Virus record (IMG/VR): IMGVR_UViG_3300027715_000010
Coordinates: 1-64,000 of that record
From: a virus
Taxonomy: Duplodnaviria; Caudoviricetes
Strand: one strand, 5' to 3'
DNA length: 64,000 nucleotides
Shown: piece by piece, positions 1-64,000 of the stretch
Position numbering within the stretch: position 1 is the first letter of the stretch
Layout of the letters: each line of letters opens with the position of its first letter
Translations under genes and position numbers: made by a program
Notes under the pieces: generated by a model
Seen by the model: only the letters and a program-made list of their open reading frames with translations
Told to the model about the DNA's origin: nothing
Database searches by the model: none

Positions 1-7
1 AAAAACA

Positions 8-721
8 ATGAAAACATTTAAAGTATTTTTAAAAGAAGGCAAACTTAACGAAGCTGGTGATATACTTGCTAACTTAAAGGCCTTGGACAAAAACGTTAGA
101 AAGATTATTGAAACTATGAAATATGGTTCTTTATCTGGTTATTCAACACGTTTAGAGAATGGCTGGAACAACATTATGAAAGCATCTAAGTATAACAATA
201 GAGCTATGATTGATTTTAAAGATGTTATTGGCACATTAACTTATTTGGTTTCTAATAATAAAGGACCAGCTAGTGCAGCAAAAACATTAAAAGCAAAATT
301 AATGGCTGCCGAAGGTTTAGGTGAAAGCAAACTTAATGAAGCATCTCTTAAAGATGAAATCAGTGGTTTAATTCTAAAACTAACAGACAGAGATGTTAGT
401 GGTAACTTATACGACATTAGAAAAGATTTAGAAAAAGATCCAAAATCACATAAGTTTACTAAAGACCAAATTAAAACTGTTGAAGGTGCTATTGAAAGAT
501 TAGCATCTAATTGGTATTTAATTCGCAGTAAAGGCTTAAGTCGTGGTGTTATGAAAGAAGTTAATGCTGTTGTAGAAGCAATAAACGATTTACGTCATCA
601 ACTAACTCCTGATTTACAAGGTGAATTAAGATTAGACCAAAGATTACTAAGTGGTTTAATCAATTCAGTAAATAAAGTGTTAGATGCTGCTCGTAGCGGT
701 AACTATAACATATTAGGATAA
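8..721 (+). CDS. Putative internal head protein / polyprotein with capsid-targeting leader
   Basis: N-term MKTFKVFLKE resembles the T4 IP leader (MKTYQEFIAE); internal KLNE sites fit gp21 (L/I)-x-E specificity. Confidence 0.6.
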   Translation: MKTFKVFLKEGKLNEAGDILANLKALDKNVRKIIETMKYGSLSGYSTRLENGWNNIMKASKYNNRAMIDFKDVIGTLTYLVSNNKGPASAAKTLKAKLMAAEGLGESKLNEASLKDEISGLILKLTDRDVSGNLYDIRKDLEKDPKSHKFTKDQIKTVEGAIERLASNWYLIRSKGLSRGVMKEVNAVVEAINDLRHQLTPDLQGELRLDQRLLSGLINSVNKVLDAARSGNYNILG

Positions 722-725
722 AACA

Positions 726-1004
726 ATGATAAAAGAATCCCATAGATCTGGTGATAAAGTTGCTTTTGATAATATCAGTGGTGGTATAGCTATTGAGATG
801 GTACCAGCTAATCCAAAAGAAGATTTTGAAGCACACTGTATTCTTAGCTGCTTTGGTAGTATCGGTGGTAATCCTTATAAATTAGTTGCAAAAGGTAAGG
901 ATTTATCTGTACTAACAAGACAAATACAAAACGATTTACTTAATGCAGCCAATAAACTAGATGCAGAAGTAAAGTCTATTATGAACAAATATGGATTTAA
1001 GTAA
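726..1004 (+). CDS. Hypothetical protein, possible internal head protein (MIKE leader)
   Basis: ORF tightly packed in the IP-like cluster; very short I-x-E leader. Confidence 0.45.
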   Translation: MIKESHRSGDKVAFDNISGGIAIEMVPANPKEDFEAHCILSCFGSIGGNPYKLVAKGKDLSVLTRQIQNDLLNAANKLDAEVKSIMNKYGFK

Positions 1005-1006
1005 AA

Positions 1007-1543
1007 ATGTTTAAAGTGATATTAAAGGAAGTTAGTACAAAACCAAGTCTTGATTATTATCTAAAATCTGAAAAAGAAAATGCGTCAAAATTGGAAACTA
1101 TAAAGAAAACACTAACAACTGAAAGATCCAAGTTAAACAAAAGTATAAACGATATGACTTCTGATAAGGTTCTTAAAATATTTGACAAGCATATATTTAA
1201 TACTGGTAATCTTAATTATCACGATATAAGTTCCTGGTATAATAGTATCAAGGTTTCCTTAGAAGAAATTAAAAGAATATGGGAAGATTATAACCGTGAT
1301 ATAATTAAGAACTCAGGAATACTATACAGATTTGAAACACCATTTCGTAGATTACATAACTTACAACCAAGATTAAATAATATAGATGATGTTTTTACGG
1401 AGTCTGGTATAAATAGTAATAATCTAGACAAATTAGAAAAAGATATCAATAGTTATACTGATATTGCACAAAGACAATATAATTTAATGATTGATAGAGA
1501 CGTTATATCACACGAATTAGAAAGATTAAAGGCAAAACAATGA
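1007..1543 (+). CDS. Putative internal head protein
   Basis: N-term MFKVILKE leader; helical body. Confidence 0.55.
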   Translation: MFKVILKEVSTKPSLDYYLKSEKENASKLETIKKTLTTERSKLNKSINDMTSDKVLKIFDKHIFNTGNLNYHDISSWYNSIKVSLEEIKRIWEDYNRDIIKNSGILYRFETPFRRLHNLQPRLNNIDDVFTESGINSNNLDKLEKDINSYTDIAQRQYNLMIDRDVISHELERLKAKQ

Positions 1544-1767
1544 AAAGCTTTAATAGATTCTTAAACGAAGCCAATGATGGTGAACCAGAAAAGTACTATG
1601 TGATAGCTAAAAAGTATCGCAAAGTAAGTGAAACCAACCTTGGCTCTTATCCTGATAGTGATACTGCGCAGTCCAAAATTAAAAGTCTGCGTGATATGTC
1701 AGCTGATAAAGAAGACGAATATACTGAATATAAATCTGTTAAAGCTTCAACTTATGATAAGGAATAA
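1540..1767 (+). CDS. Putative internal head protein
   Basis: N-term MKSFNRFLNE leader; body resembles the C-terminal module of 32916..33806. Confidence 0.6.
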   Translation: MKSFNRFLNEANDGEPEKYYVIAKKYRKVSETNLGSYPDSDTAQSKIKSLRDMSADKEDEYTEYKSVKASTYDKE

Positions 1768-1770
1768 AAT

Positions 1771-2130
1771 ATGTTTAAAGTTGTACTAAAAGAAGATATC
1801 AAATCTGACTTTGCTAGATTATTCAACTCATATAAGACTATTATTGGCAATCTAATGTCAGATAGAGATCTAGTTGGTGGTGAATTATTAAGTTTTGCTA
1901 ATGATTATATATCTGTAATCCAACCAAAAGTAAGTAAAGGACAATCTATACCAGAATCCGAAGCTTATGGGTTAAAAGCAAATATCAGCCAGATACTTAA
2001 AAGACTTGAAAAATCAAATAGTCCTAAGGTTAGTCAACTTGTAAAGAATCTATCTGGAATCTACTCTGATTTATCAAAACTTATTAGTGCAAAGGCATTT
2101 ATAAAAGAATCTAAGTTAGTTATAAAATAA
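1771..2130 (+). CDS. Putative internal head protein
   Basis: N-term MFKVVLKE leader; C-term FIKESKL. Confidence 0.55.
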   Translation: MFKVVLKEDIKSDFARLFNSYKTIIGNLMSDRDLVGGELLSFANDYISVIQPKVSKGQSIPESEAYGLKANISQILKRLEKSNSPKVSQLVKNLSGIYSDLSKLISAKAFIKESKLVIK

Positions 2131-2225
2131 CTCTTGACAATTCTAAGAATTAGTATATAAATGAATTATTGTTGTCCAGTTGTAAAACTTGACTTCATCT
2201 ACTTGAAACAAAAAAATCCTTGAAA

Positions 2226-2233
2226 TATAAATA
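2226..2233 (+). promoter_or_regulatory. T4-type late promoter TATAAATA
   Basis: Exact gp55-type consensus upstream of RBS GGAGGT and ATG 2265. Confidence 0.75.
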
Positions 2234-2264
2234 CCTTCGTAGAAACAACGGAGGTATTTTTATT

Positions 2265-2828
2265 ATGTATGCAATCGGTATAGATTATTCAACAACAAGT
2301 CCAGCTATTTGTATTCATCACGGTGATAGTTTTTCTTTCTCTAACTGCAAGTTCCTAGTACTCAATAATACCAAGAAGTACTACGGCTGCTATCTTAATT
2401 CAATCTATTGTAAATCAGTCTCAGAGCATCCAACCAAGATTATTCGTTATTCCAATATAGCTGATGAGATGATTAGTTTCATAAAAGAAAACATACCAAA
2501 CAAAGAGCTCGTAAGAATTGCTTTAGAAGACTATGCCTTTGGAGCAATGGGTAGAGTATTCCATATAGCTGAGAACTGTGGTCTACTTAAATATAAACTA
2601 TGGTCTCAATTAAATATCATACCAGATGAAATATCCCCAACACATATAAAGAAACTAGCTACTGGCAAAGGCTCCGGCAAAAAGGATCTTATCTACCAAG
2701 CCTTTCTAGAAGAAACTAAGATAGATTTAATACAAGTGCTTGATTATAAAAAGAAAGAACCAGGTAGTCCAGTGTCAGATTTAATAGATGCTTATTATAT
2801 AGCTAAAACTGCGCATAATTTACAGTAA
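2265..2828 (+). CDS. RuvC-like Holliday junction resolvase / RNase H-fold nuclease
   Basis: IGIDYS..SPAIC, ALEDY, PTHIKKLATGKG, DLIDAYYIA motifs; start moved to ATG 2265 (RBS GGAGGT). Confidence 0.75.
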   Translation: MYAIGIDYSTTSPAICIHHGDSFSFSNCKFLVLNNTKKYYGCYLNSIYCKSVSEHPTKIIRYSNIADEMISFIKENIPNKELVRIALEDYAFGAMGRVFHIAENCGLLKYKLWSQLNIIPDEISPTHIKKLATGKGSGKKDLIYQAFLEETKIDLIQVLDYKKKEPGSPVSDLIDAYYIAKTAHNLQ

Positions 2829-2837
2829 AGATTTCTA

Positions 2838-2866
2838 TTGACTTTTTGTTTTGTTTATGTTATATA
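2838..2866 (+). promoter_or_regulatory. Early sigma70-type promoter
   Basis: TTGACT-N17-TATATA with TGT extension. Confidence 0.7.
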
Positions 2867-2898
2867 GGAAAAGTAACTTAATAGGAAAGGGAACCAAA

Positions 2899-3099
2899 AT
2901 GTTACTAGCTAAAATAATCACAGATGAAGAATATAATAGAATACAGTCTGCTAAAGCCGAGCAATCAAAACAAAGAACCAAGGATCTAAAAGAGTTCTAT
3001 ATCAGTGAACTATATGCCAGAGATGGCTATGTCGTTGATAAAGATGGCAAAAAATTACAGATGAGCGAAGTTCTTCCTAATGAAACAACTAAACTATAA
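2899..3099 (+). CDS. Hypothetical protein
   Basis: ATG 2899 after purine-rich RBS, downstream of early promoter. Confidence 0.6.
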   Translation: MLLAKIITDEEYNRIQSAKAEQSKQRTKDLKEFYISELYARDGYVVDKDGKKLQMSEVLPNETTKL

Positions 3100-4015
3100 T
3101 TTTAGTAATATCCACTATGTATCATCTACTTACGAGACTGATAAGTTAATAGGTATGAATACATTAAACGAGTTGGATTATTCTACAATGAAAGAACATA
3201 CCGAAAAAGTATTGCAGGAAGATCTAAGTTTGATACCAGACTGGGAATTCCGTTCTTTGGGTAAATTGTTTATGCTTTCCGAATTTGGTGCACAATTATC
3301 ACCAGAAGATATCGAATATCGTGATACAAAGATGAAAGTTCTGCTAGGTATGTACCAAAAAGTTATTTCGACCCCACCAGTCGTTAAGAAAAGGGGCAAG
3401 GAATTGATGTTATACCAGTATATCGAGGACGAGATTCTACTTGGAACCAAAAATATAGAAAATATCAAACGAAAAATCGATGAATTCACAAAAAATTCAC
3501 GTGATACTGCATTAGAAAAATTAAATGTTGATATTAATGATGAGTATATTGCTGATGATATTAAAGAATTCTATACAAAAGTAATTGAGATACTTAAAGC
3601 TTCAAAGATGCTTACAAATCCACAAGAGAAGAAAGAGCTATCCGTATTTCAAAAGATTAAGAATACCTTGCATCTAAAAGAGTTTCAAGAATTAAAATCA
3701 GTGAAACTTGAAAAAGTATTTGACTCCGTGGTGCTTTATGTGTATGATACGAATAATAGGAAGCTTAGTAGATATGTAGCTAAGGAAGGAATGACACTTG
3801 AAATTCTACGTTGTGATATTCTTAATTATGATACTGAGAAGTCCTTTAGAAAAACAATTAGAGAGAACAAGGTAAACGAAGTTCTAAATGAGATGAATAC
3901 AATAGCCAGGGTGCCAGCAAGGAAACTATTTGAAAGTATCAATAGTACTCCGCAAGAAGTTACTGGCAGGACTGGTAGAAACATTATATTATTTAGAACA
4001 GAAAAGGTAGATTAA
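3080..4015 (+). CDS. Conserved T4-like phage hypothetical protein
   Basis: C-term LYVYDT..RKL..Y...KS.RKTIR...TGR....ILFR pattern recalled from T4-like phages. Confidence 0.55.
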   Translation: MKQLNYNFSNIHYVSSTYETDKLIGMNTLNELDYSTMKEHTEKVLQEDLSLIPDWEFRSLGKLFMLSEFGAQLSPEDIEYRDTKMKVLLGMYQKVISTPPVVKKRGKELMLYQYIEDEILLGTKNIENIKRKIDEFTKNSRDTALEKLNVDINDEYIADDIKEFYTKVIEILKASKMLTNPQEKKELSVFQKIKNTLHLKEFQELKSVKLEKVFDSVVLYVYDTNNRKLSRYVAKEGMTLEILRCDILNYDTEKSFRKTIRENKVNEVLNEMNTIARVPARKLFESINSTPQEVTGRTGRNIILFRTEKVD

Positions 4016-4017
4016 GT

Positions 4018-4167
4018 ATGTTTGAATTACAAAAACAAAGTGGTAATAGTTGGAGAAGAGTAGCTTTCTTTAAAGATATAGAAGAAGCTAAGAACTATAT
4101 TACTTTAATGAAGGAAAAATATAAACATCAAGTTTATAGACTAGTGCAAATCATAGAAGAAAGGTAG
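4018..4167 (+). CDS. Small hypothetical protein (49 aa)
   Basis: Hand-translated ORF MFELQKQSG...EER filling the gap between neighbours. Confidence 0.55.
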   Translation: MFELQKQSGNSWRRVAFFKDIEEAKNYITLMKEKYKHQVYRLVQIIEER

Positions 4168-4174
4168 TTTTATT

Positions 4175-4558
4175 ATGGATTTCAGTGATGTAAAGACCAA
4201 GTTTAATCTAGATGACACTGTCTACTTGAAAAAAGATGATGCTGTTATAGAAGGTACTATTATAAGCATAAAAGTTGATATTGATGTTTGTAATAGCTTT
4301 ATTGGTGATATGCGTGATATTACAATAATTTATACAGTAAATCTAGGAAACTATAAACTAGAAGTTAAAGAATGTGATAATATGTTATTCTCTAGTTTAG
4401 AAGAAGTTGGTAATCGTGATAAAGCTATTCGTCTAATGTATTTAGAGAATCTAAGGAGTAGTATCATTGAACTTAATAAAAAATATAATAAAGCCTTAGA
4501 AGAAAACAATGAAGAATTGGTACGACTTGAAAAAGAAATAGAAAAATTGAAAGGATAA
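4175..4558 (+). CDS. Hypothetical protein, paralogue family A (beta-barrel-like N-term + coiled coil)
   Basis: TKFNLDDTVY start, EKEIEKLKG end shared with 5124..5501. Confidence 0.7.
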   Translation: MDFSDVKTKFNLDDTVYLKKDDAVIEGTIISIKVDIDVCNSFIGDMRDITIIYTVNLGNYKLEVKECDNMLFSSLEEVGNRDKAIRLMYLENLRSSIIELNKKYNKALEENNEELVRLEKEIEKLKG

Positions 4559-4570
4559 GACTATGGAAAT
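4527..4570 (+). repeat. 44-bp direct repeat, copy 1 (copy 2 at 5470..5513)
   Basis: TTGAAAAAGAAATAGAAAAATTGAAAGGATAAG[A/T]CTATGGAAAT, one mismatch. Confidence 0.9.
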
Positions 4571-4904
4571 TGTAAAAGAAATTAAAAAACAAGTAATTTC
4601 TTATACTTGTGATGGTTGTGGCTGTCCAATTAAGGATAATAACAGAGGACAATTCAACTTTGATATGCGTCATAATACAAGACCTTATGATGATGAAAAT
4701 TCTCTTGGTTTTGAAATGACTATTGCCGGAGACTACTGTAGGACCTGTATGCGGATATTTGTAGAAGCATTTCTTAAGGCAGTTAAAGACTTTCCAGAAA
4801 GATATGATAACGATCGTGATAAAAAAGAAAAAGAATTATTTGAGAAGTCAAAGTCAGATCCAGAAATACAAAAAGCAATAAAAAATGAAGATGATGAGTG
4901 GTAA
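4563..4904 (+). CDS. Hypothetical Zn-binding protein
   Basis: CDGC ... CRTC. Confidence 0.6.
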   Translation: MEIVKEIKKQVISYTCDGCGCPIKDNNRGQFNFDMRHNTRPYDDENSLGFEMTIAGDYCRTCMRIFVEAFLKAVKDFPERYDNDRDKKEKELFEKSKSDPEIQKAIKNEDDEW

Positions 4905-5127
4905 AATGGATATACAAGAAAATAATATAATTAAGTTAGATAATAAAAATGTAAAACCTGGTTATATTAAGTGCATAAAACAAAATGACGACAGTTTGCT
5001 ATGCAGATCTTACTATGGAGAAAGCCAAACTGATAATGCTGGTATCGCAGTAATTGCATTATTTATAGTATTTTTTATTATTACATTGGTATCATTATCA
5101 CTAGCATCTAGACGGAGTAAAGAATGA
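4885..5127 (+). CDS. Hypothetical membrane-anchored protein
   Basis: C-terminal hydrophobic helix. Confidence 0.55.
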   Translation: MKMMSGKMDIQENNIIKLDNKNVKPGYIKCIKQNDDSLLCRSYYGESQTDNAGIAVIALFIVFFIITLVSLSLASRRSKE

Positions 5128-5501
5128 AAACAAAAAGCATTGAAACCAAATATAATCTCGGGGATAAGGTATTCATTAAAACCATTGACGGTGTCAAAGA
5201 AACTATAATTTCTTATATAAATGTTGAAGAAATATCAGAACTTAATAGTGAGCCAAAGAACCGTGTTGAGATACAATATGGCACAGAAGATGGAAAGTAT
5301 TTTTGGGAAGAAGATAAAAAGATATTGGTAGAGAAAAATAAGGAAAAATTAGAAAAACTAATCAAGAAACACCGTAAACAACAACTTGAGAAAGAAAAGA
5401 AACAGATACAAACCAATATAAACAATCATAAAAATGATATTGAGTATGAAAACAAAAGGCTTAAACAAATTGAAAAAGAAATAGAAAAATTGAAAGGATA
5501 A
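5124..5501 (+). CDS. Hypothetical protein, paralogue family A
   Basis: TKYNLGDKVF start, coiled-coil end. Confidence 0.7.
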   Translation: MKTKSIETKYNLGDKVFIKTIDGVKETIISYINVEEISELNSEPKNRVEIQYGTEDGKYFWEEDKKILVEKNKEKLEKLIKKHRKQQLEKEKKQIQTNINNHKNDIEYENKRLKQIEKEIEKLKG

Positions 5502-5513
5502 GTCTATGGAAAT
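5470..5513 (+). repeat. 44-bp direct repeat, copy 2
   Basis: Matches 4527..4570. Confidence 0.9.
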
Positions 5514-5901
5514 AAAAGGAATTACTACAAAACATAACATCGGCGATACTGTATTTTATGCTAATGGCTATGCTAATGAAATTAAGGCAGTTAGTAGCAC
5601 TATCAATAGAATTACTTTTGAACGAGATATCAGTATTAACTCTGTGGGTAAAGAATATAATAATTATAGAGTATGTTATATGCTCACAAGTGGTTATTGG
5701 TTTGAAGAAGATGATGAAAGATTCTTAGTAGAGAAAAATGAAGTTGCCCTTGAAAAACTAATTAAAAAGGATGCTCTTCGTAAATTAAATAGTAAAAAAG
5801 AGCAGTTAGAAGTTAATATAGCAAATCATAAACACTCTATTGAATATGATACTATGATGCTCAAGAATATAAAAAAAGAGATAAAGGACACAAAATGCTA
5901 A
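5506..5901 (+). CDS. Hypothetical protein, paralogue family A
   Basis: TKHNIGDTVF; EED...LVEKN...LEKLIKK shared with 5124..5501. Confidence 0.7.
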   Translation: MEIKGITTKHNIGDTVFYANGYANEIKAVSSTINRITFERDISINSVGKEYNNYRVCYMLTSGYWFEEDDERFLVEKNEVALEKLIKKDALRKLNSKKEQLEVNIANHKHSIEYDTMMLKNIKKEIKDTKC

Positions 5902-6299
5902 CAGAATCTTACATATACTTGGCAAGTCCTTACTGGAACGAAGATCCAGCAATTAGACAAAAGAATGCGACCGCCGTTGCAAAAGTTGCTAGTGTATTAT
6001 TACTCAATAAGTTTCCAGTCTATTGTCCAATCGCAATGGGATGCTATATACAGAACTCATTACCAGAAGATAAGCAGAAGTTGCTTGATAATCCGGAAGT
6101 GTGGTCTGCCAATGAAGATTATATGATTAAACATTGTGATTTTGTCTTATTGGTGACTCTTGATGGTTGGGAAAAGTCTAACGGTGTAAGAAGAGAAACT
6201 GAAATTGCTAAGAAATATGGTAAGCAAGTTATTAGACAGCCATTAGATTACTTTGCAGATTCAAACACTAAGTTAGGTTTTGCAGATTTATTAAAATAA
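5895..6299 (+). CDS. DUF1937-like / nucleoside 2-deoxyribosyltransferase-fold protein
   Basis: IYLASPY, VYCPI, CD.VL...LDGWEKS.GV..E...A. Confidence 0.75.
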   Translation: MLTESYIYLASPYWNEDPAIRQKNATAVAKVASVLLLNKFPVYCPIAMGCYIQNSLPEDKQKLLDNPEVWSANEDYMIKHCDFVLLVTLDGWEKSNGVRRETEIAKKYGKQVIRQPLDYFADSNTKLGFADLLK

Positions 6300-6302
6300 T
6301 AG

Positions 6303-6364
6303 TTGACTTTTCTTTCTTAGTATGTTATATTCATATCATAACAACAAAGAGGGAGACTACAATG
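6303..6364 (+). promoter_or_regulatory. Early promoter + conserved leader/RBS module
   Basis: TTGACT-N17-TATATT, then AGAGGGAGACTACAATG identical to copies at 15836 and 17745. Confidence 0.85.
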
Positions 6365-6604
6365 ACAACAAGAACAGAAATTAAGAATAAAGAACATCTA
6401 AATCTTATATTGAACAAGATGCCAACTAAGTTCTTTAATCGTTTAAGAAAAACTAATATGGAATATGTAGTTATCAACTATAACATATACCAAGATAGTT
6501 ATTGGATTACATTATCCAATAAAGTGGTTCCTGATACATTATACTTTTCAGTATATACAATTCAGGAATTTATTAAAAAAGATTTTAAGAGAGAAAGAAA
6601 CTAA
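6362..6604 (+). CDS. Early hypothetical protein
   Basis: Directly follows the promoter/RBS module. Confidence 0.7.
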   Translation: MTTRTEIKNKEHLNLILNKMPTKFFNRLRKTNMEYVVINYNIYQDSYWITLSNKVVPDTLYFSVYTIQEFIKKDFKRERN

Positions 6605-6605
6605 T

Positions 6606-6650
6606 TCAGGCTCCCTCCTGAGTCGGGGACCGGTAGTGATACTGGTCCCT
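6606..6650 (+). other. Tandem RNA hairpins (CUCCCU-loop hairpin and GUGA-tetraloop hairpin) before rnh
   Basis: TCAGG-ctccct-CCTGA and GGGGACCGGTA-gtga-TACTGGTCCCT; no long U tract. Confidence 0.6.
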
Positions 6651-6673
6651 ATTAAACAAAAAGGAAACCATCA

Positions 6674-7510
6674 ATGATTTTAGTAGATTATAGTCAGATA
6701 TTTCATAGCACAGCTTATGCTACAGCCAGAACACCGGAAATCACTCCAGACTTGATACCACATATAGTTTTTAATACTATCCGTAATATCAAAATGAAGT
6801 TTTCGTCCGAAGAATATGGTGAAATTGTTATTTGTTGTGATAGTAAAAAGAACTGGAGAAAGAGCGTATATGAGTATTATAAAGCCAACAGGCAAAAAAG
6901 TCGTGAAGATTCTGGTATGGATTGGAATTATTTATTTAGTGTGTCGGACAGTATCAAACTGGCTCTCAAAGAAAAGTCCCCGTACAAGGTTATAGAAGTA
7001 GAAACCGCAGAAGGTGATGATATTATTGGAACACTTTCTACTACTTTCGGTAAGCACATTATAGTTTCTAATGATAAAGACTTTGGGCAGTTGCTTGGAC
7101 CTAATGTAAAACAATATGCACCGTTAACTTCAGAATTCATTAAAATTGATAATCCAAAAGCTTTTCTAATAGAACATATTATCAAAGGGGATAGCTCAGA
7201 TGGTATTCCAAATATACTTAGTTCCGACAATGTATTCATTATAAAGGAACGTCAAAAGTCCATTACAGCAAAGTTTCTTGCTTCTATTGAAAGTATAGAA
7301 CAATTAGAAAACTGGTGTAAAACCAATAACTTAGAAGCAAACTTTAAGAGAAATCAAAAACTTATTGATTTGTCTTGCATACCTGCGGACATTAGTTTAT
7401 CTATTATGGAAGAATATGGTAAACCAGCCAAAGGCAATAGAACTACTCTAATGGAGTATTTTATGGCAAATGGTATGGTTAAACTATTGGAAGATTTACA
7501 GAACTTTTAG
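6674..7510 (+). CDS. rnh: T4-type RNase H (5'-3' exonuclease)
   Basis: MILVDYSQI, WRK..Y..YKANR, EGDDIIG, SNDKDF.QL, GDSSDGIPNILS. Confidence 0.95.
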   Translation: MILVDYSQIFHSTAYATARTPEITPDLIPHIVFNTIRNIKMKFSSEEYGEIVICCDSKKNWRKSVYEYYKANRQKSREDSGMDWNYLFSVSDSIKLALKEKSPYKVIEVETAEGDDIIGTLSTTFGKHIIVSNDKDFGQLLGPNVKQYAPLTSEFIKIDNPKAFLIEHIIKGDSSDGIPNILSSDNVFIIKERQKSITAKFLASIESIEQLENWCKTNNLEANFKRNQKLIDLSCIPADISLSIMEEYGKPAKGNRTTLMEYFMANGMVKLLEDLQNF

Positions 7511-7524
7511 AAAGGAAAGTTAAA

Positions 7525-7737
7525 ATGAGTATTAATGATGAAAGTGCTAGAATTCTTAGAAAGTTTATTGTTGATGGACAAGAACTAACTGACTATGACA
7601 GAAAGCATTTAAGAACTAACTTTGAAGATATTGAGTATTGTTTAAGTAGTGATATTAAAGCACTACAAACAGAATTACTAAACGCAGAAAATGAGATTAG
7701 TAATCTGCAAAAAGTTATAGATGAAGACGATGACTAA
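7525..7737 (+). CDS. Hypothetical protein
   Basis: ORF with RBS AAGGA. Confidence 0.6.
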   Translation: MSINDESARILRKFIVDGQELTDYDRKHLRTNFEDIEYCLSSDIKALQTELLNAENEISNLQKVIDEDDD

Positions 7738-8455
7738 AACATCATTGGAAATAGCCAATAAAGTTCTAAAAGAACTTGGTAGAGACCCTATCAAGAGTTT
7801 AGATTCTGCCGGCAATGCCCAACTAAAAGGTGTAATTGATAGAGAATATACCTTACTATCTGGACGTGCTTACTGGGTAGAACTAATCAGAGAGAAGATT
7901 ATTAAGCTAGAGCCAAAGTGTTATGTTTATGATATGCCAACGGATTCTCATCAGATATTAGAGTTATCAATTAATGCTAAAAAACTAATTGGACCAGTAA
8001 CTGGGTATAGATACCGTGAGTTAATAGAATCCAATGCAAAACCTGGAACTCCAGTTTACTATATTATAACAAAGACCCATAGAATTAGTATAACACCAGT
8101 TCCAAATAGTAATTATGATATGTTAGTAAAGTATATTGTCAAATCAGATGTTGATTGTAATATGTTGGATACTAATCTATTATACCTTGGATCCTTATGG
8201 AGATTTAAGAAAGACCTAGGATTTGACTGGCAAGATGATTGTAAGAAATACGAGTCTTTAGTGGTAAAAGCAATTAAAGAAAATGAGAGGAAAACTATGT
8301 CGTTAAAAGATGAATTGAATAAATTAGTTACGGATCTTAAAGAAATCTCAGAACTTGAAGTTGGTGATTTAGTTAAGACAAAACTAAAAGACAAAGCAGT
8401 TGAAGATTATAATAAAAGAATTAGAGAACATAATCTTACTATTGGGAGGATATAA
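7721..8455 (+). CDS. Podophage/prophage-type head-tail adaptor (tail tubular A-like) homologue
   Basis: LEIANKVLKELG..PI.S, GTP.YY, PVP...Y, LL.LG.LWRFK..LG.DW......YE pattern; possible internal start at 8297. Confidence 0.55.
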   Translation: MKTMTKTSLEIANKVLKELGRDPIKSLDSAGNAQLKGVIDREYTLLSGRAYWVELIREKIIKLEPKCYVYDMPTDSHQILELSINAKKLIGPVTGYRYRELIESNAKPGTPVYYIITKTHRISITPVPNSNYDMLVKYIVKSDVDCNMLDTNLLYLGSLWRFKKDLGFDWQDDCKKYESLVVKAIKENERKTMSLKDELNKLVTDLKEISELEVGDLVKTKLKDKAVEDYNKRIREHNLTIGRI

Positions 8456-9288
8456 TGAGAAGTCAAGATCTGTATTCTGTTATTGATGGTGAAGGCTTAC
8501 ATAGTGGTATTCATAACATTATATATTTAACCACTGGTAAAGAACAAGGTATCAATTTCTATTACCATTGTGAAGCTACACAGGAGCACGAAGAATTTAA
8601 TATACGTGATTGTAAAGTAGTTAACACCATTGGTAGTTTAGATATCGCTTATAAGGATATCAGAATTAACACTATTGAACATTTACTTGGTGCTTTACAC
8701 TTTCACGGTATAGATAGTATAACCATTGAGATAACTGATAAAGTTACCGAAATACCAATTCTTAATGGTTCTATTAGTGGGTATATTGAAGATGATTTGA
8801 ATATACGTGATGTATTGGGACCTTCAAAATATATAATAATCTTAAAAGATGTTACCATAAATATGGATAACCAGATGGCAAAGTTAAGTGCTCATCATAG
8901 ATTTATTATTGATTATACATTTATGGGTCATAGATATCACGAGACTATTGGTGATAATGCAGTTCTAAATGCTAAGACTTTCGTAAATGTTGATGATATA
9001 CCAAGTCTAATAAAATCTGGTAGATGCCTTGGTGGATCTGGTTCCAATAATACCAATATAGTAGACTTTAAGAATAATAAGATTCTAAGTCCTGGTAAGT
9101 ATAATGAAGATATTATACAAGAGCTTTTATATCATAAAGTTGCAGATGCACTTGGAGACTTGTATATTACTGGATACCCGATTATAGGTAAATATACAGC
9201 TAATAATTCAAACCACACAATAAATGCGATGTTAATGCAAGAACTTATGTCTGATAGTAGTAACTATAAGATTGTAGAGGAAGATTAA
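8455..9288 (+). CDS. lpxC: UDP-3-O-acyl-GlcNAc deacetylase (LpxC) homologue
   Basis: G.GLHSG, TIEHLL.AL...GID, EIPIL.GS, AKTF, LGGS, HKV.D.LGDL...G.PI.G, ..H..N motifs. Confidence 0.88.
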   Translation: MRSQDLYSVIDGEGLHSGIHNIIYLTTGKEQGINFYYHCEATQEHEEFNIRDCKVVNTIGSLDIAYKDIRINTIEHLLGALHFHGIDSITIEITDKVTEIPILNGSISGYIEDDLNIRDVLGPSKYIIILKDVTINMDNQMAKLSAHHRFIIDYTFMGHRYHETIGDNAVLNAKTFVNVDDIPSLIKSGRCLGGSGSNNTNIVDFKNNKILSPGKYNEDIIQELLYHKVADALGDLYITGYPIIGKYTANNSNHTINAMLMQELMSDSSNYKIVEED

Positions 9289-9468
9289 ATGGAAGAAATT
9301 AGAGAAGAACCAAATTATCCACAAGATATTGTAAGAGAACTAAGGGAACTTAATTTTATTTTAAGAACCTTCTTGACTTTTGCATTAGAAAAGGATTATA
9401 AGGGGGAAAGTAAAGCAATGTCCGAAGAGGTCAAAGCTATCGTGAAAAAACTAAACAGAGGGAAGTAA
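9289..9468 (+). CDS. Small hypothetical protein (59 aa)
   Basis: Hand-translated ORF abutting the lpxC stop. Confidence 0.55.
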   Translation: MEEIREEPNYPQDIVRELRELNFILRTFLTFALEKDYKGESKAMSEEVKAIVKKLNRGK

Positions 9469-9471
9469 ATT

Positions 9472-9699
9472 ATGGAAGACCAAAACTTATTAAAATCATA
9501 TTTTGAACGTATAGAATCTTTATCAGAACAAGCAAAGTCTATTCGCTCAGATATCAATGATATTTTCAAAGAAGCAGAATCCAAGGGATTTGATAAAAAG
9601 GTTATGAAACAAGCACTTAAGATTCGTTCTATGAAACCAGAAGATAGAGAGAATCTAGATAGTTTATTAGATACTTACTTGAAAGAGTTGGGTATCTAA
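9472..9699 (+). CDS. gapR: GapR / DUF2312 nucleoid-associated DNA-binding protein
   Basis: L.S..ERIE.L.E....I..DI.DIF.EA...GFD.K.....L.IR........D.LLD.Y...LG. Confidence 0.88.
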   Translation: MEDQNLLKSYFERIESLSEQAKSIRSDINDIFKEAESKGFDKKVMKQALKIRSMKPEDRENLDSLLDTYLKELGI

Positions 9700-9704
9700 T
9701 ACTA

Positions 9705-9746
9705 ACCGGCATAGATTTAATCCTTTCGGTCTATGCCGGTATTTTT
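9705..9746 (+). terminator. Rho-independent terminator
   Basis: ACCGGCATAGA...TCTATGCCGGT + T run. Confidence 0.8.
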
Positions 9747-9753
9747 ATAAATA
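9746..9753 (+). promoter_or_regulatory. Late promoter TATAAATA
   Basis: Consensus upstream of the cell-wall hydrolase. Confidence 0.8.
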
Positions 9754-9786
9754 CGTTGTAAGGATAAACAGAATAAGGAATAGCCG

Positions 9787-10353
9787 ATGAGACTATTTAC
9801 ACTCTGGAGGATTTTTGTTTTTATAGCTATTATTACGGTGCTAAGCTATATTAAACCGGTGAACGATTACTTGATTTCACCATCATTAAAGTTAACTAGT
9901 AATTTATCTGATAAAATCATACATAGAGCAGAAGCTTCAGTAGTAATGCCGAAGTATGATAGATCTGAATTACTTTGTCTAACCGAGGCAATCTATTATG
10001 AAGCAGGAAATCAAAGTACTGCTGGTAAGATGGCAGTTGCTTCAGTTATTATGAATAGAAAGAATAATAAGAACTTTCCAAATACTATCTGTGGAGTTAT
10101 TAAACAGGGGGAAACAGATGAATACGGGGAAATGGTTCTGAATAAATGCCAGTTTTCTTATAAGTGCGATGGTATTAAAGAAGATATGAAGGATCCAGAA
10201 CTAATTAAACAATGTATGAAAGTAGCAGAATATATGCTCAAGACAGGATCTCAATCAAATGCTTTGTTTTATCACGCTGATTATGTAAAACCAAAATGGT
10301 CTAAAGACTATACTTTGATTAGTCAGATTGGGGACCATTTGTTTTATAAATAG
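9787..10353 (+). CDS. Cell wall hydrolase, SleB/Hydrolase_2 family, N-terminal signal/TM anchor
   Basis: CLTEAIYYEA..Q...GK.AVA.VI.NR....FPNTICGV, CQFS, ALFYHADYV.P.W, IGDHLFY. Confidence 0.92.
   Translation: MRLFTLWRIFVFIAIITVLSYIKPVNDYLISPSLKLTSNLSDKIIHRAEASVVMPKYDRSELLCLTEAIYYEAGNQSTAGKMAVASVIMNRKNNKNFPNTICGVIKQGETDEYGEMVLNKCQFSYKCDGIKEDMKDPELIKQCMKVAEYMLKTGSQSNALFYHADYVKPKWSKDYTLISQIGDHLFYK
10345..10352 (+). promoter_or_regulatory. Late promoter TATAAATA
   Basis: Overlaps the hydrolase stop, precedes the structured hsp20 leader. Confidence 0.7.
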
Positions 10354-10362
10354 AATTACAAT

Positions 10363-10483
10363 TAGGCTTCTGACAATTCGGACGCCTTGGGGAGGTCCCA
10401 GTATTGGGACCTATCCCTAAAGAAGTAGATGCCATAGTGGGTCTACAATAACATAAACTTGCTTAATAAAGGAGTTAAAAATG
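10363..10483 (+). promoter_or_regulatory. Structured hsp20 5' leader, ROSE-like RNA thermometer
   Basis: Three upstream hairpins then CTTGCTT-aat-AAAGGAG pairing the SD with a bulged G. Confidence 0.6.
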
Positions 10484-10891
10484 CAATTAGAAGACTTATT
10501 TTTATCAACATTATGCCAAAACTATCCAGGGCAAACAGCAAAGTATCCCCCAACTAATATCGCAACTATTCAAGAAGACGGTAAAGTTGTCGGTGGATTT
10601 ATTGAAATCGCAGTTGCTGGTTTTAGTAAAGAAGATATACATATCTCAAAAGAACCAATCCCCGGTACTTCCAAAACAAAATTGGTAGTCTACGGCAATG
10701 GTACAGATGGTACCCCAGATGATATCGTTTATAGTTTACGTGAATTAGCTATGCGTGATTTTGAACGAACTTTTGTATTGGATGCTTTCATAGAAGTTAA
10801 GGATATTACATTGATTGATGGTATTCTTACAATTAAAGTGGATCGTGTTTTACCAAAAGAGATGAAACCGGTTAAACTAACAATTAAATAA
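10481..10891 (+). CDS. hsp20: Small heat shock protein Hsp20
   Basis: YPP.NI, IEIAVAGFSKEDI, LA.R.FER.F.L, L.DGIL.I...R..P.E.KP. Confidence 0.92.
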   Translation: MQLEDLFLSTLCQNYPGQTAKYPPTNIATIQEDGKVVGGFIEIAVAGFSKEDIHISKEPIPGTSKTKLVVYGNGTDGTPDDIVYSLRELAMRDFERTFVLDAFIEVKDITLIDGILTIKVDRVLPKEMKPVKLTIK

Positions 10892-10902
10892 AACTTGACT
10901 TT

Positions 10903-10938
10903 CTGGTGGATATCTGTTAAAGGTATCCACTAGGTTTA
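10903..10938 (+). terminator. Hairpin/terminator after hsp20, overlapping a weak TTGACT-N17-TAAAGG promoter
   Basis: CTGGTGGATATCT...AGGTATCCACTAG inverted repeat. Confidence 0.55.
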
Positions 10939-10959
10939 ATTTGAACGGAGGACTATATT

Positions 10960-11457
10960 ATGAACGAGATTACTTACGTGGTTAACAATACCACGGAATT
11001 TGTAGAGAAGCTTATTGAACGACATCCTAATAAACGTCTTGAGATTCTAGCATATTGCTCAGTAGTTATTGGTAAGAACGATGCTTACTTTAATACTGTA
11101 GTTGATAATCTAAAGAAGTTTGACAAAGAAAAATCAGAAGTTACCAAAAAACACCAGAACTATCTAAAGATTCTATTCGGTGACTCAGAAGCTTTCAAAA
11201 ATGATGACCGTAGAGATGGTCTCATCTATGTTATTATGCTAAGACCAGAACTAACTTCTGTATTACTAAGCAATACTATACAATTCCCAGACTTATTACC
11301 ATTGATTGATAAATGCTGGAAGGACTTTTCTTATAATGGTATTTTCAAATCATTAGAAGTTGTAAAGAACCTAACCAATGAAACAGTTCTAACTTATGAT
11401 AGATCTGCTTTTATGAATAGTAGAAACAAGAGATACCCATATCCGAAAGCTTGGTAA
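10960..11457 (+). CDS. Hypothetical protein
   Basis: ORF with RBS GGAGG. Confidence 0.7.
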   Translation: MNEITYVVNNTTEFVEKLIERHPNKRLEILAYCSVVIGKNDAYFNTVVDNLKKFDKEKSEVTKKHQNYLKILFGDSEAFKNDDRRDGLIYVIMLRPELTSVLLSNTIQFPDLLPLIDKCWKDFSYNGIFKSLEVVKNLTNETVLTYDRSAFMNSRNKRYPYPKAW

Positions 11458-11459
11458 TC

Positions 11460-11942
11460 GTGAATATATTCTACCTAGACACAGATCCAGTAAAGTGTGC
11501 TCAGTATCATAACAATCGGCATTGCGTGAAACTTGTGTTGGAAACCGCACAACTTCTATCCACTGCGCATAATATACTAGATGGAACAACGGATCTTTAT
11601 AAAACTACACACAAGAACCATCCGTGTGCTATCTGGGTAAGACAATCAAAAGAAAACTATGACTGGACTTATAGACTATTCGTAGAGTTATGTAAAGAAT
11701 ACACTTACAGATATGGTAAAGAGCATCTTACCTATACTAAATTAAATGATAAATTAAAGTTGACTCCACGGAACATTAGTTGTATAGGATTTACTAGTCC
11801 AGCACAAGCTATGCCAGAGGAGTATAAGAATTCGGATCCTGTGGTGGCTTATCGGAACTATTATAAGTTTGGTAAAGCACATCTAGCAGATTGGACGAAA
11901 CGGGGGAAGCCAGACTGGTTTTGTGTTTTTCCTAATGAATAA
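11460..11942 (+). CDS. Pyrimidine dimer DNA glycosylase / endonuclease V family
   Basis: NIFYLD.DP..CA..H...H.VK..LE.AQLLSTAH, H.NHPC..W, P.QAMP..YK...V.AYR.YY; GTG start 11460. Confidence 0.85.
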   Translation: MNIFYLDTDPVKCAQYHNNRHCVKLVLETAQLLSTAHNILDGTTDLYKTTHKNHPCAIWVRQSKENYDWTYRLFVELCKEYTYRYGKEHLTYTKLNDKLKLTPRNISCIGFTSPAQAMPEEYKNSDPVVAYRNYYKFGKAHLADWTKRGKPDWFCVFPNE

Positions 11943-11981
11943 ATGTGAAACTATTGTGTTTTTCCTAACGAAAGGATAAAA

Positions 11982-12158
11982 ATGTTAGAACAAGAACTAA
12001 TAGATGGAATGCTACCAGACTTTAAGAAACAATTAGATAACCACGATAACAAGTTTATAAACTATCTAATGGGTGAAGTTATGAAACTTAATAAAGGTAT
12101 GGATCCAAAGAAAACTAGAGAACTCATTAAACAACAACTAGAAAATATGAAAGGATAA
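11982..12158 (+). CDS. Stand-alone GatB/YqeY C-terminal-like mini-protein (58 aa)
   Basis: Hand-translated: ...KVINYLMGEVMKLNKGMDPKKTRELIKQQL; RBS AAGGA. Confidence 0.55.
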   Translation: MLEQELIDGMLPDFKKQLDNHDNKFINYLMGEVMKLNKGMDPKKTRELIKQQLENMKG

Positions 12159-12162
12159 AACA

Positions 12163-12708
12163 ATGGTTAAACAAACAGAAGATAACCTCGTAAAAGCATA
12201 TAAGTTATTGGAAGATAAATATAAAATGCTAAATAATTCTATGACTGGTATCTGCGAACGGTATAGTGCTAGACTAAAAGAAGAAAAAGAGCAGTATGAA
12301 AATAAAAAGAATATATTATTACATAACTTAGCACAAGTATTAATTATGACAGATAATTGTATACCAGGTAATAAGCATTATGAGATTCTTCGTTCCTATG
12401 ATAGAGATCCTCTTGAAGTTATTACTGGTATTAAGAAAGATGACAGATTAGACTTTGCCAAAGTTGCTTTTAGTGAATTACAAAAAGACAAAGCACACCT
12501 ACAAGCTATCTTTGAAGAAAAAGAAAGAGAATATAAAAATCTTATTAGTAAATATCAAATAAGTGAGTATGGACACGGAATTATTAATAATTTATATGAA
12601 GAAGAATGCAAGGCTAATGAAAAGCTTAAAGATGCAGTATTCTTTGGATCTATAGTTGCTTCTATGATATTTGCTTCTTTATTATTAATTGTATGGAAAT
12701 GGTTTTAG
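12163..12708 (+). CDS. Coiled-coil protein with C-terminal TM helix
   Basis: Heptad-rich body, hydrophobic C-term. Confidence 0.6.
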   Translation: MVKQTEDNLVKAYKLLEDKYKMLNNSMTGICERYSARLKEEKEQYENKKNILLHNLAQVLIMTDNCIPGNKHYEILRSYDRDPLEVITGIKKDDRLDFAKVAFSELQKDKAHLQAIFEEKEREYKNLISKYQISEYGHGIINNLYEEECKANEKLKDAVFFGSIVASMIFASLLLIVWKWF

Positions 12709-12717
12709 AGGTATAAA

Positions 12718-12969
12718 ATGGAACTATATGAGATTATACCAAAAGAATATAGCTATACTCTACATTATAATACCCATAGACCAGATGACTTAGAAGAATA
12801 CATCAAATCAACTGGAATAGACTTAGATCCAAGAGAAAAAGAATTGTGTATTAAAAACAATAGTTTATATGAACTAGGTGTCTGGGATACGGAGTGGAAC
12901 AATCATTGGTTTTTCTATGCAGCTAGTATGGAAAGGTTATTGGAATTAGTAGAAAAGGAGTTACTATGA
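12718..12969 (+). CDS. Hypothetical protein
   Basis: ORF with RBS GAGGT. Confidence 0.65.
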   Translation: MELYEIIPKEYSYTLHYNTHRPDDLEEYIKSTGIDLDPREKELCIKNNSLYELGVWDTEWNNHWFFYAASMERLLELVEKELL

Positions 12970-13244
12970 AAATACTTAGGTTTGGTGCTGACTGGTGTAG
13001 TCAATGCGTTATGATAGAAAAGATGAAGATTCTGGATGGTATTAAAGAAAAGTATCCATCTATTGAGATAGAATATATTGATATAGAGGATACCAGTAAG
13101 GCTAGTATGGTAGACCTATATAAAGTAAAAACACTGCCGACTTTAATCTTCATAAATAATGATGTTGAAATTAAACGATTAGATAACGGTGTAAATAGAA
13201 AATCTATTACAGAAGCCATAGAGGAGATACTAAATGGAAAATAA
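12966..13244 (+). CDS. Thioredoxin
   Basis: F.ADWCSQC, V..LPTLIF. Confidence 0.9.
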   Translation: MKILRFGADWCSQCVMIEKMKILDGIKEKYPSIEIEYIDIEDTSKASMVDLYKVKTLPTLIFINNDVEIKRLDNGVNRKSITEAIEEILNGK

Positions 13245-13695
13245 ATGCTATGAAGTCTATCCAGTAAAAGTTAAGAAACTATACGAAGATAGTCAGATCC
13301 CAACTTATGGAACCAGTGGTGCTGCTGGTCTGGATCTTTATTCTCACGATGATACATTGATTTTACCTTGGGAACGAAAACTAATTGATACTGGTATAGC
13401 TATAGATCTATCAGCTGGTACAGAAAATCTATTAGCTTTTATTACACCAAGATCTGGTCTTGCTTTGAAAAATGGTATTACGGTGCTGAACTCGCCGGGA
13501 TTATTGGACTCCGACTACCGTGGATCCCTCGGAATTATTCTTTTTAACAGTAGTACAGAGACTTTCAAAGTAGAAAAAGGTATGCGTATAGCACAGATGG
13601 TAATTTTATCATATAAACCAGTTAACTTTGAATTGGTAGAAGATCTTAGTTCTACAGATAGAAACGGTGGTTTTGGATCTACTGGTGTTAAATAA
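13234..13695 (+). CDS. dut: dUTPase (trimeric)
   Basis: AAGLDL, PRSGLA, PG..DSDYRG, RIAQ, R.GGFGSTG. Confidence 0.96.
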   Translation: MENKCYEVYPVKVKKLYEDSQIPTYGTSGAAGLDLYSHDDTLILPWERKLIDTGIAIDLSAGTENLLAFITPRSGLALKNGITVLNSPGLLDSDYRGSLGIILFNSSTETFKVEKGMRIAQMVILSYKPVNFELVEDLSSTDRNGGFGSTGVK

Positions 13696-14174
13696 TGTCG
13701 GTCTGGGAAGATATTGATGGTTTTAATTTTTACTCTTCTTTAAAGTTTGTTGATTATACAGTAGCAACCGAAGAAGAGCGCAAAACCAAACGAAATCACT
13801 ATAAGAACTTCGTTCGTTTTAGATTTATCTTGCATCTGGTATATAATCATACACAGGAACTAATAGATGCTGGTATATCTACTGAGCAAATGAAACTAAT
13901 GGCATTAACAGGTAGAAGTCCGGAATCTTGGTCTTGCCATCACAAGATCCCAATCCACGGTGGCGGCTCAAATGAGTTTCGTAATCTTATATTACTACCA
14001 AAGGAACTTCATATAGCAGTGCATAATTATATTGACACCTTCACGATTTTAGCATATAAACCAGGTGAGACTCATAATATACCAATACCGATGTTTGAAG
14101 GACAAATCTATAATGCTAAAAAAGAGAATATTAAGTATACTCCGGTAACCGGTCCTTTACCAAAAGTTGCTTAG
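13695..14174 (+). CDS. HNH-motif nuclease-like protein
   Basis: HHKIPIHGGGSNEFRNLILL...LH..VH. Confidence 0.75.
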   Translation: MSVWEDIDGFNFYSSLKFVDYTVATEEERKTKRNHYKNFVRFRFILHLVYNHTQELIDAGISTEQMKLMALTGRSPESWSCHHKIPIHGGGSNEFRNLILLPKELHIAVHNYIDTFTILAYKPGETHNIPIPMFEGQIYNAKKENIKYTPVTGPLPKVA

Positions 14175-14181
14175 ATATCAA

Positions 14182-14267
14182 GGGAGAGTTGCAGAGCGGT
14201 TAAATGCAACAGACTGTAAATCTGTCGTCTTCGGACTTCGGTAGTTCGAATCTACCCTCTCCCACCA
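14182..14267 (+). tRNA. trnY: tRNA-Tyr(GTA)
   Basis: GGGAGAG/CTCTCCC acceptor, anticodon arm ACAGA-CTGTAAA-TCTGT, long variable arm, GTTCGAAT, encoded CCA. Confidence 0.96.
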
Positions 14268-14271
14268 GTTT

Positions 14272-14279
14272 TATAAATA
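14272..14279 (+). promoter_or_regulatory. Late promoter TATAAATA
   Basis: Upstream of RBS GAGGT and ATG 14300. Confidence 0.8.
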
Positions 14280-14299
14280 CTTAGAAAGAGGTATTTACA

Positions 14300-15100
14300 A
14301 TGTATAAAGTAAGAGTATTAAAAGAAGATAGTGTATCTGGTATATTACAGAAGATAGACACTACCATTAAAGGTAAAGAGTTTTCTAATAGCAAGATACT
14401 AGCTTCAGATTATTTTAGATTTATTGCCAAGTTTCTACCAAATATACAGAAAAGTATTAATAGCCTAGATCCTTCTGACGTCAGCAGCGGTAAAGTTGCA
14501 TCTGACTTAAAGGTTGTTATCAACTTAACTAATAAGACTATAGACAGTATCAACAAAGATATTAGTGCTCCAGTAGATTCTAATCTTAAAGTATCTGTTT
14601 TATCAGTTCTAAAAGAATTATTAACTTTCTTAAATACACAAAGTACCAAAGTTACTAATGCAATCAATGACTATAATAAGAACGCTGTTAAGATAGATAA
14701 AGTTGAGCATACTACGGATAAGGCAACTTTAGTTGTAGCCAAAGGTAAAAGATTCTGGGTACAAACAAAATGGATAAAGAATAATACAGTTTCTCAAAAA
14801 GTATTTGACAATGCTTTACCAGTTAAATCAAAAGAAGAAGTCTCAGCAGATAATAAGAAAATGTTACCAGCTAAAATAGTCTGGGAAAATGATAAAGCTG
14901 TTGGTTATGATATAGAAGTCAGTTGGGCTTCAAGTCTACGTAAAAGAGTTAGAATCTTCTTACCGAAATCTATGTCTGGTGGTAATACCGGTGATGTCTA
15001 TACCTTTCCAAAATGGTTACTTACAAAATCACTAGAGCAAAAGATGGAAGGACAACCTTCTGGCTGGTTCGTATCAGATTCACCTTGGCAGATCTTTTAA
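14300..15100 (+). CDS. Late-expressed putative internal head protein
   Basis: MYKVRVLKE leader; own late promoter within the early region. Confidence 0.55.
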   Translation: MYKVRVLKEDSVSGILQKIDTTIKGKEFSNSKILASDYFRFIAKFLPNIQKSINSLDPSDVSSGKVASDLKVVINLTNKTIDSINKDISAPVDSNLKVSVLSVLKELLTFLNTQSTKVTNAINDYNKNAVKIDKVEHTTDKATLVVAKGKRFWVQTKWIKNNTVSQKVFDNALPVKSKEEVSADNKKMLPAKIVWENDKAVGYDIEVSWASSLRKRVRIFLPKSMSGGNTGDVYTFPKWLLTKSLEQKMEGQPSGWFVSDSPWQIF

Positions 15101-15104
15101 AGAT

Positions 15105-15752
15105 ATGTTTGTAGCTACCACAATTTCGTTTATCGATTTTCCGGGTCAGGTTTGCCAGGTTTTATATACAAATGGCTGCAACTTCTCGTGTCCTTTTTGC
15201 CACAATCCAGAATTAAAGCATAAACAAAACACCTCGGTAGAAGTTTATAAAGATATCCCTTCCGTATGCATAACTGGAGGCGAGCCAACTATACACGGAA
15301 GTAAACTCGTAGAAGAATGTCGTAGAATTAAGGCTCTTGGTAAACTTATCAAAGTAGACACGAACGGAACCAATCTGGAGTGTATCACGGATTTAATAGA
15401 AGGGTCCGTGGTTGATTATATTGCGATGGATGTAAAGAATCTATGGTCGGAGTATCCAGAAACAACCAGAAGTATGGATCCATCTGTTGTAAAAATGACC
15501 TTTGATTATTTGTGCTCTGTTAATACTATAACTGTAGAATTCAGAACAACCTTAGTAAAGCCATTTCTTACAGTAGAAAGAGTCAAAACCATAGCTGATA
15601 TGATACCACTAGATAAGACTTATTCTGTACAAAACTTCAGACCTCTAAAAGTTCTGGATCCATCTGTCCCTATGGACAACTTTACTTCAGATGAATTAGA
15701 TGAGATCCGTGACTATCTAAAATTAAAGAACCACAAGTATAATATAAGATAA
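15105..15752 (+). CDS. nrdG: Radical SAM anaerobic ribonucleotide reductase activase (NrdG-type)
   Basis: S.IDFPG, GCNFSCPFCHNP, ITGGEPT, K.DTNG, DYIAMDVK, EFRTT. Confidence 0.85.
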   Translation: MFVATTISFIDFPGQVCQVLYTNGCNFSCPFCHNPELKHKQNTSVEVYKDIPSVCITGGEPTIHGSKLVEECRRIKALGKLIKVDTNGTNLECITDLIEGSVVDYIAMDVKNLWSEYPETTRSMDPSVVKMTFDYLCSVNTITVEFRTTLVKPFLTVERVKTIADMIPLDKTYSVQNFRPLKVLDPSVPMDNFTSDELDEIRDYLKLKNHKYNIR

Positions 15753-15785
15753 TCAATAACTTAACAAAATAGTTGAAAATAAGTG

Positions 15786-15852
15786 TTGACAAACTTATAA
15801 TACTATGTTATTGTCATTTTATAGTTAAACAAAACAGAGGGAGACTACAATG
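15786..15852 (+). promoter_or_regulatory. Early promoter + conserved leader/RBS module
   Basis: AT-rich UP tract, TTGACA-N17-TATTGT, AGAGGGAGACTACAATG. Confidence 0.85.
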
Positions 15853-16119
15853 AAAAAAATAACAAAAGCAACAATCAAAAGCTTTCTAAGAAAAAACCAA
15901 GGTAAAGTATACTGTCAAACACTTTCATACTTTGATGGACAAATTGATGGAACAACATATTGCAAGGAGTCTGAGTGGAAACTTACTGATAAAGCAGACG
16001 CTGCTATGATTGATATTATGAGAAACTACTTTTCACCCTATGAAGATAAAGACTACATTGGTTATAATGTTTATAACTGCTGCGGCAATTATAACATCGC
16101 AATCAGAAAGGGGAACTAA
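15850..16119 (+). CDS. Early hypothetical protein
   Basis: Follows the early module. Confidence 0.7.
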   Translation: MKKITKATIKSFLRKNQGKVYCQTLSYFDGQIDGTTYCKESEWKLTDKADAAMIDIMRNYFSPYEDKDYIGYNVYNCCGNYNIAIRKGN

Positions 16120-16120
16120 T

Positions 16121-16456
16121 ATGACACAAACATTAAGATTCCTCAACAAAGAAAAAACAGAATGCGACATCTGGTATCATCCAAACAATGCAAAAGGCAA
16201 AAAGACGGACACCGGAGTTAGATTCTGTTATACAGTTGAAATAAATCCTATTAGTATGGATGATGTTTTGGATTATTATGCAACTGATATTGATAATCTA
16301 CAAAAGGATATTTCAGAGGATCCAACCTGGGGATTGACTTTACTTATTAAATTAGCACAAGGAAATAAGTATATAGTGACCGATAATAAAAACGAAACAT
16401 ACTTTGCTAAAACCAAGGCAGAAGCTATTGGACTATGCTCAAAGTTCTATTGTTAA
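16121..16456 (+). CDS. Hypothetical protein
   Basis: Start moved to ATG 16121 (RBS AGGGG). Confidence 0.65.
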   Translation: MTQTLRFLNKEKTECDIWYHPNNAKGKKTDTGVRFCYTVEINPISMDDVLDYYATDIDNLQKDISEDPTWGLTLLIKLAQGNKYIVTDNKNETYFAKTKAEAIGLCSKFYC

Positions 16457-16492
16457 AATAATGTTATTTTCAATAACATAAGAGAGGAAAAA

Positions 16493-17251
16493 ATGATAAT
16501 TTATGATAAATCTGGTAAATTATTAGCAGAATCTAATAATAAAGATTTTAGTGGTGTAGACTTAAGGGATGCTAATTTAAGTTTTGCAGATCTTAAAGGG
16601 GCAAACTTAAGGAATGCCGACTTAAGGTGGGCAGATTTAAGTAATGCCAACTTAAAGGAAGCAGACCTTCAAGAGGCAAACTTAAGTTATGCTAAGTTAG
16701 ATAAAGCTAATCTTGACCAAGCTTTTCTTTCTAAAGCAAATCTAAGTTACAGTTACTTAGTGGGTGCAAATCTGAAAGATGCTTACATTTGTGAAGCAAA
16801 TCTGCACCACGCTGCTGTAAGAAATGCAGATCTGACCAACGCCAGCTTAAGTAATGCTAATTTGAATTATGCAGACTTTAGTTATGCTAATTTGAGCAAT
16901 ACTAATTTAAGTTATGCCGACTTTAGGAATGCTGAGCTGAACAGAACCAATCTTACACAAGCAAACATAACACATACAGTAGGAAATAGCCAGGAACTTA
17001 TTTCACTCCATTTAGATTGTTATGATATTGCCTTTACTAAAGATACACTGACCATAGATTCTGACCAATACCCTATTAATGATTGGTTTGCTTTTACTGA
17101 TGAACAAATTATGGATATCATAGATATAAAATGGTTTAATAAGTGGAAAGAAACAATTAAAAAAATTATGAAATTAAGTCTTTATATTAAAATAGAAGGA
17201 AGAAGTTATTGGGTTTTACTCAAAAATCTATTGTTAAGAACTTATAAATAA
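16493..17251 (+). CDS. Pentapeptide repeat protein
   Basis: Long A(D/N)Lxx tandem array. Confidence 0.95.
   Translation: MIIYDKSGKLLAESNNKDFSGVDLRDANLSFADLKGANLRNADLRWADLSNANLKEADLQEANLSYAKLDKANLDQAFLSKANLSYSYLVGANLKDAYICEANLHHAAVRNADLTNASLSNANLNYADFSYANLSNTNLSYADFRNAELNRTNLTQANITHTVGNSQELISLHLDCYDIAFTKDTLTIDSDQYPINDWFAFTDEQIMDIIDIKWFNKWKETIKKIMKLSLYIKIEGRSYWVLLKNLLLRTYK
17243..17250 (+). promoter_or_regulatory. Late promoter TATAAATA
   Basis: Upstream of 17279..17599, which ends at a terminator. Confidence 0.55.
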
Positions 17252-17278
17252 ATATAGTGTAATAAGAAGGAAACTAAA

Positions 17279-17599
17279 ATGTCTAAACCAATAATTATTT
17301 TAATTAGAAAACCATCAAATCTTGAAGAAGTTATCACCTCTGCAAAACGTAAAGAGGGGGATATTATTCTCTCCAATCATTATGATGTTGAGTCAAAAGT
17401 TATTCTGAGCAATGCAGATTATGATAAAATGTGTAAAGATTTCTATGCTGATGTTTCTAAGCTAATACCAAAAGAAGGTGGACAAAAACTAAGCACACAT
17501 AATATACAAGTAACTAAAGTACAAAGTCCTAATAGAAGGGATTTATATATTGATAGAGAAGGTTATGAATATGCTCGTTATGTTGGTATTGCCATATAA
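17279..17599 (+). CDS. Hypothetical protein (paralogue of the N-term of 17967..18485)
   Basis: LYID.EGY.YARYVG motif. Confidence 0.7.
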   Translation: MSKPIIILIRKPSNLEEVITSAKRKEGDIILSNHYDVESKVILSNADYDKMCKDFYADVSKLIPKEGGQKLSTHNIQVTKVQSPNRRDLYIDREGYEYARYVGIAI

Positions 17600-17625
17600 T
17601 AACTAATACAATAACTTATTAAATC

Positions 17626-17658
17626 AGGTTGGTTCTTTAATTAGATCCAGCCTTTTTT
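17626..17658 (+). terminator. Rho-independent terminator
   Basis: AGGTTGG...CCAGCCT + T run. Confidence 0.7.
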
Positions 17659-17700
17659 ATTGTCAAAATAATGACTTAATAAAATAATTGAAAATAAGTG

Positions 17701-17761
17701 TTGACAAATTAGAACAAGTATGTTATATTGATATTATAATAACAAGAGGGAGACTACAATG
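17701..17761 (+). promoter_or_regulatory. Early promoter + conserved leader/RBS module
   Basis: TTGACA-N17-TATATT; upstream TTGAAAATAAGTG shared with the 15786 copy; AGAGGGAGACTACAATG. Confidence 0.85.
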
Positions 17762-17965
17762 AAAGATGCTATACTTGAACACAAATTATTAGATATACAT
17801 TTTGGTATATTTAATTGTATCAGAAATGTAAGAAGAGCTAATAGAGACTATAAATTCGTTAGTAAAGATGAAGAAATTAAAGAATATGTTAGGGAACAAC
17901 ACGCAGAATTTAGAAAACTGTTGCGTGACCGTATGAAACTACAATCAGAATTGGAAGGTAAATAA
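17759..17965 (+). CDS. Early hypothetical protein
   Basis: Follows the early module. Confidence 0.7.
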   Translation: MKDAILEHKLLDIHFGIFNCIRNVRRANRDYKFVSKDEEIKEYVREQHAEFRKLLRDRMKLQSELEGK

Positions 17966-17966
17966 A

Positions 17967-18485
17967 ATGAAAAAGACAACTAACTTACCAAAATTATATA
18001 TTGCAACAATGTCCAGAAAAAGACCTGTTGACCTTGAGAGTGCACTATATGATATTAATAGTTGTGTATGGAAGCATAAAGGTGAAGACCACGGTTATAA
18101 GATATTAAGTACTATAGAAGTTACCGAGGAAAAATATAATGAAATTATAAAGGACCTTCGCGATTTTAAGACTGATAATGGTAACGAATCTGGTGTATAC
18201 TTATTATTCCACAAAATCATTTGCCCTGGTAAATTACCAATATACTTAGATAATGGTGGTAGATATGGGGTAATTGTTGGTATTAATGTTGAAGACTATA
18301 ATCCTAAAACAGATGAACTAAACAATGGATATGAATACCCTGATACTTCAACAAAAGAACAAAAAACTATTAGACGTCTTATCGGTTATTTAGTTTTTAA
18401 AGACAAAATTATTGCTAAATTAGAACGTTGGAATAAAGTATTATGTATATTGTTGCTTCTAACTATTTTATATAACTTACTATAA
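17967..18485 (+). CDS. Hypothetical protein, paralogue of 17279..17599 with C-terminal hydrophobic tail
   Basis: RK.P.DLE, IY.D..G.Y...VGI. Confidence 0.65.
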   Translation: MKKTTNLPKLYIATMSRKRPVDLESALYDINSCVWKHKGEDHGYKILSTIEVTEEKYNEIIKDLRDFKTDNGNESGVYLLFHKIICPGKLPIYLDNGGRYGVIVGINVEDYNPKTDELNNGYEYPDTSTKEQKTIRRLIGYLVFKDKIIAKLERWNKVLCILLLLTILYNLL

Positions 18486-18497
18486 ATGGAGGAATAT

Positions 18498-18641
18498 ATG
18501 TTAGAACAATGCAGAACTGCTTATATAGCATTTAAGAAGGAACCAAAGTTATCCAATAAGCTTAGATACTTTCGTTGCTTGGAACAATTAGCTAATTCTG
18601 GTATTGACTTTTCAAAAGATAGTGTTTATAAGGAGGTGTAA
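18498..18641 (+). CDS. Small hypothetical protein (47 aa)
   Basis: RBS GGAGG, hand-translated. Confidence 0.55.
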   Translation: MLEQCRTAYIAFKKEPKLSNKLRYFRCLEQLANSGIDFSKDSVYKEV

Positions 18642-18642
18642 T

Positions 18643-18886
18643 ATGAGAGACTACTTAGATTATGATTATAAAGAAAAGCATAAGAAAGACTTTAAGTTTG
18701 TAGAAACTATTACAGAGTACACCTATATTGGGGGATGAAGAAAAAGCAGATTATTTCGCAAAAGATTATAACATCTTTAAAAGAACAACAGATAACACAC
18801 TTTGGAAATTTGATACATTTTACCATAATGATGGTATTAGAGTAAAAGCAAAGAAAATAAACACTTATAAAGAGGTAGAAGAATGA
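18643..18886 (+). pseudogene. Hypothetical gene frameshifted at a G5 tract (18730..18734)
   Basis: Strong RBS; stops at 18738, but removing one G gives a continuous ORF ending in an ATGA overlap with the next gene. Confidence 0.55.
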
Positions 18887-19050
18887 AATCAGTTGGATTA
18901 TTACTATACAAAACATTAAACGACTTGGCAGACACAGAAACCAGACGCAAAATGTTTATACTGAGTGCAAAGGAAAAGCTTAAAGATTCCAATACACCAG
19001 CTGATTTGCGTGAGTATTTAGAGGAGGTATTAAAGAATGAGCGAGAATAA
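18883..19050 (+). CDS. Small hypothetical protein (55 aa)
   Basis: RBS GAGGT, hand-translated. Confidence 0.55.
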   Translation: MKSVGLLLYKTLNDLADTETRRKMFILSAKEKLKDSNTPADLREYLEEVLKNERE

Positions 19051-19324
19051 ACTTAACTCTTCGGTGTGGACTTTTAATAATTTACCAAACATAGGTCAAA
19101 GGGTGTATATAGTTTCAGATGGTGGTATTCAGAAAATGCGGTGTGAAAAAATCATCGTTGAAGTTGGTATAAGAAATAGTACTAAGTATTTTGTTAATGA
19201 TATTGAAGTAAATACCGGTATGCAGCAAAGTAAAATTAGGCAATTCTTAGAGTTTGATATTGGATCCGCTGTAGAAACCTTTAAGAAACTATTTCACCAA
19301 GAAGAAATATATGAGGAATGCTAA
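19037..19324 (+). CDS. Hypothetical protein
   Basis: RBS GGAGGT. Confidence 0.65.
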   Translation: MSENKLNSSVWTFNNLPNIGQRVYIVSDGGIQKMRCEKIIVEVGIRNSTKYFVNDIEVNTGMQQSKIRQFLEFDIGSAVETFKKLFHQEEIYEEC

Positions 19325-19545
19325 TGACCAACTATGAAAACAAAATATATAGAGAACTTGTATTAGTTCTTGCACTAATCTATGGTGTTATACAGTTTCT
19401 ATTCAATTATCACTCTTTTAGATACCTTAGTTCTATATCACCTATTATACTGTCTCTTGCTTCCATTATTATCTTGACTACTTCCGTATATTATATTATA
19501 CAGTTTTATAAGGAAACTAAATCTTTTTCTGTGGGAGAAGACTAA
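19318..19545 (+). CDS. Small membrane protein
   Basis: Two hydrophobic helices. Confidence 0.6.
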   Translation: MLMTNYENKIYRELVLVLALIYGVIQFLFNYHSFRYLSSISPIILSLASIIILTTSVYYIIQFYKETKSFSVGED

Positions 19546-19838
19546 TGCGCGATAGTGTTAATCAAAAACTAGATAATGCGGTAGCTAACCTTTTTTACTT
19601 TATGATTTTGGACTCTGAAATGCGTAAAATATCTGCTGAGTTTCTACTAAATCCAATATCAGATATACCACAGGTTATAGAGTTAACTAGGAAACAAGGA
19701 TTGAAAGGTGAATGGATTTACAAATTAAAGATTGATTGTATTGACTTTCATCTAGAATTAGATAGGCTATCTGAAGGTGACTTAATTGACGGAAGAGTAA
19801 TAACACATAAACTTGAGGAAAGGGAACTAAAATGTTAA
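19545..19838 (+). CDS. Hypothetical protein
   Basis: Translationally coupled ORF. Confidence 0.6.
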   Translation: MRDSVNQKLDNAVANLFYFMILDSEMRKISAEFLLNPISDIPQVIELTRKQGLKGEWIYKLKIDCIDFHLELDRLSEGDLIDGRVITHKLEERELKC

Positions 19839-20020
19839 GTAGAGAAGAACTTGAAGAAAATGCAACTTTTATAGTTGCTGCTATGGAACAGACTATGAAT
19901 AATGAAATCAATAATCGGACAACAGAAGATATTGACCAGTTGAAGTTAAAAATGGCAGCTTTTGTATATTTCAAATCATTATGTGAACAAATGTGTGAAA
20001 AATTAGGAGTTAAACTATGA
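19832..20020 (+). CDS. Hypothetical protein
   Basis: Coupled ORF. Confidence 0.6.
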   Translation: MLSREELEENATFIVAAMEQTMNNEINNRTTEDIDQLKLKMAAFVYFKSLCEQMCEKLGVKL

Positions 20021-20325
20021 TAGATATTTCACATCTAAAACTTGGAGATAAGGTTGTCTCTCCTGTTAGCAGAGCTGACGAATTCTTTACCATTTCAGAT
20101 ATTGGAAAAGAATTTATTGCTCTGGAAGATCCAGTTAGTCACGATTATAACCTTATCACTATAGAAGGCTTTTTTAATGGATTTCATATTTTATCTAATA
20201 ATGATATAGAAGAAATTAAAAAACATATAGAGAAAAGTATTGGTTACTTTAAAGAAGGAATTAAAATAAATCAAGATAGATTAGAAACCGCTGAAGCTAA
20301 ACTTAAATCACTAATGGAGGAATAA
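20017..20325 (+). CDS. Hypothetical protein (family A-like architecture)
   Basis: LKLGDKV start + coiled-coil end; RBS AGGAG. Confidence 0.6.
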   Translation: MIDISHLKLGDKVVSPVSRADEFFTISDIGKEFIALEDPVSHDYNLITIEGFFNGFHILSNNDIEEIKKHIEKSIGYFKEGIKINQDRLETAEAKLKSLMEE

Positions 20326-20567
20326 ATGATAGTAAGTATATTAATGGGTGTTTTAATTAGTTGGTTCTTGTGCATTACGTTTTTACTTATCATTATACCC
20401 GTGATTGGAATTATTAATGAATTCATTTATTGCATAAAATCAAGGAGAGATAAATGATAGAAGGTATTCTCATATCTTGGGCGATGTTACTTGGTGGCTG
20501 TGTAATAATTACAGTTATGATTAATTTTATTAATACTTTAATTGATTATATAGGTGATTTATGGTAG
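20326..20567 (+). CDS. Two tiny paralogous single-TM proteins (20326..20457 and 20454..20567)
   Basis: Hand-translated; GVLISW / GILISW followed by a hydrophobic run; ATGA overlap. Confidence 0.5.
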
Positions 20568-20804
20568 ATAATGATGTTATACAAGTCTTACTAACTTTCT
20601 AGAAAGGAAGCTGAAAATGTGGGCAGTATTCAAAGAAGATACGAAAATAACAAAATCCCATAAGACAATGTGGGAAGCTATTATGGAAGCTTATGAAATT
20701 GGGAAGAACAATCCGGAACTCTATGGACCAATAGCAGGTAACGGTGGTGCTTCTTTATTACCAGAGTTTCAGATAAGATCCATAAATGAAGAATAGGTGA
20801 AAAT

Positions 20805-21152
20805 ATGAATAAAAAGCTATCTAAAGCAGAAGAACTGCGGCTTCTTAAGAATAAAGTAGATATACTACTTGCCGATAATAAAGCACTACATAATGCCCTA
20901 GTCAAAATTGACAAATTATTATATAGTGGTTTCAATACTTTATCTGAAAAAGCCAATAAAATAACAAAAATAATGGAAGACTTACCAAAACCATATAAGG
21001 AAGAAGTTAACGTTCCTTGTGGTAAATGTGGCAAAGTTGATAAAGATGATTATCATCTATGGACAACTACACCAGAAGAAGAACCTCTTTGTAGTGATTG
21101 CAATACTAAAAATATCAATTTCTTATTTGAAATGCTGGGGACACTAAAATGA
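20805..21152 (+). CDS. Coiled-coil + Zn-finger hypothetical protein
   Basis: CGKC...CSDC. Confidence 0.6.
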   Translation: MNKKLSKAEELRLLKNKVDILLADNKALHNALVKIDKLLYSGFNTLSEKANKITKIMEDLPKPYKEEVNVPCGKCGKVDKDDYHLWTTTPEEEPLCSDCNTKNINFLFEMLGTLK

Positions 21153-21337
21153 ATAAAGATGCTGAGATAAAATACCTAAAAGACCAACTGGATTCTCGTA
21201 ATAAATTGATTACAATGCTGTTTAAAGAAAAAGAAGTGCTTATCAAAACTTTACAAAGTACACATAGCACTATGGTACTTGAAGCAGAAAAGTTGGAAAA
21301 CACTATATTGGACTTGGTCTGGGAATGTAAAAAATGA
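21149..21337 (+). CDS. Hypothetical coiled-coil protein
   Basis: ATGA overlap. Confidence 0.55.
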   Translation: MNKDAEIKYLKDQLDSRNKLITMLFKEKEVLIKTLQSTHSTMVLEAEKLENTILDLVWECKK

Positions 21338-21495
21338 GAGAGCAAGCACTTAAAGATATTGAAGCTGACGAAAAAGCTATTCAAGAAGAAAAAGAATTCG
21401 TTAGAAAGCTAGAAATGCTTGTTGGCGAAAAGAAAGTCTGGATAGAAACGAGGGAAGCTTGCTTGCAAAGGATGAAGAAGATATGGATAAAGTAG

Positions 21496-21975
21496 ATGAT
21501 TTATATAGTATCTGATACCCACTTCGGACACCAGAAATCTGCAGATATTCGTGGCTTCAAAAGCACAAAAGATATGGATAACTATATTATAGACACCTGG
21601 AATTCTGTAATAACTCCGTCTGATACAGTCTACCACCTGGGGGATATTGCTTTTTCTAATGTAGATGACTATCTATCCAAACTAAACGGTAAAAAGATTC
21701 TTATTCGTGGTAATCACGATTCTATAAAGTCTTCACCACATCTAGAAGCTATCTATGATATGCTCTACTTAAGATACAATAAAAGAAAACTAGTACTTTG
21801 TCATTATCCAATGGAATGCTGGAAGAACCAGGAGTACGGATCCATACATCTACACGGTCATCTTCACGGGGATGAACATAGAGGACTTACAAAAGTTATC
21901 CACAGACGTATTGATATTAGTAATAATTATATACCATTTTCACTTGATTTTATATTGGAAAACAATGAGTTATAA
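21496..21975 (+). CDS. Calcineurin-like metallophosphoesterase
   Basis: SDTHFGH, HLGD, GNHD, LCHYP, HLHGHLH. Confidence 0.92.
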   Translation: MIYIVSDTHFGHQKSADIRGFKSTKDMDNYIIDTWNSVITPSDTVYHLGDIAFSNVDDYLSKLNGKKILIRGNHDSIKSSPHLEAIYDMLYLRYNKRKLVLCHYPMECWKNQEYGSIHLHGHLHGDEHRGLTKVIHRRIDISNNYIPFSLDFILENNEL

Positions 21976-21993
21976 AATAAGTTGAAATAATTG

Positions 21994-22022
21994 TTGACTT
22001 TTGTTTAAGACTGCTTTATAAA
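21994..22022 (+). promoter_or_regulatory. Early sigma70-type promoter
   Basis: UP tract, TTGACT-N17-TATAAA. Confidence 0.7.
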
Positions 22023-22088
22023 CACAATTATGACCAGCACCAATGGTGCTATATGTGAAACAACTAACAAGACTCAACGGGGAAGACT

Positions 22089-22361
22089 ATGAATATCAAT
22101 ACCATTAAAGAAACAATCAAATCTAAAGTACAATCCAATACAATAGAACCAGCAGACAGGAACCTAGCCATTTATGATATAGTTAGCACAGAAATAGAGC
22201 AACTATCAACCAGTGACCTTCTGGATTGCTTCCGTGAACAATCCGATTTAGGTATTATTAAAGAACAACACCTAACACCGAACTTCTTAACAGAAACAGT
22301 AGATGTAATTATATTTGACAATTTAGTAGATTTAGTGTATGATTATGCTCTAACAATTTAG
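22089..22361 (+). CDS. Early hypothetical protein
   Basis: RBS GGGGAAG. Confidence 0.65.
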   Translation: MNINTIKETIKSKVQSNTIEPADRNLAIYDIVSTEIEQLSTSDLLDCFREQSDLGIIKEQHLTPNFLTETVDVIIFDNLVDLVYDYALTI

Positions 22362-22373
22362 AAAGGATATAAA

Positions 22374-22700
22374 ATGAAAAAAGAATTTTATTCAGCTTGT
22401 GTAAATGCTTGGTTTGCTACAAAACTTGAGTTGGACAAGCATCTAATTAAAATATCAACTTTTATGTTGTTATTGCTTATTGGTTTTCATCCGCAGAATT
22501 ATACAATAACAAAAATGTGCTTTGGTATTAGTATTCTAATAGAGTTAGCCATATTAAATGTAAATGGTAACCTTATTATGTCATTAACTAAAGAAGATAC
22601 GGGTAAAACCAAAGTTATTTCTAAGATTCTTAGATGCTTGGATATTATTTCCAGAACATTATTTACTGCTGGATTATCTCTAGTAATACTAGGAAGGTAG
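22374..22700 (+). CDS. Membrane protein (about 3 TM)
   Basis: Hydrophobic segments. Confidence 0.6.
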   Translation: MKKEFYSACVNAWFATKLELDKHLIKISTFMLLLLIGFHPQNYTITKMCFGISILIELAILNVNGNLIMSLTKEDTGKTKVISKILRCLDIISRTLFTAGLSLVILGR

Positions 22701-22703
22701 ACA

Positions 22704-23039
22704 ATGAGTGAAATTAAATCAAATAATGCCACTGACATAGAAGAAGCTATTAAACTACAAACCAAAGAGATGAAACGTTTCGTAGACGAAAAGCCAGAAA
22801 AAGGCTATATTTACGAGGTATCAGACGAGGCAACTCATTGCCGTGCTGGTCAGTTTTATAGAGTATTTGGTGATTATTATGTACTCAGAAAAGGTGTATA
22901 TCATATTAGTTATAGGACATATACAAAGAAAGAATTAGCAAAAAGTGGTTATTTCTTTACTAGACGAGAAGCTTATGCCGCAGCTATTGCAGCCAATAAA
23001 GAAGAATTAGAAAAAAGGTGTAAAAATGAAGCTATATAA
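22704..23039 (+). CDS. Hypothetical protein
   Basis: ORF in operon. Confidence 0.6.
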   Translation: MSEIKSNNATDIEEAIKLQTKEMKRFVDEKPEKGYIYEVSDEATHCRAGQFYRVFGDYYVLRKGVYHISYRTYTKKELAKSGYFFTRREAYAAAIAANKEELEKRCKNEAI

Positions 23040-23661
23040 TGAAGACTGTAGAGATACACTAAAGAAAATAGATTATCACTATGCACTCTTTAGTCCACCT
23101 GATTTTGAAGAAATTGGTATGGAACCTAAGAAAGACCAGACAAAATATAAAGAATTTCTAAAAAGTGTTATTAGCGAACTAAAACCTATAAACGGGACAG
23201 TAACTATGCTAAACACGGATAGATTAGGTGATGGCACTGTTTACCTTAAACACGTGTGGTTTAAGGATATAATGGAAGAATGCGGTTATAAACTTATTTC
23301 ACAGAAGATATGGATAAAATCCTTCAAAATTAATTTATTTAGGCTTAACTATGCTTTTATAATGACTTATGCAAAAGGTAAACCATTGGTAAAGAATAGT
23401 ATCTCAGATTATAGAAAAGATTGCTTTACATTTGAAAGGAAGTCGTTTAAAGGTTATAATGACAATCAGGTAGCAGACTTATGGAAGCCATTTATTGAGA
23501 CTTTTACAAATCCTGGTGAAACTGTATACGATCCATTTGCTGGTATTGGTACAGTTGGCGAGGCTACTATGGCACTTGGTAGAGATTTCATTGGATCTGA
23601 ATTGGATCCGAAAACATTTGCTTTATTGGAAGAGTACTTGAAAGGAAAAGATAATGTCTAG
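23026..23661 (+). CDS. DNA amino-methyltransferase (N4-C/N6-A, beta-class order), variant catalytic motif
   Basis: N-term SPPDF (cf. SPPY), C-term VYDPFAGIGT...GR.FIGSE. Confidence 0.82.
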   Translation: MKLYNEDCRDTLKKIDYHYALFSPPDFEEIGMEPKKDQTKYKEFLKSVISELKPINGTVTMLNTDRLGDGTVYLKHVWFKDIMEECGYKLISQKIWIKSFKINLFRLNYAFIMTYAKGKPLVKNSISDYRKDCFTFERKSFKGYNDNQVADLWKPFIETFTNPGETVYDPFAGIGTVGEATMALGRDFIGSELDPKTFALLEEYLKGKDNV

Positions 23662-24046
23662 TATACAAGAGCTAAAAGAATTATCCACAAAAGAGGAAGA
23701 AATTAACAATTCTAAGGAAGCAATCAAGAAACAAGAAATTGCTAACTTTCTAAAAGAAATTGAAGGCATCATTGAGAAACCACCGGAGAGAGCAGAAGCT
23801 TGTAATTGGTATGGTATTAAAGTAATGCTTACTTATCAGATAGAAGTAAAAGTTTTTCAAGATTACTTGGATAGACGATTAGTTATTAAAAAAGATATTG
23901 ATAATGATGACCGTGTGGTATATCATATAACACTAATAAATCTGTATGGTGAAACTTGGCTTGAACTTGAAAATCTACACTTTGACGAGTTTAAGAAGAT
24001 TCTAAATCACATTGTTAATAATGGCTGGACAATACCAGAAGAATAG
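23654..24046 (+). CDS. Hypothetical protein, paralogue family B
   Basis: MSSI.EL.EL ... L.FDEFK.IL..IV..GW.I. Confidence 0.7.
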   Translation: MSSIQELKELSTKEEEINNSKEAIKKQEIANFLKEIEGIIEKPPERAEACNWYGIKVMLTYQIEVKVFQDYLDRRLVIKKDIDNDDRVVYHITLINLYGETWLELENLHFDEFKKILNHIVNNGWTIPEE

Positions 24047-24057
24047 AGGAAAATAAA

Positions 24058-24468
24058 ATGTCATCATTAAAAGAATACATTGAGTTGACTAAAAAACGTG
24101 TGCAAGATCTTGAGAAGGCAGACGAAGAAAGGATGCTTATTAAACGAAAACTTACAGATGCTTTCGTAGACGAATTAAAAGATATTTTGGGAAAACTTAC
24201 ACCAGAAAATAAGTATCTAGACTGTAGTTATATTCAAGTAAAATATGATACTAAAATCTGGATTATAGACGAATTTGTACCTGGTTATCTATATATAGCA
24301 AAAGAATTAGGTAAGTCGTATGATGAAGAAGTTGAGTATTATAGTATAACTTTTTATCGTAAGTATGCAAACGAAGACTTAGTCTTTAATGTTAAAGATT
24401 TGAATTATGACAGATTTAAAGAAGTATTAGCAAGTGTAGTTGATAAAGGCTGGGAAATTGAGGAATAA
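24058..24468 (+). CDS. Hypothetical protein, paralogue family B
   Basis: MSSLKEY.EL ... L.YD.FKEVL..VV.KGW.I. Confidence 0.7.
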   Translation: MSSLKEYIELTKKRVQDLEKADEERMLIKRKLTDAFVDELKDILGKLTPENKYLDCSYIQVKYDTKIWIIDEFVPGYLYIAKELGKSYDEEVEYYSITFYRKYANEDLVFNVKDLNYDRFKEVLASVVDKGWEIEE

Positions 24469-24470
24469 AA

Positions 24471-24827
24471 ATGTTATTTGATATTGACAAAACGATCTAC
24501 GTTCCAACTTATTATGTAAATAACCAAGGTCCTTGTTATATAAGCACAAGTACTATTAATAGAACTATAACCGAATATCGTATAGTGGAATGTAGTATTA
24601 AAACAGATAGTATAACCTATACACTTGAGCCTCTGGGTTGCTTGAATAAACCATTGAAAACTATGACAGAAAGTGAACTTACGAATCTTGGTGCTTCTTA
24701 TGATAAAGCAGAAGCAGAAAAAGCTATGGAAGATATGTATCCAAAACTATTAAGTGAATACACAGCATTACAAAAGAAAATCCTAAATGATGCCATAATC
24801 AGTCTAATGAAGGAGAAAACATTATGA
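24471..24827 (+). CDS. Hypothetical protein
   Basis: RBS GAGG. Confidence 0.6.
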   Translation: MLFDIDKTIYVPTYYVNNQGPCYISTSTINRTITEYRIVECSIKTDSITYTLEPLGCLNKPLKTMTESELTNLGASYDKAEAEKAMEDMYPKLLSEYTALQKKILNDAIISLMKEKTL

Positions 24828-25258
24828 GAACAATTAAAGATTACTTTGAGTTAGTTGCAAGTAATAAAGATAAAATAGCAAAAATGAAGGCAGAAGAAGG
24901 CAAACTTGCTGATGAGATAGCTAATGAGTTTGATAGAGATGCTAGAACTATTATTGGTAATGAAGAAGATAGTAGATTCTATACTCGTGTAGAAAATACC
25001 AGCATTTGCTTATTCTATAACAAAAAATTAAATATAATGGGTAAAAGAACCTGGGCAAGAATTAGTGTATCAAAGTGGTATAATCCAGTTGCAGATTTAT
25101 ATACTTATGATATTGATGTTGGCGAGTATAACTCTGAGGATTATGCTATACCAGCAAGTCGTTTAAGAAACTTAGACCACAGTGAATTCTTAAGACTTTT
25201 AAAGGAAATTGTAGAAGTTGGTATAACAGAAGATGTAATGGGTGATGAAGATGAATAA
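24824..25258 (+). CDS. Hypothetical protein, paralogue family B
   Basis: IKDY.EL ... NL...EF..LL.EIV..G. Confidence 0.65.
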   Translation: MRTIKDYFELVASNKDKIAKMKAEEGKLADEIANEFDRDARTIIGNEEDSRFYTRVENTSICLFYNKKLNIMGKRTWARISVSKWYNPVADLYTYDIDVGEYNSEDYAIPASRLRNLDHSEFLRLLKEIVEVGITEDVMGDEDE

Positions 25259-25416
25259 TATGTATAACGATGAAGTAAAAATGTTTATTCAAGTGTTATA
25301 CTTTGTATTTGGGCTTCCTATTGGGGTCTTTATATTGACGTGTTTATGCTTAGGGCTTTTTAGATTATATGACTTAATTTGGCATATCATACCACTAATA
25401 TAGAAAGAGTAATAAT

Positions 25417-25749
25417 ATGTGGCTATTAGAAGAAGAATTCCAAAGAGACCTACACAAAATTGAAAAAGACAATAATGTCTATGTGTCTAGTGATATCTTA
25501 GTGCATACAATAATAGCAGGCTTTGAGGATTACTTGAAGACTTTCACCATACCAACGGATAGACTTGGTGTGCCTTTATGCTTATATGGTTATAGTGGGA
25601 TTATCGCTGATGGTTGTTTCTTCACAAAAACTATTGATAATCTAACAGAAGAAGATATTAAGAATATAGAAAGTAAAGTTATTCTACCTGATTATAACAA
25701 GAATACTAATGTTTTGCTTATAACACTGAAAGGAACTAAAAATGACTAA
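25417..25749 (+). CDS. Hypothetical protein
   Basis: ORF in operon. Confidence 0.6.
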   Translation: MWLLEEEFQRDLHKIEKDNNVYVSSDILVHTIIAGFEDYLKTFTIPTDRLGVPLCLYGYSGIIADGCFFTKTIDNLTEEDIKNIESKVILPDYNKNTNVLLITLKGTKND

Positions 25750-25885
25750 TAAAGACAGAAGACTAATAGACGAATTTAATGGATTGATTGAAGCTATGGG
25801 ATTCTTCCAATTTAATCGTGAGGAAGAAAAGATGATTTTGGATAATCTTGTAAAGATCTATGCAGCTGCGTTAGAAGATTAAAAT

Positions 25886-25975
25886 TGGCGGACACTGCAA
25901 GATTTGAACTTGCGAGACCATCGCTGGTCTAATAGTTTTCAAGACTATCTGTTTCAACCACTCACACAAGTGCCC
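25886..25975 (-). tRNA. trnS: tRNA-Ser(TGA)
   Basis: Reverse complement GGGCACT...ATAGT-CTTGAAA-ACTAT...long variable arm...GTTCAAAT...AGTGTCC-G-CCA. Confidence 0.93.
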
Positions 25976-25980
25976 GTGGG

Positions 25981-25988
25981 TATTTATA
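25981..25988 (-). promoter_or_regulatory. Late promoter TATAAATA directly upstream of tRNA-Ser
   Basis: Overlaps the stop of the upstream gene; 5 nt from the tRNA 5' end. Confidence 0.75.
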
Positions 25989-27471
25989 CAAGGTTATAAG
26001 TCCATCTAATTTTACCACAATCCCAAACACGTAAATAACCAAGTTCTAATGCTTTTTGATGCTCAGTCTCACCAGGTTTACAACCTAGAGCTTTTCTAGT
26101 CATTGATTGCTTAGGAAATCTTAATTGCTTAGTTCCTTCTACAAAGTATGAATAATCACGCTTATATTCTACTTCTTTAATAAAACCAAGTTTTTCATAA
26201 ACATTACCCGTAGACCATCTATTATCTGACCAGCTGATTATCTTTTTATACTTAGAACCATATTCTTTTACGAAAGCTTGCAATAATCTAGAAGCACCAC
26301 CAATAACAGTAATACCGTGTACAAATGCTAATCTATTCAATACGATAATAGACTTATCATTGTTTCTATGATGTAAACCAAAAGATATAACACCAATTAG
26401 TTGTCCATTGTATTCTAAACCATAAGCATAAAGGATACTATTTGCTTCACCTTGTATATGATTATCTTCAAAGAACTTATTAGCTTGATACTTTTCAAGT
26501 TGTTTTATTGCACACTTTCTAGCATATACAACTTCTGAAGTACCGACAATAGAAAATAAAAAGTTCTTTACTTGATTTTGTTTAAGTAACCACTCGTCTT
26601 CAAAGATGGTAATTAGTCTATAACCTTTTTCTTGACACTTTTTATACTTTTCCCAATGATAAACATCATTACATCTAGTCAATTCGTGATGCCAGTATAA
26701 ACCACAGTATTCTACAGCTATTTTTTTGTCGTGGTCAACCATATCTAGTTCTTTATTACCAAGTATAGAATAATCACTTTTTACAAAATTACCACCAATA
26801 CTATTAAGATAATTACGAACTTTGTCTTCTGTATATTCTTTGTTTGGATCTCGTTGAATAAATGTAGTACCAAATCTATCTAAACGTGTCTGTAATGAAC
26901 GCTTTACTAATTCTGGGTCTGCCTGTGGATAATAACCATTAACTTCTTTGAAGTCATCAGCGTATTTTTTCATAGCCTTACCAATAACTTCTTTATGTGC
27001 TCTTAATTGTATATCATTTTTTACCAACCACTTCTTTACTGTAGAAGGTGTCGTTTTATAAGTTCTGGCTATATCTGATTGAGATTGTAATTTATTGTGA
27101 TACAAATCATATAATACATCTTTAGAAGGCACCTCTCTGTAATTATATGCGTGTCTATACACTTGTCCGGGGAAGCCGTAGTACTTACACCTGTCCTCCA
27201 CTAACCATACACTGAGACCCGTTTCTTTTGCAATCTGTGAGTATGATTTGGCATCTACTACACGCATCTGATATAAGGCATCTTTTGATATCTTGATTTC
27301 GGTCTTATCAATTCCATCAGAATCTGTGAATAATCCCTCTGGCCTCATTAGAACCTTTCCGTCAATAAGGATTTTTGTGATAGTCTTGCGTGGTATTCCA
27401 TATATCTTATTGAGTTGAGATATGGTCTTGCCGGACTTGTATTCTGCTATTATGTTATCTATGTTTTCCAT
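25984..27471 (-). CDS. Hef-like putative homing endonuclease (HTH repeats + PD-(D/E)XK domain + GNAT-like C-term)
   Basis: Repeated HTH segments; ELD......KIAVEY.GLYWH, RLITIFEDEW, GGASRL, SWSDNRWS.G.VY.KLGF, R.WDCG; start moved to ATG 27471. Confidence 0.75.
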   Translation of the reverse strand: MENIDNIIAEYKSGKTISQLNKIYGIPRKTITKILIDGKVLMRPEGLFTDSDGIDKTEIKISKDALYQMRVVDAKSYSQIAKETGLSVWLVEDRCKYYGFPGQVYRHAYNYREVPSKDVLYDLYHNKLQSQSDIARTYKTTPSTVKKWLVKNDIQLRAHKEVIGKAMKKYADDFKEVNGYYPQADPELVKRSLQTRLDRFGTTFIQRDPNKEYTEDKVRNYLNSIGGNFVKSDYSILGNKELDMVDHDKKIAVEYCGLYWHHELTRCNDVYHWEKYKKCQEKGYRLITIFEDEWLLKQNQVKNFLFSIVGTSEVVYARKCAIKQLEKYQANKFFEDNHIQGEANSILYAYGLEYNGQLIGVISFGLHHRNNDKSIIVLNRLAFVHGITVIGGASRLLQAFVKEYGSKYKKIISWSDNRWSTGNVYEKLGFIKEVEYKRDYSYFVEGTKQLRFPKQSMTRKALGCKPGETEHQKALELGYLRVWDCGKIRWTYNLV

Positions 27472-27478
27472 AGTACTA

Positions 27479-27507
27479 TATATAACACATTTAAGACATA
27501 AAGTCAA
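27479..27507 (-). promoter_or_regulatory. Early/middle sigma70-type promoter, probably leaderless
   Basis: TTGACT-N17-TATATA, 7 nt before ATG 27471, no SD. Confidence 0.7.
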
Positions 27508-27510
27508 GAC

Positions 27511-27545
27511 AAAAAAAGGATCCGATATTTTCATACCGGATCCCC
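27511..27545 (-). terminator. gp23 terminator
   Basis: GGATCCG...CGGATCC + T7. Confidence 0.88.
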
Positions 27546-27576
27546 AGAGTTTTATTAAACTTTTACTTAGAAGATA

Positions 27577-28920
27577 CTAAGCTAAGTTTAATACACGGAA
27601 TTTTCTGTAGTAGTGATTTCCGTGTGTAACCAAGTTAGAGTAAGGGTTAGCAACGATTCCGTAACGTGTCTTATAACCCACTACAGGCTGTAATGTTTTA
27701 GGGTCTACAGCTCTTAATGCTTCCAATGGAACGTAAGGGCAATAGAATAAACCAGCATCATAAACGTTTGAACCTTTATAACCAACAATAACTTCATTGT
27801 AAGTTAAATATGGGTCAATGAATACTTTGTAGTAACCATTGAGCATACCAACGAAAGTGTTACCAGTATCATCTACTGTTAAGTTGCTTTCTAAAGCTGG
27901 AGCATAAACCAATTTACCTGTGAGATTTAAAGCACTTGCTACATCAGATGAGCAGATGATAGTGTTACCACGACCTCTACGAGTATCTTTAGCAATGCTG
28001 TTAGCTACACGGTCAATGTAGAATAGCAATGATTTGTATTTTTCAGCTGACCAACGACCATCACTGTTTACGTCAAGGTCAAAAGAACCAGCAGCACTTA
28101 ATACAGGGTCACCAGCACTATCTTTTACAACAGAACCGTTTGAGTATTGAACTGTAGCAACTGATAATTTAGCAATTCTACGGATCGTTTCAATAACTTC
28201 ACGATTGATTTCAGCAAGAATTTCTGTGCTTAAGATTGTTGACAATTCAGATTCTGCATCCAAACCGTGAACTGATTTAAGATCTTGCATTAATTCAATG
28301 GTGTAGTTAGCTTTCAAACCACGAGAACCAGCAGATACTGATGTTTTCTCAATAGTGAAGCCCATTTCGCCCCATTCTTTATCCCCAGAAGTACCACGAC
28401 CTAATGTTTCAGCAACATCAGTGTACATTGAAGTACCTTCTTGATAGTTAGGATAACCAGGGTTATGTGTACCAGTACCAGAATATGAAGCGTCAATGTT
28501 TGACATAAAAGCTTCGTTTGGTGCTACACCGTTTGTCTGCCAAGTAGTTGTTTGAGAACCACCAGCATTGAAACCAGGACGAGCATCACCAGGAGTACCT
28601 AATGGACCGCTAGCAGGTGAACTTGATAAGATTGCGCGCATTGCGAAAATCAATCCAGTTGGACCTGTCATTGGTTGAACAGAACAAACATCGTAAGCAA
28701 TCAAGTTAGGCATTGCACGACGAACTAATTTAATCAACACTGGATCTACGATATCAACTTGTGCAGTACCAGTAGCTTCGGTAATCACAGAAGAACCATT
28801 TTTTTGGCCTTTAACTGTGTTTTCAATGAGCTGAGCAACAACATTTTGACGATGGCTATCTTTAATACCAGCCATATTCAATTCTTTTACTGCTCCCCAT
28901 TTTTTTGATAATTCAGACAT
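27577..28920 (-). CDS. gp23: Major capsid protein
   Basis: DPVLI.LVRRAMPNLIAYD.C.VQPM.GPTGLIFAMR, HGLDAE.EL..IL..EI.AEINRE, GRW..EK, YDAG.FYCPYVPL, KTRYG. Confidence 0.98.
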   Translation of the reverse strand: MSELSKKWGAVKELNMAGIKDSHRQNVVAQLIENTVKGQKNGSSVITEATGTAQVDIVDPVLIKLVRRAMPNLIAYDVCSVQPMTGPTGLIFAMRAILSSSPASGPLGTPGDARPGFNAGGSQTTTWQTNGVAPNEAFMSNIDASYSGTGTHNPGYPNYQEGTSMYTDVAETLGRGTSGDKEWGEMGFTIEKTSVSAGSRGLKANYTIELMQDLKSVHGLDAESELSTILSTEILAEINREVIETIRRIAKLSVATVQYSNGSVVKDSAGDPVLSAAGSFDLDVNSDGRWSAEKYKSLLFYIDRVANSIAKDTRRGRGNTIICSSDVASALNLTGKLVYAPALESNLTVDDTGNTFVGMLNGYYKVFIDPYLTYNEVIVGYKGSNVYDAGLFYCPYVPLEALRAVDPKTLQPVVGYKTRYGIVANPYSNLVTHGNHYYRKFRVLNLA

Positions 28921-28942
28921 ATTGTCTCCTTTTTATTATTAA

Positions 28943-30157
28943 CTATTTACTAAAAGCTTTCTTAACCAATTCAACATCAGAATCTACTGACTCTTTAATA
29001 ACAGCTTTTGATTCTACGATAGTTGGTTTTGAATTCTTATTAATATAACCTTCTTTCAATGCTTTTACTTTAGCAGCAAATTGCTTTGCGTCTTTGTAAG
29101 ATACATTTTCTGAAAGTTGTTTTAATTTCTCAGCTTGAGTTGCGCTTAAGCCTTCAGATAATGACTTAACAACCAATAGCTTTTTAGCATTGATATGTGC
29201 TTCTGATAACTTAACCAACTTTGCGTGATTTTCATTTAATCTCTTTGCTAAGTTTGCATTTCTTTCTGACAACTGTCTTAAAAGATTCGTTTTGTTAGCT
29301 GGTACAGTGATATAATGATTTTCAAGCAATGTTTTCAAACCACGAACCAAAGACTCGCTGAGCTGATTACGAACACCTTGCTCTAAAGCAATGCGATTCT
29401 TGTTAGCCCATTCTTTAGCTGTATAACTTAAGTACTTATCAACATTTTCAGTTAATTTTGACTTTTGTTTCTTTACAGCTTCTTTAAGAACTGCGTTTAC
29501 TTGTGGTTCTAAATTCTTTACTTGTTTACGAACTTGGTCACGAACTGCATTCTCAAAGATTGCTAATGCTTGTTTCTTGAAACCTTCGGTAAGTTTTTGA
29601 CCTTTGAATAAAGCATCAAAATGCTCTTTAATTTCAGCATCTTCTTGCTTTTCAGCTTCTAGGTCTTTTTCTTCCTCTTCATCAAATACGATTTTAATAC
29701 CGTCTTCTTCTGACTCATCTTCCTCAGATTTGATTTCTGCATCTAATTCGTCTTCGTTTTCTTCGGTCTTAAGTTCGTCTTTGTTTTCTTCTTCATCAGC
29801 TTCTTTGATGGTGTCTTCGTCATCTTTTGAACTGATTTCGTCTTCTTCAGTGATTTCTTTGTCGTCAAGATCTGCTAAAACATCTTCTTCAGATTCTTTT
29901 ACATCACCGAAATCAAGAACAACGTCGTCTTCTTCAGATAATTCTTTATCTAAATCTTCTTCGTTTTCTTCGGTCTTAAGTTCGTCTTCTTTTACTTCAG
30001 AATCTTCTTCTTCCTTAAGCTCATCAGCTTTTGGCTCTTCAGATTCGTCTTCTTCAGTAGCAAGGAGATTTTCATCTTCCTCGTTTTCTTCAGAAGCAAG
30101 GACTTCATCGTCTTTCTTTACGATTTCGTCTTCTTCTTTGAATAACTTTCTTGCCAT
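28943..30157 (-). CDS. gp22: Prohead scaffolding core protein with long acidic N-term
   Basis: L.E.FK..A..IFE.AV, VD.YL.Y...EW...N..A.E.G, GL..L..NHY..VP; position between gp21 and gp23. Confidence 0.92.
   Translation of the reverse strand: MARKLFKEEDEIVKKDDEVLASEENEEDENLLATEEDESEEPKADELKEEEDSEVKEDELKTEENEEDLDKELSEEDDVVLDFGDVKESEEDVLADLDDKEITEEDEISSKDDEDTIKEADEEENKDELKTEENEDELDAEIKSEEDESEEDGIKIVFDEEEEKDLEAEKQEDAEIKEHFDALFKGQKLTEGFKKQALAIFENAVRDQVRKQVKNLEPQVNAVLKEAVKKQKSKLTENVDKYLSYTAKEWANKNRIALEQGVRNQLSESLVRGLKTLLENHYITVPANKTNLLRQLSERNANLAKRLNENHAKLVKLSEAHINAKKLLVVKSLSEGLSATQAEKLKQLSENVSYKDAKQFAAKVKALKEGYINKNSKPTIVESKAVIKESVDSDVELVKKAFSK
29751..29988 (-). repeat. 31-bp direct repeat in gp22 (29751..29781, 29958..29988)
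   Basis: TCTTCGTTTTCTTCGGTCTTAAGTTCGTCTT, encodes DELKTEENE twice. Confidence 0.85.
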
Positions 30158-30189
30158 TTTAATTCCTCAATTTTATTAACCAATACATA

Positions 30190-30197
30190 TATTTATA
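30190..30197 (-). promoter_or_regulatory. Late promoter TATAAATA (gp22/gp23)
   Basis: Consensus in the intergenic gap. Confidence 0.85.
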
Positions 30198-30216
30198 TAA
30201 TAAAGAAAATCACCTT

Positions 30217-30885
30217 TTAGTTTCTTGCGAAACCTTCCATTAAGCTTCTGAAAAGTTTTACACTTTCCTCTTCAAGTTGCTTACTGGATATTGTTTTAAT
30301 ATGCTTTTTTGCTTCATCCATTTTCTGGCAAGCTTTTTCTTTGTAGATACCCTTTATAGCATCGTATACCCACTCTCTACCTTCCATCAATCCTTCAACC
30401 AAAGCACTTGGAGCTGATGGATCTGATACGATATCTACAGTAACTAGATGAAAGTCATCTTGCACTTCTGCGGCACCATTGTTTAACATTTTAATGGAAC
30501 CTAAACCTCTTGAAGACACACCTAATTGAATACCTTCTTTAATAAGAGCCTTTACTAACTGACCGTTGGCAGTATCTAATATCTTTGCACGACCTACGAT
30601 ATCATCACCACTAAACTCTAATGCTTCAATTAAATGAGAAGCACGGTCTAATTGGATATTTGGTGAGTCACTATGCTCTAATTCACCTAATGCTCTACGT
30701 GTTGCAATCATATCTTTAGAAAAACGAGCTACCTCATTTTCCATAATCTCTTTTGGATAGATACGACCATTTTGGTTCTTTATGTTTGATTGCATAAAAA
30801 TACCTTCAATAAAGAACTTCTTCTCGCCGTTCTCTTCTCTATTAAGTGTATTTACGTTTTGCTTAAACTCTTTAAGAAGCTTCAT
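30217..30885 (-). CDS. gp21: Prohead protease
   Basis: IEGIFMQ...KN.NGRIYP, RALGELEH, LGVSSRG.GS, D.V.DPSAP.A...G.MEG.EW. Confidence 0.97.
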   Translation of the reverse strand: MKLLKEFKQNVNTLNREENGEKKFFIEGIFMQSNIKNQNGRIYPKEIMENEVARFSKDMIATRRALGELEHSDSPNIQLDRASHLIEALEFSGDDIVGRAKILDTANGQLVKALIKEGIQLGVSSRGLGSIKMLNNGAAEVQDDFHLVTVDIVSDPSAPSALVEGLMEGREWVYDAIKGIYKEKACQKMDEAKKHIKTISSKQLEEESVKLFRSLMEGFARN

Positions 30886-31036
30886 TTGTAATATCCTTTA
30901 GAAGATTATCCGATACTTGCATTCTTATATTATCAATCTCAGATAATGCTCTATTTGCTAATTCTTTAGTAACTAAACTATTGTCGGGATTTTGTCCCTT
31001 AAATACTTGTTTCATAATAGTATTTATATTATCCAT
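30872..31036 (-). CDS. gp67-like prohead core protein, second copy (54 aa, missed by ORF track)
   Basis: Hand-translated MDNINTIM...ELANRALSEIDNIRMQVSDNLLKD; RBS AGGTG; aligns to 31045..31233. Confidence 0.65.
   Translation of the reverse strand: MDNINTIMKQVFKGQNPDNSLVTKELANRALSEIDNIRMQVSDNLLKDITNEAS
31021..31028 (-). promoter_or_regulatory. Late promoter TATAAATA (gp21)
   Basis: Consensus inside the small ORF, upstream of gp21. Confidence 0.6.
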
Positions 31037-31044
31037 AATCTCAC

Positions 31045-31233
31045 CTATTTTTGAAATGGTTTCTTTGTAGGAATATCAAACGTGCCAAAGTCTTTCATTA
31101 AACTTTCTGCAGCTTGAGAACGTATAGAATTAATAGTATCTATACTTTTCTGTGCCATAACTTTGTTTACGTTATCTTCTAACGATACTAGATTCTCATT
31201 AGCACAATAACTAACAATTTTACTTAGATCCAT
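31045..31233 (-). CDS. gp67-like prohead core protein
   Basis: Small helical ORF immediately after gp20. Confidence 0.65.
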   Translation of the reverse strand: MDLSKIVSYCANENLVSLEDNVNKVMAQKSIDTINSIRSQAAESLMKDFGTFDIPTKKPFQK

Positions 31234-32839
31234 TTATCTCTCCTATAATCTTTTCTATTTCATCCGTTTGGTCTTCTGTATTACCTAAATCTTCTGCCGC
31301 AGTAGGACTTGCAAGATCTTCCTCAGCGTCATTGGTATCTTGTATTAAAAGATCGTCCTTAGCATTCAATTTTAGAATCTGTGTCTTTACATATTCCTCG
31401 GTGAAGTATTTACCAATATATGGCTGAACGTGCTCTAATAAGGCAATACGATTGGTTAGAATTTCAGCATCCTTTAGTTCTTCAAAATATGAATTGGTAT
31501 TGAACTTAATTACCATTGTATTCTGTAAATCTTCCCAGTCTTCTGGATCTATAACACCAGTAATCAATAGTTGGGTTCTTAGTAAATCGTGAAAGATCTT
31601 AGCAAAACGACTTTGTAAACGATCTATCATCTTACCAAACTTGATTTCGTCACGGGTTATCTCAGATGCTTTACCAAGACTAAATCCATTTTCTGGATTG
31701 ATTCTGCTCAATGGAACGTTTAATGCGCGATACATATTCTTTTGGAAGTAGATCACATCATCTAAATTTCCAAGATTCTGCCCACCAGTTAGCTGAGCAA
31801 CCTCCGTAGAATTCTTACCGTTTCTGCGACTTAACCAGATATCCTCTTGCATACTCATAACTTGTGGTTGCTCTTTGGTCTGCCCGGTTGAAGCATCGTA
31901 AAGCATCTTATTGCGATACTTATGGATTAAGCTTTGAATATATTGCTCTGCTTTAAGTTTTGGTAGATTCTCAACATCAATGTAAAATACACGACGTTCT
32001 GGTGCCCTTGTAATACGATAGATAACCAGTGAGTCTTCCATCATTCTCATTTGGTTAATAGGTTTAATCGCTTTATGTAAATAACTAATAGGAAACTTTT
32101 TAATTTCTGTTGAAGTGCCAGGAGTACTAATCTGCACGTTCTTAACTTCAAAGTATGAATATAAACCAGAAGTTGCATAAGCTACACTTTCTATTGGTAG
32201 CATAATACCTTGCGCTTGTGAAGCTAAAGCATTGGTTGCATAAACAAAATGCTCATTGATAGTTTCAAAAACAGTCATACCGTCTTGCTGACGTTCTGTC
32301 TGATAGGTAGCAACTTTACGAATATCGTATGGTGATATTGGTCTGACTTCAACAATACCATCTTTTAAGTTTTCTTTATTCGTGATAATCTGAAAGTAAA
32401 TACGGCCATCTACGTAAAACTGTCTAAAGTAATCATATCCATCAACGTTGAACTTCATAAGCTTTAGAATATGGTCAAAAGCTTCGTGGATCTTCTGTTT
32501 TACTTCTTCTGAATACTTTTCTTTATCTAGGTAATCTAATATAAGATGTATTGGGTAAACATCTTCGTCTTTTACAATAGCTTCGCAAACAATATCATCT
32601 ATAGCATTGTCTACTTCTGGATGCGAAGTTAACTCACGATAAGTTCTAATTAACTGGGATTCTGAGTCATTTTGAGGATTGAAAGTTAGTGTATAACCAA
32701 TAAAGCCAGCAGCCATATTGCTATTATCAATAACATAAGAAGCATCCGTTGTTGGAGCAACTACAGATGGGTACTTCTTATCATCTATAAATCTTTCACC
32801 ATTTTTATTGAATAACTTAAAACCTTGCCAACTTGCCAC
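31220..32839 (-). CDS. gp20: Portal protein
   Basis: LI..YR....HPEVD.AI.DIV.EAIV, YVDGRI, SYLHKAIKP.NQ.RMMED..VIYRI.RAPERR.FYIDV. Confidence 0.98.
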   Translation of the reverse strand: MASWQGFKLFNKNGERFIDDKKYPSVVAPTTDASYVIDNSNMAAGFIGYTLTFNPQNDSESQLIRTYRELTSHPEVDNAIDDIVCEAIVKDEDVYPIHLILDYLDKEKYSEEVKQKIHEAFDHILKLMKFNVDGYDYFRQFYVDGRIYFQIITNKENLKDGIVEVRPISPYDIRKVATYQTERQQDGMTVFETINEHFVYATNALASQAQGIMLPIESVAYATSGLYSYFEVKNVQISTPGTSTEIKKFPISYLHKAIKPINQMRMMEDSLVIYRITRAPERRVFYIDVENLPKLKAEQYIQSLIHKYRNKMLYDASTGQTKEQPQVMSMQEDIWLSRRNGKNSTEVAQLTGGQNLGNLDDVIYFQKNMYRALNVPLSRINPENGFSLGKASEITRDEIKFGKMIDRLQSRFAKIFHDLLRTQLLITGVIDPEDWEDLQNTMVIKFNTNSYFEELKDAEILTNRIALLEHVQPYIGKYFTEEYVKTQILKLNAKDDLLIQDTNDAEEDLASPTAAEDLGNTEDQTDEIEKIIGEINGSK

Positions 32840-32877
32840 GATTTCTCTCCATTAAAGAATTTGTATTATCATAATGT

Positions 32878-32885
32878 TATTTATA
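32878..32885 (-). promoter_or_regulatory. Late promoter TATAAATA (gp20)
   Basis: Consensus adjoining the UUCG hairpin. Confidence 0.85.
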
Positions 32886-32886
32886 A

Positions 32887-32908
32887 GAGGAGGATCCGAA
32901 GATCCTCC
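32887..32908 (-). terminator. cUUCGg hairpin (terminator-like)
   Basis: GGAGGATC-TTCG-GATCCTCC. Confidence 0.7.
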
Positions 32909-32915
32909 ATTAGTT

Positions 32916-33806
32916 CTAAGCCTCTACGTAATAGTATTCTTGGTCTATATTACCAGTTTTTTCAATTTCTTTATTCTTCTGGTCTACAAACTTTTGAGCA
33001 TCTGCTTTATTAGGAAAGGTTTTGACTACTGTTTCTTTACCATCTTCATTGTGATAAAATACAGCAGCTACAGTTCCTTCGTTAAGTTTAGATTCCAGAA
33101 ACTTATTGCTTGGCAATAACTTCTTTAATTGATTAAATACTTCTTTATTACCACTGATAAACTCAATAGATCTTATGGCAAAGTGGTCTTTAAACTTATT
33201 GACTGTTGCTTCAACTGGTTTTTGCATATATATTTTAAGAAAACCAGCATCTGCAGTTTTATCAACACCAGACGTTGAATAGTATTTACGTAAAAAATTC
33301 TTTACAGCTTCTTTATCTTCAGTAAAGTTAAGTCTAATAAGTGCAAATTCTTCTAAACCTTCTTTCAGATTCTTACCTAATAACTGTAATAATCCACCAA
33401 CTGCGATGTAGCAATCAGACTTAATCTTAGCAACTGCTTTCTTAGCATCTGCAGATTCTGGTCTATCTTGAAACATACCAAGGAATCTTTGGATATCAGT
33501 AATATGTTTCATTACTTCCATAACAGATTCTTTTAGTTGCTCATTGGTCATTGTTTTATATTTTACTTTAATGGTAGTCATAAAATCCATAACTTCATCA
33601 AAGTGTCTCATCATTGCGAATACTTCGGATATTGTATTATATTTAGCAAGAACCGAAGCAGACTTATCTAAAACTGGTTCTGCTTGGTGTGCAATCTTAT
33701 CCCAAGAATCGGCATTCTTCTCTATATAATCTTTGGTGCTTTGTACTAACTCAGCTTCCTTGATTATACTTTTATTTTCTTTTATAAATTGTGTAAATCT
33801 CTTCAT
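32916..33806 (-). CDS. Putative internal head polyprotein
   Basis: MKRFTQFIKE leader; internal IIKE, NLKE and FLESKLNE sites. Confidence 0.6.
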   Translation of the reverse strand: MKRFTQFIKENKSIIKEAELVQSTKDYIEKNADSWDKIAHQAEPVLDKSASVLAKYNTISEVFAMMRHFDEVMDFMTTIKVKYKTMTNEQLKESVMEVMKHITDIQRFLGMFQDRPESADAKKAVAKIKSDCYIAVGGLLQLLGKNLKEGLEEFALIRLNFTEDKEAVKNFLRKYYSTSGVDKTADAGFLKIYMQKPVEATVNKFKDHFAIRSIEFISGNKEVFNQLKKLLPSNKFLESKLNEGTVAAVFYHNEDGKETVVKTFPNKADAQKFVDQKNKEIEKTGNIDQEYYYVEA

Positions 33807-33825
33807 TTTAGTACTCTTGCATAGT

Positions 33826-33850
33826 TGGGAGGATCCGAAGACCCTCCCGA
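33826..33850 (-). other. cUUCGg hairpin after gp19, near-copy of the 32887 hairpin
   Basis: GGGAGGGTC-TTCG-GATCCTCCC, no U tract. Confidence 0.7.
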
Positions 33851-33857
33851 TTTATTA

Positions 33858-34394
33858 TTAATTTATATCGTTAGTTGTAAAATGAGTAGCTTGGAACTTT
33901 ACATCAAATTCCTCTACTTTATCCACATCATTCCAATTCAACTTAACAGTGCCGATATCACTTGGCCAAGCATTATGAATTGTATAAGTTCTAATAATCG
34001 TAGAACCATCTACATCTAATTGCTGTACCGTGAGATCTTGCCAGTGCCCTTGTTTTACATCACCAGGGATTCTAGCATTATCTGTGAAGGACATTAAGCC
34101 ATTTTGCCATTGCTCAAAAGCTTTACGAACTTCAAAATCACGATCCAAACGAACACCAACTGACCACTCAATAGAAGGTCTATCACCAGGTATTGCAATC
34201 TTACGACCCATATACTCAACCGTGGTAATACCAGTGGTTAAAGTTGGAAGGTCTGTACTATTACAATAGAAAATAGATGACGTTGTTGGAACGGTCACGT
34301 AAGAAGGAAATGATAATTGTACACGAAAACGATTTGACCTTGCACCACCTTTAAACTGTGCAATAAAATCGTTTATATTTGTATTACTAGCCAT
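33858..34394 (-). CDS. gp19: Tail tube protein
   Basis: GGARSNRF.V, LP........Y.GR.I.I.GDR....W, V.QLD..G...R.Y....AWP..I....L.W. Confidence 0.95.
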   Translation of the reverse strand: MASNTNINDFIAQFKGGARSNRFRVQLSFPSYVTVPTTSSIFYCNSTDLPTLTTGITTVEYMGRKIAIPGDRPSIEWSVGVRLDRDFEVRKAFEQWQNGLMSFTDNARIPGDVKQGHWQDLTVQQLDVDGSTIIRTYTIHNAWPSDIGTVKLNWNDVDKVEEFDVKFQATHFTTNDIN

Positions 34395-34405
34395 AATTTA
34401 TCTCC

Positions 34406-36031
34406 TTAAGCTACTATTTCTTCAAAAGATACACCAGTACGGGTAGCAATGAAGTTTAGTTTAATAAAGTTGATTGAACGAGTTGGCTTAATAAACAAAT
34501 TAGCAACGAATTCATTACGATCTATAACTTCACCAGTATTATTGGTTTCATCGCATATTACGAGATAATCAACAACACCTCTACGACCTTGAACATCTCT
34601 TAAGAAAGGTTCTACCGTATTTATAAATGAGCGTCTTGTTATTTCGTCATTGAACTCAAACAACACATATTTTGAAGCTATCGCGATTGATTTTTCTAAT
34701 GTAATAAATAACATTCTTACATTGATACGGTCAAAAGCACTAGGTTTTGTTTGTAATGTTTTATCTCCATATAGTATAGCACCTTCATTAGGGAAGATAA
34801 CACAAGGATTGATTTGTGATTTGTATAATTCATCTCTTGTAGTCTGTGCTTGTGTATATGCAAACTTAACAACGTTCTTAATACGACCACGATTTAGACC
34901 TGCTGGACTAAACCAAGCATCTACATCGTTAGAAGTTTTTGCCATTAAACCAGCAATATCACCATTGAGTGGAACCCAACGATAAGTATCTGCATAACGA
35001 TCGTATTGATATTTCCAAGTACTATCCATAAATGCATAGTTAGAATTACCATATACGGTTCTTGTCGCTTTTACATTGGTTAAAATTGTACTAATAACAC
35101 TTACGTTTACGCAGTCTGTCTTAGCAGGTGATACGAAAACAACGCAATCTTTTCTTACTTCTGCGATATTATCAATTACCCATTTACCAACTGTAGAAGA
35201 TGCACCACCAACAAATAAGGTAGTTACGTCAACATCTTCAACTGATTGGAATAATGCCCAACCAGCTTCTAAGTCTGCATTAGCTGCAGTAGCACCATTG
35301 GCACCACCTGCTAAAGTTACCCCAGAAGAAGCACCAGTTAACAATGAAGCTTTAGCAACATTGATATATGCTGAGTTAGTTTTTAATCTTTCAACTACAT
35401 AATTTGTAGAACCATCAAAGCGTTTTGCTGTAGATGTTAAAGAAACATCGTCAAAAGTTTCTAATACGGTTCCAGCAGTACCAGTGATATTACCCAAAAC
35501 ATCAACTACTACAATATGGAATTGTGAAGCATCTGGAGCACTATCAAATAGGTCTCTATATGCCCAAGTATAATCACCAGAACTATCTACTACATCAAAT
35601 CCAGCAGTATCGCACCAAGCAACTTGAATAGAATTACCTAGAGCACCTGGATATTTTGCAATCCAAAGATCTGTTGATGTACTAAACGAAGTATTTTCAT
35701 ATTCGTCTTGATTTTTAATTAGTTGACCAGTAGTGCCAGCTGAAGCAGATGCCGTAGCATTCAAAGCACCAGTTCCTACTACGCGCACTAATTTAAGATT
35801 AGTAGCATAAGCTAAGAAACTAGCTGCTGCAAACCAACCTTCATAATTTGAACTTCCTGGTTTACCGAATTGAGAAACGAGGTTTTGCTCGCTATCAATC
35901 GTTGTGATAACATCTACAGGTCCCCAAGCAGCTTCCAATACTGTACCACCATTAGAGGTAGCGACAGCTGGAACGTAAGCTGATTGGTCTGTTTCTGTTA
36001 CTAAAACACCAGGAGATAATTGTGTAACCAT
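34406..36031 (-). CDS. gp18: Tail sheath protein
   Basis: SPGV...E.D, WGP, FGKP, WFSPAG.NRG, RD.LY...INP, GDKT...KPSAFDRINVR.LF, KP.RSINFI.LNF.ATR. Confidence 0.97.
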   Translation of the reverse strand: MVTQLSPGVLVTETDQSAYVPAVATSNGGTVLEAAWGPVDVITTIDSEQNLVSQFGKPGSSNYEGWFAAASFLAYATNLKLVRVVGTGALNATASASAGTTGQLIKNQDEYENTSFSTSTDLWIAKYPGALGNSIQVAWCDTAGFDVVDSSGDYTWAYRDLFDSAPDASQFHIVVVDVLGNITGTAGTVLETFDDVSLTSTAKRFDGSTNYVVERLKTNSAYINVAKASLLTGASSGVTLAGGANGATAANADLEAGWALFQSVEDVDVTTLFVGGASSTVGKWVIDNIAEVRKDCVVFVSPAKTDCVNVSVISTILTNVKATRTVYGNSNYAFMDSTWKYQYDRYADTYRWVPLNGDIAGLMAKTSNDVDAWFSPAGLNRGRIKNVVKFAYTQAQTTRDELYKSQINPCVIFPNEGAILYGDKTLQTKPSAFDRINVRMLFITLEKSIAIASKYVLFEFNDEITRRSFINTVEPFLRDVQGRRGVVDYLVICDETNNTGEVIDRNEFVANLFIKPTRSINFIKLNFIATRTGVSFEEIVA

Positions 36032-36112
36032 TTATTTTATGACTCCTTTTTACTTTTGCAAAAGTACCTCATTTCAGAGGCACAATTTCTTATGATATAG
36101 AAAAACTTTATA

Positions 36113-36146
36113 TATCTTCGTCTATATTTATGCTTACTAAAAAATC
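36113..36146 (-). repeat. Degenerate direct repeat, downstream of tnpB; contains variant late promoter CATAAATA for gp18
   Basis: GATTTTTTAG-TAAGCATAAATA-TAGACGAAGATA versus the upstream copy 37361..37395. Confidence 0.65.
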
Positions 36147-36150
36147 GGCG

Positions 36151-37305
36151 TTAATTTATTTCCGAAAGCAAAGGCTGCATATCACCTTTTTGTAATATAT
36201 TAATAGCTGCATTATAATCAGCATCCATTTCCACACCACACGAAGAGCACTTATAGTACTCCCCCTTTCTATTGGTTTTCATTATAACCCCACAACACGA
36301 GCATCTTTGGCTTGTATATGCTGGAGCAACCTTAGTAACCTGGAAACCTTCCATTTCACTAAGGAAACCTAATTTTTCTAATACTTGTCTATAAGACCAG
36401 TATTGCATTTTATTCATAAGATTTGTAGATAACTTAGTATTATTCTTAACTAATTTAAGATCTTCTACATATAATGTATGTAATTCTGTATCACTTACTA
36501 ATTTCTTGCATAATCTATTAATTTCATCTGTTTTATATTTAAGTAGTTTTTCATATCTTCTACTACCTCTTTGCTTCTTTGCAATTCTATTATAAAGATC
36601 TTTTAATTCTTTGCCATAGAATTCACCTTCAGAAGTACTAATTAACTTATTATAACCTATATCAATTCCTATCTTTTTACCAGTAGTCTTCTTATCTGGT
36701 GTTTTACATTCCCAAAAATAGTTGACATAATACTTACCATTTTTATTTGATAGTCGTACGGTATTCTTTCTTTTACAATTATTATACTTTTTCATATAGT
36801 TATATAATTGTACAGGAAATTTTATAGATTTAGAATATGGGGTTTTAATAAGAAGAAAATTATTTTGTATATTAAAAACTCTAGAATCCAAGCTTATATT
36901 GATATTCTTTAGATTTATTTTAATTCTTTTCTTATAGTTTATATTTAATTCTTTAAAGTGTTTTGAGGTAAACTTATATTGTCTACCATTTTTTAAGAAG
37001 TAACTATATACCTTCTTGTATCTTTTAAAGGTTCTATTCCTAGTATAGTTTATATTAGATCTAACAATTTCAGAAGCTTGCTTGTATATTATCTGCTTCC
37101 AACCAGAATGATGTATAGTATAACCTGGTAGTAAAGGTGAAGATAATAATGATTTTAATGGTATTTTTTCTTCTAATATATCTTGGATATACATTCTTAG
37201 TTGATTCTCATAGTCAATAAAAATACAATCTAGCATTTCTATTTTACCAGTGTTAGATAACATTAGACTATGTTTAGAAGTTCTTATATAAATACCGTCA
37301 GACAA
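36151..37305 (-). mobile_element. tnpB: TnpB RNA-guided endonuclease (IS200/IS605/IS607 family), no transposase in window
   Basis: RuvC-I GIDIG, RuvC-II VEDL, YTSQRC..CG, C..CG, RuvC-III DADYNAAINIL. Confidence 0.92.
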
Positions 37306-37360
37306 ATCAATAGTTCCTTTATTGGTGTTGTTTAGAGGGTATAGATTCGTCCAGAATCTT

Positions 37361-37395
37361 TATCCTCGTATAGTATTTATAATATCTAAAAAATC
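37361..37395 (-). repeat. Degenerate direct repeat, upstream of tnpB; contains late promoter TATAAATA (37374..37381)
   Basis: GATTTTTTAGATATTATAAATACTATACGAGGATA. Confidence 0.65.
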
Positions 37396-37412
37396 ACAAT
37401 ATCCCAAGTTTA

Positions 37413-37490
37413 TAAAGTCGGTGGCCAAGTAAACGGAGGGGAAGACCTAGCCACCGTAGAATATAGCACCGGAGGAGAAAAGTGCTATAA
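37413..37490 (-). ncRNA. Putative late small RNA, two hairpins with anti-SD loops
   Basis: TATAGCAC-ttttCTCCTCCg-GTGCTATA and CGGTGGCTAGG-tcttCCCCTCCgttta-CTTGGCCACCG directly behind TATAAATA. Confidence 0.6.
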
Positions 37491-37493
37491 TAC

Positions 37494-37501
37494 TATTTAT
37501 A
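37494..37501 (-). promoter_or_regulatory. Late promoter TATAAATA overlapping the gp17 stop
   Basis: Consensus 4 nt before hairpin 1. Confidence 0.75.
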
Positions 37502-39074
37502 TTATCAATGAAGTATCATTATACAATCTATTAGTATCTTTATCTTCTACCCCATTATCAATATAAGTTACTGGCATAAAGTCATCAAAGTTAGTATTGA
37601 TAGTGTTTCTAAAACTAAGATCCGTCATATCCTTGAAATCATCTTTTGAAGAGAACCAGGCGAATAGAACTAGACCCATTACCAAGTCGTCGTGGTGTCC
37701 ATCATCTGCACAATAGGTATAACCATATCTAATAAAGTTGTTTAGTTCTGTTATGGTATTTTCATCGGTTAGAATTAACTTATCTTGCTCTATTAGTTCC
37801 TTTAGATTTATACAACCAATCTTCTTTACGTTCTTATTGGTTCTAATACCCATTACACCTTTTTCCGTAAAGATTATATTTTCATATTCACACTCGTGTA
37901 AAAGTATATGCCCAACCTCTTGTCCAACCGAATTGGTCTCTAATAATACATAAGCATTATTGAACTTTCTGGCAACTTCATAGATAACATCTGGAAACTG
38001 TAAATAACTCATTGTATTATCATAAAAAGTTGCAACCTGACGCATCGGGAACTCTGTAATATCTATCACACTAAACGCATTATAGTCCTGTCCTTTACCC
38101 TCTGAGCAATCCACGGTTAGCATATAAACATTACTTTTTTTGCTTTCTTCATCTGTCTTAGGGTATTCATATACACGAAGACCATCTTTCTGATACTCTG
38201 GTTTACCATTTACCAAATTACGTAGTTTAGTTGCAGATATCAATGTATCACAAGATCCAAGAAAAGCATTATTGTATTCTTGCTCAAACTTATCTAAGGA
38301 CATCGTTTTAAGCATCTTTTCTTTCCAGGCGTCATCTCTACCAGGAACGTCCCAATAGTTAACCTTAATTGGACAGAATAAAGAATTACCTTGCTCGGCA
38401 TCCGTCCACATCTGATAAAAATGATTAAGTCCATTTGGTGTAGATGATATAATAATCTTTGAATTCTTACCAGATGAGATAGTAGGGAATACGGAACTTA
38501 TAAACTCTTGAGCTAAGTCATTGGAAATAAAAGAGAACTCATCAAGGAGCACACTTGAGATTGAACGCCCACGCACTGCGGAAGCACTTGTAGCACTTGC
38601 AGTAATCTTAGAACCATTTTCCAGCTCAATAGAACTCTTATTCCATTCCACGATACCGATCTGCATCCAGAAAGGTAGATTTTCATACATCAGTTTAATA
38701 CGTCCAAGCAGTTCCAATGCGATTGCGTGTTTATTGGCAAGGATTGCGCATTCGTGATAATCATTGAATATAACTGCGTGTAATAGATAAATCAGACCAC
38801 TGGTAGACTTACCAGTTTGTCTTGGGGATAGAACTATCGTAAATCTGTTATCGTAGTAACTCTGGACAAGTCTTTCTTGGTATGGATAAAGATTGATATT
38901 CATTAGACCCTTATCCAGGTTAATAATCTTTACATAATTATTAGCAAAGTACTTAATATCAGTTTTACACCTGATAAGTTCGTCTATTTGCTCTTGAGTA
39001 AAGTTAACCTTAACGTTCTCAGCTTTAAGTCTTGGATTGTTAAGATAATACTGTGGACCTTTGAATTCTTTCAT
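37497..39074 (-). CDS. gp17: Terminase large subunit
   Basis: Y..NP.LK, PRQTGKS, ILANK...A, ELENGS.I, LLDEF, SSTPNG.NHFY, DD.VM.LV.F.W; no intein seen. Confidence 0.98.
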   Translation of the reverse strand: MKEFKGPQYYLNNPRLKAENVKVNFTQEQIDELIRCKTDIKYFANNYVKIINLDKGLMNINLYPYQERLVQSYYDNRFTIVLSPRQTGKSTSGLIYLLHAVIFNDYHECAILANKHAIALELLGRIKLMYENLPFWMQIGIVEWNKSSIELENGSKITASATSASAVRGRSISSVLLDEFSFISNDLAQEFISSVFPTISSGKNSKIIISSTPNGLNHFYQMWTDAEQGNSLFCPIKVNYWDVPGRDDAWKEKMLKTMSLDKFEQEYNNAFLGSCDTLISATKLRNLVNGKPEYQKDGLRVYEYPKTDEESKKSNVYMLTVDCSEGKGQDYNAFSVIDITEFPMRQVATFYDNTMSYLQFPDVIYEVARKFNNAYVLLETNSVGQEVGHILLHECEYENIIFTEKGVMGIRTNKNVKKIGCINLKELIEQDKLILTDENTITELNNFIRYGYTYCADDGHHDDLVMGLVLFAWFSSKDDFKDMTDLSFRNTINTNFDDFMPVTYIDNGVEDKDTNRLYNDTSLII

Positions 39075-39090
39075 CCTCCGTCTCCTACCG

Positions 39091-39561
39091 TTAGACCTTT
39101 ATATCTTCGGATGTATCTTTCTTTTTATTACCAATCATTTCAAGCACTTCCTTGGTAGATCCAACAAGTAAAGTCTGATTGGTTATATTTTGTACAGAAC
39201 CATTTTCTGGAGTAGGGAACTTGCTGGTAGCATCCTTACGTGTTTTATAAAGTTGTATCAACTTTTCATTGGCAGTTACTATCTCTTTCATCATTTTAGT
39301 AATCTGCTCATAGATCTTTGGTTCTTGTGTCATAGCTGCAAGTTGCATAAGTTCTTGCATATTTTGATTACCGGTATCTATCACGTTCTTTAGTTGCTTT
39401 CTTGCATAATCAAAGTCATCGTCTATATTACCAGGGGTGGATTCTGGTTCTACATCAATGATTTTCTCTTCCCGTGGTGTGATATTCATTAGAGGTTTTA
39501 GTTCTCTACCGATATCTTCGGCAATATCTAAAACTTGTCCTAACTTTTGGTTTGGTATCAT
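39091..39561 (-). CDS. gp16: Terminase small subunit
   Basis: DD.DYAR..L...I..G, P..YE, N...VGST.E.L; position. Confidence 0.88.
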   Translation of the reverse strand: MIPNQKLGQVLDIAEDIGRELKPLMNITPREEKIIDVEPESTPGNIDDDFDYARKQLKNVIDTGNQNMQELMQLAAMTQEPKIYEQITKMMKEIVTANEKLIQLYKTRKDATSKFPTPENGSVQNITNQTLLVGSTKEVLEMIGNKKKDTSEDIKV

Positions 39562-39575
39562 ATAAACTCCGTTTT

Positions 39576-40370
39576 CTATTCTATAATATCTGTTATTGCT
39601 TCGTCAAAAATAGAGTCAGGATCCGTAAGATCTACGATTCCTTGGTCTATTTTATATTGCTCTACGTAAGTATCTAATTCTTCAATCTTATTTTGCATAG
39701 CTGGATCGTTGTAGATATTAGCTATAACTTTCTTAATAATTTTTGCGTCTGTAATTGGTGGATATAAATGACCTAATACAGTAAACTCCAACTTCCAGGT
39801 TATCATACGTGTTGTTGCCAATTCACCATCATAAGAATCCTCGTGAGTAATAGATTTATAGATAATCTGAAGATCCCTAGTAATACCTAATTGCGGTATA
39901 TCTTTTAAGGTTACTGATAGATTTGGTGTAAAGTATGGTAGAATCTGCTCTATAATCTGTAAACCATCATCTAGATTCTTACTCATTATATTCAAGGCAA
40001 AGTTAAACTTATATGGTATCGGATTAAGTTGCTTCAACATACTTGTAAGTTCTTGTGGTTGAAGTATCTTGTCAGTATTACTAATCATAGTAGTTAACTT
40101 ACGGCTAGCATCATATTCCATACCAGTCATTTCAAAAGACATTCTAGGCAAAAGCATTCTAATGTTGGTCTTACCACCGATCTGTCTTCTTTGTGCTTGC
40201 TCTTGAATTGCTCTTAACCATTTATGCTTTGGTCCATAAGATAATGGAACCTTGATAGTTTGAACTTCATTACCATTAGCATCCGTTCTTACAATAGATA
40301 TATTATTGAATACAGTACCAAAGGCAGATACGATTCTTCTAGTTGTAGCAAAATAAAAAGTTTGAAACAT
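39576..40370 (-). CDS. gp15: Tail sheath stabilizer / completion protein
   Basis: FY....R..V.AFGT.FN.I, VPLSYGP..KW, LPRMSFE, YD..RK, QI.EQILPYF.P. Confidence 0.95.
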   Translation of the reverse strand: MFQTFYFATTRRIVSAFGTVFNNISIVRTDANGNEVQTIKVPLSYGPKHKWLRAIQEQAQRRQIGGKTNIRMLLPRMSFEMTGMEYDASRKLTTMISNTDKILQPQELTSMLKQLNPIPYKFNFALNIMSKNLDDGLQIIEQILPYFTPNLSVTLKDIPQLGITRDLQIIYKSITHEDSYDGELATTRMITWKLEFTVLGHLYPPITDAKIIKKVIANIYNDPAMQNKIEELDTYVEQYKIDQGIVDLTDPDSIFDEAITDIIE

Positions 40371-40999
40371 TATACTTCTCCAAATGGATTATTCTCATCA
40401 AAATCAAGAATAACATCACCTTCTTCTTGTATCGGTGTATTTTCTGCAAAGGCATCGTTTAAAGTATTGTTTAGATTCTCAAATGTTTTCTGTATATTAT
40501 CAACATCTTGATTACCAGTATTAAGAGTCTCTTGGCTGTATGTAAATAACTCACACTTGAACTTATATTGACTTTGCTTACTTAAACTATAAAACGGACT
40601 TTCATCTTCAACATACTTGATTTCAAAAAGTGCTTTACCTACTGGAAAGTAGATTATATCACCTGGTCTTGGTATATAGTTCTCTGTTATCTCTTCAAAC
40701 CTACGTCTTGCTACCGTCAAATCAAAAACATCTGGTATATCTAAACCAAACTTTGTTAATAAATCACTGGTACCATAACCATCTTTAGAATCTACATAAG
40801 CTTCTATTGTCCAGTACTTATTAAATGCACTCAAAACATCTTCACCGAAGATCTTATCTTCCTTTACGAGAGTTCGTGGAGCATAAATAATATCGTGACC
40901 GGTAATCTTTATTAATTCACTAGCGAGGTCATCCACCAGATTTTGCTCTGGTGTAGCACCGATTCCTTTACCACTTTGAAAAATGTTATTAACTGGCAT
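40370..40999 (-). CDS. gp14: Neck protein
   Basis: EQ.L...L..E.IK..G.D..Y.PR, D.IFGED..S.F, KFG, P..GD.IYFP....LFEI.YVE...PFY. Confidence 0.93.
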   Translation of the reverse strand: MPVNNIFQSGKGIGATPEQNLVDDLASELIKITGHDIIYAPRTLVKEDKIFGEDVLSAFNKYWTIEAYVDSKDGYGTSDLLTKFGLDIPDVFDLTVARRRFEEITENYIPRPGDIIYFPVGKALFEIKYVEDESPFYSLSKQSQYKFKCELFTYSQETLNTGNQDVDNIQKTFENLNNTLNDAFAENTPIQEEGDVILDFDENNPFGEV

Positions 41000-41011
41000 A
41001 TTCTTTTCCTA

Positions 41012-41042
41012 TATAAATATATACTTTATACTATTATTTATA
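41012..41042. promoter_or_regulatory. Face-to-face late promoters (+ 41012..41019; - 41035..41042)
   Basis: Two exact TATAAATA on opposite strands. Confidence 0.65.
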
Positions 41043-41067
41043 CGGTTTGCTTTTGGAGATAATAAAA

Positions 41068-41487
41068 ATGCTTAAAACTGAATTAGACTTGTTGGAATCC
41101 CTTAGGAAGATATATTTTCTTAAGAACTCCAATGTTTTAGATTATACCATACGTGAAGATGGACGCTTTGAACTGTTTGGGGATATAGATCTACGTTGTT
41201 GTGGTCTTATCAAACTACCAGATTTATCAAATGTTATTCTCAATGGTGATTTTAATTGCTCGGATAATGTGTATCTTGACTCACTAGTAGGAGCACCAAA
41301 GGTAATTAATGGGGATTTTACTTGCAATAATACCTCAATAGAATCATTATACGGTTCTCCGGTAGTAGTTAAAGGTGACTTTGACGTTTCGGATAATAAT
41401 AAACTATACTCTGAAATACATAGTCCAACATTAGTCGGAAGCTATAAAAGGAATAACTGTAAATGCCTAACACCAAGGATTAATTAA
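41068..41487 (+). CDS. Leucine-rich/beta-helix repeat protein
   Basis: Repeats GDF.C..N..L.SL.G.P; start at ATG 41068 (RBS GGAG). Confidence 0.75.
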   Translation: MLKTELDLLESLRKIYFLKNSNVLDYTIREDGRFELFGDIDLRCCGLIKLPDLSNVILNGDFNCSDNVYLDSLVGAPKVINGDFTCNNTSIESLYGSPVVVKGDFDVSDNNKLYSEIHSPTLVGSYKRNNCKCLTPRIN

Positions 41488-41488
41488 G

Positions 41489-41797
41489 ATGAAACAAGAA
41501 CTATTCCGTAAACCAATTCCAAATGGATCTTCGGTAAAATACTCCGATGGATCTATTGGAGAGTGTGTTGCTAACTCTGATACCTACTCTATCTGCAGTC
41601 ATTTTAATGATGAAATCAATAGAGTAGAACTAGTTTTATACCAACCAGCAGAATTTAAGTGTTTTGTTGAAGTTATAGAAGGCGATAAGGTTTATCTAAA
41701 AGAAACTAATCTTCAGATAACTCTTTACTGTGATAAAAATAGTAGAAAACCTTGTAAGGTATGCTCGGAAGAGTTACTACCTAAACTAAACATTTGA
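41489..41797 (+). CDS. Hypothetical protein
   Basis: Coupled to the upstream ORF. Confidence 0.55.
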   Translation: MKQELFRKPIPNGSSVKYSDGSIGECVANSDTYSICSHFNDEINRVELVLYQPAEFKCFVEVIEGDKVYLKETNLQITLYCDKNSRKPCKVCSEELLPKLNI

Positions 41798-42419
41798 TAA
41801 TCAATAATAAACAACCAATAAAAAATCCTGTACTCAATTCTGCGTTCTTCGTGCAATCTATATTATGTGCAACGCAGAATTTCAAGAGTAATGAATTCCA
41901 TATCCAATAGATATATCCAAACAACATCATTCCATAACCTATACAGAAAATCCAAGGATTACTAAAATACCAGGCTAGACCAGCAGTCATCGGTAGCAAA
42001 TATAATCCCCGAAGTGTCATTCCAAGAAGACAATACCCATCTTTATCGGGATCTGTCATATTAGATGGCGTCACAATCCCATTGTCTTGGCTCGTGGTGT
42101 AGGCAAAATTAATTATGGTGTCAACCCACCCAATTTCTTTTGAATTAATTGATTCAGCAGATCCAAAGTGAAATCCAAAGTATTTACCCCAACCGGGAGC
42201 TGCCCAGATAAGATATCCAATAGCAGTGATTAGACCAACTTTGTAATCATTGAATAAAACACCAGAGATAATACCCATTATATAAGTTGCGACTAGTCTA
42301 CCGTGAGTAATTACTGGAATAGATATTCCGTGGGATTTCAACCAGGCTTTTATGTTTATGATATTACCACCACGAATAGCATTAGCTATAGATGATAGTA
42401 TTAGGAAAAGGATTGACAT
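41781..42419 (-). CDS. Multi-pass membrane protein
   Basis: Several hydrophobic helices. Confidence 0.7.
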   Translation of the reverse strand: MSILFLILSSIANAIRGGNIINIKAWLKSHGISIPVITHGRLVATYIMGIISGVLFNDYKVGLITAIGYLIWAAPGWGKYFGFHFGSAESINSKEIGWVDTIINFAYTTSQDNGIVTPSNMTDPDKDGYCLLGMTLRGLYLLPMTAGLAWYFSNPWIFCIGYGMMLFGYIYWIWNSLLLKFCVAHNIDCTKNAELSTGFFIGCLLLIIKCLV

Positions 42420-42420
42420 A

Positions 42421-43641
42421 TTATAGTCCTTTTAATAGGGATTTCAAGAATTCCTCAACTTCAGCATTTAGACGGTCACCATTGAAGTAATAACCAAAGA
42501 TCTCAGCAAACCATTCGGAAGAATTGGTTTTTGAGTATTGTGATGGAAAAGGACTGATATCCTTTTGTTGCATCTTACTAACTTGGTCTTGTACTGCTGG
42601 TATATCTTTAAGAAATCTACCTGGGTCGTTTGATGTATAACCTAGATATGTTGGTTGACTTGGATCCTTAGCTTTTGGATTTGGGATCTTAAACTTGATT
42701 GTTTTACCAAGATATTCTGTAATCTCAATAGATGGAAACTTGTTATGTTTCAGGGTCTTACCAATAAGTGGTGTAATTATATCTTTTAGTTTATCATTGG
42801 TAGTATCTTGTCTATAGAACTTTAAAAAGGTATCCATAATAAGTTGTCTTTTAGAACTTAGATTATGATAATACAATCTATGAGCATATTCGTGGGCTAG
42901 TGTTTGTAAAAAATAATTGCCGGATCCCAACTTATCCATACCAATGAGTATATAACCGTCATTTAGATCGTAAGTTGCAATCGCGCCACGTTCTGCTTTT
43001 TTATTAAATATAATTGTTGTGCCAATAAAGCCTCTATCTGCTCCTTCTGCACGAAGTTTAGAATAGAATTGCTTGAGTACATCTAATGCTTTTGGTTTAT
43101 CTTTATCTTCTATGTTATAATAGACAGTTGCACCATTATAGGTGTCTACAATGGATTCTTCTTTATTGGTTGGTTTTTCAATACCAGTTATACGAAGGAT
43201 TTGCTCATCTTTTACATTTAATGCAGACAACTTGATATAAGCTTGACTACGGTTTATTGTAGATATCTTACCATACTTTGCTAAAATTGGATTTGCTAGT
43301 AGTTCCCGCATTTGTCCTTCAGATCCAACACGGGTATATAATACCATAAAGTAAAGAACTGCAGCATCATCTTTATACTTTGAGTTATAATACTCTAGGA
43401 AGTTAGTATATTTATTTTGCATAGCTGGATCTTTATTGAATACGCTGCTTTCTTCTTTGTATCTAATAGTTGCATCTTTATATGCTTTATTCAAAATTGT
43501 TGTCTTTGGTTCGTAGCATATAAAACTATCTGATGATTTTAGATCTTTACCATTAGCACTAACTATTACAATTTCAGGAGCAGAAGGTTTGTAGATATCC
43601 TTTGTAATATAAGATAGCATCGGATTCTGTGAAAAATACAT
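42421..43641 (-). CDS. Zincin metallopeptidase, anthrax-lethal-factor-like catalytic signature
   Basis: HEYAH plus SQYSKTNSSEWFAE (cf. LF YGRTNEAEFFAE). Confidence 0.7.
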   Translation of the reverse strand: MYFSQNPMLSYITKDIYKPSAPEIVIVSANGKDLKSSDSFICYEPKTTILNKAYKDATIRYKEESSVFNKDPAMQNKYTNFLEYYNSKYKDDAAVLYFMVLYTRVGSEGQMRELLANPILAKYGKISTINRSQAYIKLSALNVKDEQILRITGIEKPTNKEESIVDTYNGATVYYNIEDKDKPKALDVLKQFYSKLRAEGADRGFIGTTIIFNKKAERGAIATYDLNDGYILIGMDKLGSGNYFLQTLAHEYAHRLYYHNLSSKRQLIMDTFLKFYRQDTTNDKLKDIITPLIGKTLKHNKFPSIEITEYLGKTIKFKIPNPKAKDPSQPTYLGYTSNDPGRFLKDIPAVQDQVSKMQQKDISPFPSQYSKTNSSEWFAEIFGYYFNGDRLNAEVEEFLKSLLKGL

Positions 43642-43646
43642 TGTTT

Positions 43647-44405
43647 CTATCCTACGAATAAATCACAAGGTAATTCATTGGTGCTACGAATTTCTTCTTC
43701 TAACTCTTTGATTTCTGCAATAGCTTCATCATAGACTTCTTTACCATTCATAGTAACCCCACCTGGGAGTTGTACACCATTAAACTTTTTCATATTATTA
43801 CCCCATTGTCTTTTAATCAATGAAGTAGTATATTTTTTCAACCAGATATTATCCCACACCTTAGGCCATTGGTTCTGGTCTAACTGATAATAACCATAGA
43901 GTACTATCTGACCGTAATCAGTCTTAATTCTTGATAAATCATCTTCAATATACAACCGGTTAGTTATCCTATTGAAATGAAAGGACTTTGCTTTGTTAAA
44001 CATAAAATCAATTAAAGCAAGATGTTGTTGGTTCTGGTAGATATACGCCATATTACCAGCCTTGGAATACATACCTTGATTAAGATATAAGTCCGTCATA
44101 TGCATTTGGTATCTAATATCAAATAATGAACGGTCAAACCAAGCAGATGCAACATCCAAAGGTAAAACTCTTGTAATAGCAAACAAAGCATCTGGTATCT
44201 CAAGGAATCCAGCAGTTACGTCAGCATCGGTAACACTGTGAATAACCCAGCTTTCTTGAACTGCGTCAAAGTGATATTCTTTGAAGACTTGTAATGCTTC
44301 ATCTATGCGATCTTCTACTTGGGTATCTGCAACATTTATCTCTATGGCAGGAGCACCAAGTTTTCTTAAACAATAATCTTTTAATTCCGTTCTTGTACTT
44401 AACAT
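43647..44405 (-). CDS. gp13: Neck protein
   Basis: LKDYCLR.LGAP.I.INV...Q..DRIDEA.Q...EYHFD, WLK.Y...LIK.QWG.N..KF.G.QLPGG. Confidence 0.96.
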   Translation of the reverse strand: MLSTRTELKDYCLRKLGAPAIEINVADTQVEDRIDEALQVFKEYHFDAVQESWVIHSVTDADVTAGFLEIPDALFAITRVLPLDVASAWFDRSLFDIRYQMHMTDLYLNQGMYSKAGNMAYIYQNQQHLALIDFMFNKAKSFHFNRITNRLYIEDDLSRIKTDYGQIVLYGYYQLDQNQWPKVWDNIWLKKYTTSLIKRQWGNNMKKFNGVQLPGGVTMNGKEVYDEAIAEIKELEEEIRSTNELPCDLFVG

Positions 44406-44406
44406 T

Positions 44407-44766
44407 TTAAGCCACCGTATTTAAGTGAGTAATTTCTGGTTTGACTGTTGCAATACCTTCAAAAACTCTATACACTACATTTTCTGTATTGATTGCCGCA
44501 AAGATCTCAACGTCATACAAGTATCTCTTTGCTGGTATGGCAGAACTATCTTCGGAACTTAGATGCAATTCTATCACGATTCCGTTACTATCATTGATTA
44601 AAGCAGTATCAAGTGTATAGTAAGTCTCATTATCAGTTGTTTCTCTTAAAAAGCATCTTGCCGAAAACTCGGACAAGTCTAATGTAAGAAAAGCATCCGG
44701 TAAATCAATAGATTGACGATAGGTCTCACCTTGATTGATATATAGATTTTTGTATGTTGCAGTCAT
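44407..44766 (-). CDS. Conserved T4-like virion-associated protein (Ig-like)
   Basis: NL.I.QG, RYLYDVEI, RVFEG.ATV.PEIT. Confidence 0.65.
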   Translation of the reverse strand: MTATYKNLYINQGETYRQSIDLPDAFLTLDLSEFSARCFLRETTDNETYYTLDTALINDSNGIVIELHLSSEDSSAIPAKRYLYDVEIFAAINTENVVYRVFEGIATVKPEITHLNTVA

Positions 44767-44786
44767 TTTTAGTCCTCTTTGTTATC

Positions 44787-44794
44787 TATTTATA
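44787..44794 (-). promoter_or_regulatory. Late promoter TATAAATA
   Basis: Upstream of RBS GAGG/ATG 44766. Confidence 0.8.
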
Positions 44795-45083
44795 ATTTTG
44801 GTTTAGGACCAAAGTCTTTTGGTGAGCTTTTCTTCTTATTGTTGTTTAGAGCATCTGCAACGTCACTATGCTTTTTATCTAATTCTTCTGGCATAGCTAT
44901 TCCAAAGTGTTTTGGCATTCCAGCTTTTATGCACTCATTATTGACAGTTACCATAAACCAGTATAATTCATCTTCGTATTTTATGAATTCTTTGCCTGTT
45001 TTGTCTGTATTACCACCAAGTCTTCTTAATCTTTCAAAAGCAGCTATTACAGCTGGCACCTCAAATATGGATTCTATTGACAA
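44790..45083 (-). CDS. Hypothetical protein
   Basis: TTG start with RBS GAGG. Confidence 0.55.
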   Translation of the reverse strand: MSIESIFEVPAVIAAFERLRRLGGNTDKTGKEFIKYEDELYWFMVTVNNECIKAGMPKHFGIAMPEELDKKHSDVADALNNNKKKSSPKDFGPKPKL

Positions 45084-45087
45084 GATC

Positions 45088-45282
45088 TTATTCCTCTATT
45101 TTGTATCCACAGAGAAGCGCAAGCTCATCCATAGACATTCTGTTCTCCATTAGACCAACTTTGACTTCAAAACTAGTGTTTATAAAGTCCAGTGTGTCCA
45201 CCCGTTTATGAGTAAATTGCATTTTCTGCTTTAATTCTATAAGTTTATTGAACTTAGATTTTAAGCTTTCTATATCTTTCAT
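45088..45282 (-). CDS. Hypothetical protein (paralogue-like with 45282..45503)
   Basis: FNKLI ... S.DEL..L.GY shared with the neighbour. Confidence 0.55.
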   Translation of the reverse strand: MKDIESLKSKFNKLIELKQKMQFTHKRVDTLDFINTSFEVKVGLMENRMSMDELALLCGYKIEE

Positions 45283-45503
45283 TACTTTACTTTTGGTTGA
45301 TAACCTGATAAATCGGATAATTGTTGTAATGATATATCATACTTCTGGCAGCCATCTTGTATATAACAAGAAAGATTGATAGACTTTTCCAATAGTTCTT
45401 CTGATGGATTCTTAACATATTCAGAATCCACTTGTATTAAACTATTGAAAGCTAATGTTAAACTAGCTATATCATCCAATCCAGCATTATCTAATTTTGT
45501 CAT
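45282..45503 (-). CDS. Hypothetical protein
   Basis: FNSLI ... S.QQL..L.GY. Confidence 0.55.
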   Translation of the reverse strand: MTKLDNAGLDDIASLTLAFNSLIQVDSEYVKNPSEELLEKSINLSCYIQDGCQKYDISLQQLSDLSGYQPKVK

Positions 45504-45904
45504 TTTGCTAAACCACTTTCTAAAGCATTGATTTCTGCACGCAATTTATCTCTTTGAGTATTTAGTTCCTCAACGTTATAAGGTAATTCTTTATTAACTA
45601 AGGAATACTCATAGCACTTTATAACACGAAAATCAGAATCTGCAAGTTCTTTTTTACGGCTTGCAATCTGGTTTAATGCTTCTTGACGTAAAGCAAATGC
45701 TTCTCTTTCTGCTTGTATCTTTGCTTCTTTGTCTTTTAGTTCTTTTGACTTTGTTTTCCAAGTCAACCCGCAAATATGACTACCTTCTTGCACATAGATA
45801 ACTTCTTCAACAGAACCATCTGGATGCTTAATAGTATCACCTAGTTTTACTGGCTCTTGATTTACCATTTTCTCGTCAAACTTAGCTTTTGTATATTGTG
45901 TCAT
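45500..45904 (-). CDS. Tail fibre assembly chaperone-like protein
   Basis: K.ELA.SD.RVIKC.E......PY....L...R..LR.EIN.LE; follows fibre genes. Confidence 0.65.
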   Translation of the reverse strand: MTQYTKAKFDEKMVNQEPVKLGDTIKHPDGSVEEVIYVQEGSHICGLTWKTKSKELKDKEAKIQAEREAFALRQEALNQIASRKKELADSDFRVIKCYEYSLVNKELPYNVEELNTQRDKLRAEINALESGLAK

Positions 45905-45908
45905 TATA

Positions 45909-46985
45909 TTAAACTCTCTTTATAGTTTTTAATCTAATTGTTGAACTTGTTTGGAATCCACCATTAAATGTAATTGATGTTATATTATCTGCTGTATTGG
46001 TCCACATAGTGGCAAACGTTCCAGCATAAGCAGGAGTTCCGTCATTACCATCAACTTCAAAATAATCTATTGCACCACAACGAACTCTTCCAGTAGCAGC
46101 ATAGATAGAACCATAACAACATCTATTTACCGTTGTTGCAGCAGTACCATAAGTTAAAATCATAGCAGAACCACCAGTAAATCCTTCACCAGTGAAACTA
46201 TTTACACCACCTGACCATTTACCATATTGTGAAGAATATGCATAATTAGCACCGGTATCAGCATTTAGATTTAATGTAGCAGAATCTCCGTGGTGTCTTA
46301 TTTCTATATCATAGATCTTATCTACGTTTCCATTTAGACCTGTAATAGTAACTGGACTTGTTGTATTCAATAAACCACTATCATAAACTGCGGTAAAACA
46401 ATTAGCATTCAAAGACTTAGTTGTCATTGTGTTAAATAACTTACCAGTAGTATTCTGTGTCCGTTTCATTAGACAGATATAAGTTCCAGCACCCATATTA
46501 CCAGATAGTACAATAGATGTTAGATTATCTGCTGTGTTAGTCCATTGGTTAGTAAAGTTGAAAGTCCAAGGGAATTGTGAAGCTGCAAGACCATAATTCA
46601 TTCTACCAATAATAGAACGTTTTCTACCGGACTTTGCAAAGATTCTTATATCAGAGAAACCAGGTTGGTTTCCAGCATTGATATAAGTTGCATACGCAGC
46701 AGATGAACCAGTTCCGATTATAGCACCACCAGCAGAACTTGTATAGAAAGTATATGTGATCGTATAATTGTTTATAGAAGAATCGTTATTAAGATATAAA
46801 GATACCCAGTGAGCAGAGTCCGTAGTATGTGGTGCTCCAAAAATAATCAAACGATATTCTTCGTCCGTATTACCATCTAAACCACTAATGGTTACCGATG
46901 CAGCATCCCCGGTTAAAGTATTCTCATAAACGATTTGCTCTACATTATCAACAGAGCTTGAAGTAATACTATTAAAAGTTGTCAT
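45909..46985 (-). CDS. Receptor-binding/fibre accessory protein with two tandem beta-sandwich domains
   Basis: TI(S/T)GL(D/N)GN.D..Y and WTNTADN.TSI occur twice; start moved to MTTFN. Confidence 0.6.
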   Translation of the reverse strand: MTTFNSITSSSVDNVEQIVYENTLTGDAASVTISGLDGNTDEEYRLIIFGAPHTTDSAHWVSLYLNNDSSINNYTITYTFYTSSAGGAIIGTGSSAAYATYINAGNQPGFSDIRIFAKSGRKRSIIGRMNYGLAASQFPWTFNFTNQWTNTADNLTSIVLSGNMGAGTYICLMKRTQNTTGKLFNTMTTKSLNANCFTAVYDSGLLNTTSPVTITGLNGNVDKIYDIEIRHHGDSATLNLNADTGANYAYSSQYGKWSGGVNSFTGEGFTGGSAMILTYGTAATTVNRCCYGSIYAATGRVRCGAIDYFEVDGNDGTPAYAGTFATMWTNTADNITSITFNGGFQTSSTIRLKTIKRV

Positions 46986-46986
46986 T

Positions 46987-47976
46987 TTATGAATTACCTC
47001 TTCTTGCCCAAAGTCTGATTTGTGTCCCACTATTCAAATAGCCGGGTACTGTATAGGTCTCAGTCATTTCCATTTCACCAATAGAAACATAAGGATTGAG
47101 ACAAGCAGTCGTGATATAAAATCTATAGTATCTATATGCTGTACTATTGGTTATTGCTTGGTTGACGATGTAAGTATTTGCCGTATTAGTTGAGTTAGTA
47201 GCAGAAGCAAGGTCAGTCCAGTTGCTATCGTCATTACTTCCTTGAAATACCCAAGCACCAGGTGCATAAGGATAAGATGCATAATTACAAGTTAGAATCT
47301 TAAGATATGTAATAACCTTTGCATTACCACTACCGAAGTCATATTTCAACCAAGCAGGAAAAGATCCATTAGAAGCCCAAGAATCATTAGCATCCGCATT
47401 TGTTTTATTAAATGCTTTCCAGGCAGCACGAAGTTCTTCACTTGCAGATACAACACCACTTGGAGCAGTATTACTTGTCATTGTTGGGGTTGCTGATTGT
47501 GTAGCAGTTGTGCTTTGAGCAATTATCTTTAAGGAAGTGATATTAGTATTGTTTGGATTCCAGATATAGCCGTGTTTTCTGAAGGTAGTATTACCATTAT
47601 CTATTGAAGTACAGATAGCAGAACGTTGATTATTTTGATATGGAAAAAGTCTCATAATACCAACATCACCATCAGCACCATAACATAATGGAATACCTAA
47701 GTTTGTAGTTTGATATAAATTATAGATGGTTGAACTACCAGTAACTCCCCATTGATTACCAAAATAACTTGCTGAGTTGTCCGCATTTGGTTGGACAATC
47801 ATATAACTAACTGCACCACCAGCAGAAACAACTTCAAGTCTATAATGTCTATCAGTGTCTCCGTCAAGTCCACTAATCGTAAAATCAGCAACATTAGAAC
47901 CTAAAGTCGTGCTATAGATAAGTTGGTCTTCACCACCATATAACTTTGTTGTTCTTAATTTATTAAAGGTTGTCAT
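46987..47976 (-). CDS. Receptor-binding protein with discoidin (F5/8-type C-like) domain
   Basis: P.MTSNT.PSG.V.AS, AW.AF, WL.YDFG, P..W.FQGSND..NWT.L, AYRYYR. Confidence 0.75.
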   Translation of the reverse strand: MTTFNKLRTTKLYGGEDQLIYSTTLGSNVADFTISGLDGDTDRHYRLEVVSAGGAVSYMIVQPNADNSASYFGNQWGVTGSSTIYNLYQTTNLGIPLCYGADGDVGIMRLFPYQNNQRSAICTSIDNGNTTFRKHGYIWNPNNTNITSLKIIAQSTTATQSATPTMTSNTAPSGVVSASEELRAAWKAFNKTNADANDSWASNGSFPAWLKYDFGSGNAKVITYLKILTCNYASYPYAPGAWVFQGSNDDSNWTDLASATNSTNTANTYIVNQAITNSTAYRYYRFYITTACLNPYVSIGEMEMTETYTVPGYLNSGTQIRLWARRGNS

Positions 47977-47985
47977 TTACTTACC

Positions 47986-49803
47986 TTATATGTAGATATA
48001 ACTACAAGTTCCAGTAACCGTGATATTAGTAAAGTCATATATGCAACTATTAGTAGCAGCAGTATCAACATCAGGGACAATCTGCTTACCGTTTGCGTCA
48101 AAGAATTGTATCAACAATCCGTAAGGAGCACTCAATGCTTTATTATGTGTAATCGTCAATTTATTTGCAGTTAGATTAGCACTTGTGAAAGTTCCTGTCG
48201 TAGAAGTTGCAATAATCAAGTCGTCAAGTTTTTGTGCAATCTTTTGAACTGTATCATCTGAAGTTGTTAGTTTACCGTCAAAGCCACTAGCATCTACTGT
48301 GATTGAAGTAGCAGGATGGCAAGCAAGTGCATTCCTGTTGCTTAATGATTGGTGGTCTGAAGGTGAAACACCACTTATAATTGCAGATACACTTTGTCTG
48401 ATTGGCATAACCGAAACAAGTTGAGCATTGCTTGGGGAGCTACCAGAAACACGTTGATAAGTCATTTTAGCAACTACAACAAATTCTTTTACTGGTAAGT
48501 TGCCCATACTGAGTGTGCTAAAGTCAGAACCAGTTGCGTCAGCTAATGTCGTAAATAGATTTTGCCCCATTACGATAAAGATTTGATTACCAGCCCCACC
48601 AGTAGCAGGATTGAGTAATGCACCCATACAAACCCAATAGTTTACCCAACGGTTATTTGCTGTTACCGCAGTCATTTGCCACGTTCCAGCATTATTTTGA
48701 TTGTAGTAAATATCAGTTCCGTTATCAAGAATACCAGTCACCGAAGTATAATTGGAAACAAACTCACCATTTGCGTCAGTTCCACTTCTACGAACGATTG
48801 TATATGGACCACTCTTAGCTACAGGATTGATTGTATGATATAAATCTTCATCTGCTAAAGTGCCACCAGCAACTGCATAAGCCAAGTTTGTTGCACCAGC
48901 TGCATTAAGTGTATATCCACTAATAGCACCACCGGATACTAATACAGAACCACGGGTATTGTGCAAGTAATAGTGTGTAGCATTTGACATACCGGAATAT
49001 GCTGGATGCCTTTCATCCCATAGATAACCAGCTTTTACTGTAGCATCTGCATTATATAAAACAGTTGCAACCCAGGCAGTAGATCCAAAATCAGGAATCG
49101 TATTAACTGTTGAAATAGTTAAAACACCAGAACTATTAAAATAATAAACATACATACCACTTGCATCTGGATGAGCAGCTATTGTTTGTGTGGTTAAAGT
49201 ATATCTTACACCATTGACATAAGCATAAACATTACCAGCAATCGTTAGAGTTAGTTTTCTATGATTTGGATTTGTACCACCACTATAATTATTATCATAA
49301 GTGATTGTAATACCAGTAGAATTTTCAATACCATTGTATGAAGGTAAAGATAACTTTGTTCTATCAAAAGCTTGGTTTGATATTCCAGTAATCAATCCTT
49401 TTTGATTTACAGTTACTGCTGGAATTGTTATAGTATCACCATAAGTTCCAGGAGTTCCAACTAAAGAATCTGCTAAAGTTGTTGAAAAAGTACCAGTTCC
49501 GGTTCCAGTTACGGCACCAGTTAAAGTAATTGTTTGGTCACCTGTATTAGATCCAGTGATTGTAGCATTACCATTAAGAGTTAAAGTTCTATCTGTATCT
49601 CCGGTAATAATGTTTAGTATTCTATCACCAGTAAGATCTTCATTTACTCTTAAAGTTAAATAATGTGATGGATTAATATAATCTTGTAATTTGACCGTTG
49701 TAGCAATCAAAGGGGAAGGACCATTCACAAAGCTTATAACTTGATTGGTTCTCTGTCTCCAGGTGTCTATTGTATCTGTATTATTTACTATACTTATTGT
49801 CAT
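47986..49803 (-). CDS. Tail fibre protein
   Basis: TDT.DTWR...N anchor, G/T-rich shaft, VTVN.KG.IT motif. Confidence 0.7.
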   Translation of the reverse strand: MTISIVNNTDTIDTWRQRTNQVISFVNGPSPLIATTVKLQDYINPSHYLTLRVNEDLTGDRILNIITGDTDRTLTLNGNATITGSNTGDQTITLTGAVTGTGTGTFSTTLADSLVGTPGTYGDTITIPAVTVNQKGLITGISNQAFDRTKLSLPSYNGIENSTGITITYDNNYSGGTNPNHRKLTLTIAGNVYAYVNGVRYTLTTQTIAAHPDASGMYVYYFNSSGVLTISTVNTIPDFGSTAWVATVLYNADATVKAGYLWDERHPAYSGMSNATHYYLHNTRGSVLVSGGAISGYTLNAAGATNLAYAVAGGTLADEDLYHTINPVAKSGPYTIVRRSGTDANGEFVSNYTSVTGILDNGTDIYYNQNNAGTWQMTAVTANNRWVNYWVCMGALLNPATGGAGNQIFIVMGQNLFTTLADATGSDFSTLSMGNLPVKEFVVVAKMTYQRVSGSSPSNAQLVSVMPIRQSVSAIISGVSPSDHQSLSNRNALACHPATSITVDASGFDGKLTTSDDTVQKIAQKLDDLIIATSTTGTFTSANLTANKLTITHNKALSAPYGLLIQFFDANGKQIVPDVDTAATNSCIYDFTNITVTGTCSYIYI

Positions 49804-49813
49804 TTCTTAATTC

Positions 49814-50569
49814 CTAATATGTTATACCACTTCCACCGTTATATAACTCAGATATTTCTGATGTTGTTAAAACTCTGTTAAAACAAGCAACTTCATCTGC
49901 GTATCCTTGATAAGGACCATAAGCAGGATATGTATTACCCAAATATGTTAAACTACCACTAACTGCTGAAGTATACGCTGTCAATCCTGTTCTTACCAGT
50001 ACATTATTTATATATAAAGATGGTTGTCTATTTGTACAGTTAACTACAATGTGGAACCAAGTATTTGGCATAGAAGCAGAATAACTTAATAATACTGGTA
50101 TATTACCAGTCCAGTGAGATACTATTTGTACACCATTACCACCTACAGATATACCCATTCCTTCATAAGAATTACCACCATTTACTGGTCCAATAACATA
50201 TTTTTGGCCAGTCTGTCCAGAGGTACCAAGATTTGCTTCTGAGGCAATAGTGATATTAGATCCCGGATAAACCCACAATGAATAAGCAAAATTATTAGTT
50301 ACATTTGGTTGAGTTGAAGATATTAAACTATTTGAACCATTAAAACTAGCAGCTGTTCCAATTTTACCGGCTATCCAAGATATATTAGATGCAGTACCAT
50401 TATAAGAAGCATTTACACTATTATCAGCATTAGAATCCAATTTGAAGTATGATACTAATCCATCTATAGCTGGAAATGAAGAATAAACCAAAGACGTTCC
50501 TTGATAAACTCTTCTAACCGTATTAGTTCCTTGGTAAAGTCTTACAGAATTAGTACCTTGTTTTAGCAT
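49814..50569 (-). CDS. LamG/concanavalin-like receptor-binding protein
   Basis: GLVSY.KLD, GK.G.A.SFNG, WFHIV, LYIN, G..DEV..FNR.L...EI..LY. Confidence 0.85.
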   Translation of the reverse strand: MLKQGTNSVRLYQGTNTVRRVYQGTSLVYSSFPAIDGLVSYFKLDSNADNSVNASYNGTASNISWIAGKIGTAASFNGSNSLISSTQPNVTNNFAYSLWVYPGSNITIASEANLGTSGQTGQKYVIGPVNGGNSYEGMGISVGGNGVQIVSHWTGNIPVLLSYSASMPNTWFHIVVNCTNRQPSLYINNVLVRTGLTAYTSAVSGSLTYLGNTYPAYGPYQGYADEVACFNRVLTTSEISELYNGGSGITY

Positions 50570-50577
50570 ATCAAATC

Positions 50578-51342
50578 CTATATTACAAAGTAAAGTGTTG
50601 TACTGTCTTTCGTTCCAATAGCATTATACTGAGCCAAACTACCTACCCACATTTTATAGTTGGTAGATGCATTTTGCTCTTCAATAAGAATAGCACCACC
50701 ATATCCAAGTACATTTGAATTATTAACACGTAGAGAAGTTCCAGCAGATCCTTTTGCTAATTTATTAGAAATATTGGTTCCATCACGATAAACAATGTCA
50801 TAAGCAGCTGTCATTGGATCTCTAAATAAACCAGTTACTCCAGTTCCAATAGATACACCATCAATACTACCACCAGTTATTGCTACGTTATTAGCATTCT
50901 GAGTTGCCATATTACCAAGACCAAGATTAACTCTTGCATCTGAAGCATTACCAGCACCAGTTCCACCATTGGATATTGTAATAGGACTAATACCTGTTAT
51001 AGATCCACCGGTTATACTTACATTATTTGAGTTCTGTTCTGCTAAAGTTCCAAGTCCTAAACCAGATCTTGCTGTTTCTGCTGTATTACCACCAGTTCCA
51101 CCATTAGCAATACTTAATGCCGTATTCAAACTTAATGTTGTAAATGCACCAGAGCTTCTTGATGTTGCACCAATAGTAGTTCCATTGATAGAACCACCTG
51201 TTATTGCACAACTGGATATAGATCCACCGGTTATGGTTACTGCACTTGCGGATCCTACTGCATTAGCAAAAGCAATAGTATCATTAAGACGAAGTCTCCA
51301 AGTCTCAAAAGTATCAGTTTGTAAAGCTATGTTTATTGTCAT
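50578..51342 (-). CDS. Tail fibre protein (short)
   Basis: TDTFETWR anchor, ITGGSI repeats, GGTG..AR..LGLG..A.QN, C-term WVGS.AQY.A...KD..TLY. Confidence 0.8.
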   Translation of the reverse strand: MTINIALQTDTFETWRLRLNDTIAFANAVGSASAVTITGGSISSCAITGGSINGTTIGATSRSSGAFTTLSLNTALSIANGGTGGNTAETARSGLGLGTLAEQNSNNVSITGGSITGISPITISNGGTGAGNASDARVNLGLGNMATQNANNVAITGGSIDGVSIGTGVTGLFRDPMTAAYDIVYRDGTNISNKLAKGSAGTSLRVNNSNVLGYGGAILIEEQNASTNYKMWVGSLAQYNAIGTKDSTTLYFVI

Positions 51343-51542
51343 TTCTTATCCATCTTTTTTGTGATAGCTTGCAAAAGAGCTTTGATTTCGGTCATTTCAT
51401 TTTCTAAGCGGTCTAATCTATTCATATTTTGCAGTCTTCTATACTTCTGCTCTTTTGCTTGCTCTAACTTGCTTCTGTTACTATTTATAACTGCGAAGCT
51501 GTCAGTATCTCTTACTAATTCATTATCTATTTTAATCTTCAT
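51339..51542 (-). CDS. Small conserved T4-like protein following VrlC
   Basis: LVRD..S.AVIN...coiled coil EIK.LL; start moved to MKIK. Confidence 0.65.
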   Translation of the reverse strand: MKIKIDNELVRDTDSFAVINSNRSKLEQAKEQKYRRLQNMNRLDRLENEMTEIKALLQAITKKMDKK

Positions 51543-51543
51543 T

Positions 51544-54500
51544 TTAAGACCCCGTAGCAACTGCTCTGAAATCTTTAATCAATGGTACATCAGCTGTATT
51601 TGAAGTAACCATTACCAACTTAATAGCAAAGATTGAGAAACCAGGTAAACTATCTGCATAGTATTCATAATCTTTTATTGTAGTATCAGACTTTGGAGTT
51701 GTTATTGCAGCAGTCATTGCCGTCCAAGCTACATCTGAGAACTTACCACTGTTATCATCTTTTAAGATTCTATAGTAAACTTTAATATCAGCAGCGTTTG
51801 GTCTTAATGCACTAAAATAAACACGTAGAGCATTTGCTGGGCTGGTTAGGTTTACTCGTTTTGTAAAGTATCTAGCCAAGGCATTTCCTGCTACTGCTGT
51901 ATCTTCATTGGTGTAATCATTATTGATGATATTACCAATACTTACTACAGAAGTTCTTTGTAAGTCAATAACTGGACTGATATTATCTAAATCAGAAGTA
52001 AATGTACCAGTTATCTCAAAGGATTTATTACCACTTAAGCTTGTTGTTTCATTGATTGAACTTGCGATAATGTATTCATCATCGTTATCAATAGTATCAT
52101 TTACAATCAATGCTCTTGCTGTGGTATCTTTTACATATCCATTGGTTGTTAGTTTACCAGTGAAAGTTAAACTAGTATCATTAAATACTAGATTCTGGCA
52201 TCCAATATACATAGAATCCAAAGGTTTATTTTCGGTTGCTGTTATTGCAGTTCCACCACCAACACCAGTAGCATTAGCATTCGTAGTTACTGTAATAGTA
52301 TAACTATTTTGTAATACGTTAGCTATTGTATGTGAAGCATTAAGTTCCGTTGCTGGTATGTTATTAGTTGCAGTTGCACCAGCTAAGGTTACTTTATCAC
52401 CATTTTGCATTCCGTGGTTGGTATGAGTTACTTCTACAATGTTAGAAGCATTAGCTGTTAGTAATGGATTGGACCCTAAGGTTACTACTGGTACAGCTTC
52501 ATTTTCAAGAACCGCAGTTCCAGTTACCGAAGTATTAAATTGACAACGATATAAAGTAAACTTCAAGTCACTTAATTGGTCTTCTGTCCAGGTAGAAGCA
52601 TTTGAACTTTTGAATAAGACACCAAGATAAGGTTGTTTAGAAATTATCTGGTCTGTTTGGTATTGTCTTTCACCCATAGTAGCAATCCATACATTGTACT
52701 CATTTGAAGTACTTAATAACGTGATTGCGTATTCTTGTCCTTCTTGTAAGTAGACTGGTCCTTCAAAAGTAAATGTTGTTGCTACCGTTCCATCTGTGCT
52801 TGTATTAACTGAAGCAGGTAATAAAGTTACTGTTGACATTGGCACGATAGTAGATCCAGGTGTTCCGTTTACCATATTTCTAATTTGTAAAGTAACTGGT
52901 ATATTCTTACTATCCTTAGAAGCAAAGAATACATCAACTTTACTGATAAAAGCACCACCGACAGTAGTTACCATAAATGATTGAGCTAATGGATCTAAGT
53001 ATTGACCATTCAAAGTTACCCTTGTTGATATTACATCTGCTTGACGTGTTTCTAATATACCAGATGCCGTATAACCAGCTTCTGCATTAGTTTCTTCAGC
53101 AGATACATCACCAATATAAGAATCTGACAATCTAAACATCTTCGTTCCGGTTCTAAATCTTACCGTATCGGTGTTTGGTATTGTAAAGGTTCCACTAATA
53201 GATCCCGAAGTATCGGTTACCATTGGTGTACTAAGTGCTTGACCCGTTGGGGTAATATATCCATCAACTGCTACACCGTCAAAGAATCCATAAACACGAG
53301 TACTTGGTTTCAATCCAGTTGCCGTGAAGCTAATAGTATTGCTTCTCATATAAGGAATTGCGGTTGAGCTTAGGATCTTATCATTGATTACTTGTCTGTT
53401 AGATACTGATATCTGAGCATAACCAGTTCTTTCCCAAGTTGCTCCAGTTCCTAATGCTTGCACAGCACTTAAAGAATTGGTTATCAACTGTTTAGAACGG
53501 CTGCTACCACTTACATCAGAACTACCAAACCAGAATTGTTTCCACTCACCCCAGATTGGATGTCCGTTGATATTAAAGATCTCATTTTTACCAGCAGCGT
53601 AATCTGCTTGTCCACCAAGATTGGTTACGTTTTCTGTTATAACAACATCAGAAGCACGTGAAGTATCTTTCCAATCATCTGAAGATGGACTAATTGTCAT
53701 TGAACCTTTGTAGAATAATACGTCATACGGATTGATATTGATATAACCAGAAGCTTGGTCTTGTGTGATATAAGCTATTGGTGTATATGGTAAAGTTAAA
53801 ATATCACCAGTTAACTGAACGTTTGCAGAACTAGAAGCATTATATTCTAATTTGATATTACCAGTATAGAAGTTTGGTCTTAATGTTTGTTTTTCAATAT
53901 CAATAGATGCTTTATAATCTGCGTCATTATAATCTGCTACTTGTGTGGTTGTAAAGTTATCTACAACGAATCCGTTCTTAAAGCGGTTAACACCGGTACC
54001 ATCATCAATAAACAACTCAGCAGTTTCTTTTTCTAATAATGATAAAGACACATAGTATTCAAGATTCTGGACACGTTTTTCAATCTTACCAATATCTCGC
54101 ATAGTGTATCTTTTATTTTCAATAATAGAAGCTGCTACGTCTGTCGTTGCAAAAGTATATGGAGGTATTAAAACATCATATAAACCCATTGCAGTATCTG
54201 GAGCACTAGGAGCTGATGGTGTATCTGAAGGATTGCCTTGTATAACACCAAAATTGCCTGATAAATCAAGGTATACTTTGTCTATTCTTGGTAAGTAGTA
54301 TTCATAGCTTACACTAACATCTTCACCACTTACAATAAGTTCTGATAAAACTGAGTAACCAGATCCTGTATTATTTTGTCTTGGCCTAAAGTCTAAACAA
54401 TCTCTTAGATTATATGTAATACCATTAGATCCAGTATAAACTGGGATATCTGCATAATCAATTACACCAGCATAAGAATCTACCGAGAAGTAATCCCCAG

Positions 54501-56739
54501 CACCGTGCTCAAAGTAATCATAATCAACATCTAAAGTTCCACCAGGATTGGTTGCGCCAGATTTTAAGTATAATGCTCCAAGTTCGTATGTATTATCTCT
54601 TTGACCATTATCTAAGGTAAATCTATCGGTTACATCAATAGCACCAGACATAATAGAATTGATTTGGAATATATCGGCACGATCTAATGCTACAGATGAC
54701 CCGGAAGCCAATCCAGTTTGAACTCTATTGGTAAATGTTTTGGTCTTTTCTGCTACAGAAGATTTGGTCAATGTTGCAAGAATTCTAACTGTATCAGTTC
54801 CACCACCAGATACTGTAATAGTAACTTGTTTACCAGTTGGAGAACCACCTAGTACAACAGAGTTACCAGATCCAGCTAAATCTACTACGGTTCCATCAGA
54901 TTTTGTTAAACGATATCTTAATGCTGAATAACTAGAAAAGATCTCATTGGTTCCTGCTGTTAAAGTAATAACCCCACCAGTCAAGGCACCTGTATAAAAT
55001 CTCATAATCTTATATGATGTATCACTTGAGCCAGATGGTTTTACAGTTTTAATAACTGAGTTTGGTAATTGTACCAAGTTTGTATTGATACTATTATCAA
55101 AAAGTAATGCTTCACCACCGGTCAAAACTGTATCGGTTAGCATATTAGGAGTGCCAGCTTTTACAATGGATTTTACATCGGTAGCAAATACATAAGACCC
55201 AGTCATTACAATATCATAAAGGAATAACTTGTAGATTGCAGAAGAACCAATAGTTCCACTTACATATTGCCAACCTTTTACTTTTGCAGTACCAACTTGG
55301 GTACCAGCTGAAGTATCAGTTCCATTATGCACAGCATTTTTCAAAAGAACTGTATCAAAAGCACTGATATTAAAAGTTCCTTTGGTTGTATTGACTAAAC
55401 AATAAGTTCCATAAGTTACTGGTATAACTGAATTGGATACTGACTTGGTAGAACGTCCTTTATCGGTTGCTACGTAGGTTGTAGATATCTTCTCAATCTC
55501 ATAACCTTTTACATAAGCTTTACCAGGTTCCAATCCAATAGCCAACTTTGTAGCATCTCCACCTTGAGCAACTGTATAGATACCACGATTGGTAGTATCG
55601 TTTAGATGCTCACGAATTTCAATCGGGAATGCTCTTACTGTATAATCACCAGACTCATCATAAGTTCTACGAGCTAAGGTCTTTTCTAATTCTGAGTATT
55701 GTGTTCTAACAACTAGTTCTTGTATAACACCGGTATCAATACGAAGTAATTCAATAAATCCATCACCAAGAGTTGCTGTTAAAGCATACTTAGCTAAGGT
55801 TAATTCAATTTTAAGTCTATCAGCACCAGGAGCATTGAAGTTTGAATAACCACTTGCTGGATCGTTTAATGAACTATCATCTGAAGCAGTTACTAAACTT
55901 TCGTCTAGGAATAAACCAACTTTATATGATGGTGTTGCACTGTATTTTTCAAGGATTAAAGTCTGTTTTGCAACTCTTAAAAAGTAACCTTGTGAAAAGT
56001 ATATACCATCATTGATAGTTACGGCAGAACCAGTTCCAGTTGCAGCTGAAGCATAAGTCGTTGCTATTGTTGCACTTTCAATTCCGAGTGTTTCATCTAC
56101 TACAACGATATTTTCGTTATTAGAAAAAACAGATGCCGTTGTCAATGTTGCTGTAATACCAGTAGCAGAAGCAGTTGCATTGTTTGAAATAGTAACTTCA
56201 TTAAGACTAGTATTAACTGCTGTGATTGATGTATTAGCTGGTATGCCAGTTCCCGTAATAGTTGCACCAACAATAAATGTGCTTAGAATATCAACAGAAC
56301 TTGTAATCTTATTGGATCCTGATACTGTATTAACTGCTACAGTCTTAACACTATCACCGGAAGCATATTTTATGAATAATGTATTTGGATCTGTTAAGTC
56401 AGCAGCTGACACTGCAACTACACGAGCAGAAGCACCAGAGGTCTTACCAATAATAAGTGTATCCAAAAAGTCTGCTGTATCAATATCAGAACCACTATAT
56501 TGTGGTTGTAATTTCAAATACTTATAAGTAAGGTCTACACTAATCTCACCAGGAATAACCATACTTCCTTCTTTGAATATATGATTACCAAATCTTTCAA
56601 TTTGTTTCTGAAGAATATCTTGTATTTGTGTTAGTTCCCGTGCTTGAACTGCTACACCTGGTTTGAAAGGTATTTTGATAAAATCTTTCGTCTCAGAGTA
56701 ATCGTCAAAGTATGGATCTGTATTAAGATTAATAGTCAT
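51544..56739 (-). CDS. vrlC: VrlC-like / DUF4815 large virion structural protein
   Basis: LN..PYFDDY, F.PG..VQARELTQ.Q.ILQ.Q, APGADR, LARRTYDESG.Y, RYTM.DIG..E.R..NLEYY..LSLLE, DPLAQSF. Confidence 0.88.
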   Translation of the reverse strand: MTINLNTDPYFDDYSETKDFIKIPFKPGVAVQARELTQIQDILQKQIERFGNHIFKEGSMVIPGEISVDLTYKYLKLQPQYSGSDIDTADFLDTLIIGKTSGASARVVAVSAADLTDPNTLFIKYASGDSVKTVAVNTVSGSNKITSSVDILSTFIVGATITGTGIPANTSITAVNTSLNEVTISNNATASATGITATLTTASVFSNNENIVVVDETLGIESATIATTYASAATGTGSAVTINDGIYFSQGYFLRVAKQTLILEKYSATPSYKVGLFLDESLVTASDDSSLNDPASGYSNFNAPGADRLKIELTLAKYALTATLGDGFIELLRIDTGVIQELVVRTQYSELEKTLARRTYDESGDYTVRAFPIEIREHLNDTTNRGIYTVAQGGDATKLAIGLEPGKAYVKGYEIEKISTTYVATDKGRSTKSVSNSVIPVTYGTYCLVNTTKGTFNISAFDTVLLKNAVHNGTDTSAGTQVGTAKVKGWQYVSGTIGSSAIYKLFLYDIVMTGSYVFATDVKSIVKAGTPNMLTDTVLTGGEALLFDNSINTNLVQLPNSVIKTVKPSGSSDTSYKIMRFYTGALTGGVITLTAGTNEIFSSYSALRYRLTKSDGTVVDLAGSGNSVVLGGSPTGKQVTITVSGGGTDTVRILATLTKSSVAEKTKTFTNRVQTGLASGSSVALDRADIFQINSIMSGAIDVTDRFTLDNGQRDNTYELGALYLKSGATNPGGTLDVDYDYFEHGAGDYFSVDSYAGVIDYADIPVYTGSNGITYNLRDCLDFRPRQNNTGSGYSVLSELIVSGEDVSVSYEYYLPRIDKVYLDLSGNFGVIQGNPSDTPSAPSAPDTAMGLYDVLIPPYTFATTDVAASIIENKRYTMRDIGKIEKRVQNLEYYVSLSLLEKETAELFIDDGTGVNRFKNGFVVDNFTTTQVADYNDADYKASIDIEKQTLRPNFYTGNIKLEYNASSSANVQLTGDILTLPYTPIAYITQDQASGYININPYDVLFYKGSMTISPSSDDWKDTSRASDVVITENVTNLGGQADYAAGKNEIFNINGHPIWGEWKQFWFGSSDVSGSSRSKQLITNSLSAVQALGTGATWERTGYAQISVSNRQVINDKILSSTAIPYMRSNTISFTATGLKPSTRVYGFFDGVAVDGYITPTGQALSTPMVTDTSGSISGTFTIPNTDTVRFRTGTKMFRLSDSYIGDVSAEETNAEAGYTASGILETRQADVISTRVTLNGQYLDPLAQSFMVTTVGGAFISKVDVFFASKDSKNIPVTLQIRNMVNGTPGSTIVPMSTVTLLPASVNTSTDGTVATTFTFEGPVYLQEGQEYAITLLSTSNEYNVWIATMGERQYQTDQIISKQPYLGVLFKSSNASTWTEDQLSDLKFTLYRCQFNTSVTGTAVLENEAVPVVTLGSNPLLTANASNIVEVTHTNHGMQNGDKVTLAGATATNNIPATELNASHTIANVLQNSYTITVTTNANATGVGGGTAITATENKPLDSMYIGCQNLVFNDTSLTFTGKLTTNGYVKDTTARALIVNDTIDNDDEYIIASSINETTSLSGNKSFEITGTFTSDLDNISPVIDLQRTSVVSIGNIINNDYTNEDTAVAGNALARYFTKRVNLTSPANALRVYFSALRPNAADIKVYYRILKDDNSGKFSDVAWTAMTAAITTPKSDTTIKDYEYYADSLPGFSIFAIKLVMVTSNTADVPLIKDFRAVATGS

Positions 56740-56756
56740 TGTTTATCCTTTAATTT

Positions 56757-57611
56757 CTAATAATCAACTACCAAGTGGATTGTTTCCGTTTGGCTTGTAG
56801 ATCTAGTAATAGATGTTCTATTTTCAGAATATAAGATAGTTCCACTTAATAAATCATAATCAGCAGCCACATAAGTATCACCTGTCAAGGCAACTGCAGA
56901 ATTATCTAATGGATTTGACCACAAGAATACTTGTCTAAATGTATCTATTGGCATCTCATTTCCAACAAAGGTATATCTTACCATCACAGTTGAAGCACCA
57001 AGTTCCAAAGCAGCATTCTTACCGTGTCCACCGATTGGAGATCCACTTGCATAAGTTGCAGCAGCTTCTACTGCTAGTTGTTGTGCCGTTTTTTGTGTTC
57101 CAGTAGGAACTGGTAACCAATCAGTAACCAAGAAATTGGTTGCTACAGCTGGTCCTAAATCGTACATAAACTTCCATTGATAACCATCAGCAGTGGTAAT
57201 CGTTGTAGTTAAAGTTCCAGTTGGTTTTACAGTTGATGGTGCAGATCCATTATTACTAATGCATTTATAAACATTGTAATCATCGGTCAATACATAAAAG
57301 TTGCTACCGAATAAACTTGTTGTGCTATCAGTATAAGCATCGTAAGTCGTTCCAGTTGTCCAGTTAATTCTTTGAATAACCAAACAAATATCAGCACTAG
57401 TAACTTTCTTAATACCCAACGTTGCTTGTCTTAATGCTACTTCTGTTGCTACGGAATCTACCGCAGTATCAGGTGAAGCTTCATTTGACCAAGCAGTATT
57501 TTTACCAATACCAGCATATAGGATATCTGGACTAGGTGTTGTTCTTGTTACCGAACTAACAAAGTCAAATGCTGTTTTTACTTTATAATTTTCTTTAATA
57601 ATTGTACTCAT
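56757..57611 (-). CDS. gp8: Baseplate wedge subunit
   Basis: R.NW..GT.YD.Y, FYV.T....VYKC..N...A.ST..PT, DGY.WK.MY, G.ILY.ENR..I.R...Q.E. Confidence 0.9.
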   Translation of the reverse strand: MSTIIKENYKVKTAFDFVSSVTRTTPSPDILYAGIGKNTAWSNEASPDTAVDSVATEVALRQATLGIKKVTSADICLVIQRINWTTGTTYDAYTDSTTSLFGSNFYVLTDDYNVYKCISNNGSAPSTVKPTGTLTTTITTADGYQWKFMYDLGPAVATNFLVTDWLPVPTGTQKTAQQLAVEAAATYASGSPIGGHGKNAALELGASTVMVRYTFVGNEMPIDTFRQVFLWSNPLDNSAVALTGDTYVAADYDLLSGTILYSENRTSITRSTSQTETIHLVVDY

Positions 57612-57641
57612 CTTGAGTCCTCTTTGTTATAATATCTCTTA

Positions 57642-57649
57642 TATTTATA
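57642..57649 (-). promoter_or_regulatory. Late promoter TATAAATA (gp8)
   Basis: Consensus in the intergenic gap. Confidence 0.8.
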
Positions 57650-59443
57650 CTATGTAATAGAAATATAATTACCTCTAATGTTCGGTTGCATACTATCCAT
57701 AGTTGGAGTAGTAACTGCTGTTCCTGGTGTCAATGTTGCAATAGTAGCAATATCAGGACCATATATCTGTATAACTTCGTCTATTGTTAATTCATAAAGA
57801 TAAGTTGGTCTTTCTATTTGCGTTTCAATTTCTGTAAAGTAGTTTATCTCAACTGGATATAGATTTACATTACTTGTAAAGAATATAAGATCTGTATTAC
57901 CAGTAATAGATTCTAATGTTATTGGCGTATATAAAACACGAGTGTAATTTACTTCACCAAACATCTTCATACCAGCAGGATGCACTGTTGGCTTAACTGC
58001 ATCTGCGAAAGTTGCAGTATCTAACTCAGATTTCAATACATAAGAGTATTCTTGCCAGTATTCGTTATCTTGTAGTTTCTTTGTAGAATCTAATTTACTA
58101 TCATCGGTTAACCATTTACCGGGATATGATACTAATGCTGATGTTGTAAAGGAAAATGTGGCATTATTATTACCATAACCTATTGTATCCGTTGTATAAT
58201 CATTTATATTACCGGTCAGAATAGGTGCTGGATTTTGTACAACTACACTTGATATTGCAGAAGTTCCACCTGATACGGATAAGATAGCACCAGTTCCAGT
58301 TGCAGAAGTTACCGTTGCTGTTGGAGTCTCATAGGACTTACCAGCTGATATTAGTTTTACTGTTATAATAGCACCAGCATTATCAACAACATCAACCACA
58401 GCAGTTGCACCGTTACCAGTGGATCCAGGATTGTCTATGATAGATACAATATCCCCAGTTCCATTTATAATAGTTGAGGTTATAGTAGAATTCATTGGTA
58501 AGTTTAGATAATCAATATCGGTAGAAGTTAGACCAGATACAACCTGATTAAGTAAAACTTGGTTATTATATACAGAATTCATTGGTAGATTGTTTAATGT
58601 GGTTACTATCTTGTAGTTGCCATTATAATTACTACCACCATTAAGAACCCCAATAGAACTAATCGGTGAAGATTGCAATGCAGTTACTACACCAAATCCA
58701 AGAATACTCATATTGGAATCGTTGGTAACTATATAAACCTTATCACCTTTCTTATAACCAGATCCACCATTTACCACAGTAAGACCAGATATAACTTCAA
58801 ACGAACGTTCTTGTATAACTGTTCCATCAACGCTGGTTCCAGCGATTAGTCTACCTGGTAGAAATGTACCCTTCACAGAACTTAGAAAGAATTCTGCAAT
58901 TTTTACACCTTCTAACTCATAGCTAACTGCATATTCAACAATACCAGTAGCTCCAGAAGTTAGACCTGTTATCTGTCTATTTACTAGGTCACCAAAGTTA
59001 CCTGTGTTATTCGTGCATTTTAATGAAGTTTCAACTACCCACTTACCGTCTGATGGTCTTAATAAATCATCTTTTGGATAATAGAAGTTGACATCTTGAT
59101 TATATAATACACGGAATAGAAACTTAAAGGACTTCTCAGTACCTTTGCTTCCGTATAGGGATTTGATATTTTTAATAAGTAAAGAAGAATCTGCCAGATA
59201 GTTTACTGGTAGAATATCAATATAAGTCTTTCTAAAATAGGTTAAGAATTCTGTAAGATCTGTCTCATCTATATCACGGTATTGTAATAAATTATAAGTT
59301 CTTTCACCGGCATTACCAACAGTATCTAGATATTCATAATAGTATTCTAGAAAAGTCGTGAAAAGACTGGTTGAGTCATCCTTTATAAATTCTGGTATAA
59401 CCCTATCAAATACCGTCTTAAGATTGTAGAACTCAGTTTCCAT
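57650..59443 (-). CDS. gp7: Baseplate wedge initiator
   Basis: IK..Y.SKGT..S.KFLFR.LY, YP...L..SDGKW, LQD..Y.Q.YSY..KS, VHPAG.K.FG. Confidence 0.85.
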   Translation of the reverse strand: METEFYNLKTVFDRVIPEFIKDDSTSLFTTFLEYYYEYLDTVGNAGERTYNLLQYRDIDETDLTEFLTYFRKTYIDILPVNYLADSSLLIKNIKSLYGSKGTEKSFKFLFRVLYNQDVNFYYPKDDLLRPSDGKWVVETSLKCTNNTGNFGDLVNRQITGLTSGATGIVEYAVSYELEGVKIAEFFLSSVKGTFLPGRLIAGTSVDGTVIQERSFEVISGLTVVNGGSGYKKGDKVYIVTNDSNMSILGFGVVTALQSSPISSIGVLNGGSNYNGNYKIVTTLNNLPMNSVYNNQVLLNQVVSGLTSTDIDYLNLPMNSTITSTIINGTGDIVSIIDNPGSTGNGATAVVDVVDNAGAIITVKLISAGKSYETPTATVTSATGTGAILSVSGGTSAISSVVVQNPAPILTGNINDYTTDTIGYGNNNATFSFTTSALVSYPGKWLTDDSKLDSTKKLQDNEYWQEYSYVLKSELDTATFADAVKPTVHPAGMKMFGEVNYTRVLYTPITLESITGNTDLIFFTSNVNLYPVEINYFTEIETQIERPTYLYELTIDEVIQIYGPDIATIATLTPGTAVTTPTMDSMQPNIRGNYISIT

Positions 59444-59444
59444 T

Positions 59445-61247
59445 TTATTTTGCTACTACATTGGCTACGATATTATTCAACTTTAATATCTGATTGCGTC
59501 CGTTCGTGATTACTTCGTTATTTATACTGGTTAGATTAACTTCGGTAACACTTGGAAGTAAGGTACTCGTTATTGTTATATAACTGCCCGTAAATCCACT
59601 TGTAATAAAGTTAGTTAATACTACGTAACCAGTTGTATAATCAATGGTTCCAGCTGCAGAATCTAATACTTCAATAGTTCCACCAATGGATCTTACGATT
59701 TGAATAACACCAGTGCTATATGGAGCAACCCCAGTTGGTACATCTCTAAAATAATATCCAGAAACACCACTGACACTAAAAGTTGTACTTGTTAATAAAC
59801 CAGGTTTTACCGGATTTGCAAAGTCTACGGTATATCTTGTTGCGACATTGGTAGTTGGTGATAGTCTGTAATCAAGACTTATTCCAGTTGTATTACCAGT
59901 AATTGAAGTATCTGCATCGTCTATAGCAGAACTTAACTTTGATAAAATAACACTTGAATTAAAGATATCCACAAAGTCAGCAAAGAAAGTTGTAATTGCA
60001 GAACTTACCAAGGTCTGTAATTGACTTACTGTCTTGATTGTTTCACTTGAGTTATAATTTACATTAGAACTTACATTGATATAAAGATATTCTGGTGCAA
60101 CGTATTCTGGTTTTACAGTTACCACCGCATAAGAAGATCTAATATCTGCTAGGATCTGTGCTTTGGTTACTTCATTTAGATAATACCCAGAGTTTGGTTC
60201 TAATGATACGAATACTTTACCATATACAGGAGTTGGTAGATTATCTTCTCCACCCCAGACTACTGCATCTTTAATGATTGGATAATTCTTTTTAATAATC
60301 ACTGAATAATCATCGGTAGTTAATGCCCTGTTTTGTGATTGATAGAACTTTGTTGCCATAGTTCTAATGCTTTCTATATCCTCTATATCAGCACCACCAG
60401 CAGATCCACTTAAAACTGTTATAGAAACATTGGTTGTTCCTGCTACAGTAGATAATCTCGTAAAGCTTTGAATACCATTAGCATCTGCACCAGCAGTAAT
60501 TAAATACTCTATTGTTATAATAGATCCATCAGTTGGATTTCTGCCTAGAACGTCATCACCGAACTTTACTTCAAAATAACCATCAAAGGTCTCTTGTAGA
60601 TAATAAACTTCCGAAGTAGATGTAATAGCATCTTTTACCACATTTGAACTATATAAGTATTCTCTATCAGTTACCGACACCGAAGTATCTTTTACCTTTA
60701 CAGAAAGGAATCTTGTATCAACATCTTTGTTTGGTATAATAAATCTTTGGTTAGGATTTAGACTATCTACAACATAATTATAAGTTGCATATCCACCTTG
60801 ATATACATCAATATCAGCAGTATAAACATCATTGACTGGGACTACGTTATAGGCTTCCGTTGTAATGAATAGATAATTCTTGTTATTAAGTATTGCATTA
60901 AATTGAGTATTCTTACTAATTACAGCAGGATTTGGACTACCAACTGGCACAAAGGTTACCCTTAATGTTGCTACAGACGCTGTCTTACTCGTAGGTAAGT
61001 AATTTAATTCTTTTGCTCTTGAAACGATACTTGAACGATTCTGTGCAGTATCAAGAAACATCTCACTTCCAATCATATTAGCATTTATTGCATTATAGTG
61101 GGTATTATATGCTAAGGCATCTAATAATACTGATAGACCAGCACCTTCAAAGTTATAATCAGTAAACTCTGGCTTTGACTTTAGAAAAGTCTTTAAGTTG
61201 GTCTTGATTGTATCAAAATCTAATTCGGTTACTCGTAAATCTGTCAT
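59445..61247 (-). CDS. gp6: Baseplate wedge subunit
   Basis: LDFD.IK.NL..FL....EF.DY.FEG..LS.LLD.LAYNTHY, FGD...G, QNRA.T..DY, WGGE....P.YGKVF. Confidence 0.95.
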   Translation of the reverse strand: MTDLRVTELDFDTIKTNLKTFLKSKPEFTDYNFEGAGLSVLLDALAYNTHYNAINANMIGSEMFLDTAQNRSSIVSRAKELNYLPTSKTASVATLRVTFVPVGSPNPAVISKNTQFNAILNNKNYLFITTEAYNVVPVNDVYTADIDVYQGGYATYNYVVDSLNPNQRFIIPNKDVDTRFLSVKVKDTSVSVTDREYLYSSNVVKDAITSTSEVYYLQETFDGYFEVKFGDDVLGRNPTDGSIITIEYLITAGADANGIQSFTRLSTVAGTTNVSITVLSGSAGGADIEDIESIRTMATKFYQSQNRALTTDDYSVIIKKNYPIIKDAVVWGGEDNLPTPVYGKVFVSLEPNSGYYLNEVTKAQILADIRSSYAVVTVKPEYVAPEYLYINVSSNVNYNSSETIKTVSQLQTLVSSAITTFFADFVDIFNSSVILSKLSSAIDDADTSITGNTTGISLDYRLSPTTNVATRYTVDFANPVKPGLLTSTTFSVSGVSGYYFRDVPTGVAPYSTGVIQIVRSIGGTIEVLDSAAGTIDYTTGYVVLTNFITSGFTGSYITITSTLLPSVTEVNLTSINNEVITNGRNQILKLNNIVANVVAK

Positions 61248-61248
61248 C

Positions 61249-61671
61249 TTATCTTACTCTTATTAAAGAAACTGTTTGTGTTATCGTTCCTAATTCTATG
61301 CGGCCAGTAATCTGAAAGGAAACTGTTATTCTTAACTCATTACCATCTGGATCTTCGTTTATCTCAACATCTTGAAGTATTACACGTGGCTCCCAATTCT
61401 TTATAATGGTCTTAATCTCTTCAAATACCAAAGCTTTTGTAATATCGTCCAATGGCTCAAATAATGTAGCTTTTAATAACGAACCAATCTCTGGATGGAA
61501 AGCTCTTTCGTAAAAACTTGTTTGCAAAAGATTAGATACACTTTGCTTAATAGCTTCTACGTCAGTCTTGGTTCTTATGTCATTAGTTATCGGATGCTTT
61601 AGAAAGCTAACATCAATATCTTTATACTGATACGTTCCATTATTATCCGCTATTTTGTTAGATACTGCCAT
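61249..61671 (-). CDS. gp25: Baseplate wedge subunit
   Basis: DID.SF..HP.T.D......AIK.S..NL..T..YER.F.P..G...LFE, EPRV. Confidence 0.93.
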   Translation of the reverse strand: MAVSNKIADNNGTYQYKDIDVSFLKHPITNDIRTKTDVEAIKQSVSNLLQTSFYERAFHPEIGSLLKATLFEPLDDITKALVFEEIKTIIKNWEPRVILQDVEINEDPDGNELRITVSFQITGRIELGTITQTVSLIRVR

Positions 61672-61922
61672 AATTCTCTTGCACTTCCAAAGGTTAATAG
61701 TTCTGGTTCTTTTATAAACTCAATCTTATCTACATAAAACACCAGTATAAATGTATTGAAATCTAAACATATAACAGAATCTTCTTGTGGTATAATAACT
61801 GGATCTAATGAGAATTTAGTATACCAATCATTAAGAAATCTCAAACTTTCAATTACAGTTAACTGGTCAATATGCTGTGTCTTCAATAAGTTATTTATAC
61901 TATTGATTATATTTTGTTTCAT
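61650..61922 (-). CDS. Hypothetical protein
   Basis: ORF between the nuclease and gp25. Confidence 0.5.
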   Translation of the reverse strand: MKQNIINSINNLLKTQHIDQLTVIESLRFLNDWYTKFSLDPVIIPQEDSVICLDFNTFILVFYVDKIEFIKEPELLTFGSARELWQYLTK

Positions 61923-61923
61923 A

Positions 61924-62133
61924 TTAAAAACCTAATTTTTCCATTCTTTTTTCAATAGCTTGCGCAACTGCTTCTTTATATTCACACTCGGCATCTACTA
62001 ATTCTTGACAGTGGTCTGGATCCCTATAACCATATTCTTCACGAGCTTGTTTTACTTTTGCTTTAAGTTCTTGGATATTCTTTTGTTCTTGTACTTCATT
62101 GAATATCTTTGCTAATCTTGATTTGAATTCCAT
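61924..62133 (-). CDS. Hypothetical protein
   Basis: Coupled ORF. Confidence 0.55.
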   Translation of the reverse strand: MEFKSRLAKIFNEVQEQKNIQELKAKVKQAREEYGYRDPDHCQELVDAECEYKEAVAQAIEKRMEKLGF

Positions 62134-63195
62134 TTACCTGCCCTCTTTAAAAACTATATAACATAATAAATGAGATGGTAGTATTCCACCACGGGTATTC
62201 CTAAAACTTATAACAAAATCCACCTTATCACCAACTAATCTAACTTCCACTTGCTTCTTACAATTATTCTTTGGATAGATTACCTTAACTCTATTTATAT
62301 TAGACCAATCAGCATTTACCGTGGAATCTATTCTTTTTATTGATAAACCTTTATAAAAATGTACCATATAATAATTAGTTCCAATAACAGAGGATATAAA
62401 CTTGCGGATTCTATATATATTTACACTATTACTAACATCAACGATCTCATCACAACCTATTGAAGTTCCTTTATATCTTGTAAATGAAGATCTAAACTTG
62501 TTGGTATCTATTCCAAAGAACTCTAATAGTTTCTTTGCATTATCAGAAAACTTGCCAGTTCTATAACTACTTACTGGTATCAATCCAATTATACTATTGT
62601 TAATTAAGGATATTCTATTACCATATTTTAGAGATAGGTTTATCCGTCTGTACTTAGTATATAATTGAATATCAGCTACTGCATTACCAACATCGGATAA
62701 ATCGCATTCAGAATCTATTAGACCACTTACGATACTTTTATTTTTGATTATCAATGGTCTAAATGGTTTATAACCAGCAGAGTTGCTTATAGTGTTTATT
62801 TTATATTTGTTAATGAAATCAATCAGTTCTTTATACTTACCAGTTCTTGTTATTAGATTCCGATAAACATCATCTTCAAACTTATTACCTTGATTACCTT
62901 TTGGTTCTCCACCGAAGTCTTCTGATTTTAGTAGATATCCAAGATTATATCTATTGTTTATGGTAACCCTTGCTTTGTTTGGTATTTTATCAAAGAACTT
63001 AATTAGTCTATTTTCAAACTGTCTATGAGTACTTTTACCAACTGTTATTGTGATATCTTCATATTGTAAAGAATCTATTTTAATATACTTTTGGTCTATA
63101 GTCTTTAATGATTGTCCGTGGTAGATCTTATCCGCAAGTATGCAAATTCTATCAATACCATATTTTTTAATCTCATAAAGACTAAGTGCTGTCAT
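62134..63195 (-). CDS. Putative PD-(D/E)XK (restriction-enzyme-like) nuclease
   Basis: L.KS.DFGG...GN.FE, VADI.L......LSLK; basic composition. Confidence 0.55.
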   Translation of the reverse strand: MTALSLYEIKKYGIDRICILADKIYHGQSLKTIDQKYIKIDSLQYEDITITVGKSTHRQFENRLIKFFDKIPNKARVTINNRYNLGYLLKSEDFGGEPKGNQGNKFEDDVYRNLITRTGKYKELIDFINKYKINTISNSAGYKPFRPLIIKNKSIVSGLIDSECDLSDVGNAVADIQLYTKYRRINLSLKYGNRISLINNSIIGLIPVSSYRTGKFSDNAKKLLEFFGIDTNKFRSSFTRYKGTSIGCDEIVDVSNSVNIYRIRKFISSVIGTNYYMVHFYKGLSIKRIDSTVNADWSNINRVKVIYPKNNCKKQVEVRLVGDKVDFVISFRNTRGGILPSHLLCYIVFKEGR

Positions 63196-64000
63196 TAGCT
63201 AAACCTTTTCTTAAAGACTCTACTTTGTGTATTGCCAGTATTCTTTTTTGACAACTGGGTATCCACTGCCGGTGTTATTAAGTCAGATACATCTTGTCCT
63301 TTACCTGGATCTTTACTTGTTGGTGTTGTACCATTATTTGCCCAGTCAACCGTTCCATTAGATATTGCACCAGAACCTAAACTATTAGCAACGATATTAC
63401 CTGTTAGAGTAAAATCTACTATATGGCATTTTCTAATAGTTGTTTGTGCTGATTGCAGATTTATAGCTCCAGATAATATGGTTTGATAACTTACACCTTC
63501 TATCTGATGATTAGTTGCTCTTGATACATAGTCACCTTCTACCCGTAAGGTATAATTACCATTGACGATCTGAGTATAGTTACCACCAACTTTTTCTGTA
63601 ATATCACCCTGGACTAGAAGATTGCAATCACCATTGACAATAACATTACGATTACCACCAACGATTACCGCATTATCTGCAAGTATTATCTCAAAACCAT
63701 CACCAAAAACTTTAGTTACTTTGGATCCATCAGGACTAATCTCATAAAAGGTTCCAGATCTGTGCATCTCAAAGATACGTTCTTTACCGGGGGTATCATC
63801 ATATTCTTTAATGTGACCAGATTCCGTTGTATTAACGTGGTTATATGGATACTTTGGAGCAGACTGAGTTGCTGGTTCCTCTATGGTAGAATCTGTGGCA
63901 GTCTTTGCCGTGGTTATGCGAACTTCATTTTGAAAAGCAACCTTGGTTCTATCATCACCAGTAGCTAACTCATTGATATCATTTGCTGGATTTATTAAAA
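63195..64000 (-). CDS. gp5: Baseplate hub protein gp5, 5'-truncated by the window
   Basis: Frame open to the window edge: DINELATG...YPYNHV..TESGH..EYDDTPG.ERI...HRSGT..EI, then beta-helix repeats; no lysozyme domain in the visible part. Confidence 0.92.
   Translation of the reverse strand, partial: LINPANDINELATGDDRTKVAFQNEVRITTAKTATDSTIEEPATQSAPKYPYNHVNTTESGHIKEYDDTPGKERIFEMHRSGTFYEISPDGSKVTKVFGDGFEIILADNAVIVGGNRNVIVNGDCNLLVQGDITEKVGGNYTQIVNGNYTLRVEGDYVSRATNHQIEGVSYQTILSGAINLQSAQTTIRKCHIVDFTLTGNIVANSLGSGAISNGTVDWANNGTTPTSKDPGKGQDVSDLITPAVDTQLSKKNTGNTQSRVFKKRFS

Follow-up and report, generated by a model that had tools for sequence, protein, structure and literature searches.

Proteins carried in a phage head enter the cell ahead of any phage gene expression. 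For the internal proteins (IPs) of phage T4, the precedents are roles in DNA-associated head filling and in counter-defence, and T4 IPI* disarms a restriction nuclease. [quoted passage not shown] Within the CTS, residues 4 and 7 are responsible for targeting and residues 8 and 10 for processing (PMC9026906). Read directly from the T4 genome (NC_000866), the leader of both IPII and IPIII is MKTYQEFIAE/A, and that of IPI is MKTFKEFTSTTTPVSTITE/A (i.e., MKTFKEF...), where the slash follows the Glu of the (L/I)-x-E site. Short N-terminal propeptides ending in (L/I)-x-E are also present on T4 Alt (MELITE/L), gp67 (MEGLIE/A), gp68, gp22 (which starts MLKE), and gp24 (MAKINELLRE/S). In phiKZ and SPN3US, a gp21-related protease cleaves many head-internal proteins (ejection or inner-body proteins) behind a Glu that lies within a short motif; for some of them there are several cut sites, and there are diverged proteins with identical N-termini (PMC5694885). 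Unlike the leaders described here, the propeptides of phiKZ and SPN3US are about 80 to 130 residues long and end in another motif, and these are jumbo phages in which no gp22 scaffold has been recognised.

The window, i.e., the whole 64,000-nucleotide stretch that was analysed, covers the first 64 kb of a contig of 94,378 bp and 33% G+C; a gene is cut at the far end of the contig, so the genome is incomplete. To judge from its genes, the source phage is a deeply branching T4-like myovirus. Among 50,697 sequenced phages, none has a capsid protein more than 48% identical to its own, so that, unlike T4 itself, the host of these leader genes is a very distant member of the group. The best relatives of the tail tube are at most 29% identical, and a RuvC-like neighbour of the gene cluster discussed below is at most 47% identical to its best relatives in IMG/VR and the JGI metagenomes. 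Neighbour genes were used to look for closer relatives of the phage in IMG/VR and the JGI metagenomes, and none exceeded 47%. Since both the capsid and the neighbour genes are this far from anything found, the lineage is isolated. The head and tail genes that matter for what follows are listed here; terminase genes are also present on the minus strand.

27577-28920, minus strand: major capsid protein (gp23 homologue), with a VITE/A propeptide site (E48) ahead of the conserved core
28943-30157, minus strand: head scaffolding protein of T4 type (gp22 analogue), in which (L/I)-x-E occurs 19 times
30217-30885, minus strand: gp21-family prohead protease, Peptidase_S77, which starts MKLLKE/F
31220-32839, minus strand: portal
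33858-34394, minus strand: tail tube
34406-36031, minus strand: sheath

As in T4, homologues of gp21, gp22, and gp23 are encoded. The protease matches PF03420 at 4.1e-39 and phrog_207 at 7e-72, and its catalytic His and Ser motifs (ELxH and GVSSRGLGS) align with those of T4 gp21. The scaffold matches PF25623 (T4_CASP) at 1.1e-51 and phrog_237 at 3e-53. The capsid protein carries the VITE/A site that an earlier note on this DNA had described, its Glu being residue 48. The phage encodes the partners that packaging of the T4 kind requires: an S77 gp21-type protease, a T4-type scaffold, and a gp23 with an ITE/A site.

The earlier note had also proposed a family of capsid-targeted internal proteins that share an N-terminal leader ending in (L/I)-x-E, and every ORF and N-terminus that it quoted was found in place. 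These ORFs are given below together with two further ones from the remainder of the contig. Leaders of the full 10-residue form are called class I, and those of a shortened form class II.

8..721, plus strand: ORF237, class I leader MKTFKVFLKE/G followed by GKLNE/A; mature form basic, pI 9.5
726..1004, plus strand: ORF92, starting MIKE/S, with its own Shine-Dalgarno sequence and inside the cluster; doubtful member
1007..1543, plus strand: ORF178, class II leader MFKVILKE/V; helical orphan body
1540..1767, plus strand: ORF75, class I leader MKSFNRFLNE/A; small acidic body
1771..2130, plus strand: ORF119, class II leader MFKVVLKE/D; basic body, pI 9.6
14272-14279, plus strand: T4-type late-promoter motif TATAAATA, 28 nt upstream of ORF266
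14300-15100, plus strand: ORF266, class II leader MYKVRVLKE/D; basic, pI 9.6
32916..33806, minus strand: ORF296, class I leader MKRFTQFIKE/N followed by IKE/A
84771-85061, minus strand: weaker candidate next to ORF90, starting MKFVVKE/G
85344-85072, minus strand, outside the window: ORF90, class II leader MYKVKLINE/D; acidic

The leader ORFs occupy four separate places in the genome, two of which are the structural module and the slot after the lysozyme gene. The cluster at 8-2130 is made up of five tightly packed ORFs with a ribosome-binding site before each, four of which carry leaders ending in (L/I)-x-E; the stop of ORF178 overlaps the start of ORF75 (ATGA), and a search for promoters or terminators inside the cluster found none. 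The contig begins 7 nt before ORF237 with the frame open, so that an earlier start of this gene would be out of sight, and the promoter of the cluster lies past the contig end; viral and metagenome contigs were scanned for exact matches that would extend the sequence upstream of ORF237, and none was found. A AAAACAATG start context common to ORF237, ORF92 (726), and ORF75 (1540) argues for the annotated start of ORF237 as the true one. The tail tube and portal genes, which adjoin in T4, are here separated by the insertion of ORF296. The gene directly before ORF90 encodes a lysozyme of the T4 e type (PF00959, 1e-40), an order that recalls ipIII and ipII of T4, which follow e. ORF119 has an additional IKE/S site six residues before its C-terminus. 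In a codon-usage frame test, the candidates score between 0.23 and 0.44, compared with 0.36 +/- 0.10 for known genes and values near -0.55 for the off-frames; all of the candidates score like real genes.

Membership is least certain for ORF92, which the earlier note had put forward as a possible relative. Its MIKE start does hold the minimal (L/I)-x-E motif; the targeting residues are absent, leaving its place in the family doubtful, and the closest parallel in T4 is the MLKE start of gp22 only. A RecA/UvsX-like ORF at 75105-76169 fitted a looser pattern only and was set aside as a chance match.

Class I leaders correspond closely to the T4 signal. MKTFKVFLKE, MKSFNRFLNE, and MKRFTQFIKE match T4 at all of positions 4, 7, 8, and 10, an exact agreement in all three with the CTS criterion of an aromatic residue at 4, Phe or another hydrophobic residue at 7, Leu or Ile at 8, and Glu at 10. 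They share with the T4 IPs the 10-residue register M-K-x-aromatic-x-x-F-(L/I)-x-E, and ORF237 repeats the MKTFK-F of IPI. The four class II leaders take the forms MFKV[IV]LKE and MYKV..[LI]xE and keep the same four positions when these are counted from the Glu, residues 2 and 3 being absent (MKT-FKVFLKE against M-FKVILKE). The T4 IPs have no such second, shortened class. Leaders of 4 to 10 residues ending in (L/I)-x-E are, however, usual on T4 core-associated proteins, which gives a precedent for class II leaders of 8 to 9 residues and perhaps for MIKE. Synonymous codons and upstream sequences differ from one leader to the next, and the difference in codons places the constraint on the peptide. 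This correspondence in sequence supports the view that the leaders are T4-type capsid-targeting sequences.

The N-terminal leader pattern exceeds chance. A strict motif drawn from the T4 sequence, ^M.{0,3}[FY]..[FILV][LI].E, heads 5 of 141 gene starts, while its rate inside the proteins predicts 0.106 (Poisson P about 1e-7). The 29,233 residues of the proteome hold 11 copies of this motif, and 5 of the 11 are N-terminal. In two control sets of T4-like loci, fetched via an unrelated gene, the motif starts 3 of 2,692 and 0 of 1,830 ORFs (3/4,522 together).

The leader is also found well beyond this phage. A degenerate DNA pattern for MKTFxxFLxE was scanned against IMG/VR contigs and matched at least 119 loci. 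Among the matches listed, the match forms the start of an ORF of 51 to 451 aa at 87 loci, and more than one leader ORF is present at 31 loci, often as adjacent pairs. The listed loci contain at least 37 further leader ORFs outside the reach of the pattern (e.g., MKTYQEFISE, MKSFKEFLDE, and MKKYSRFITE), and they carry T4-like core genes. Among the leader ORFs listed, the residue after the Glu is most often Ala, as in T4. By these sequence matches, the MKTFxxFLxE leader is widespread in environmental T4-like contigs, where ORFs of many kinds carry it. A class II pattern of equal stringency, MFKVxLKE, gave 35 matches with 4 of the 35 at ORF starts; this is chance level, and class II was rejected as a widespread signal and is best regarded as specific to this lineage. 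By sequence, two leader forms can therefore be told apart: a T4-type 10-mer, on three genes here and common to many environmental T4-like phages, and a lineage-specific shortened form on four genes. That such proteins share only their CTS is an already known principle, of which this phage is a distant new instance.

Taken together, the leaders, partners, and gene placement make it quite probable that the products of the leader genes are IP-type proteins located inside the head of this deeply branching T4-like myovirus. If T4 is a guide, the N-terminal leader of 8 to 10 residues would attach the protein to the core of gp22-type scaffold during prohead assembly, the gp21-type protease would cut after the Glu of (L/I)-x-E and free the mature protein inside the head, and the mature protein would then exit with the DNA at infection; packaging, cleavage, and injection are all inferred. 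Unlike the T4 IPs, the candidates, at least seven in number, are known from their genes alone. The earlier note had spoken of an expanded arsenal. At least seven candidates were indeed found, a modest number when set against IPI-III plus Alt of T4, being seven in 94 kb of an incomplete genome. It had also assigned ORF266 a late promoter of its own. The TATAAATA motif at 14272 is present, and it is not enriched in the genome, where 33 copies occur in 94 kb compared with about 30 expected from base composition by our own estimate; with the motif no commoner than chance across the genome, all that counts is that one copy stands 28 nt before ORF266. ORF296 sits within the late tail/head operon. 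On promoter placement, late expression is supported for ORF266 only.

Beyond their leaders, the candidates have little in common. As in T4, the bodies are mutually unrelated, and several are small and basic. With the leaders removed, no significant pairwise similarity was found in shuffle tests (z < 3), in agreement with the earlier note, which had called the bodies unrelated. Four of the seven have a mature pI of 8.6 to 9.6, while the proteome median is 5.8. T4 IPs are described as basic (PMC9026906), and ORF75 and ORF90, both small, differ from them in being acidic. The bodies have no homology to T4 IPs or to anything else found, and as orphans the genes also differ from those of T4 Alt, gp67, gp68, gp22, and gp24, which are conserved proteins whose roles are known. 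PHROGs and Pfam searches over all candidates returned sub-threshold noise only. ORF237, ORF296, and ORF266 gave self-matches only against 5.8 billion proteins, and an exhaustive HMMER search with ORF237 returned itself and one marginal match (1e-4 over 36 residues). No match was obtained for the candidate bodies by tblastn against 50,697 phage records or for the 8-2130 cluster by blastn, a related-loci search with ORF237 found none, and an ESM Atlas lookup with ORF266 gave no usable match. A fold search with the ORF296 model brought up generic helical bundles only (highest Z 10.9, which is too low to be meaningful for bundles), and BFVD held no match to this model at E <= 0.001. By these searches, the bodies are evidently fast-evolving orphans; because no homologues were found, body divergence cannot be traced against leader conservation within the lineage.

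A further question is what happens to ORF237 and ORF296 behind their leaders. The mature forms of T4 IPI, IPII, and IPIII contain zero internal (L/I)-x-E sites, which suggests that a site in an exposed position is usually avoided except where a cut does no harm. Unlike these proteins, ORF237 and ORF296 have internal (L/I)-x-E sites at predicted linkers. The ESKLNE/A that the earlier note had pointed out in ORF237 was confirmed at residues 106-111 (nt 323-340), and a second ESKLNE, followed by G, occurs in ORF296 at residues 238-243 (nt 33078-33095). Single-sequence AlphaFold models of the two proteins are of low confidence (mean pLDDT 52 and 54), yet the picture that they give is coherent. ORF237 is modelled, at low pLDDT, as two helical units and a coil at 101-110 that holds LGE/S and ESKLNE/A. 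The ORF296 model, also at low pLDDT, consists of a helical domain (15-146), a coil with LKE/G and LEE/F (147-154), and an alpha/beta domain (155-238), followed by a low-confidence linker with ESKLNE/G (238-245) and a small domain (247-295, pLDDT 77-91). Confidence is high in the last 50 residues of ORF296 only (pLDDT 77-91). The earlier note had staked its polyprotein idea on folds that do not run continuously through the ESKLNE linkers, and the models do break there, at low pLDDT.

It is possible, at somewhat less than an even chance, that ORF237 and ORF296 are cargo polyproteins, in which one leader would load two or three unrelated modules and the linkers (ESKLNE/A or G, LKE/G) may also be cut to give two and three pieces. 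The alternative, for which the chances are about even, is that both proteins are packaged by their leaders yet remain uncut internally, as single multi-domain internal proteins minus the leader. Consistent with this alternative, 377 (L/I)-x-E sites in the 29,233 residues of the proteome put the counts in ORF237 and ORF296 at about chance. As 47 six-residue words are common to different proteins of this phage, the two copies of ESKLNE are weak evidence, and ESKLNE by itself was discarded as a strong argument; the Ser codons of the two copies also differ (AGC and TCT). The modules have no significant similarity to one another or to ORF75: the comparison of ORF75 with the ORF296 C-terminal module gave z = -0.3, and other module pairs, including ORF237 unit 1 against unit 2, gave z < 3, so that homology between modules was ruled out by these shuffle tests. 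A search for recurrence of modules by fold gave weak matches to phage proteins of 53 to 55 aa (E about 0.2), and the models themselves are of low confidence (pLDDT 52 and 54). Against uncut proteins stands the position of the sites. An (L/I)-x-E lies in 3 of 3 predicted inter-domain linkers of the two proteins (ORF237 101-110; ORF296 147-154 and 238-245) in these models of pLDDT 52 to 54, and these are their lowest-confidence, non-helical stretches. In addition, [GS]KLNE has three copies in the proteome, all in ORF237 and ORF296 and one directly after the leader, and the mature T4 IPs lack internal sites altogether. Of the claim that one leader serves several releasable domains, the occurrence of sites in every predicted linker stands; the low-pLDDT models, the commonness of shared 6-mers, and the lack of a detectable stand-alone homologue of any module count against it. 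The polyprotein idea, weakly supported by the models, is plausible but unproven. If true, it would let the phage load and shuffle injected effectors compactly, by a route that T4 does not use.

Explanations that do away with the capsid altogether fare less well. The shared N-termini could be remnants of diverged paralogues, or could have another role, such as that of an amphipathic helix which binds a membrane or partner. Four of the leader genes are adjacent, as tandem duplication would give, several bodies resemble one another in composition and are helical, and ORF178 and ORF237 show a marginal BLAST match. On descent from a common ancestor, it is hard to see why leaders should be near-identical on bodies that have no significant similarity in shuffle tests. 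The leader also fits, at each position, the T4 CTS as defined by experiment, it stands on unrelated ORFs of 51 to 451 aa in many other T4-like contigs, and the genes that carry it are dispersed over four genome sites, all of which make this explanation unlikely. AT-rich, A-rich starts favour translation, which could be counted towards a similarity that lies in the RNA. Such a shared translation-initiation region or recombination cassette, with no peptide signal, might draw on the AAAACAATG context common to the genes at 8, 726, and 1540 and on the mobile regulatory cassettes known in T4-type phages (PMC2839356), but it is very improbable, as the leaders vary at synonymous sites and in upstream sequence yet conserve the four key residues, and the pattern stops exactly at the protease-type site.

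If the leader genes do encode head-internal proteins, a recognisable leader would allow the cargo of a phage head to be listed from sequence alone, even where it consists of orphan genes of uncultured phages. In the present case, the leader marks at least seven candidates, in a lineage of which no relative has been cultured. Should the linker cuts in ORF237 and ORF296 be real, a polyprotein mode of cargo loading would be added to those described. Since the survey of IMG/VR shows the T4-type leader to be common in environmental T4-like phages, the orphan genes that it tags are a rational place in which to look for new counter-defence and host-takeover proteins.

In the listed matches on many environmental T4-like contigs (L085-L203, IMG/VR loci matched by the corresponding DNA pattern), the T4-type MKTFxxFLxE leader and its close variants start very diverse ORFs, the shortest of 51 aa and the longest of over 800 aa. 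Among these matches, leader ORFs are frequently adjacent to each other; for example, L157 has four, L160 three, and L097, L098, L134, L148, and L161 adjacent pairs. Some separate the genes of the terminase subunits, or the portal gene from the protease gene.

On the same contig, beyond the window, two ORFs with shorter candidate leaders (a slash marks the predicted protease cut) follow a lysozyme gene that has TATAAATA, the T4-type late-promoter motif, at 85835:

85354-85809, minus strand: T4 e-type lysozyme gene (PF00959)
85072-85344, minus strand: ORF90, start MYKVKLINE/D, directly after the lysozyme gene
84771-85061, minus strand: ORF with start MKFVVKE/G, next after ORF90

This is the same order as e-ipIII-ipII in T4. 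Within the window, other ORFs lie beside the head genes:

30886-31219, minus strand: two small ORFs (~53 and ~37 aa) between the portal and protease genes
25984-27534, minus strand: HNH/homing-endonuclease-like gene (516 aa) immediately after the major capsid gene

The small ORFs, the first of which holds LSE/I, occupy the place of the prohead-core genes 67 and 68 in T4. As for the HNH-like gene beside the capsid gene, T4 has a homing endonuclease gene, segD, between genes 23 and 24. At 33807-33857, the tail tube gene and the leader ORF ORF296 are separated by a GC-rich hairpin (gggagggtcTTCGgatcctccc) whose loop is UUCG.

The 8-2130 cluster is followed directly by one further gene:

2226-2828: RuvC-like Holliday-junction resolvase (phrog_159, 9e-21)

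Just ahead of its start codon is a 12-bp hairpin (2229-2259), which overlaps with the copy of TATAAATA at 2226. The resolvase is likely under late control and equivalent in function to T4 endonuclease VII.

In T4 itself (NC_000866), mature IPI, IPII, and IPIII have (L/I)-x-E at the leader site only; IPIII is 193 residues long, yet lacks the motif beyond that site. This absence suggests that single-module internal proteins are under selection against internal protease sites.

What the first reader, a model, noticed from the sequence alone, without database searches (positions are those of the whole stretch)
8455..9288. Phage-encoded LpxC (committed step of lipid A synthesis)
Seen: near full-length homologue keeping the Zn ligands and catalytic residues (EH of TIEH, H and D of HKVAD, final His), but diverged at usually conserved spots (PILNGS for PIMDGS, NSNH for KSGH). 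Known: LpxC sets the LPS/phospholipid balance and is proteolytically controlled. I do not know it as a common phage gene. Inference: the phage manipulates outer-membrane synthesis (envelope integrity, superinfection exclusion, lysis timing) or has repurposed the deacetylase for another UDP-sugar.
Basis: partly seen in the sequence, partly recalled or inferred. Interest (0 to 1): 0.75.

Follow-up and report, generated by a model that had tools for sequence, protein, structure and literature searches.

The report
Divergent LpxC-like deacetylase in phage
An uncultured T4-like phage carries a real but very divergent copy of LpxC, the zinc enzyme that commits bacteria to making lipid A; its catalytic centre is intact but the pocket that normally holds the UDP-sugar is rebuilt, so it may not do the textbook reaction.

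Summary
ORF 8455-9288 (+), 277 aa, is a full-length LpxC-family protein: Pfam PF03331 at 126 bits, and an AlphaFold model (pLDDT 91) that matches E. coli LpxC at TM 0.85. All 13 columns invariant in 92 bacterial LpxCs are kept, including the Zn ligands and the catalytic Glu/His.

It is an integral phage gene. It shares a 1-nt stop/start overlap with the gene before it, abuts the next gene, and has the phage's GC content. The record is a 94-kb T4-like virus (gp23, gp20, sheath, terminase, RNase H).

It is not an ordinary LpxC:
- It scores 126 bits against the TIGR00325 equivalog cut-off of 187.
- It sits on one of the two longest branches in both trees.
- It has the shortest 149-191 segment of 170 sequences, which removes the D160/F161 hairpin tip.
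- It keeps 0 of 4 UDP/hexose-pocket features; 84% of 169 bacterial LpxCs keep at least 3.

The acyl-tunnel insert is still present. One possible relative, P0044, shares the NNxNH motif.

LpxC is rare in phages. None was found in 160 related T4-like loci, and canonical copies occur on about 9 contigs that IMG/VR classes as viral.

I read it as an active amidase, probably expressed early, with changed head-group recognition. Plain LpxC activity is nearly as likely. The scan has noted other LpxC-like families, but not this one.

The parts
6303..6331 (+). Sigma-70-like promoter candidate (TTGACT-17-TATATT with TG) in the gap before the gene string that contains the LpxC homologue
   Evidence: Weak evidence: promoter-like sites are not enriched over shuffles in this AT-rich DNA.
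6674..7510 (+). T4-type RNase H / 5'-3' exonuclease (rnh), same strand and gene string
   Evidence: Pfam PF02739 and PF09293; phrog_107 at 3.6e-57.
7721..8455 (+). SU10-adaptor-like (head-tail adaptor type) protein whose stop overlaps the LpxC start by 1 nt (TAATG). It is not an FGE-fold partner.
   Evidence: phrog_6013 at 5.7e-12. Atlas feature score 0.96 and structure TM 0.71 to PF24175 clusters. Sequence.
8444..8450 (+). Shine-Dalgarno sequence GGGAGGA, 4 nt before the ATG at 8455
   Evidence: Read directly from the sequence.
8455..9288 (+). LpxC-family zinc amidase, 277 aa. The catalytic core is intact and the Insert II helix is present. The D160/F161 hairpin tip is deleted, K143/F194/K262/G264/D105 are replaced, and there is no long C-terminal tail.
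9289..9468 (+). 59-aa ORF that starts on the base after the LpxC stop; no family match
9472..9699 (+). GapR-like DNA-binding protein (DUF2312), last gene of the string; a hint to the host
   Evidence: PF10073 at 1.4e-20. Of the 14 control genomes, only Caulobacter matches. Homologues occur in 102 phage records, mostly phages of Alphaproteobacteria.
9706..9745 (+). Terminator-like hairpin: a perfect 10-bp stem (CCGGCATAGA / TCTATGCCGG) followed by a T-run. It closes the LpxC-containing unit.
9746..9753 (+). TATAAATA, the T4-type late-promoter motif, 34 nt before the hydrolase gene. There is no such motif on the + strand between 2233 and 9746.
9787..10353 (+). SleB-type cell-wall hydrolase with a hydrophobic N-terminus (probable endolysin), in a separate late unit
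   Evidence: PF07486 at 1.7e-22; phrog_938 endolysin.

Best explanation
The gene encodes a folded, catalytically competent zinc amidase of the LpxC family. It is a stable part of a T4-like phage genome whose host is probably a low-GC alphaproteobacterium.

It is probably made before the late genes, from a string that also holds RNase H and a GapR-like protein. It keeps the whole chemical machinery: the Zn ligands, the Glu/His acid-base pair, and Thr191/Lys239/Asp246/His19. It also keeps the Insert II element that forms the fatty-acyl tunnel. The part of the pocket that holds the UDP and hexose of UDP-3-O-acyl-GlcNAc has been rebuilt.

My reading is that it still removes an N-acetyl (or short N-acyl) group from a substrate that carries a lipid chain. 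It would recognise the head group differently from host LpxC, so it is a derived enzyme rather than a plain duplicate of the host enzyme. It also lacks the long C-terminal tail through which E. coli-type LpxC is handed to FtsH, so host proteolytic control probably does not apply.

Shown here: family, fold, residues, phage setting, rarity. Inferred: activity, substrate change, timing, host.
For: Family and fold:
- PF03331 at 126 bits over the full length.
- Model pLDDT 91.4; TMq 0.85 to E. coli LpxC.

Catalytic set:
- All 13 invariant columns of 92 bacterial LpxCs are kept.
- They map to H19, E78, H79, T191, H238, K239, D242, D246 and H265.

Acyl tunnel:
- An Insert II helix is predicted at 179-187.
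- M195 becomes V and I198 stays I. V217 probably corresponds to V203, by my own realignment to the predicted strand 201-204.

Rebuilt pocket (residue roles from the review PMC10254716):
- K143 to Q; D160/F161 deleted; F194 to N; K262 to N.
- The segment P149..T191 is 28 residues, against 32-47 (median 40) in 169 bacterial LpxCs.
- 0 of 4 pocket features are kept. 142 of 169 keep at least 3, and the only other sequence with 0 is P0044.

Not an equivalog:
- TIGR00325 gives 126 bits against a cut-off of 187.
- Nine LpxCs on contigs that IMG/VR classes as viral score 227-385.

Divergence:
- End branch 7.0 against a median of 0.31, and 2.29 against 0.73.
- No relative above 37% identity among 1.84 billion representatives.

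A derived form that persists:
- P0044 (34-37% identical) shares the NNxNH motif, seen in only 2 of the 150 best representatives.
- It also shares the short hairpin and the R190K change.
- It lies beside ORFs that match phage protein families.

Phage gene:
- TAATG overlap with the upstream gene, a strong RBS, and the next ORF abutting.
- GC 30.8% against 33.3% for the window.
- The same protein is recorded on 2 contigs, the longer 127 kb.
Against: - No assay, so activity is inferred from conserved residues only.
- K143 and K262 are only moderately conserved in true LpxCs (K/R in 45 and 70 of 92). Their loss alone does not exclude the normal substrate.
- By my recollection of the LpxC enzymology (not checked here), the acyl chain rather than UDP gives most of the substrate affinity. 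A weakened UDP pocket might therefore be tolerated.
- I could not inspect model coordinates, so compensating basic residues cannot be excluded.
- Alignment around residues 196-203 is uncertain (pLDDT about 80).
- Kinship with P0044 rests on a few motifs and a branch carrying a long-branch/AT-composition warning. A control count of shared rare residues did not single P0044 out.
- No alternative substrate can be named.
Confidence: 0.5

Rival explanations
1. It is a plain auxiliary metabolic gene. The protein carries out the normal LpxC reaction on the host's UDP-3-O-acyl-GlcNAc and is free of host proteolytic control. It keeps or raises lipid A flux after host gene expression is shut off, much as cyanophages replace the short-lived D1 protein. 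Alternatively, it drains hydroxyacyl-ACP away from phospholipid synthesis.
For: - The full catalytic set and F192 are kept, and Insert II is present.
- This is the only reaction known for the family.
- Canonical LpxCs that pass the equivalog cut-off sit on other large viral contigs. At least one of these (the contig of L013) also has a T4-type gp23, so selection for real LpxC activity in phages is plausible.
- LpxC is the tightly controlled, FtsH-degraded step, and its excess is harmful to E. coli (PMC1838920).
- The phage protein has only 23 residues after the last catalytic His, against a median of 40.
Against: - It fails the TIGR00325 cut-off by 61 bits.
- It keeps 0 of 4 UDP/hexose-pocket features, and its hairpin is shorter than in all 169 bacterial LpxCs.
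- It has an extreme branch length.
- A likely host-type LpxC (Pelagibacteraceae) is canonical, so the odd features are not inherited from such a host.
Confidence: 0.35
2. It is a non-catalytic or decaying copy. The fold would be used only as a binder, for example a decoy for the host factors that hand LpxC to its protease. Or the gene is drifting after a transfer.
For: - A very long branch, and many replacements at positions that are usually conserved: 17 of 44 columns with at least 80% conservation.
- It is a singleton in the databases.
- A LapB-LpxC complex exists in PDB (8v24, among the hits), so LpxC does have a defined binding partner.
Against: - Every one of the 13 invariant catalytic and structural residues is retained, which drift would not preserve at about 30% identity.
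- The reading frame is intact, with a strong RBS and translational coupling.
- The fold is predicted with confidence.
Confidence: 0.12
3. It is an assembly chimera or host contamination, and the LpxC gene is bacterial DNA joined to phage DNA by mistake.
For: The record is a metagenome assembly, and I could not check reads.
Against: - The gene overlaps or abuts phage genes on both sides with no spacer.
- It has the phage's GC content.
- It has no bacterial relative above 37% identity.
- It is recorded on two contigs from different sources.
Confidence: 0.02

Closest known systems
LpxC, UDP-3-O-acyl-N-acetylglucosamine deacetylase (EC 3.5.1.108; PF03331, TIGR00325; E. coli structure 4MDT)
   Same: Same two-domain fold (TMq 0.85). 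Same Zn ligands and catalytic residues. The Insert II helix is present. Similar length to short LpxCs such as the Aquifex enzyme.
   Different: About 29% identity. Below the equivalog cut-off. The hairpin carrying D160/F161 is trimmed. K143, F194, K262, G264 and D105 are replaced. It has no long C-terminal tail, no lipid A gene neighbours, and it is encoded by a phage.
Canonical LpxC genes on large IMG/VR viral contigs (L003-L013, including the L010/L011/L013 clade; the contig of L013 also has T4-type gp23)
   Same: LpxC-family genes carried on contigs classed as viral. Several are short forms without a C-terminal tail, in low-GC large genomes.
   Different: Those score 227-385 bits on TIGR00325 and keep 2-4 of the 4 pocket features. 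They are 22-33% identical to the window protein and do not group with it. I verified viral neighbours for only some of them.
LpxC-like ORF of Vibrio phages K566/K567 (VPHK566_0314, annotated hypothetical)
   Same: The other isolated T4-like phages with an LpxC-family gene. It also fails the equivalog cut-off (115 bits) and also sits on a very long branch.
   Different: 24-28% identity. It is a different kind of remodelling: much of the segment after T191 is lost, but F161 and K262 are kept. The pairing of the two in tree 1 is a flagged long-branch join.
P0044 cluster (272 aa; JGI contig Ga0172382_10127922 = L260, 23% GC)
   Same: The best candidate relative. It is 34-37% identical, shares NNxNH in place of YKSGH, the shortened hairpin and R190K, and also keeps 0 of 4 pocket features. 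Its neighbouring ORFs match phrog_5189 and phrog_4427.
   Different: It keeps D105, and it is known only from contigs of 3.4 kb or less. Kinship is not secure: there is a long-branch and composition warning, and the control did not single it out.
Phage lambda CIII (FtsH inhibitor)
   Same: A phage product that disturbs the control of LpxC levels and so the LPS/phospholipid balance (PMC1838920).
   Different: It is unrelated in sequence and mechanism. It acts on the protease and is not an LpxC homologue.
LpxC-like families of Patescibacteria and archaea noted earlier in this scan (e1-1268755, e1-3953341, e1-2929075)
   Same: An intact Zn/catalytic site together with loss of UDP-binding residues, read there as a change of substrate.
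   Different: Those occur in organisms without lipid A, and some lack the acyl tunnel or have an FGE-fold partner. Here the tunnel insert is kept, the upstream partner is an adaptor-like protein rather than FGE, and the likely host makes lipid A. I did not re-test those notes.

Membership tests
LpxC family (Pfam PF03331) | Profile match above the gathering score over the full domain | tested here: met
   126.2 bits against a cut-off of 27; residues 10-265 match model positions 10-267 of 268.
LpxC family (Pfam PF03331) | Two-domain beta-alpha-alpha-beta LpxC fold | tested here: met
   Model pLDDT 91.4 and pTM 0.90. Foldseek E 6e-26, TMq 0.81-0.85 to P. aeruginosa and E. coli LpxC.
LpxC family (Pfam PF03331) | Zn ligands His79, His238, Asp242 (E. 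coli numbering) | tested here: met
   H76, H227 and D231, in columns invariant across 92 relatives.
LpxC family (Pfam PF03331) | Catalytic Glu78 and His265, with Thr191, Lys239, Asp246 and His19 | tested here: met
   E75, H254, T175, K228, D235 and H16.
LpxC equivalog, EC 3.5.1.108 (NCBIfam TIGR00325) | Score above the curated equivalog cut-off | tested here: not met
   125.9 bits against 187.25. Nine LpxCs on contigs classed as viral pass with 227-385 bits.
LpxC equivalog, EC 3.5.1.108 (NCBIfam TIGR00325) | UDP/hexose pocket: Lys143, Asp160, Phe161, Phe194, Lys262 | tested here: not met
   Q140, deletion, deletion, N178, N251. 0 of 4 features are kept, against at least 3 in 142 of 169 bacterial LpxCs. 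The 149-191 segment is 28 residues, against 32-47.
LpxC equivalog, EC 3.5.1.108 (NCBIfam TIGR00325) | Insert II hydrophobic acyl tunnel (Met195, Ile198, Phe212, Val217) | tested here: inconclusive
   A helix at 179-187 and a strand at 201-204 are predicted. V179 and I182 are hydrophobic and F212 becomes G196. V217 maps to N201 or V203 depending on the alignment. Coordinates could not be inspected.
LpxC equivalog, EC 3.5.1.108 (NCBIfam TIGR00325) | Deacetylation of UDP-3-O-acyl-GlcNAc | not testable with these tools
   Needs an enzyme assay or complementation.
LpxC equivalog, EC 3.5.1.108 (NCBIfam TIGR00325) | Genomic company of lipid A or cell-division genes (lpxA/lpxD/fabZ, ftsZ) | tested here: not met
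   No Hexapep, Acetyltransf_11, FabA/FabZ or PagP match in the 94-kb record. The neighbours are phage genes. The record is only about 52% of the genome.
Phage auxiliary (host-derived) gene | A homologue of a cellular metabolic enzyme embedded between phage genes on a viral genome | tested here: met
   T4-type core genes are in the same record. The gene has a 1-nt overlap upstream and an abutting ORF downstream, and its GC matches the phage.

The most novel reading that the evidence does not exclude
The window protein, perhaps together with the P0044 group, is a phage-borne offshoot of LpxC. It has kept the zinc chemistry and the lipid tunnel but has evolved a new head-group pocket. It would then catalyse a second, undescribed reaction for this fold, on a host envelope lipid or lipid-linked amino-sugar other than UDP-3-O-acyl-GlcNAc, and the phage would use it early in infection to alter the host envelope.
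Probability: 0.35. Interest if true: 0.75.

Novelty: new variant of a known kind. Interest (0 to 1): 0.55.

Why it matters
LpxC is the committed and most tightly controlled step of lipid A synthesis, and a major antibiotic target. Only one reaction is known for its fold.

A phage copy with intact chemistry would be informative either way:
- If it does the normal reaction, it is a natural example of a virus overriding outer-membrane homeostasis with an enzyme that escapes host proteolysis.
- If the rebuilt pocket means a new substrate, it is an entry point to a new activity of the fold.

Both cases can be tested directly with standard complementation and deacetylase assays. The survey here also shows that LpxC genes recur, rarely, on large phage genomes. 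I found no paper describing this in the library I could search.

Tried and rejected
1. FGE-fold partner. An earlier scan note describes FGE/LpxC-like gene pairs with an ATGA overlap. Here the overlapping upstream gene is an SU10-adaptor-like protein, not FGE.

2. Lysis-cassette link. A SleB-type hydrolase lies 500 bp downstream, and contig L004 has a 42%-identical hydrolase, a phage lysozyme and a canonical LpxC. However, a terminator-like hairpin and a late-promoter motif separate the units here. None of 80 loci with the homologous hydrolase has LpxC. I dropped the link as unsupported.

3. A lipid A module in Vibrio phage K566. The neighbouring gene annotated PagP has no Pfam match at E 0.001 or better.

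4. Donor or host lineage from phylogeny. Unresolved. The best bacterial matches are 33% identical or less and are spread over Alpha-, Beta-, Gamma- and Epsilonproteobacteria. The grouping near a Pelagibacteraceae LpxC (SH-aLRT 82-87) carries long-branch and composition warnings.

5. Selection analysis (dN/dS). Not possible, because no close variant exists in IMG/VR, JGI metagenomes or the protein collections.

6. Count of rare residues shared with P0044 as a test of kinship. P0044's count of 9 falls within the range seen for other AT-rich sequences: median 4, 95th percentile 10, maximum 17. Only the active-site motif and the hairpin length remain as arguments.

I therefore could not fetch the 127-kb second contig or the contexts of P0002, P0038 and P0044, apart from L260.

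8. Literature. Four searches found no report of a phage-encoded LpxC. The library lacks most subscription journals.
Full report
**Observation.** ORF 8455-9288 on the + strand encodes 277 aa.
- It matches Pfam LpxC (PF03331) over the whole domain at E 2.3e-36 and 126 bits.
- It has no PHROG family.
- phmmer against all PDB chains returns only LpxC, with E about 1e-21 and about 30% identity.
- An AlphaFold2 model built on an alignment of 92 bacterial relatives (A1) has mean pLDDT 91.4 and pTM 0.90.
- Foldseek against PDB returns LpxC structures only, with TMq 0.81-0.85, including the E. coli product complex 4mdt_A.

**Is it a phage gene?** Yes.
- The window is the first 64 kb of a 94,378-b IMG/VR virus record, estimated about 52% complete.
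- The record carries T4-type gp23, scaffold, gp20 portal, tail sheath and large terminase genes. It also carries RNase H, Hsp20, a DenV-like glycosylase and a SleB-type hydrolase.
- Its gp23 is at most 48-49% identical to that of any isolated phage, so this is a deep, uncultured T4-like lineage.
- The LpxC start ATG overlaps the stop of the upstream gene by one base (TAATG) and is preceded by GGGAGGA. The next ORF starts on the base after the LpxC stop.
- The gene's GC is 30.8%, against 33.3% for the window.
- The identical protein is on record from two contigs, the longer 127 kb.

**Anatomy of the unit.**
- The gene string on the + strand runs: orf80, rnh (6674), orf70, an SU10-adaptor-like gene (7721), LpxC, orf59, and a GapR-like gene (9472; PF10073).
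- It ends at a perfect 10-bp hairpin with a T-run (9706-9745).
- Directly after that comes TATAAATA, the T4 late-promoter motif (9746), and then the hydrolase gene (9787).
- There is no such motif on the + strand between 2233 and 9746.
- A sigma-70-like site lies at 6303-6331, but such sites are not enriched over shuffles.

I infer, but have not shown, that LpxC is transcribed with the early/middle genes and not with the lysis gene.

**How ordinary is the protein?** All 13 invariant columns of the 92 relatives are kept. Using Salmonella LpxC (locus L016) for E. coli numbering, these include H19, E78, H79, T191, H238, K239, D242, D246 and H265. Several lines nevertheless set the protein apart.
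- It scores 125.9 bits on the NCBIfam equivalog model TIGR00325, whose cut-off is 187.25.
- 17 of 44 columns that are at least 80% conserved in relatives are changed.
- The review PMC10254716 lists the residues that hold the reaction product in E. coli LpxC:
  - phosphates: K143, K239, K262, H265;
  - uracil: D160, F161, K262;
  - hexose: F161, F194, and a residue the review prints as Phe162 (F192 by my reading);
  - acyl tunnel: M195, I198, F212, V217.
- In the phage protein K143 is Q, K262 is N and F194 is N. The hairpin tip carrying D160/F161 is missing.
- In an alignment of 169 bacterial LpxCs, the segment between P149 and T191 is 32-47 residues (median 40). Here it is 28, the shortest of all.
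- Counting four features (K/R143, aromatic 161, hydrophobic 194, K/R262), 142 of 169 keep at least three. Only one bacterial-set sequence (P0044) keeps none, and the phage protein keeps none.
- Insert II is present, with a helix at 179-187 and a strand at 201-204. Hydrophobic residues sit at the M195 and I198 positions. The V217 position is probably hydrophobic too, but the alignment there is uncertain.
- The tail after the last catalytic His is 23 residues, against a median of 40. The E. coli-type C-terminal degradation tail is therefore absent. Its role as an FtsH signal is from my own knowledge of the E. coli literature. The general FtsH control of LpxC is stated in PMC1838920.

**Relatives.**
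- A word-indexed search of 5.8 billion proteins found only the protein itself.
- A full phmmer scan of 1.84 billion representatives found 2,402 LpxC-family hits, but none above 37% identity.
- The best named matches are scattered across Neisseria, Acetobacteraceae and others. The 80 best GTDB genome matches are all 33% identical or less, across several proteobacterial classes.
- In a tree of 90 sequences the protein has an end branch of 7.0 against a median of 0.31, with unresolved placement.
- In a second tree of 91 sequences the branch is 2.29 against 0.73. There the protein groups with P0038 and P0044/P0176 (SH-aLRT 87), next to a Pelagibacteraceae LpxC (82). The program warns of long-branch and composition effects.
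- The Pelagibacteraceae enzyme itself is canonical, with 3 of 4 features and a 40-residue segment. The odd features are therefore not inherited from such a host.

**P0044, a possible relative.**
- P0044 (272 aa) is 34% identical by BLASTP and 37% in alignment.
- Among the 150 best representatives, only P0044 and the query have NNxNH in place of the usual K/R-x-G-H before the catalytic His.
- It also has the second-shortest hairpin segment and the R190K change.
- Its JGI contig (L260, 2.2 kb, 23% GC) continues with small same-strand ORFs. Two of these match phrog_5189 (2.5e-14) and phrog_4427 (2.9e-4).
- This hints at a small, probably virus-borne subgroup in which the derived pocket is maintained.
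- The evidence is thin, however. A control count of shared rare residues did not single P0044 out.

**How common is LpxC in phages?**
- Among 50,697 phage records, the hits that look like genuine phage are Vibrio phages K566/K567 and two unannotated faecal contigs. The other three hits are on bacterial-looking records: a Salmonella contig and two 'Acinetobacter phage MD-2021a' contigs.
- The K566 homologue also fails the equivalog cut-off, at 115 bits. The PagP label of its neighbour is not supported by Pfam.
- A motif scan of IMG/VR (2.9 million contigs) gave 13 loci. This is a lower bound, since the pattern used would miss the window's own HKVAD.
- Nine of the ten proteins tested pass TIGR00325 with 227-385 bits.
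- Some of these contigs have clear phage neighbours:
  - L013: a T4-type topoisomerase, plus a gp23 on the same contig.
  - L011: an RNA ligase.
  - L004: a SleB-type hydrolase and a phage lysozyme.
- Others look cellular or are classed as provirus. L012 has a TctA transporter next to LpxC.
- CheckV completeness of 9-36% for most of these contigs implies large genomes.
- None of 80 IMG/VR loci with the homologous hydrolase has an LpxC homologue. The same holds for 80 loci with the best RNase H homologues, together over 0.8 Mb of related T4-like DNA.
- The 94-kb record has no LpxA/LpxD-type hexapeptide protein, no FabZ and no PagP.

**Host.** The host is unknown. GapR-like proteins match only Caulobacter among the 14 control genomes. 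Of 102 phage records with a homologue, most are phages of Alphaproteobacteria, such as Rhizobium, Caulobacter, Rhodobacter, Ruegeria and Agrobacterium. Together with 33% GC, this points to a low-GC alphaproteobacterium. This is an inference, not a finding.

**Interpretation.** The fold, the catalytic residues and the phage location are shown. That the protein is an active amidase is a strong inference, because at about 30% identity drift would not spare all 13 invariant residues.

What it acts on is open. Two sets of observations pull in opposite directions:
- For a changed substrate: the loss of every non-catalytic contact to UDP and hexose, a hairpin shorter than in all 169 bacterial LpxCs, failure of the equivalog threshold that other viral LpxCs pass, and the extreme branch. 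These favour a derived enzyme with changed head-group recognition (0.5).
- For the normal substrate: the retained tunnel, K239, F192 and T191, and the fact that no other reaction is known for this family. These keep the plain-LpxC reading close behind (0.35).

A non-catalytic decoy or a decaying gene (0.12) and an assembly artefact (0.02) are unlikely.

**Novelty.** I found no paper on phage-encoded LpxC in the searchable library. The nearest known phage link is indirect: lambda CIII inhibits FtsH, the protease that controls LpxC. Earlier notes of this scan describe LpxC-like families with lost UDP contacts in Patescibacteria and archaea. Those are on other DNA, and I did not re-test them. I file this as a new variant of a known kind, with moderate interest.

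Noticed in passing
window 36151-37305 (-): An intact-looking TnpB (Cas12f1-like TNB domain plus OrfB_IS605) sits between the tail sheath and large terminase genes of the phage. No TnpA was seen nearby.
   Followed up: no
window 9472-9699 (+): A GapR-like (DUF2312) nucleoid protein gene lies two genes after LpxC. Homologues in phage records are found mostly in phages of Alphaproteobacteria. This is a useful hint to the host of this uncultured T4-like phage.
   Followed up: partly
window 7721-8455 (+): A head-tail adaptor-like gene (SU10 adaptor, PF24175-type) lies among early-type genes and is translationally coupled to LpxC. Its role there is unexplained.
   Followed up: partly
window 25984-27534 (-): A 516-aa protein has several HTH motifs and a weak Mom-family match (PF25680, E 1e-4). 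A homologue lies near the LpxC genes of viral contigs L006/L007.
   Followed up: no
window 15105-15752 and 16493-17251 (+): A radical SAM protein and a pentapeptide-repeat protein lie in the same + strand gene block as dUTPase.
   Followed up: no
L002 (Vibrio phage K566, OZ196521.1) 4346-5612: The K566/K567 LpxC-like ORF is annotated as hypothetical. Its upstream neighbour is annotated PagP but has no Pfam match at E 0.001 or better. In one tree the K566 protein pairs weakly with a second, accessory LpxC found in many Vibrio genomes (P0026 cluster).
   Followed up: partly
L010, L011, L013 (IMG/VR contigs, 30-34% GC): Three viral contigs carry short (263-273 aa) LpxCs that form their own clade (SH-aLRT 99). 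The two tested (L010, L011) pass the equivalog cut-off. The contig of L013 also has T4-type gp23 and topoisomerase II genes. This may be a lineage of canonical LpxC in large phages.
   Followed up: partly
L004 (IMGVR_UViG_3300017728_004723, 5.2 kb): A small viral contig carries a SleB-type hydrolase (42% identical to the window's), a phage lysozyme and a canonical 306-aa LpxC within 5 kb.
   Followed up: partly
phage records MT836264.1 and MT837229.1 (human faecal contigs): Two unannotated 'Bacteriophage sp.' contigs encode LpxC-family proteins that are 24-27% identical to the window protein over more than 90% of its length.
   Followed up: no

Follow-up and report, generated by a model that had tools for sequence, protein, structure and literature searches.

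We found that the roughly 1.2-1.26 kb lying between gp17 and gp18 of an uncultured, AT-rich (33% GC) T4-like myovirus is probably a tnpB-only derivative of an IS607/IS605-type insertion sequence (IS), one that arrived by recombination and has a selfish homing role; we put the probability of this overall reading at about 0.55. The DNA analysed, referred to here as the window, comprises the opening 64 kb of an IMG/VR virus record of 94,378 bp, classed as linear, that CheckV estimates to be 52% complete, and its minus strand carries gp16, gp17, the tnpB open reading frame (ORF), gp18 and gp19 in that order. Because its GC content is 26.8% vs. 35-37% for the neighbours gp16-gp19, tnpB looks imported and compositionally foreign in this phage.

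The tnpB gene and its late-type leader

The locus and its surroundings contain the following features, all on the minus strand:

39091-39561, gp16
37497..39074, gp17, large terminase, left neighbour of tnpB
37501-37494, a further TATAAATA, overlapping the gp17 stop codon
37361..37395, upstream repeat copy (GATTTTTTAGATATTATAAATACTATACGAGGATA), which contains TATAAATA
37374..37381, T4-type late-promoter motif TATAAATA, 76 nt upstream of the initiating TTG
37335..37367, leader/left-end hairpin GAGGATAAAGATTC-TGGAC-GAATCTATACCCTC, 12/14 pairs by eye
37315..37320, Shine-Dalgarno-like AAAGGA, 9 nt before the TTG
36151..37305, tnpB ORF, 384 aa, TTG start, RuvC D215/E281/D363, zinc finger C335/C338/C353/C356
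36113..36146, downstream repeat copy (GATTTTTTAGTAAGCATAAATATAGACGAAGATA), which contains CATAAATA at 36132-36125; candidate guide/target region
36032..36112, rest of the gp18 leader: hairpin, UUUU, RBS, then the gp18 ATG at 36031
36083-36064, gp18-leader hairpin GTGCCTC-TGAAAT-GAGGTAC, then UUUU
between this hairpin/UUUU and the gp18 ATG, gp18 RBS AAAGGAG
34406..36031, gp18, tail sheath, right neighbour of tnpB, ATG at 36031
33858-34394, gp19, tube

The 384-aa ORF matched the Pfam family Cas12f1-like_TNB (PF07282; 1e-19) and exceeded the cut-off of the NCBIfam guided_TnpB model (111.9 bits, cut-off 100); its match to Pfam OrfB_IS605 was under the cut-off, as were its scores with the NCBIfam IS200/IS605 TnpB (63 bits) and IS607 TnpB (34 bits) models. 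When its AlphaFold model (AF2; pLDDT 86.7) was searched with Foldseek, the matches included AsCas12f (9e-15), ISFba1 TnpB (1.4e-12) and ISDra2 TnpB (1.3e-11 to 4e-8), and the C-terminal ADYNAA motif aligned to AsCas12f. The earlier note on this DNA had described the nuclease as intact, and this is borne out by an alignment of 26 sequences (homologues 42-50% identical), in which the RuvC residues D215 (GIDIGY), E281 (VEDLK) and D363 (DADYNAA) and the CCCC zinc finger (C335/C338/C353/C356) are invariant. The window TnpB is therefore, as judged from its residues and predicted fold, a complete and catalytically competent-looking RNA-guided nuclease. Where its relatives begin with ATG (MIRTSKH), the window reads ATA, which makes the TTG at 37305, six codons further upstream in the still open frame, the necessary start. 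The three database copies of the protein are all identical and are therefore uninformative on selection; other assemblies with the identical TnpB are contigs of 119 kb (JGI), 127 kb (ENA) and 16.5 kb (Logan). A 384-codon frame would be unlikely to stay open at 27% GC without selection or a recent arrival.

The promoter motif, hairpin and RBS that the earlier note had placed ahead of tnpB can each be read from the sequence (37381-37374, 37367-37335 and 37320-37315, respectively). At least eight other genes in the window have TATAAATA 28-43 nt upstream of their ATG, which makes it a plausible late promoter motif, but the distances found at tnpB (76 nt) and gp18 (101 nt) are atypical for this phage. 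The CATAAATA of the downstream repeat copy, 101 nt before the gp18 ATG vs. 28-43 nt elsewhere, may serve gp18 and is best called a putative promoter. A simple terminator scan of the gp18 leader (36032..36112) returned no site.

One candidate left boundary is TTTAG (37390-37386), 18 nt ahead of the leader hairpin, in a geometry like that of IS608. In one group of relatives (L088/L092/L131/L093) the left boundaries follow TTTAA, TTTAG, TTTAG and TTTCA, respectively; across the clade, left ends vary widely, from ~130 nt with a hairpin in one group, through 39-74 nt in others, to nothing beyond the ATG elsewhere. In several subfamilies TATAAATA sits 13-40 nt before the ATG, inside the left-end part common to the copies, and it is kept there even where the neighbouring genes are on the other strand, which suggests that in these subfamilies the late promoter is carried by the element itself.

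A mobile, mostly phage-borne clade

A protein search returned 300 homologues at E<=1e-10, of ~390 aa and at most 50% identical. A profile scan of IMG/VR found 79 loci, many on contigs of 100-430 kb, and the same profile gave 2 full-length matches, both in MAGs, when run against 185,579 species genomes (one genome each); this IS607/IS605-type TnpB clade resides mostly on viral contigs. Some phage records hold 2-4 diverged tnpB copies, orientation relative to the neighbouring genes is mixed, and elements 94-95% identical occur on contigs without any other common DNA, which shows horizontal movement. Contigs with L098/L099-like elements had no flanking DNA in common. The closest DNA relative of the window element is L259, partial and with 61% protein identity.

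These observations bear directly on the proposal that the gene had been domesticated. Within a clade of mobile IS607/IS605-type elements that has recognisable ends, diverged copies in multi-copy phages, near-identical copies in unrelated phages and, in some members, a serine TnpA, the window gene is most likely a selfish mobile cassette and not a one-off domesticated gene. The earlier interpretation thus stands in its intact nuclease, its late-type promoter, its real repeat and the lack of a transposase in the record, and goes unsupported in the word 'domesticated'.

We extended the search for a transposase from the window, in which the earlier note had seen no TnpA, to the full 94,378-bp record (itself ~52% complete), and found neither a Y1 TnpA (PF01797) nor a serine recombinase (PF00239), nor a second copy of tnpB. 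Five multi-copy phage records likewise lacked a Y1 TnpA, and on this basis the clade might have been taken as transposase-free; this is ruled out by the serine-recombinase TnpAs found upstream of tnpB. Six members (L098, L139, L140, L154, L155 and L157) have a serine-recombinase gene immediately ahead of tnpB that overlaps its start (for L155, Pfam Resolvase 6e-18), remnants of such a gene lie upstream in others (L101, L113, L146/L147 and L149), and in L096, L099 and L102 a small RHH-like ORF occupies the same position. The clade is therefore IS607-related, and most copies, the window's included, have lost tnpA. The left and right ends of six complete IS607-type members had no obvious common core.

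Searches for a version of the locus without the element, or for any close relative of the phage, were negative throughout. Megablast of 5.5 kb against the phage collection and a scan of IMG/VR with gp17 peptides returned nothing, a metagenome scan gave no close relative, the 18-mer of the right flank had chance coding matches only, and the best gp18 relatives were only ~50% identical; neither an element-free gp17-gp18 allele nor a close relative was thus present in the phage-collection, IMG/VR and metagenome searches.

Flanking repeats, right end and candidate guide

The earlier note had reported a degenerate direct repeat of ~35 bp on both sides of tnpB, and this held up: the copies at 37395-37361 and 36146-36113 are identical in 28/35 columns, an alignment score reached by 0/2000 shuffles. 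Compared with other late promoters, a yardstick that the same note had proposed, the outcome is divided. In the whole 94-kb record the two flanks are the sole sites of the exact 10-mer GATTTTTTAG, and with a score of 33 the repeat takes third place in a set of 527 NATAAATA site pairs (mean 18, sd 3.3); however, two unrelated pairs of such sites score higher (36-37). As the repeat ranks only third, part of its similarity is the general late-promoter context of this phage (GATAATATAAATACTATTAT). Beyond the first ~35-41 nt the similarity of the tnpB and gp18 leaders is at shuffle level, which rules out the whole tnpB leader as a duplicate of the gp18 leader.

We then asked how often such duplications accompany the clade, by comparing the 300 nt upstream of tnpB with 230 nt covering the last part of the tail and the downstream DNA at 64 non-redundant loci, with mismatched locus pairs as the control. 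Flank duplications above the 99th percentile of the control were found at 9/64 loci (~0.6 expected); the window repeat equals, and does not exceed, this percentile. The repeats measure 99 nt in L144, 115 nt in L150, 41 nt in L156 and 26 nt in L149; in L141 (39 nt) the repeated segment is an RBS leader, one copy of which adjoins the tnpB ATG and the other precedes the next gene, in L093 (43 nt) the repeat is the late promoter of the next gene, and in L164 (44 nt) it is a solo right end plus its flank. In 4/7 cases examined in detail (L144, L150, L149 and L156) the downstream copy starts at most 4 nt from the right end. The coding repeats of L144 and L150 differ mostly at third codon positions (10/15 and 18/23 differences, respectively, with 4/32 amino-acid changes each), so that both copies diverged while they were coding for protein, for which separate genomes are the simplest setting. 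We infer that recombination with a diverged donor often brings in a cassette along with the flank to its right. The right junction would then be precise and the left one variable, and the duplicated flank would be homeologous; a circle of cassette plus flank that integrates at a matching site could yield this topology. To our knowledge, such flank duplications are not made by IS200/IS605 or IS607 elements. The site corresponding to L131 in a related phage is no clean empty site, since ~430 bp of other DNA is found there, and L131 replaced this DNA in place of a clean insertion.

Alternatively, the cassette may be an ordinary IS that inserted 3' of TTTAG, with a transposase supplied in trans by the host or by another element and with flanks that resemble each other through late-promoter context and chance. 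We regard this as possible, though on the unlikely side. The left boundaries of the L088/L092/L131/L093 group fit such an origin, as do the TTTAG 18 nt before the window's hairpin, the presence of serine TnpA genes in the clade and the extended consensus at late-promoter sites, where two other pairs score as high or higher; moreover, TTTAA is a known IS605 target (PMC13565253). On the contrary, the confinement of GATTTTTTAG to the two flanks, the flank duplications at 9/64 clade loci (coding ones with synonymous differences included) and the high variability of the left junctions, some of which fall at the ATG itself, all speak against such an insertion.

The right end of the window element, also on the minus strand, contains:

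36130..36290, putative omegaRNA scaffold (3' coding end plus tail), hairpin 1 kept, hairpin 2 degenerate
about 36190-36170, putative scaffold hairpin 1, AAAGG/CCUUU
ending at 36130, terminus-like TTAGTAAGCAT, matching 6/8 positions of the family terminus

In the family, the tail after NAAxNI has its first hairpin inside the coding end; an A-rich spacer separates it from a second hairpin, which is variable, and the tail closes with the conserved terminus G[TC]AACTAT (GTAACTAT), right after which clade copies in different contexts part. The six pairs of family hairpin 1 covary strongly (0.545 vs. 0.226 in shuffles, with 0/500 shuffles as high and slid controls <=0.28), and 81% of cells are paired (vs. 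67% in shuffles). The compensatory changes reach across codons, which speaks for a structured RNA, as expected of the omegaRNA scaffold. In the window, hairpin 1 retains 5/6 pairs, with one GC-to-AU compensatory change (by eye), and the 161-nt candidate scaffold folds with z = -2.1. Neither the covariance model R1, built from 29 family tails, nor Rfam helped further, as the former did not detect the window tail and the latter gave nothing meaningful. In L259, AATTAAC forms the 5' arm of a strong second hairpin, whereas the window has the 5' arm without a matching 3' arm, so that its hairpin 2 appears degenerate or truncated relative to L259.

Two boundaries are candidates for the window's right end: 36130, because TTAGTAAGCAT resembles TTAGTAACTAT, and 36147, with which the repeat would begin exactly at the element's end, as in several relatives. 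The guide is consequently left undefined between the two. With the end at 36147, the putative guide shares its first 10 nt, and 18/22 positions overall, with the upstream repeat copy over the tnpB promoter; autoregulation through this imperfect match to tnpB's own promoter is speculative, and would need both the 36147 boundary and a suitable TAM. No TAM consensus was derivable, and the 94-kb record held no other near-matches to the guide candidates beyond chance.

As its right end is degenerate, the cassette could well be inactive. The stronger version of this idea, in which the locus is an inert passenger, a recently immobilised relic with a damaged guide-RNA end that makes little or no TnpB, is one that we consider unlikely. 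It would account for the tail that the family covariance model misses, for the degenerate hairpin 2 and the 6/8 terminus, and for the lost ATG, the single copy and the missing transposase; however, it sits poorly with an intact 384-codon frame at 26.8% GC in which all invariant catalytic and zinc-binding residues are kept, with the retained promoter, RBS and hairpin 1, and with the occurrence of the same genotype in at least three assemblies.

Proposed route and known systems

We favour a cassette that is a transposase-less derivative of an IS607/IS605-type insertion sequence, drawn from a mostly phage-borne TnpB clade, in which a T4-type late promoter precedes tnpB and the 3' coding end keeps the clade's covarying, omegaRNA-like hairpin. 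The right-adjacent DNA, the presumptive source of the guide, is present again upstream of tnpB in diverged (homeologous) form, and the flanking repeat would then be the scar of recombination with a diverged donor phage and not of classical transposition; one possible route is that a circle, or a fragment, bearing the cassette and its right flank became integrated. If the repeat fits the clade pattern, the tnpB and gp18 promoters would be two versions of one regulatory segment. The most likely role is a selfish one: late in infection, the gp18 promoter region would supply the RNA that guides TnpB to alleles without the element in co-infecting relatives, TnpB would cut them, and repair from the carrier genome would copy the cassette and neighbouring markers, with the conserved neighbours gp17 and gp18 serving as homology arms. 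Homing of this kind by a predicted TnpB guide is plausible because the nuclease is intact, late expression signals are present and the gene lies between two conserved genes; transcription, the omegaRNA with its guide, cleavage and homing, like the way in which the repeat arose, are deduced from the DNA. More tentatively, and with a likelihood that we would keep low, the whole clade may spread without transposase, gene and right flank (that is, the guide) recombining at a matching site and thereby duplicating it. Here that site would be the gp18 late-promoter region, one copy of which would drive tnpB and the other gp18, and the guide could both target naive relatives and partly pair with the tnpB promoter.

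TnpB is known to cut guide-matching DNA beside a TAM, with a guide transcribed from just beyond the right end of the element, and to drive homing through recombination that the break stimulates (PMC8612924, PMC10055086). The window TnpB matches the ISDra2/IS605-type proteins of these studies in fold and catalytic residues, and the same arrangement, with a structured RNA overlapping the 3' end of the gene and a guide from past the right end, would be expected of it. However, TnpB homing as known refills a site that TnpA has emptied on the sister chromosome, whereas TnpA is absent from the window element, whose target would lie in a co-infecting phage. Cutting of the orthologous site in co-infecting phages has been discussed as 'non-restorative homing', theoretically possible but not demonstrated for phages (PMC13565253).

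Among insertion sequences, the IS607 family combines a serine TnpA with TnpB, and in several clade members a resolvase-domain TnpA likewise overlaps the start of tnpB, with the right-end terminus in common; the window element differs in having no TnpA and a late-promoter leader as its left part, and its protein scores higher with the NCBIfam IS200/IS605 model than with the IS607 model, both under cut-off. IS1341-type (tnpB-only) elements, which have tnpB without tnpA, fit the window element, but the absence of a target duplication expected of them does not fit the 35-nt diverged direct repeat around its tnpB. The shared right end G[TC]AACTAT is defined in relatives, and the window offers a 6/8 look-alike and a left hairpin, in a single copy.

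Small selfish nuclease genes with their own promoters also lie between conserved genes in the T-even phages, as the free-standing homing endonuclease genes seg and mob, which are associated with intronless homing, and by analogy the window cassette would be expected to cause localized marker exclusion in mixed infections; recognition by RNA would replace recognition by protein, and the protein families are unrelated. An ORF between direct repeats of regulatory sequence is also the arrangement of the promoter-stem-loop (PeSL) mobile regulatory cassettes of T4-type phages, reportedly described by Arbiol et al. in 2010; between such repeats a cassette can leave as a circle and re-enter a genome through homologous recombination. 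Their repeats reportedly carry early promoters and their cargo is not a nuclease, whereas the window has a late promoter and a nuclease, and circles are hypothetical.

A further parallel comes from the Campylobacter phages CP220/CPt10, AT-rich T4-like myoviruses for which tnpB-only elements of the IS200/IS605 family (ISCaje1-3) were reported in 2010; related phages have diverged copies of them in differing positions (PMC2853527). In-element late promoters and long, diverged right-flank duplications, both known from the present clade, are not known to us for these elements, and some copies of the present clade, in contrast, retain a serine recombinase. Further tnpB genes of phages have been noted, though their mechanism was not put to the test (bioRxiv 10.64898/2026.02.14.705889; PMC11437467).

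A domesticated phage function, be it an RNA-guided weapon that acts against competitors without being copied or a DNA binder that is led by its guide to regulate the promoter of tnpB or of gp18, is improbable: a gene with conserved late genes on both sides and a late promoter in front does recall the free-standing homing endonucleases that exclude competitors (PMC13565253), and with the 36147 end the guide would match the upstream copy as described above, but the relatives are multi-copy, point in both orientations and have unrelated surroundings, as a mobile element would, and the RuvC triad is intact, unlike in the nuclease-dead TnpB-derived regulators (TldR), which have lost these residues.

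For the persistence and movement of transposase-less tnpB elements, a sizeable class of TnpB loci, this clade is a concrete test bed: it is mostly phage-borne and uses phage-type late promoters, it has near-identical copies in unrelated phages, and it combines precise right junctions and variable left junctions with loss of tnpA and homeologous duplications of the guide-side flank. If spread is not independent of transposase and based on recombination, the locus is just another IS copy in a phage genome. If it is, phage TnpB would act like a free-standing homing endonuclease, one whose target could be read from the DNA.

Late-promoter motifs and hairpins around the cassette

The T4-type late-promoter motif TATAAATA and several potential RNA structures were located in the vicinity of the tnpB cassette and elsewhere in the window, as follows:

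37494-37501 (-): TATAAATA, overlapping the stop codon of gp17 (terminase)
37418-37496 (-): UUUUCUCCUCC and CUUCCCCUCCGUUUA, a pair of G+C-rich hairpins whose loops are rich in C
36064-36083 (-): a GUGCCUC-UGAAAU-GAGGUAC hairpin followed by UUUU, within the leader of gp18 (tail sheath)
31021-31028 (-): a further TATAAATA

We found that the motifs at the gp17 stop and at 31021-31028 share the extended context GATAATATAAATA[GC]TATTAT (pair score 36). At the latter site, an ATG follows TATAAATA by only 5 nt, and this spacing suggests that a late transcript initiated there would be leaderless. The UUUUCUCCUCC and CUUCCCCUCCGUUUA hairpins, which are unusual for a genome of 33% GC, are located past the gp17 stop and ahead of the upstream copy of the 35-nt flanking repeat (37361-37395 (-)). 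The gp18 leader hairpin lies 30 nt 5' of the ATG, with the sole promoter-like motif upstream of it; this hairpin may act as an attenuator or affect RNA stability.

Spread and insertion sites of related elements

Among relatives of the same clade, the elements of L098/L099 are 94-95% identical to those on the L102 and L096 contigs, and no other shared DNA was detectable between these ~100-kb phage contigs. Full-length matches in cellular genome bins were limited to two loci, L165 (Treponema MAG contig) and L164 (Bacilli MAG contig). The left end of L165 carries a TATAAATA late-type promoter and is 83% identical to that of the IMG/VR copy L143, and the L165 contig may therefore be a phage binned with the Treponema MAG.

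The L144 element is located within a gene of its host phage, and 33 codons of that gene occur on either side of it (4551-4649 and 5824-5922), in two copies whose differences are for the most part synonymous. An in-frame GTG arises at the right-end junction, and the interrupted gene may therefore be produced as two fragments that overlap. The L131 cassette, instead of being cleanly inserted, replaces ~430 bp that span portions of two genes in a related phage (G001:5725-6155); homology restarts 5 nt past the right end (the conserved 3' terminus of the element), where the flank itself starts GTAAC.

Upstream ORF and genetic code of relatives

One subfamily (L096, L099 and L102) carries a ~44-aa ribbon-helix-helix-like ORF (L096:4870-5001; Pfam RepB-RCR_reg, 21.1 bits against a cut-off of 21), which terminates in ATAATG, where it overlaps the start of tnpB, and occupies the slot of the serine-recombinase transposase (serine TnpA) in the sister copy L098.

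The tnpB genes of L088-L094 and L131 (about 6110-6120), and of the phage record G009, each contain one in-frame TGA within the catalytic DAD-x-NA motif, and their frames continue past it to a later stop. This suggests that TGA is read as a sense codon in the phages carrying them.

Follow-up and report, generated by a model that had tools for sequence, protein, structure and literature searches.

At the junction between the large terminase gene and the tail sheath gene of an uncultured T4-like phage, two adjacent G+C-rich hairpins carry anti-Shine-Dalgarno (anti-SD) sequences in their loops, and the locus raises the question of what such a pair of hairpins does there. To our knowledge, little has been learned about regulatory RNAs in lytic phages, and the control of terminase dosage in T4-like phages is not understood at the RNA level. 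We analyzed the hairpins, here called HP1 and HP2, together with their genomic setting, possible relatives and predicted binding partners.

The hairpins lie between gp17 and tnpB in an orphan T4-like phage

The window, by which we mean the whole 64,000-nt stretch of DNA analyzed, is part of an IMG/VR record of 94 kb with a G+C content of 33% and an estimated completeness of ~52%. All genes around the hairpins are on the minus strand and follow the T4 order (Table 1). A nucleotide search of a phage collection with positions 36000-37600 as the query returned no match, and peptide patterns drawn from the window's gp17 alone matched nothing when run against viral contigs. At the protein level, the best identity of gp17 among 5.8 billion proteins was 51%, and the closest isolates are cyanomyoviruses, at ~47% identity. 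The phage is an uncultured, lytic, T4-like orphan. Its LpxC gene was also used to look for the host; the search gave no close homologue and phylum-level hints only, and the gene points only to a Gram-negative host and to nothing narrower.

Table 1. Positions of the genes, hairpins, promoter boxes and repeats around the gp17-gp18 junction, in window coordinates
Feature	Position	Strand	Description and basis
gp15	39576-40370	minus	
gp16, small terminase	39091-39561	minus	
gp17 translation initiation region	39075-39090	minus	CGGUAGGAGACGGAGG then AUG; two SD-like boxes
gp17, large terminase subunit	37497-39074	minus	Pfam Terminase_6N and Terminase_6C
T4-type late promoter box (putative)	37501-37494	minus	exact box TATAAATA; contains gp17 stop TAA (37499-37497)
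HP1	37489-37462	minus	28 nt; 9-bp stem UAUAGCACU/GGUGCUAUA; 10-nt loop UUUCUCCUCC; predicted fold
HP2	37456-37419	minus	38 nt; 12-bp stem including two G-U pairs; 14-nt loop CUUCCCCUCCGUUU; predicted fold
A/U-rich tail after HP2	37403-37418	minus	ACUUUAUAAACUUGGG; weak U-tract, 4 U in first 8 nt
Direct repeat, upstream copy	37359-37395	minus	GATTTTTTAG..ATAAATA..ACGARGATA; pairwise alignment; holds second TATAAATA
Second promoter box	37381-37374	minus	TATAAATA; ahead of tnpB, after HP2
tnpB leader hairpin	37335-37367	minus	GAGG paired with CCUC; fold of 201-nt spacer
tnpB	36151-37305	minus	384 aa, TTG start; Pfam PF07282 and PF01385; alignment of 22 homologues
Direct repeat, downstream copy	36111-36146	minus	5 nt after tnpB stop; CATAAATA ahead of gp18
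gp18, tail sheath	34406-36031	minus	

HP1 and HP2 form a strand-specific fold and share a rare loop motif

An earlier, sequence-only reading of this DNA had described a box over the gp17 stop codon followed at once by two GC-rich hairpins with anti-SD loops, and the coordinates and predicted folds confirm this arrangement. The hairpins begin 8 nt after the gp17 stop and are joined by a linker of 5 nt. As minus-strand RNA, the segment folds with a free energy of -29.5 kcal/mol (z -3.55), which none of 200 shuffled sequences equaled, whereas the plus-strand fold reaches only -21.6 kcal/mol (z -0.79), with 37 of 200 shuffles as good. The two G-U pairs are present in the minus-strand RNA only and, as had been proposed, favor that strand. 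The gap between gp17 and tnpB contains no open reading frame with a ribosome site, the only candidates being fragments of 21-36 aa that start with TTG or ATG, which agrees with the earlier statement that no ORF is present.

The loops are as distinctive as the fold. Both contain CCUCCG, a motif that is rare in the sense RNA of this genome, and the longer strings CTCCTCC, in the HP1 loop, and CCCCTCC, in the HP2 loop, each occur a single time in the 94 kb. Indeed, CCUCC as such is depleted in sense RNA, with 10 and 15 sites on the two strands compared with 22-25 expected; the sense RNA of the minus-strand gene block has only 5 such sites, and two of these are the loops of HP1 and HP2. The hairpin segment is moreover G+C-rich within a 33% G+C genome. 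Because the fold is strong on one strand and the loop motifs are rare, the hairpin observation is confirmed and is not a chance pattern; it is unlikely that structure and motif coincide by chance, and the folding predictions support HP1 and HP2 as real, strand-specific RNA structures.

The putative promoter box lies in the gp18 late-promoter slot

The box TATAAATA is not rare by itself, given that 38 copies are present in the 94-kb genome and ~30 are expected from base composition. To place it in context, we fetched 80 distant T4-like loci and read the DNA 3' of the gp17 stop. In 28 of these loci, the gp17-gp18 spacer is short (49-117 nt) and consists only of a promoter and a leader of 50-85 nt; these spacers fold weakly (-1.5 to -14 kcal/mol). 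Each of the 28 has a NATAAATA-type box that begins at -5 to +40 nt relative to the gp17 stop. Because all short-spacer relatives keep the box at this position, the window's box matches the gp18 late-promoter slot, and since a T4-type late promoter is defined by such a box at about -10, upstream of a late-gene slot, it can be regarded as a putative T4-type late promoter. In T4, late transcription starts ~6 nt after the promoter box. By analogy, the +1 position would be ~6 nt 3' of the box, and we infer that the RNA would start at the foot of HP1. The second box, which precedes tnpB, fits the earlier claim that this gene has a promoter of its own.

Hairpins resembling HP1 and HP2 are absent from the gp17-gp18 spacer in all 80 distant loci, and they are therefore an addition specific to the lineage of the window phage. 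Approximately 35 other distant T4-like loci have a small ORF of ~80-100 aa between gp17 and gp18. One such ORF, at L181:4120-4359, was searched and matches endonuclease VII (phrog_4723, E 9e-38). The slot taken by these small ORFs is the place that tnpB occupies in the window, and tnpB is likewise a RuvC-type nuclease gene. Because most relatives outside the short-spacer group carry a small ORF there, the gp17-gp18 junction is a common site for extra DNA. The module, being in a hot spot for the insertion of mobile genes, could have arisen as a side effect of that insertion.

It can be asked whether HP1 and HP2 have a selected function at all, or whether they are a chance pair of palindromes or the decaying remnant of a recombination event at the gp17-gp18 junction. 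That the sequence is an orphan and that the junction is an insertion hot spot both agree with such an origin, but it would have to produce a fold with a z-score of -3.55 on one strand only and two rare motifs that are each centered in a loop. We consider an origin of this kind improbable.

HP1 and HP2 are unlike the terminators and other hairpins of the phage

The main rival to a regulatory role for the loops is a simple barrier or stabilizer of transcripts: the hairpins would end or attenuate gp15-17 late transcription and protect the 3' end of the gp17 mRNA, the loop sequences being incidental. The same barrier could shield the inserted tnpB from impinging transcription in the manner of the IS200 left-end terminator. 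From position alone this role is plausible. The hairpins start directly past the gp17 stop, and the order of a hairpin and then a late promoter recurs in the phage, at 9705-9740 (promoter at 9746) and at 32908-32889 (promoter at 32885); HP2 precedes the second TATAAATA, at 37381, in the same way. There is also a precedent at the left end of IS200, where a terminator acts against impinging transcription and a hairpin in the 5' UTR sequesters the SD (PMC4513863), the 5' UTR being processed into a regulatory sRNA (PMC4513863, PMC5435999). Similar to this arrangement, the window has a putative hairpin barrier 5' of a transposon-family gene and then a tnpB leader hairpin (37367-37335) that pairs an SD-like GAGG. 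In contrast to the IS200 left end, HP1 and HP2 are outside the tnpB repeat, have large loops, lack a proper U-tract and are absent from related tnpB loci.

The hairpins themselves do not have the form of intrinsic terminators, which combine a G+C-rich stem and a short loop with a U-tract directly after them. HP1 and HP2 have G+C-rich stems but long loops, of 10 and 14 nt, and tails that are poor in U, and a terminator scan made no call at the HP2 site. Canonical terminators with U-runs are found elsewhere in the phage (27544, 17620 and 9705), as are tetraloop hairpins without U-runs (32908, 33851, 6626 and 79864), and its other intergenic hairpins have UUCG, GAAA or GUGA tetraloops. Since the other hairpins of the phage have tetraloops and its canonical terminators have U-runs, the large pyrimidine loops of HP1 and HP2 are atypical for plain terminators. 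A barrier role would, in addition, leave the rare CCUCCG in both loops unexplained, and distant relatives do without any hairpin in the gp17-gp18 spacer. On balance, we regard a plain barrier or stabilizer as possible but somewhat unlikely. The tail after HP2 may still be a zone of processing or weak termination.

Among the tetraloop hairpins, those at 32889-32908 and 33824-33851 are G+C-rich twins with UUCG loops and GGAGG/CCUCC in their stems. They flank an inserted ORF, and one of the twins is directly before the TATAAATA at 32885.

The hairpins are not shared by related tnpB loci

In an alignment of 22 homologues, the RuvC residues of TnpB (D215, E281 and D361) and four zinc-finger cysteines are conserved. 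A TAT codon takes the place of the ATG with which TnpB relatives begin (MIKTSKH; 37284-37305). The frame instead opens with a TTG six codons further 5', and AAAGGAA is a possible ribosome site. With the catalytic residues intact, expression of TnpB may, as judged from this alignment, depend on a non-ATG start. The gene is bracketed by a degenerate direct repeat of ~37 nt, which could be an insertion duplication or a sequence shared by the ends of the element.

The presence of tnpB raises the possibility, also entertained in the sequence-only reading, that the hairpins are linked to this gene. They would then be mobile DNA, either the left end of an IS200/605- or IS607-type tnpB element or cargo of such an element, acting at the level of DNA or as the 5' leader of tnpB. 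Because the gap in relatives consists of a promoter and its 50-85 nt leader, everything in the window from the stop-overlapping promoter to the gp18 ribosome site does look inserted, and the high G+C content of the hairpin segment in this genome is in line with a foreign source. However, both hairpins are outside the tnpB-bracketing repeat, upstream of it, and their G-U pairs point to RNA rather than DNA. The comparison set, which comprised 55 viral loci with a related tnpB and two assembly contigs, gave the same answer. The hairpin region shows no similarity to the flanks of the 55 viral loci, L002 or L003. Of 24 upstream regions of tnpB relatives, 22 have no stable hairpin, and the remaining two have hairpins unlike HP1 and HP2. 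A related hairpin was not found at the right end; an alignment of the 3' ends of tnpB genes defined neither this end nor the boundary of the guide RNA.

Upstream of related tnpB genes, L002 (2834-3000) and L129 (2200-2500) contain C-terminal remnants of a serine recombinase. Because of these remnants, an IS607-type association is suggested for this TnpB clade, rather than a hairpin-using IS200/605 end, and IS607-like elements use no end hairpins. In L127, L130 and L133, a common small ORF is present upstream of tnpB within the element.

Hence the hairpins are neither conserved at related tnpB genes nor mirrored at the right end, as would be expected of an IS200/IS605-IS607 element end. Given the dissimilar flanks and the lack of comparable upstream hairpins in relatives, we reject them as a left end of the tnpB element, and the proposed direct link to TnpB is not upheld by the 55 loci and 24 upstream regions. 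The case for a transposon end is weak, and we give the mobile-DNA explanation as a whole little credence.

The module resembles cuckoo RNAs in design but not in sequence

The hairpins had also been likened to the cuckoo/alpha-r14 sRNAs of Alphaproteobacteria. According to PMC4615179, the family is defined by two to four adjacent hairpins of 24-50 nt each, whose loops span 9-27 nt, whose helices have 6 bp or more and whose linkers do not exceed 10 nt, each loop carrying CCUCCUCCC or a listed variant. HP1 and HP2 are within all of the size limits, with hairpins of 28 and 38 nt, stems of 9 and 12 bp, loops of 10 and 14 nt and a linker of 5 nt. The loop motif is different, as UCUCCUCCG matches 7 and UCCCCUCCG 6 of the 9 positions of CCUCCUCCC, listed variants being left aside. 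Neither is there a terminal hairpin with a U-run, the tail after HP2 being ACUUUAUAAACUU, or the conserved alphaproteobacterial neighborhood, the flanks being phage gp17 and tnpB.

Searches with covariance models led to a similar result. When only the 116 nt around the hairpins were searched, the best of 4227 Rfam families was ar14 (RF02344), at 19.9 bits (E 0.032), and HP1 and HP2 align to the first two hairpins of ar14, whose third hairpin is unmatched. This score is far under the RF02344 gathering score of 58.8 bits. At the gathering threshold, Rfam identified only two tRNAs in the whole window, and thus the Infernal search that the earlier reading had proposed as a check places no family over the hairpins. 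A search of 1.8 kb at E<=10 returned nothing relevant, the ar14 model had no match in the whole phage genome, and sub-threshold ar14 matches were obtained in 9 of 14 unrelated control genomes.

Compared with the cuckoo RNAs of Rhizobiales and Rhodobacterales (ar14, RF02344; CcsR1-4/RSs0680a-d; NfeR1), the module therefore has the same two adjacent hairpins with CCUCC-type anti-SD loops. In contrast to them, it has UCUCCUCCG and UCCCCUCCG in place of CCUCCUCCC, has no terminal U-tailed hairpin, and is located between gp17 and tnpB of a lytic T4-like phage with 33% G+C and not in a conserved alphaproteobacterial neighborhood. Thus the anatomical part of the earlier comparison stands, and family membership does not: the module may be built like, or work like, a cuckoo RNA, but it is not supported as a demonstrable member.

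It follows that the module is highly unlikely to be genuinely homologous to the cuckoo/ar14/CcsR sRNAs, acquired from a host to mimic host regulation. The top rank of ar14 in the 116-nt search, the alignment to its first two hairpins and the agreement with the structural limits of the family are in line with such a capture. However, the score is well below threshold and vanishes in the 1.8-kb and whole-genome searches, comparably weak matches occur in unrelated genomes, neither the third hairpin nor its terminator is present, the loops carry a degenerate form of the motif, LpxC points only to a Gram-negative host, and the pattern search of 185,579 species genomes described below uncovered no real homologue. 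As a claim of membership, this explanation is already largely refuted.

Pattern searches recover transposase starts but no homologue

A loose two-loop pattern gave 119 matches in viral contigs, which is about what chance would give, and not one of the 119 places both motifs in the loops of hairpins. With a stricter pattern there was 1 match among 185,579 species genomes and 17 matches among metagenomes. Sixteen of these fall at the beginning of a gene for an IS3-family transposase, on the strand opposite to it, and are not homologues of the module; the SD is AACGGAGGGGAA, the codons include CCGGAGGAG, the spacing is one base off and the sequence in between is unrelated. The IS3 matches amount to chance, multiplied by the copy number of the IS. 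The other two matches are unstructured and hence due to chance. No homologue of the module was thus found in the viral contigs, the 185,579 species genomes or the metagenomes.

The IS3-family matches (L258-L273) are a multi-copy transposase start (MARKHHKPEEI...) in high-G+C metagenome contigs and an Acetobacterales MAG. They illustrate a general caution, in that patterns written for anti-SD loops also pick up an SD together with coding sequence when these lie on the opposite strand.

Both loops have their best predicted partner in the gp17 initiation region

The sequence-only reading had noted that loop 2 is complementary to ribosome-binding sites of the phage. The matches literally exist, with AACGGAGG in front of the genes at 2272 and 10960 and GGGGAAGAC in front of that at 22089, but they are no better than would be expected of any loop that bears CCUCC. 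To obtain a broader view, 127 initiation regions were ranked by duplex energy against each loop. The gp17 site ranks first of 127 for both loops (-13.2 and -16.0 kcal/mol), and the gp16 initiation region ranks 14th. In controls that kept CCUCC and had scrambled flanks, however, gp17 also came first in 22% of cases with the composition of loop 1 and in 47% with that of loop 2. Because such controls reach rank 1 this often, the top rank of gp17 is mostly generic, and the modeled duplex between the loops and the terminase site can be called no more than suggestive. Furthermore, ACGGAG is not enriched in the genome (17 observed, ~15 expected). Pairing in cis with the ribosome sites of tnpB or gp18 was also considered and set aside as weak, at ranks 81 and 48 of 127.

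Few sites in the genome contain a complete GGAGG, and the gp17 initiation region is among them. Its two SD-like boxes are AGGAGA, at a spacing of 7 nt, and CGGAGG, which abuts the ATG.

Pairing between a 3' UTR and the initiation region of the same mRNA has a precedent in icaR of Staphylococcus aureus, where an anti-SD motif in the 3' UTR pairs with the gene's own SD (PMC3868564). As in icaR, the motif of the gp17 tail is C-rich and anti-SD, and its loops could pair with the gp17 initiation region. Unlike icaR, the module presents the motif in two tandem-hairpin loops with a promoter directly upstream, and the pairing is predicted and has weak specificity, the first rank of gp17 for both loops being set against the frequency with which scrambled controls attain it. 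Exposed C-rich loops are also a property of staphylococcal RNAIII and the Rsa sRNAs, in which C-rich (UCCC) hairpin loops are thought to seed pairing to ribosome-binding sites, according to PMC4615179. These are Gram-positive chromosomal sRNAs, in contrast to a phage late-region element, and the module has no sequence or structural homology to them.

A model for HP1 and HP2 as an anti-SD RNA module

Our tentative best explanation, which may well prove wrong, is that HP1 and HP2 form a late-transcribed RNA module whose exposed CCUCCG anti-SD loops pair with SD regions. The working parts would be the open, pyrimidine-rich loops, and the module would probably be made late in infection in two forms. 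In one, it would be the 5' end of RNAs that start at the TATAAATA box over the gp17 stop; in the other, the 3' untranslated tail of gp16-gp17 read-through transcripts. Weak termination or cleavage in the A/U-rich tail could yield a short, stable RNA of ~70-85 nt, in which both ends would be guarded, the 5' one by HP1 and the 3' one by HP2. By pairing with ribosome sites of the GGAGG type, the loops would reduce translation. With the double SD of gp17 as the best predicted partner, the terminase might limit its own synthesis, in cis or in trans, and other ACGGAGG-type phage sites are further candidate partners.

In favor of this anti-SD module are the fold strength on the minus strand only, the G-U pairs, the loop motifs that are shared and unique, the promoter slot, the rank of gp17 (1/127), the agreement with tandem anti-SD size limits and the top Rfam match of ar14 in the 116-nt search. 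Against it are the lack of a proper U-tract after HP2, the orphan sequence with no relatives found, a target ranking that is largely generic, the near-expected count of ACGGAG (17 vs ~15) and the fact that TATAAATA is common by composition. We are rather doubtful of the more specific proposal that the hairpins are a late-promoter riboregulator that limits gp16/gp17 translation, or competes broadly for GGAGG-type sites, as an independently evolved counterpart of cuckoo/CcsR. If the anti-SD module is real, it would give the phage a simple means to tune or shut off the translation of SD-led messages, and it would mean that tandem hairpins with anti-SD loops had been reused, by convergence, beyond the Alphaproteobacteria. 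At present, its value is that of a well-defined candidate in a single orphan sequence.

Within 10345-10480, a stop codon is again overlapped by TATAAATA. There, the box is at the stop of the ORF 9787-10353 and is followed by a structured leader of ~125 nt, with a hairpin at 10390-10417, and then by the next gene (10481-10891).
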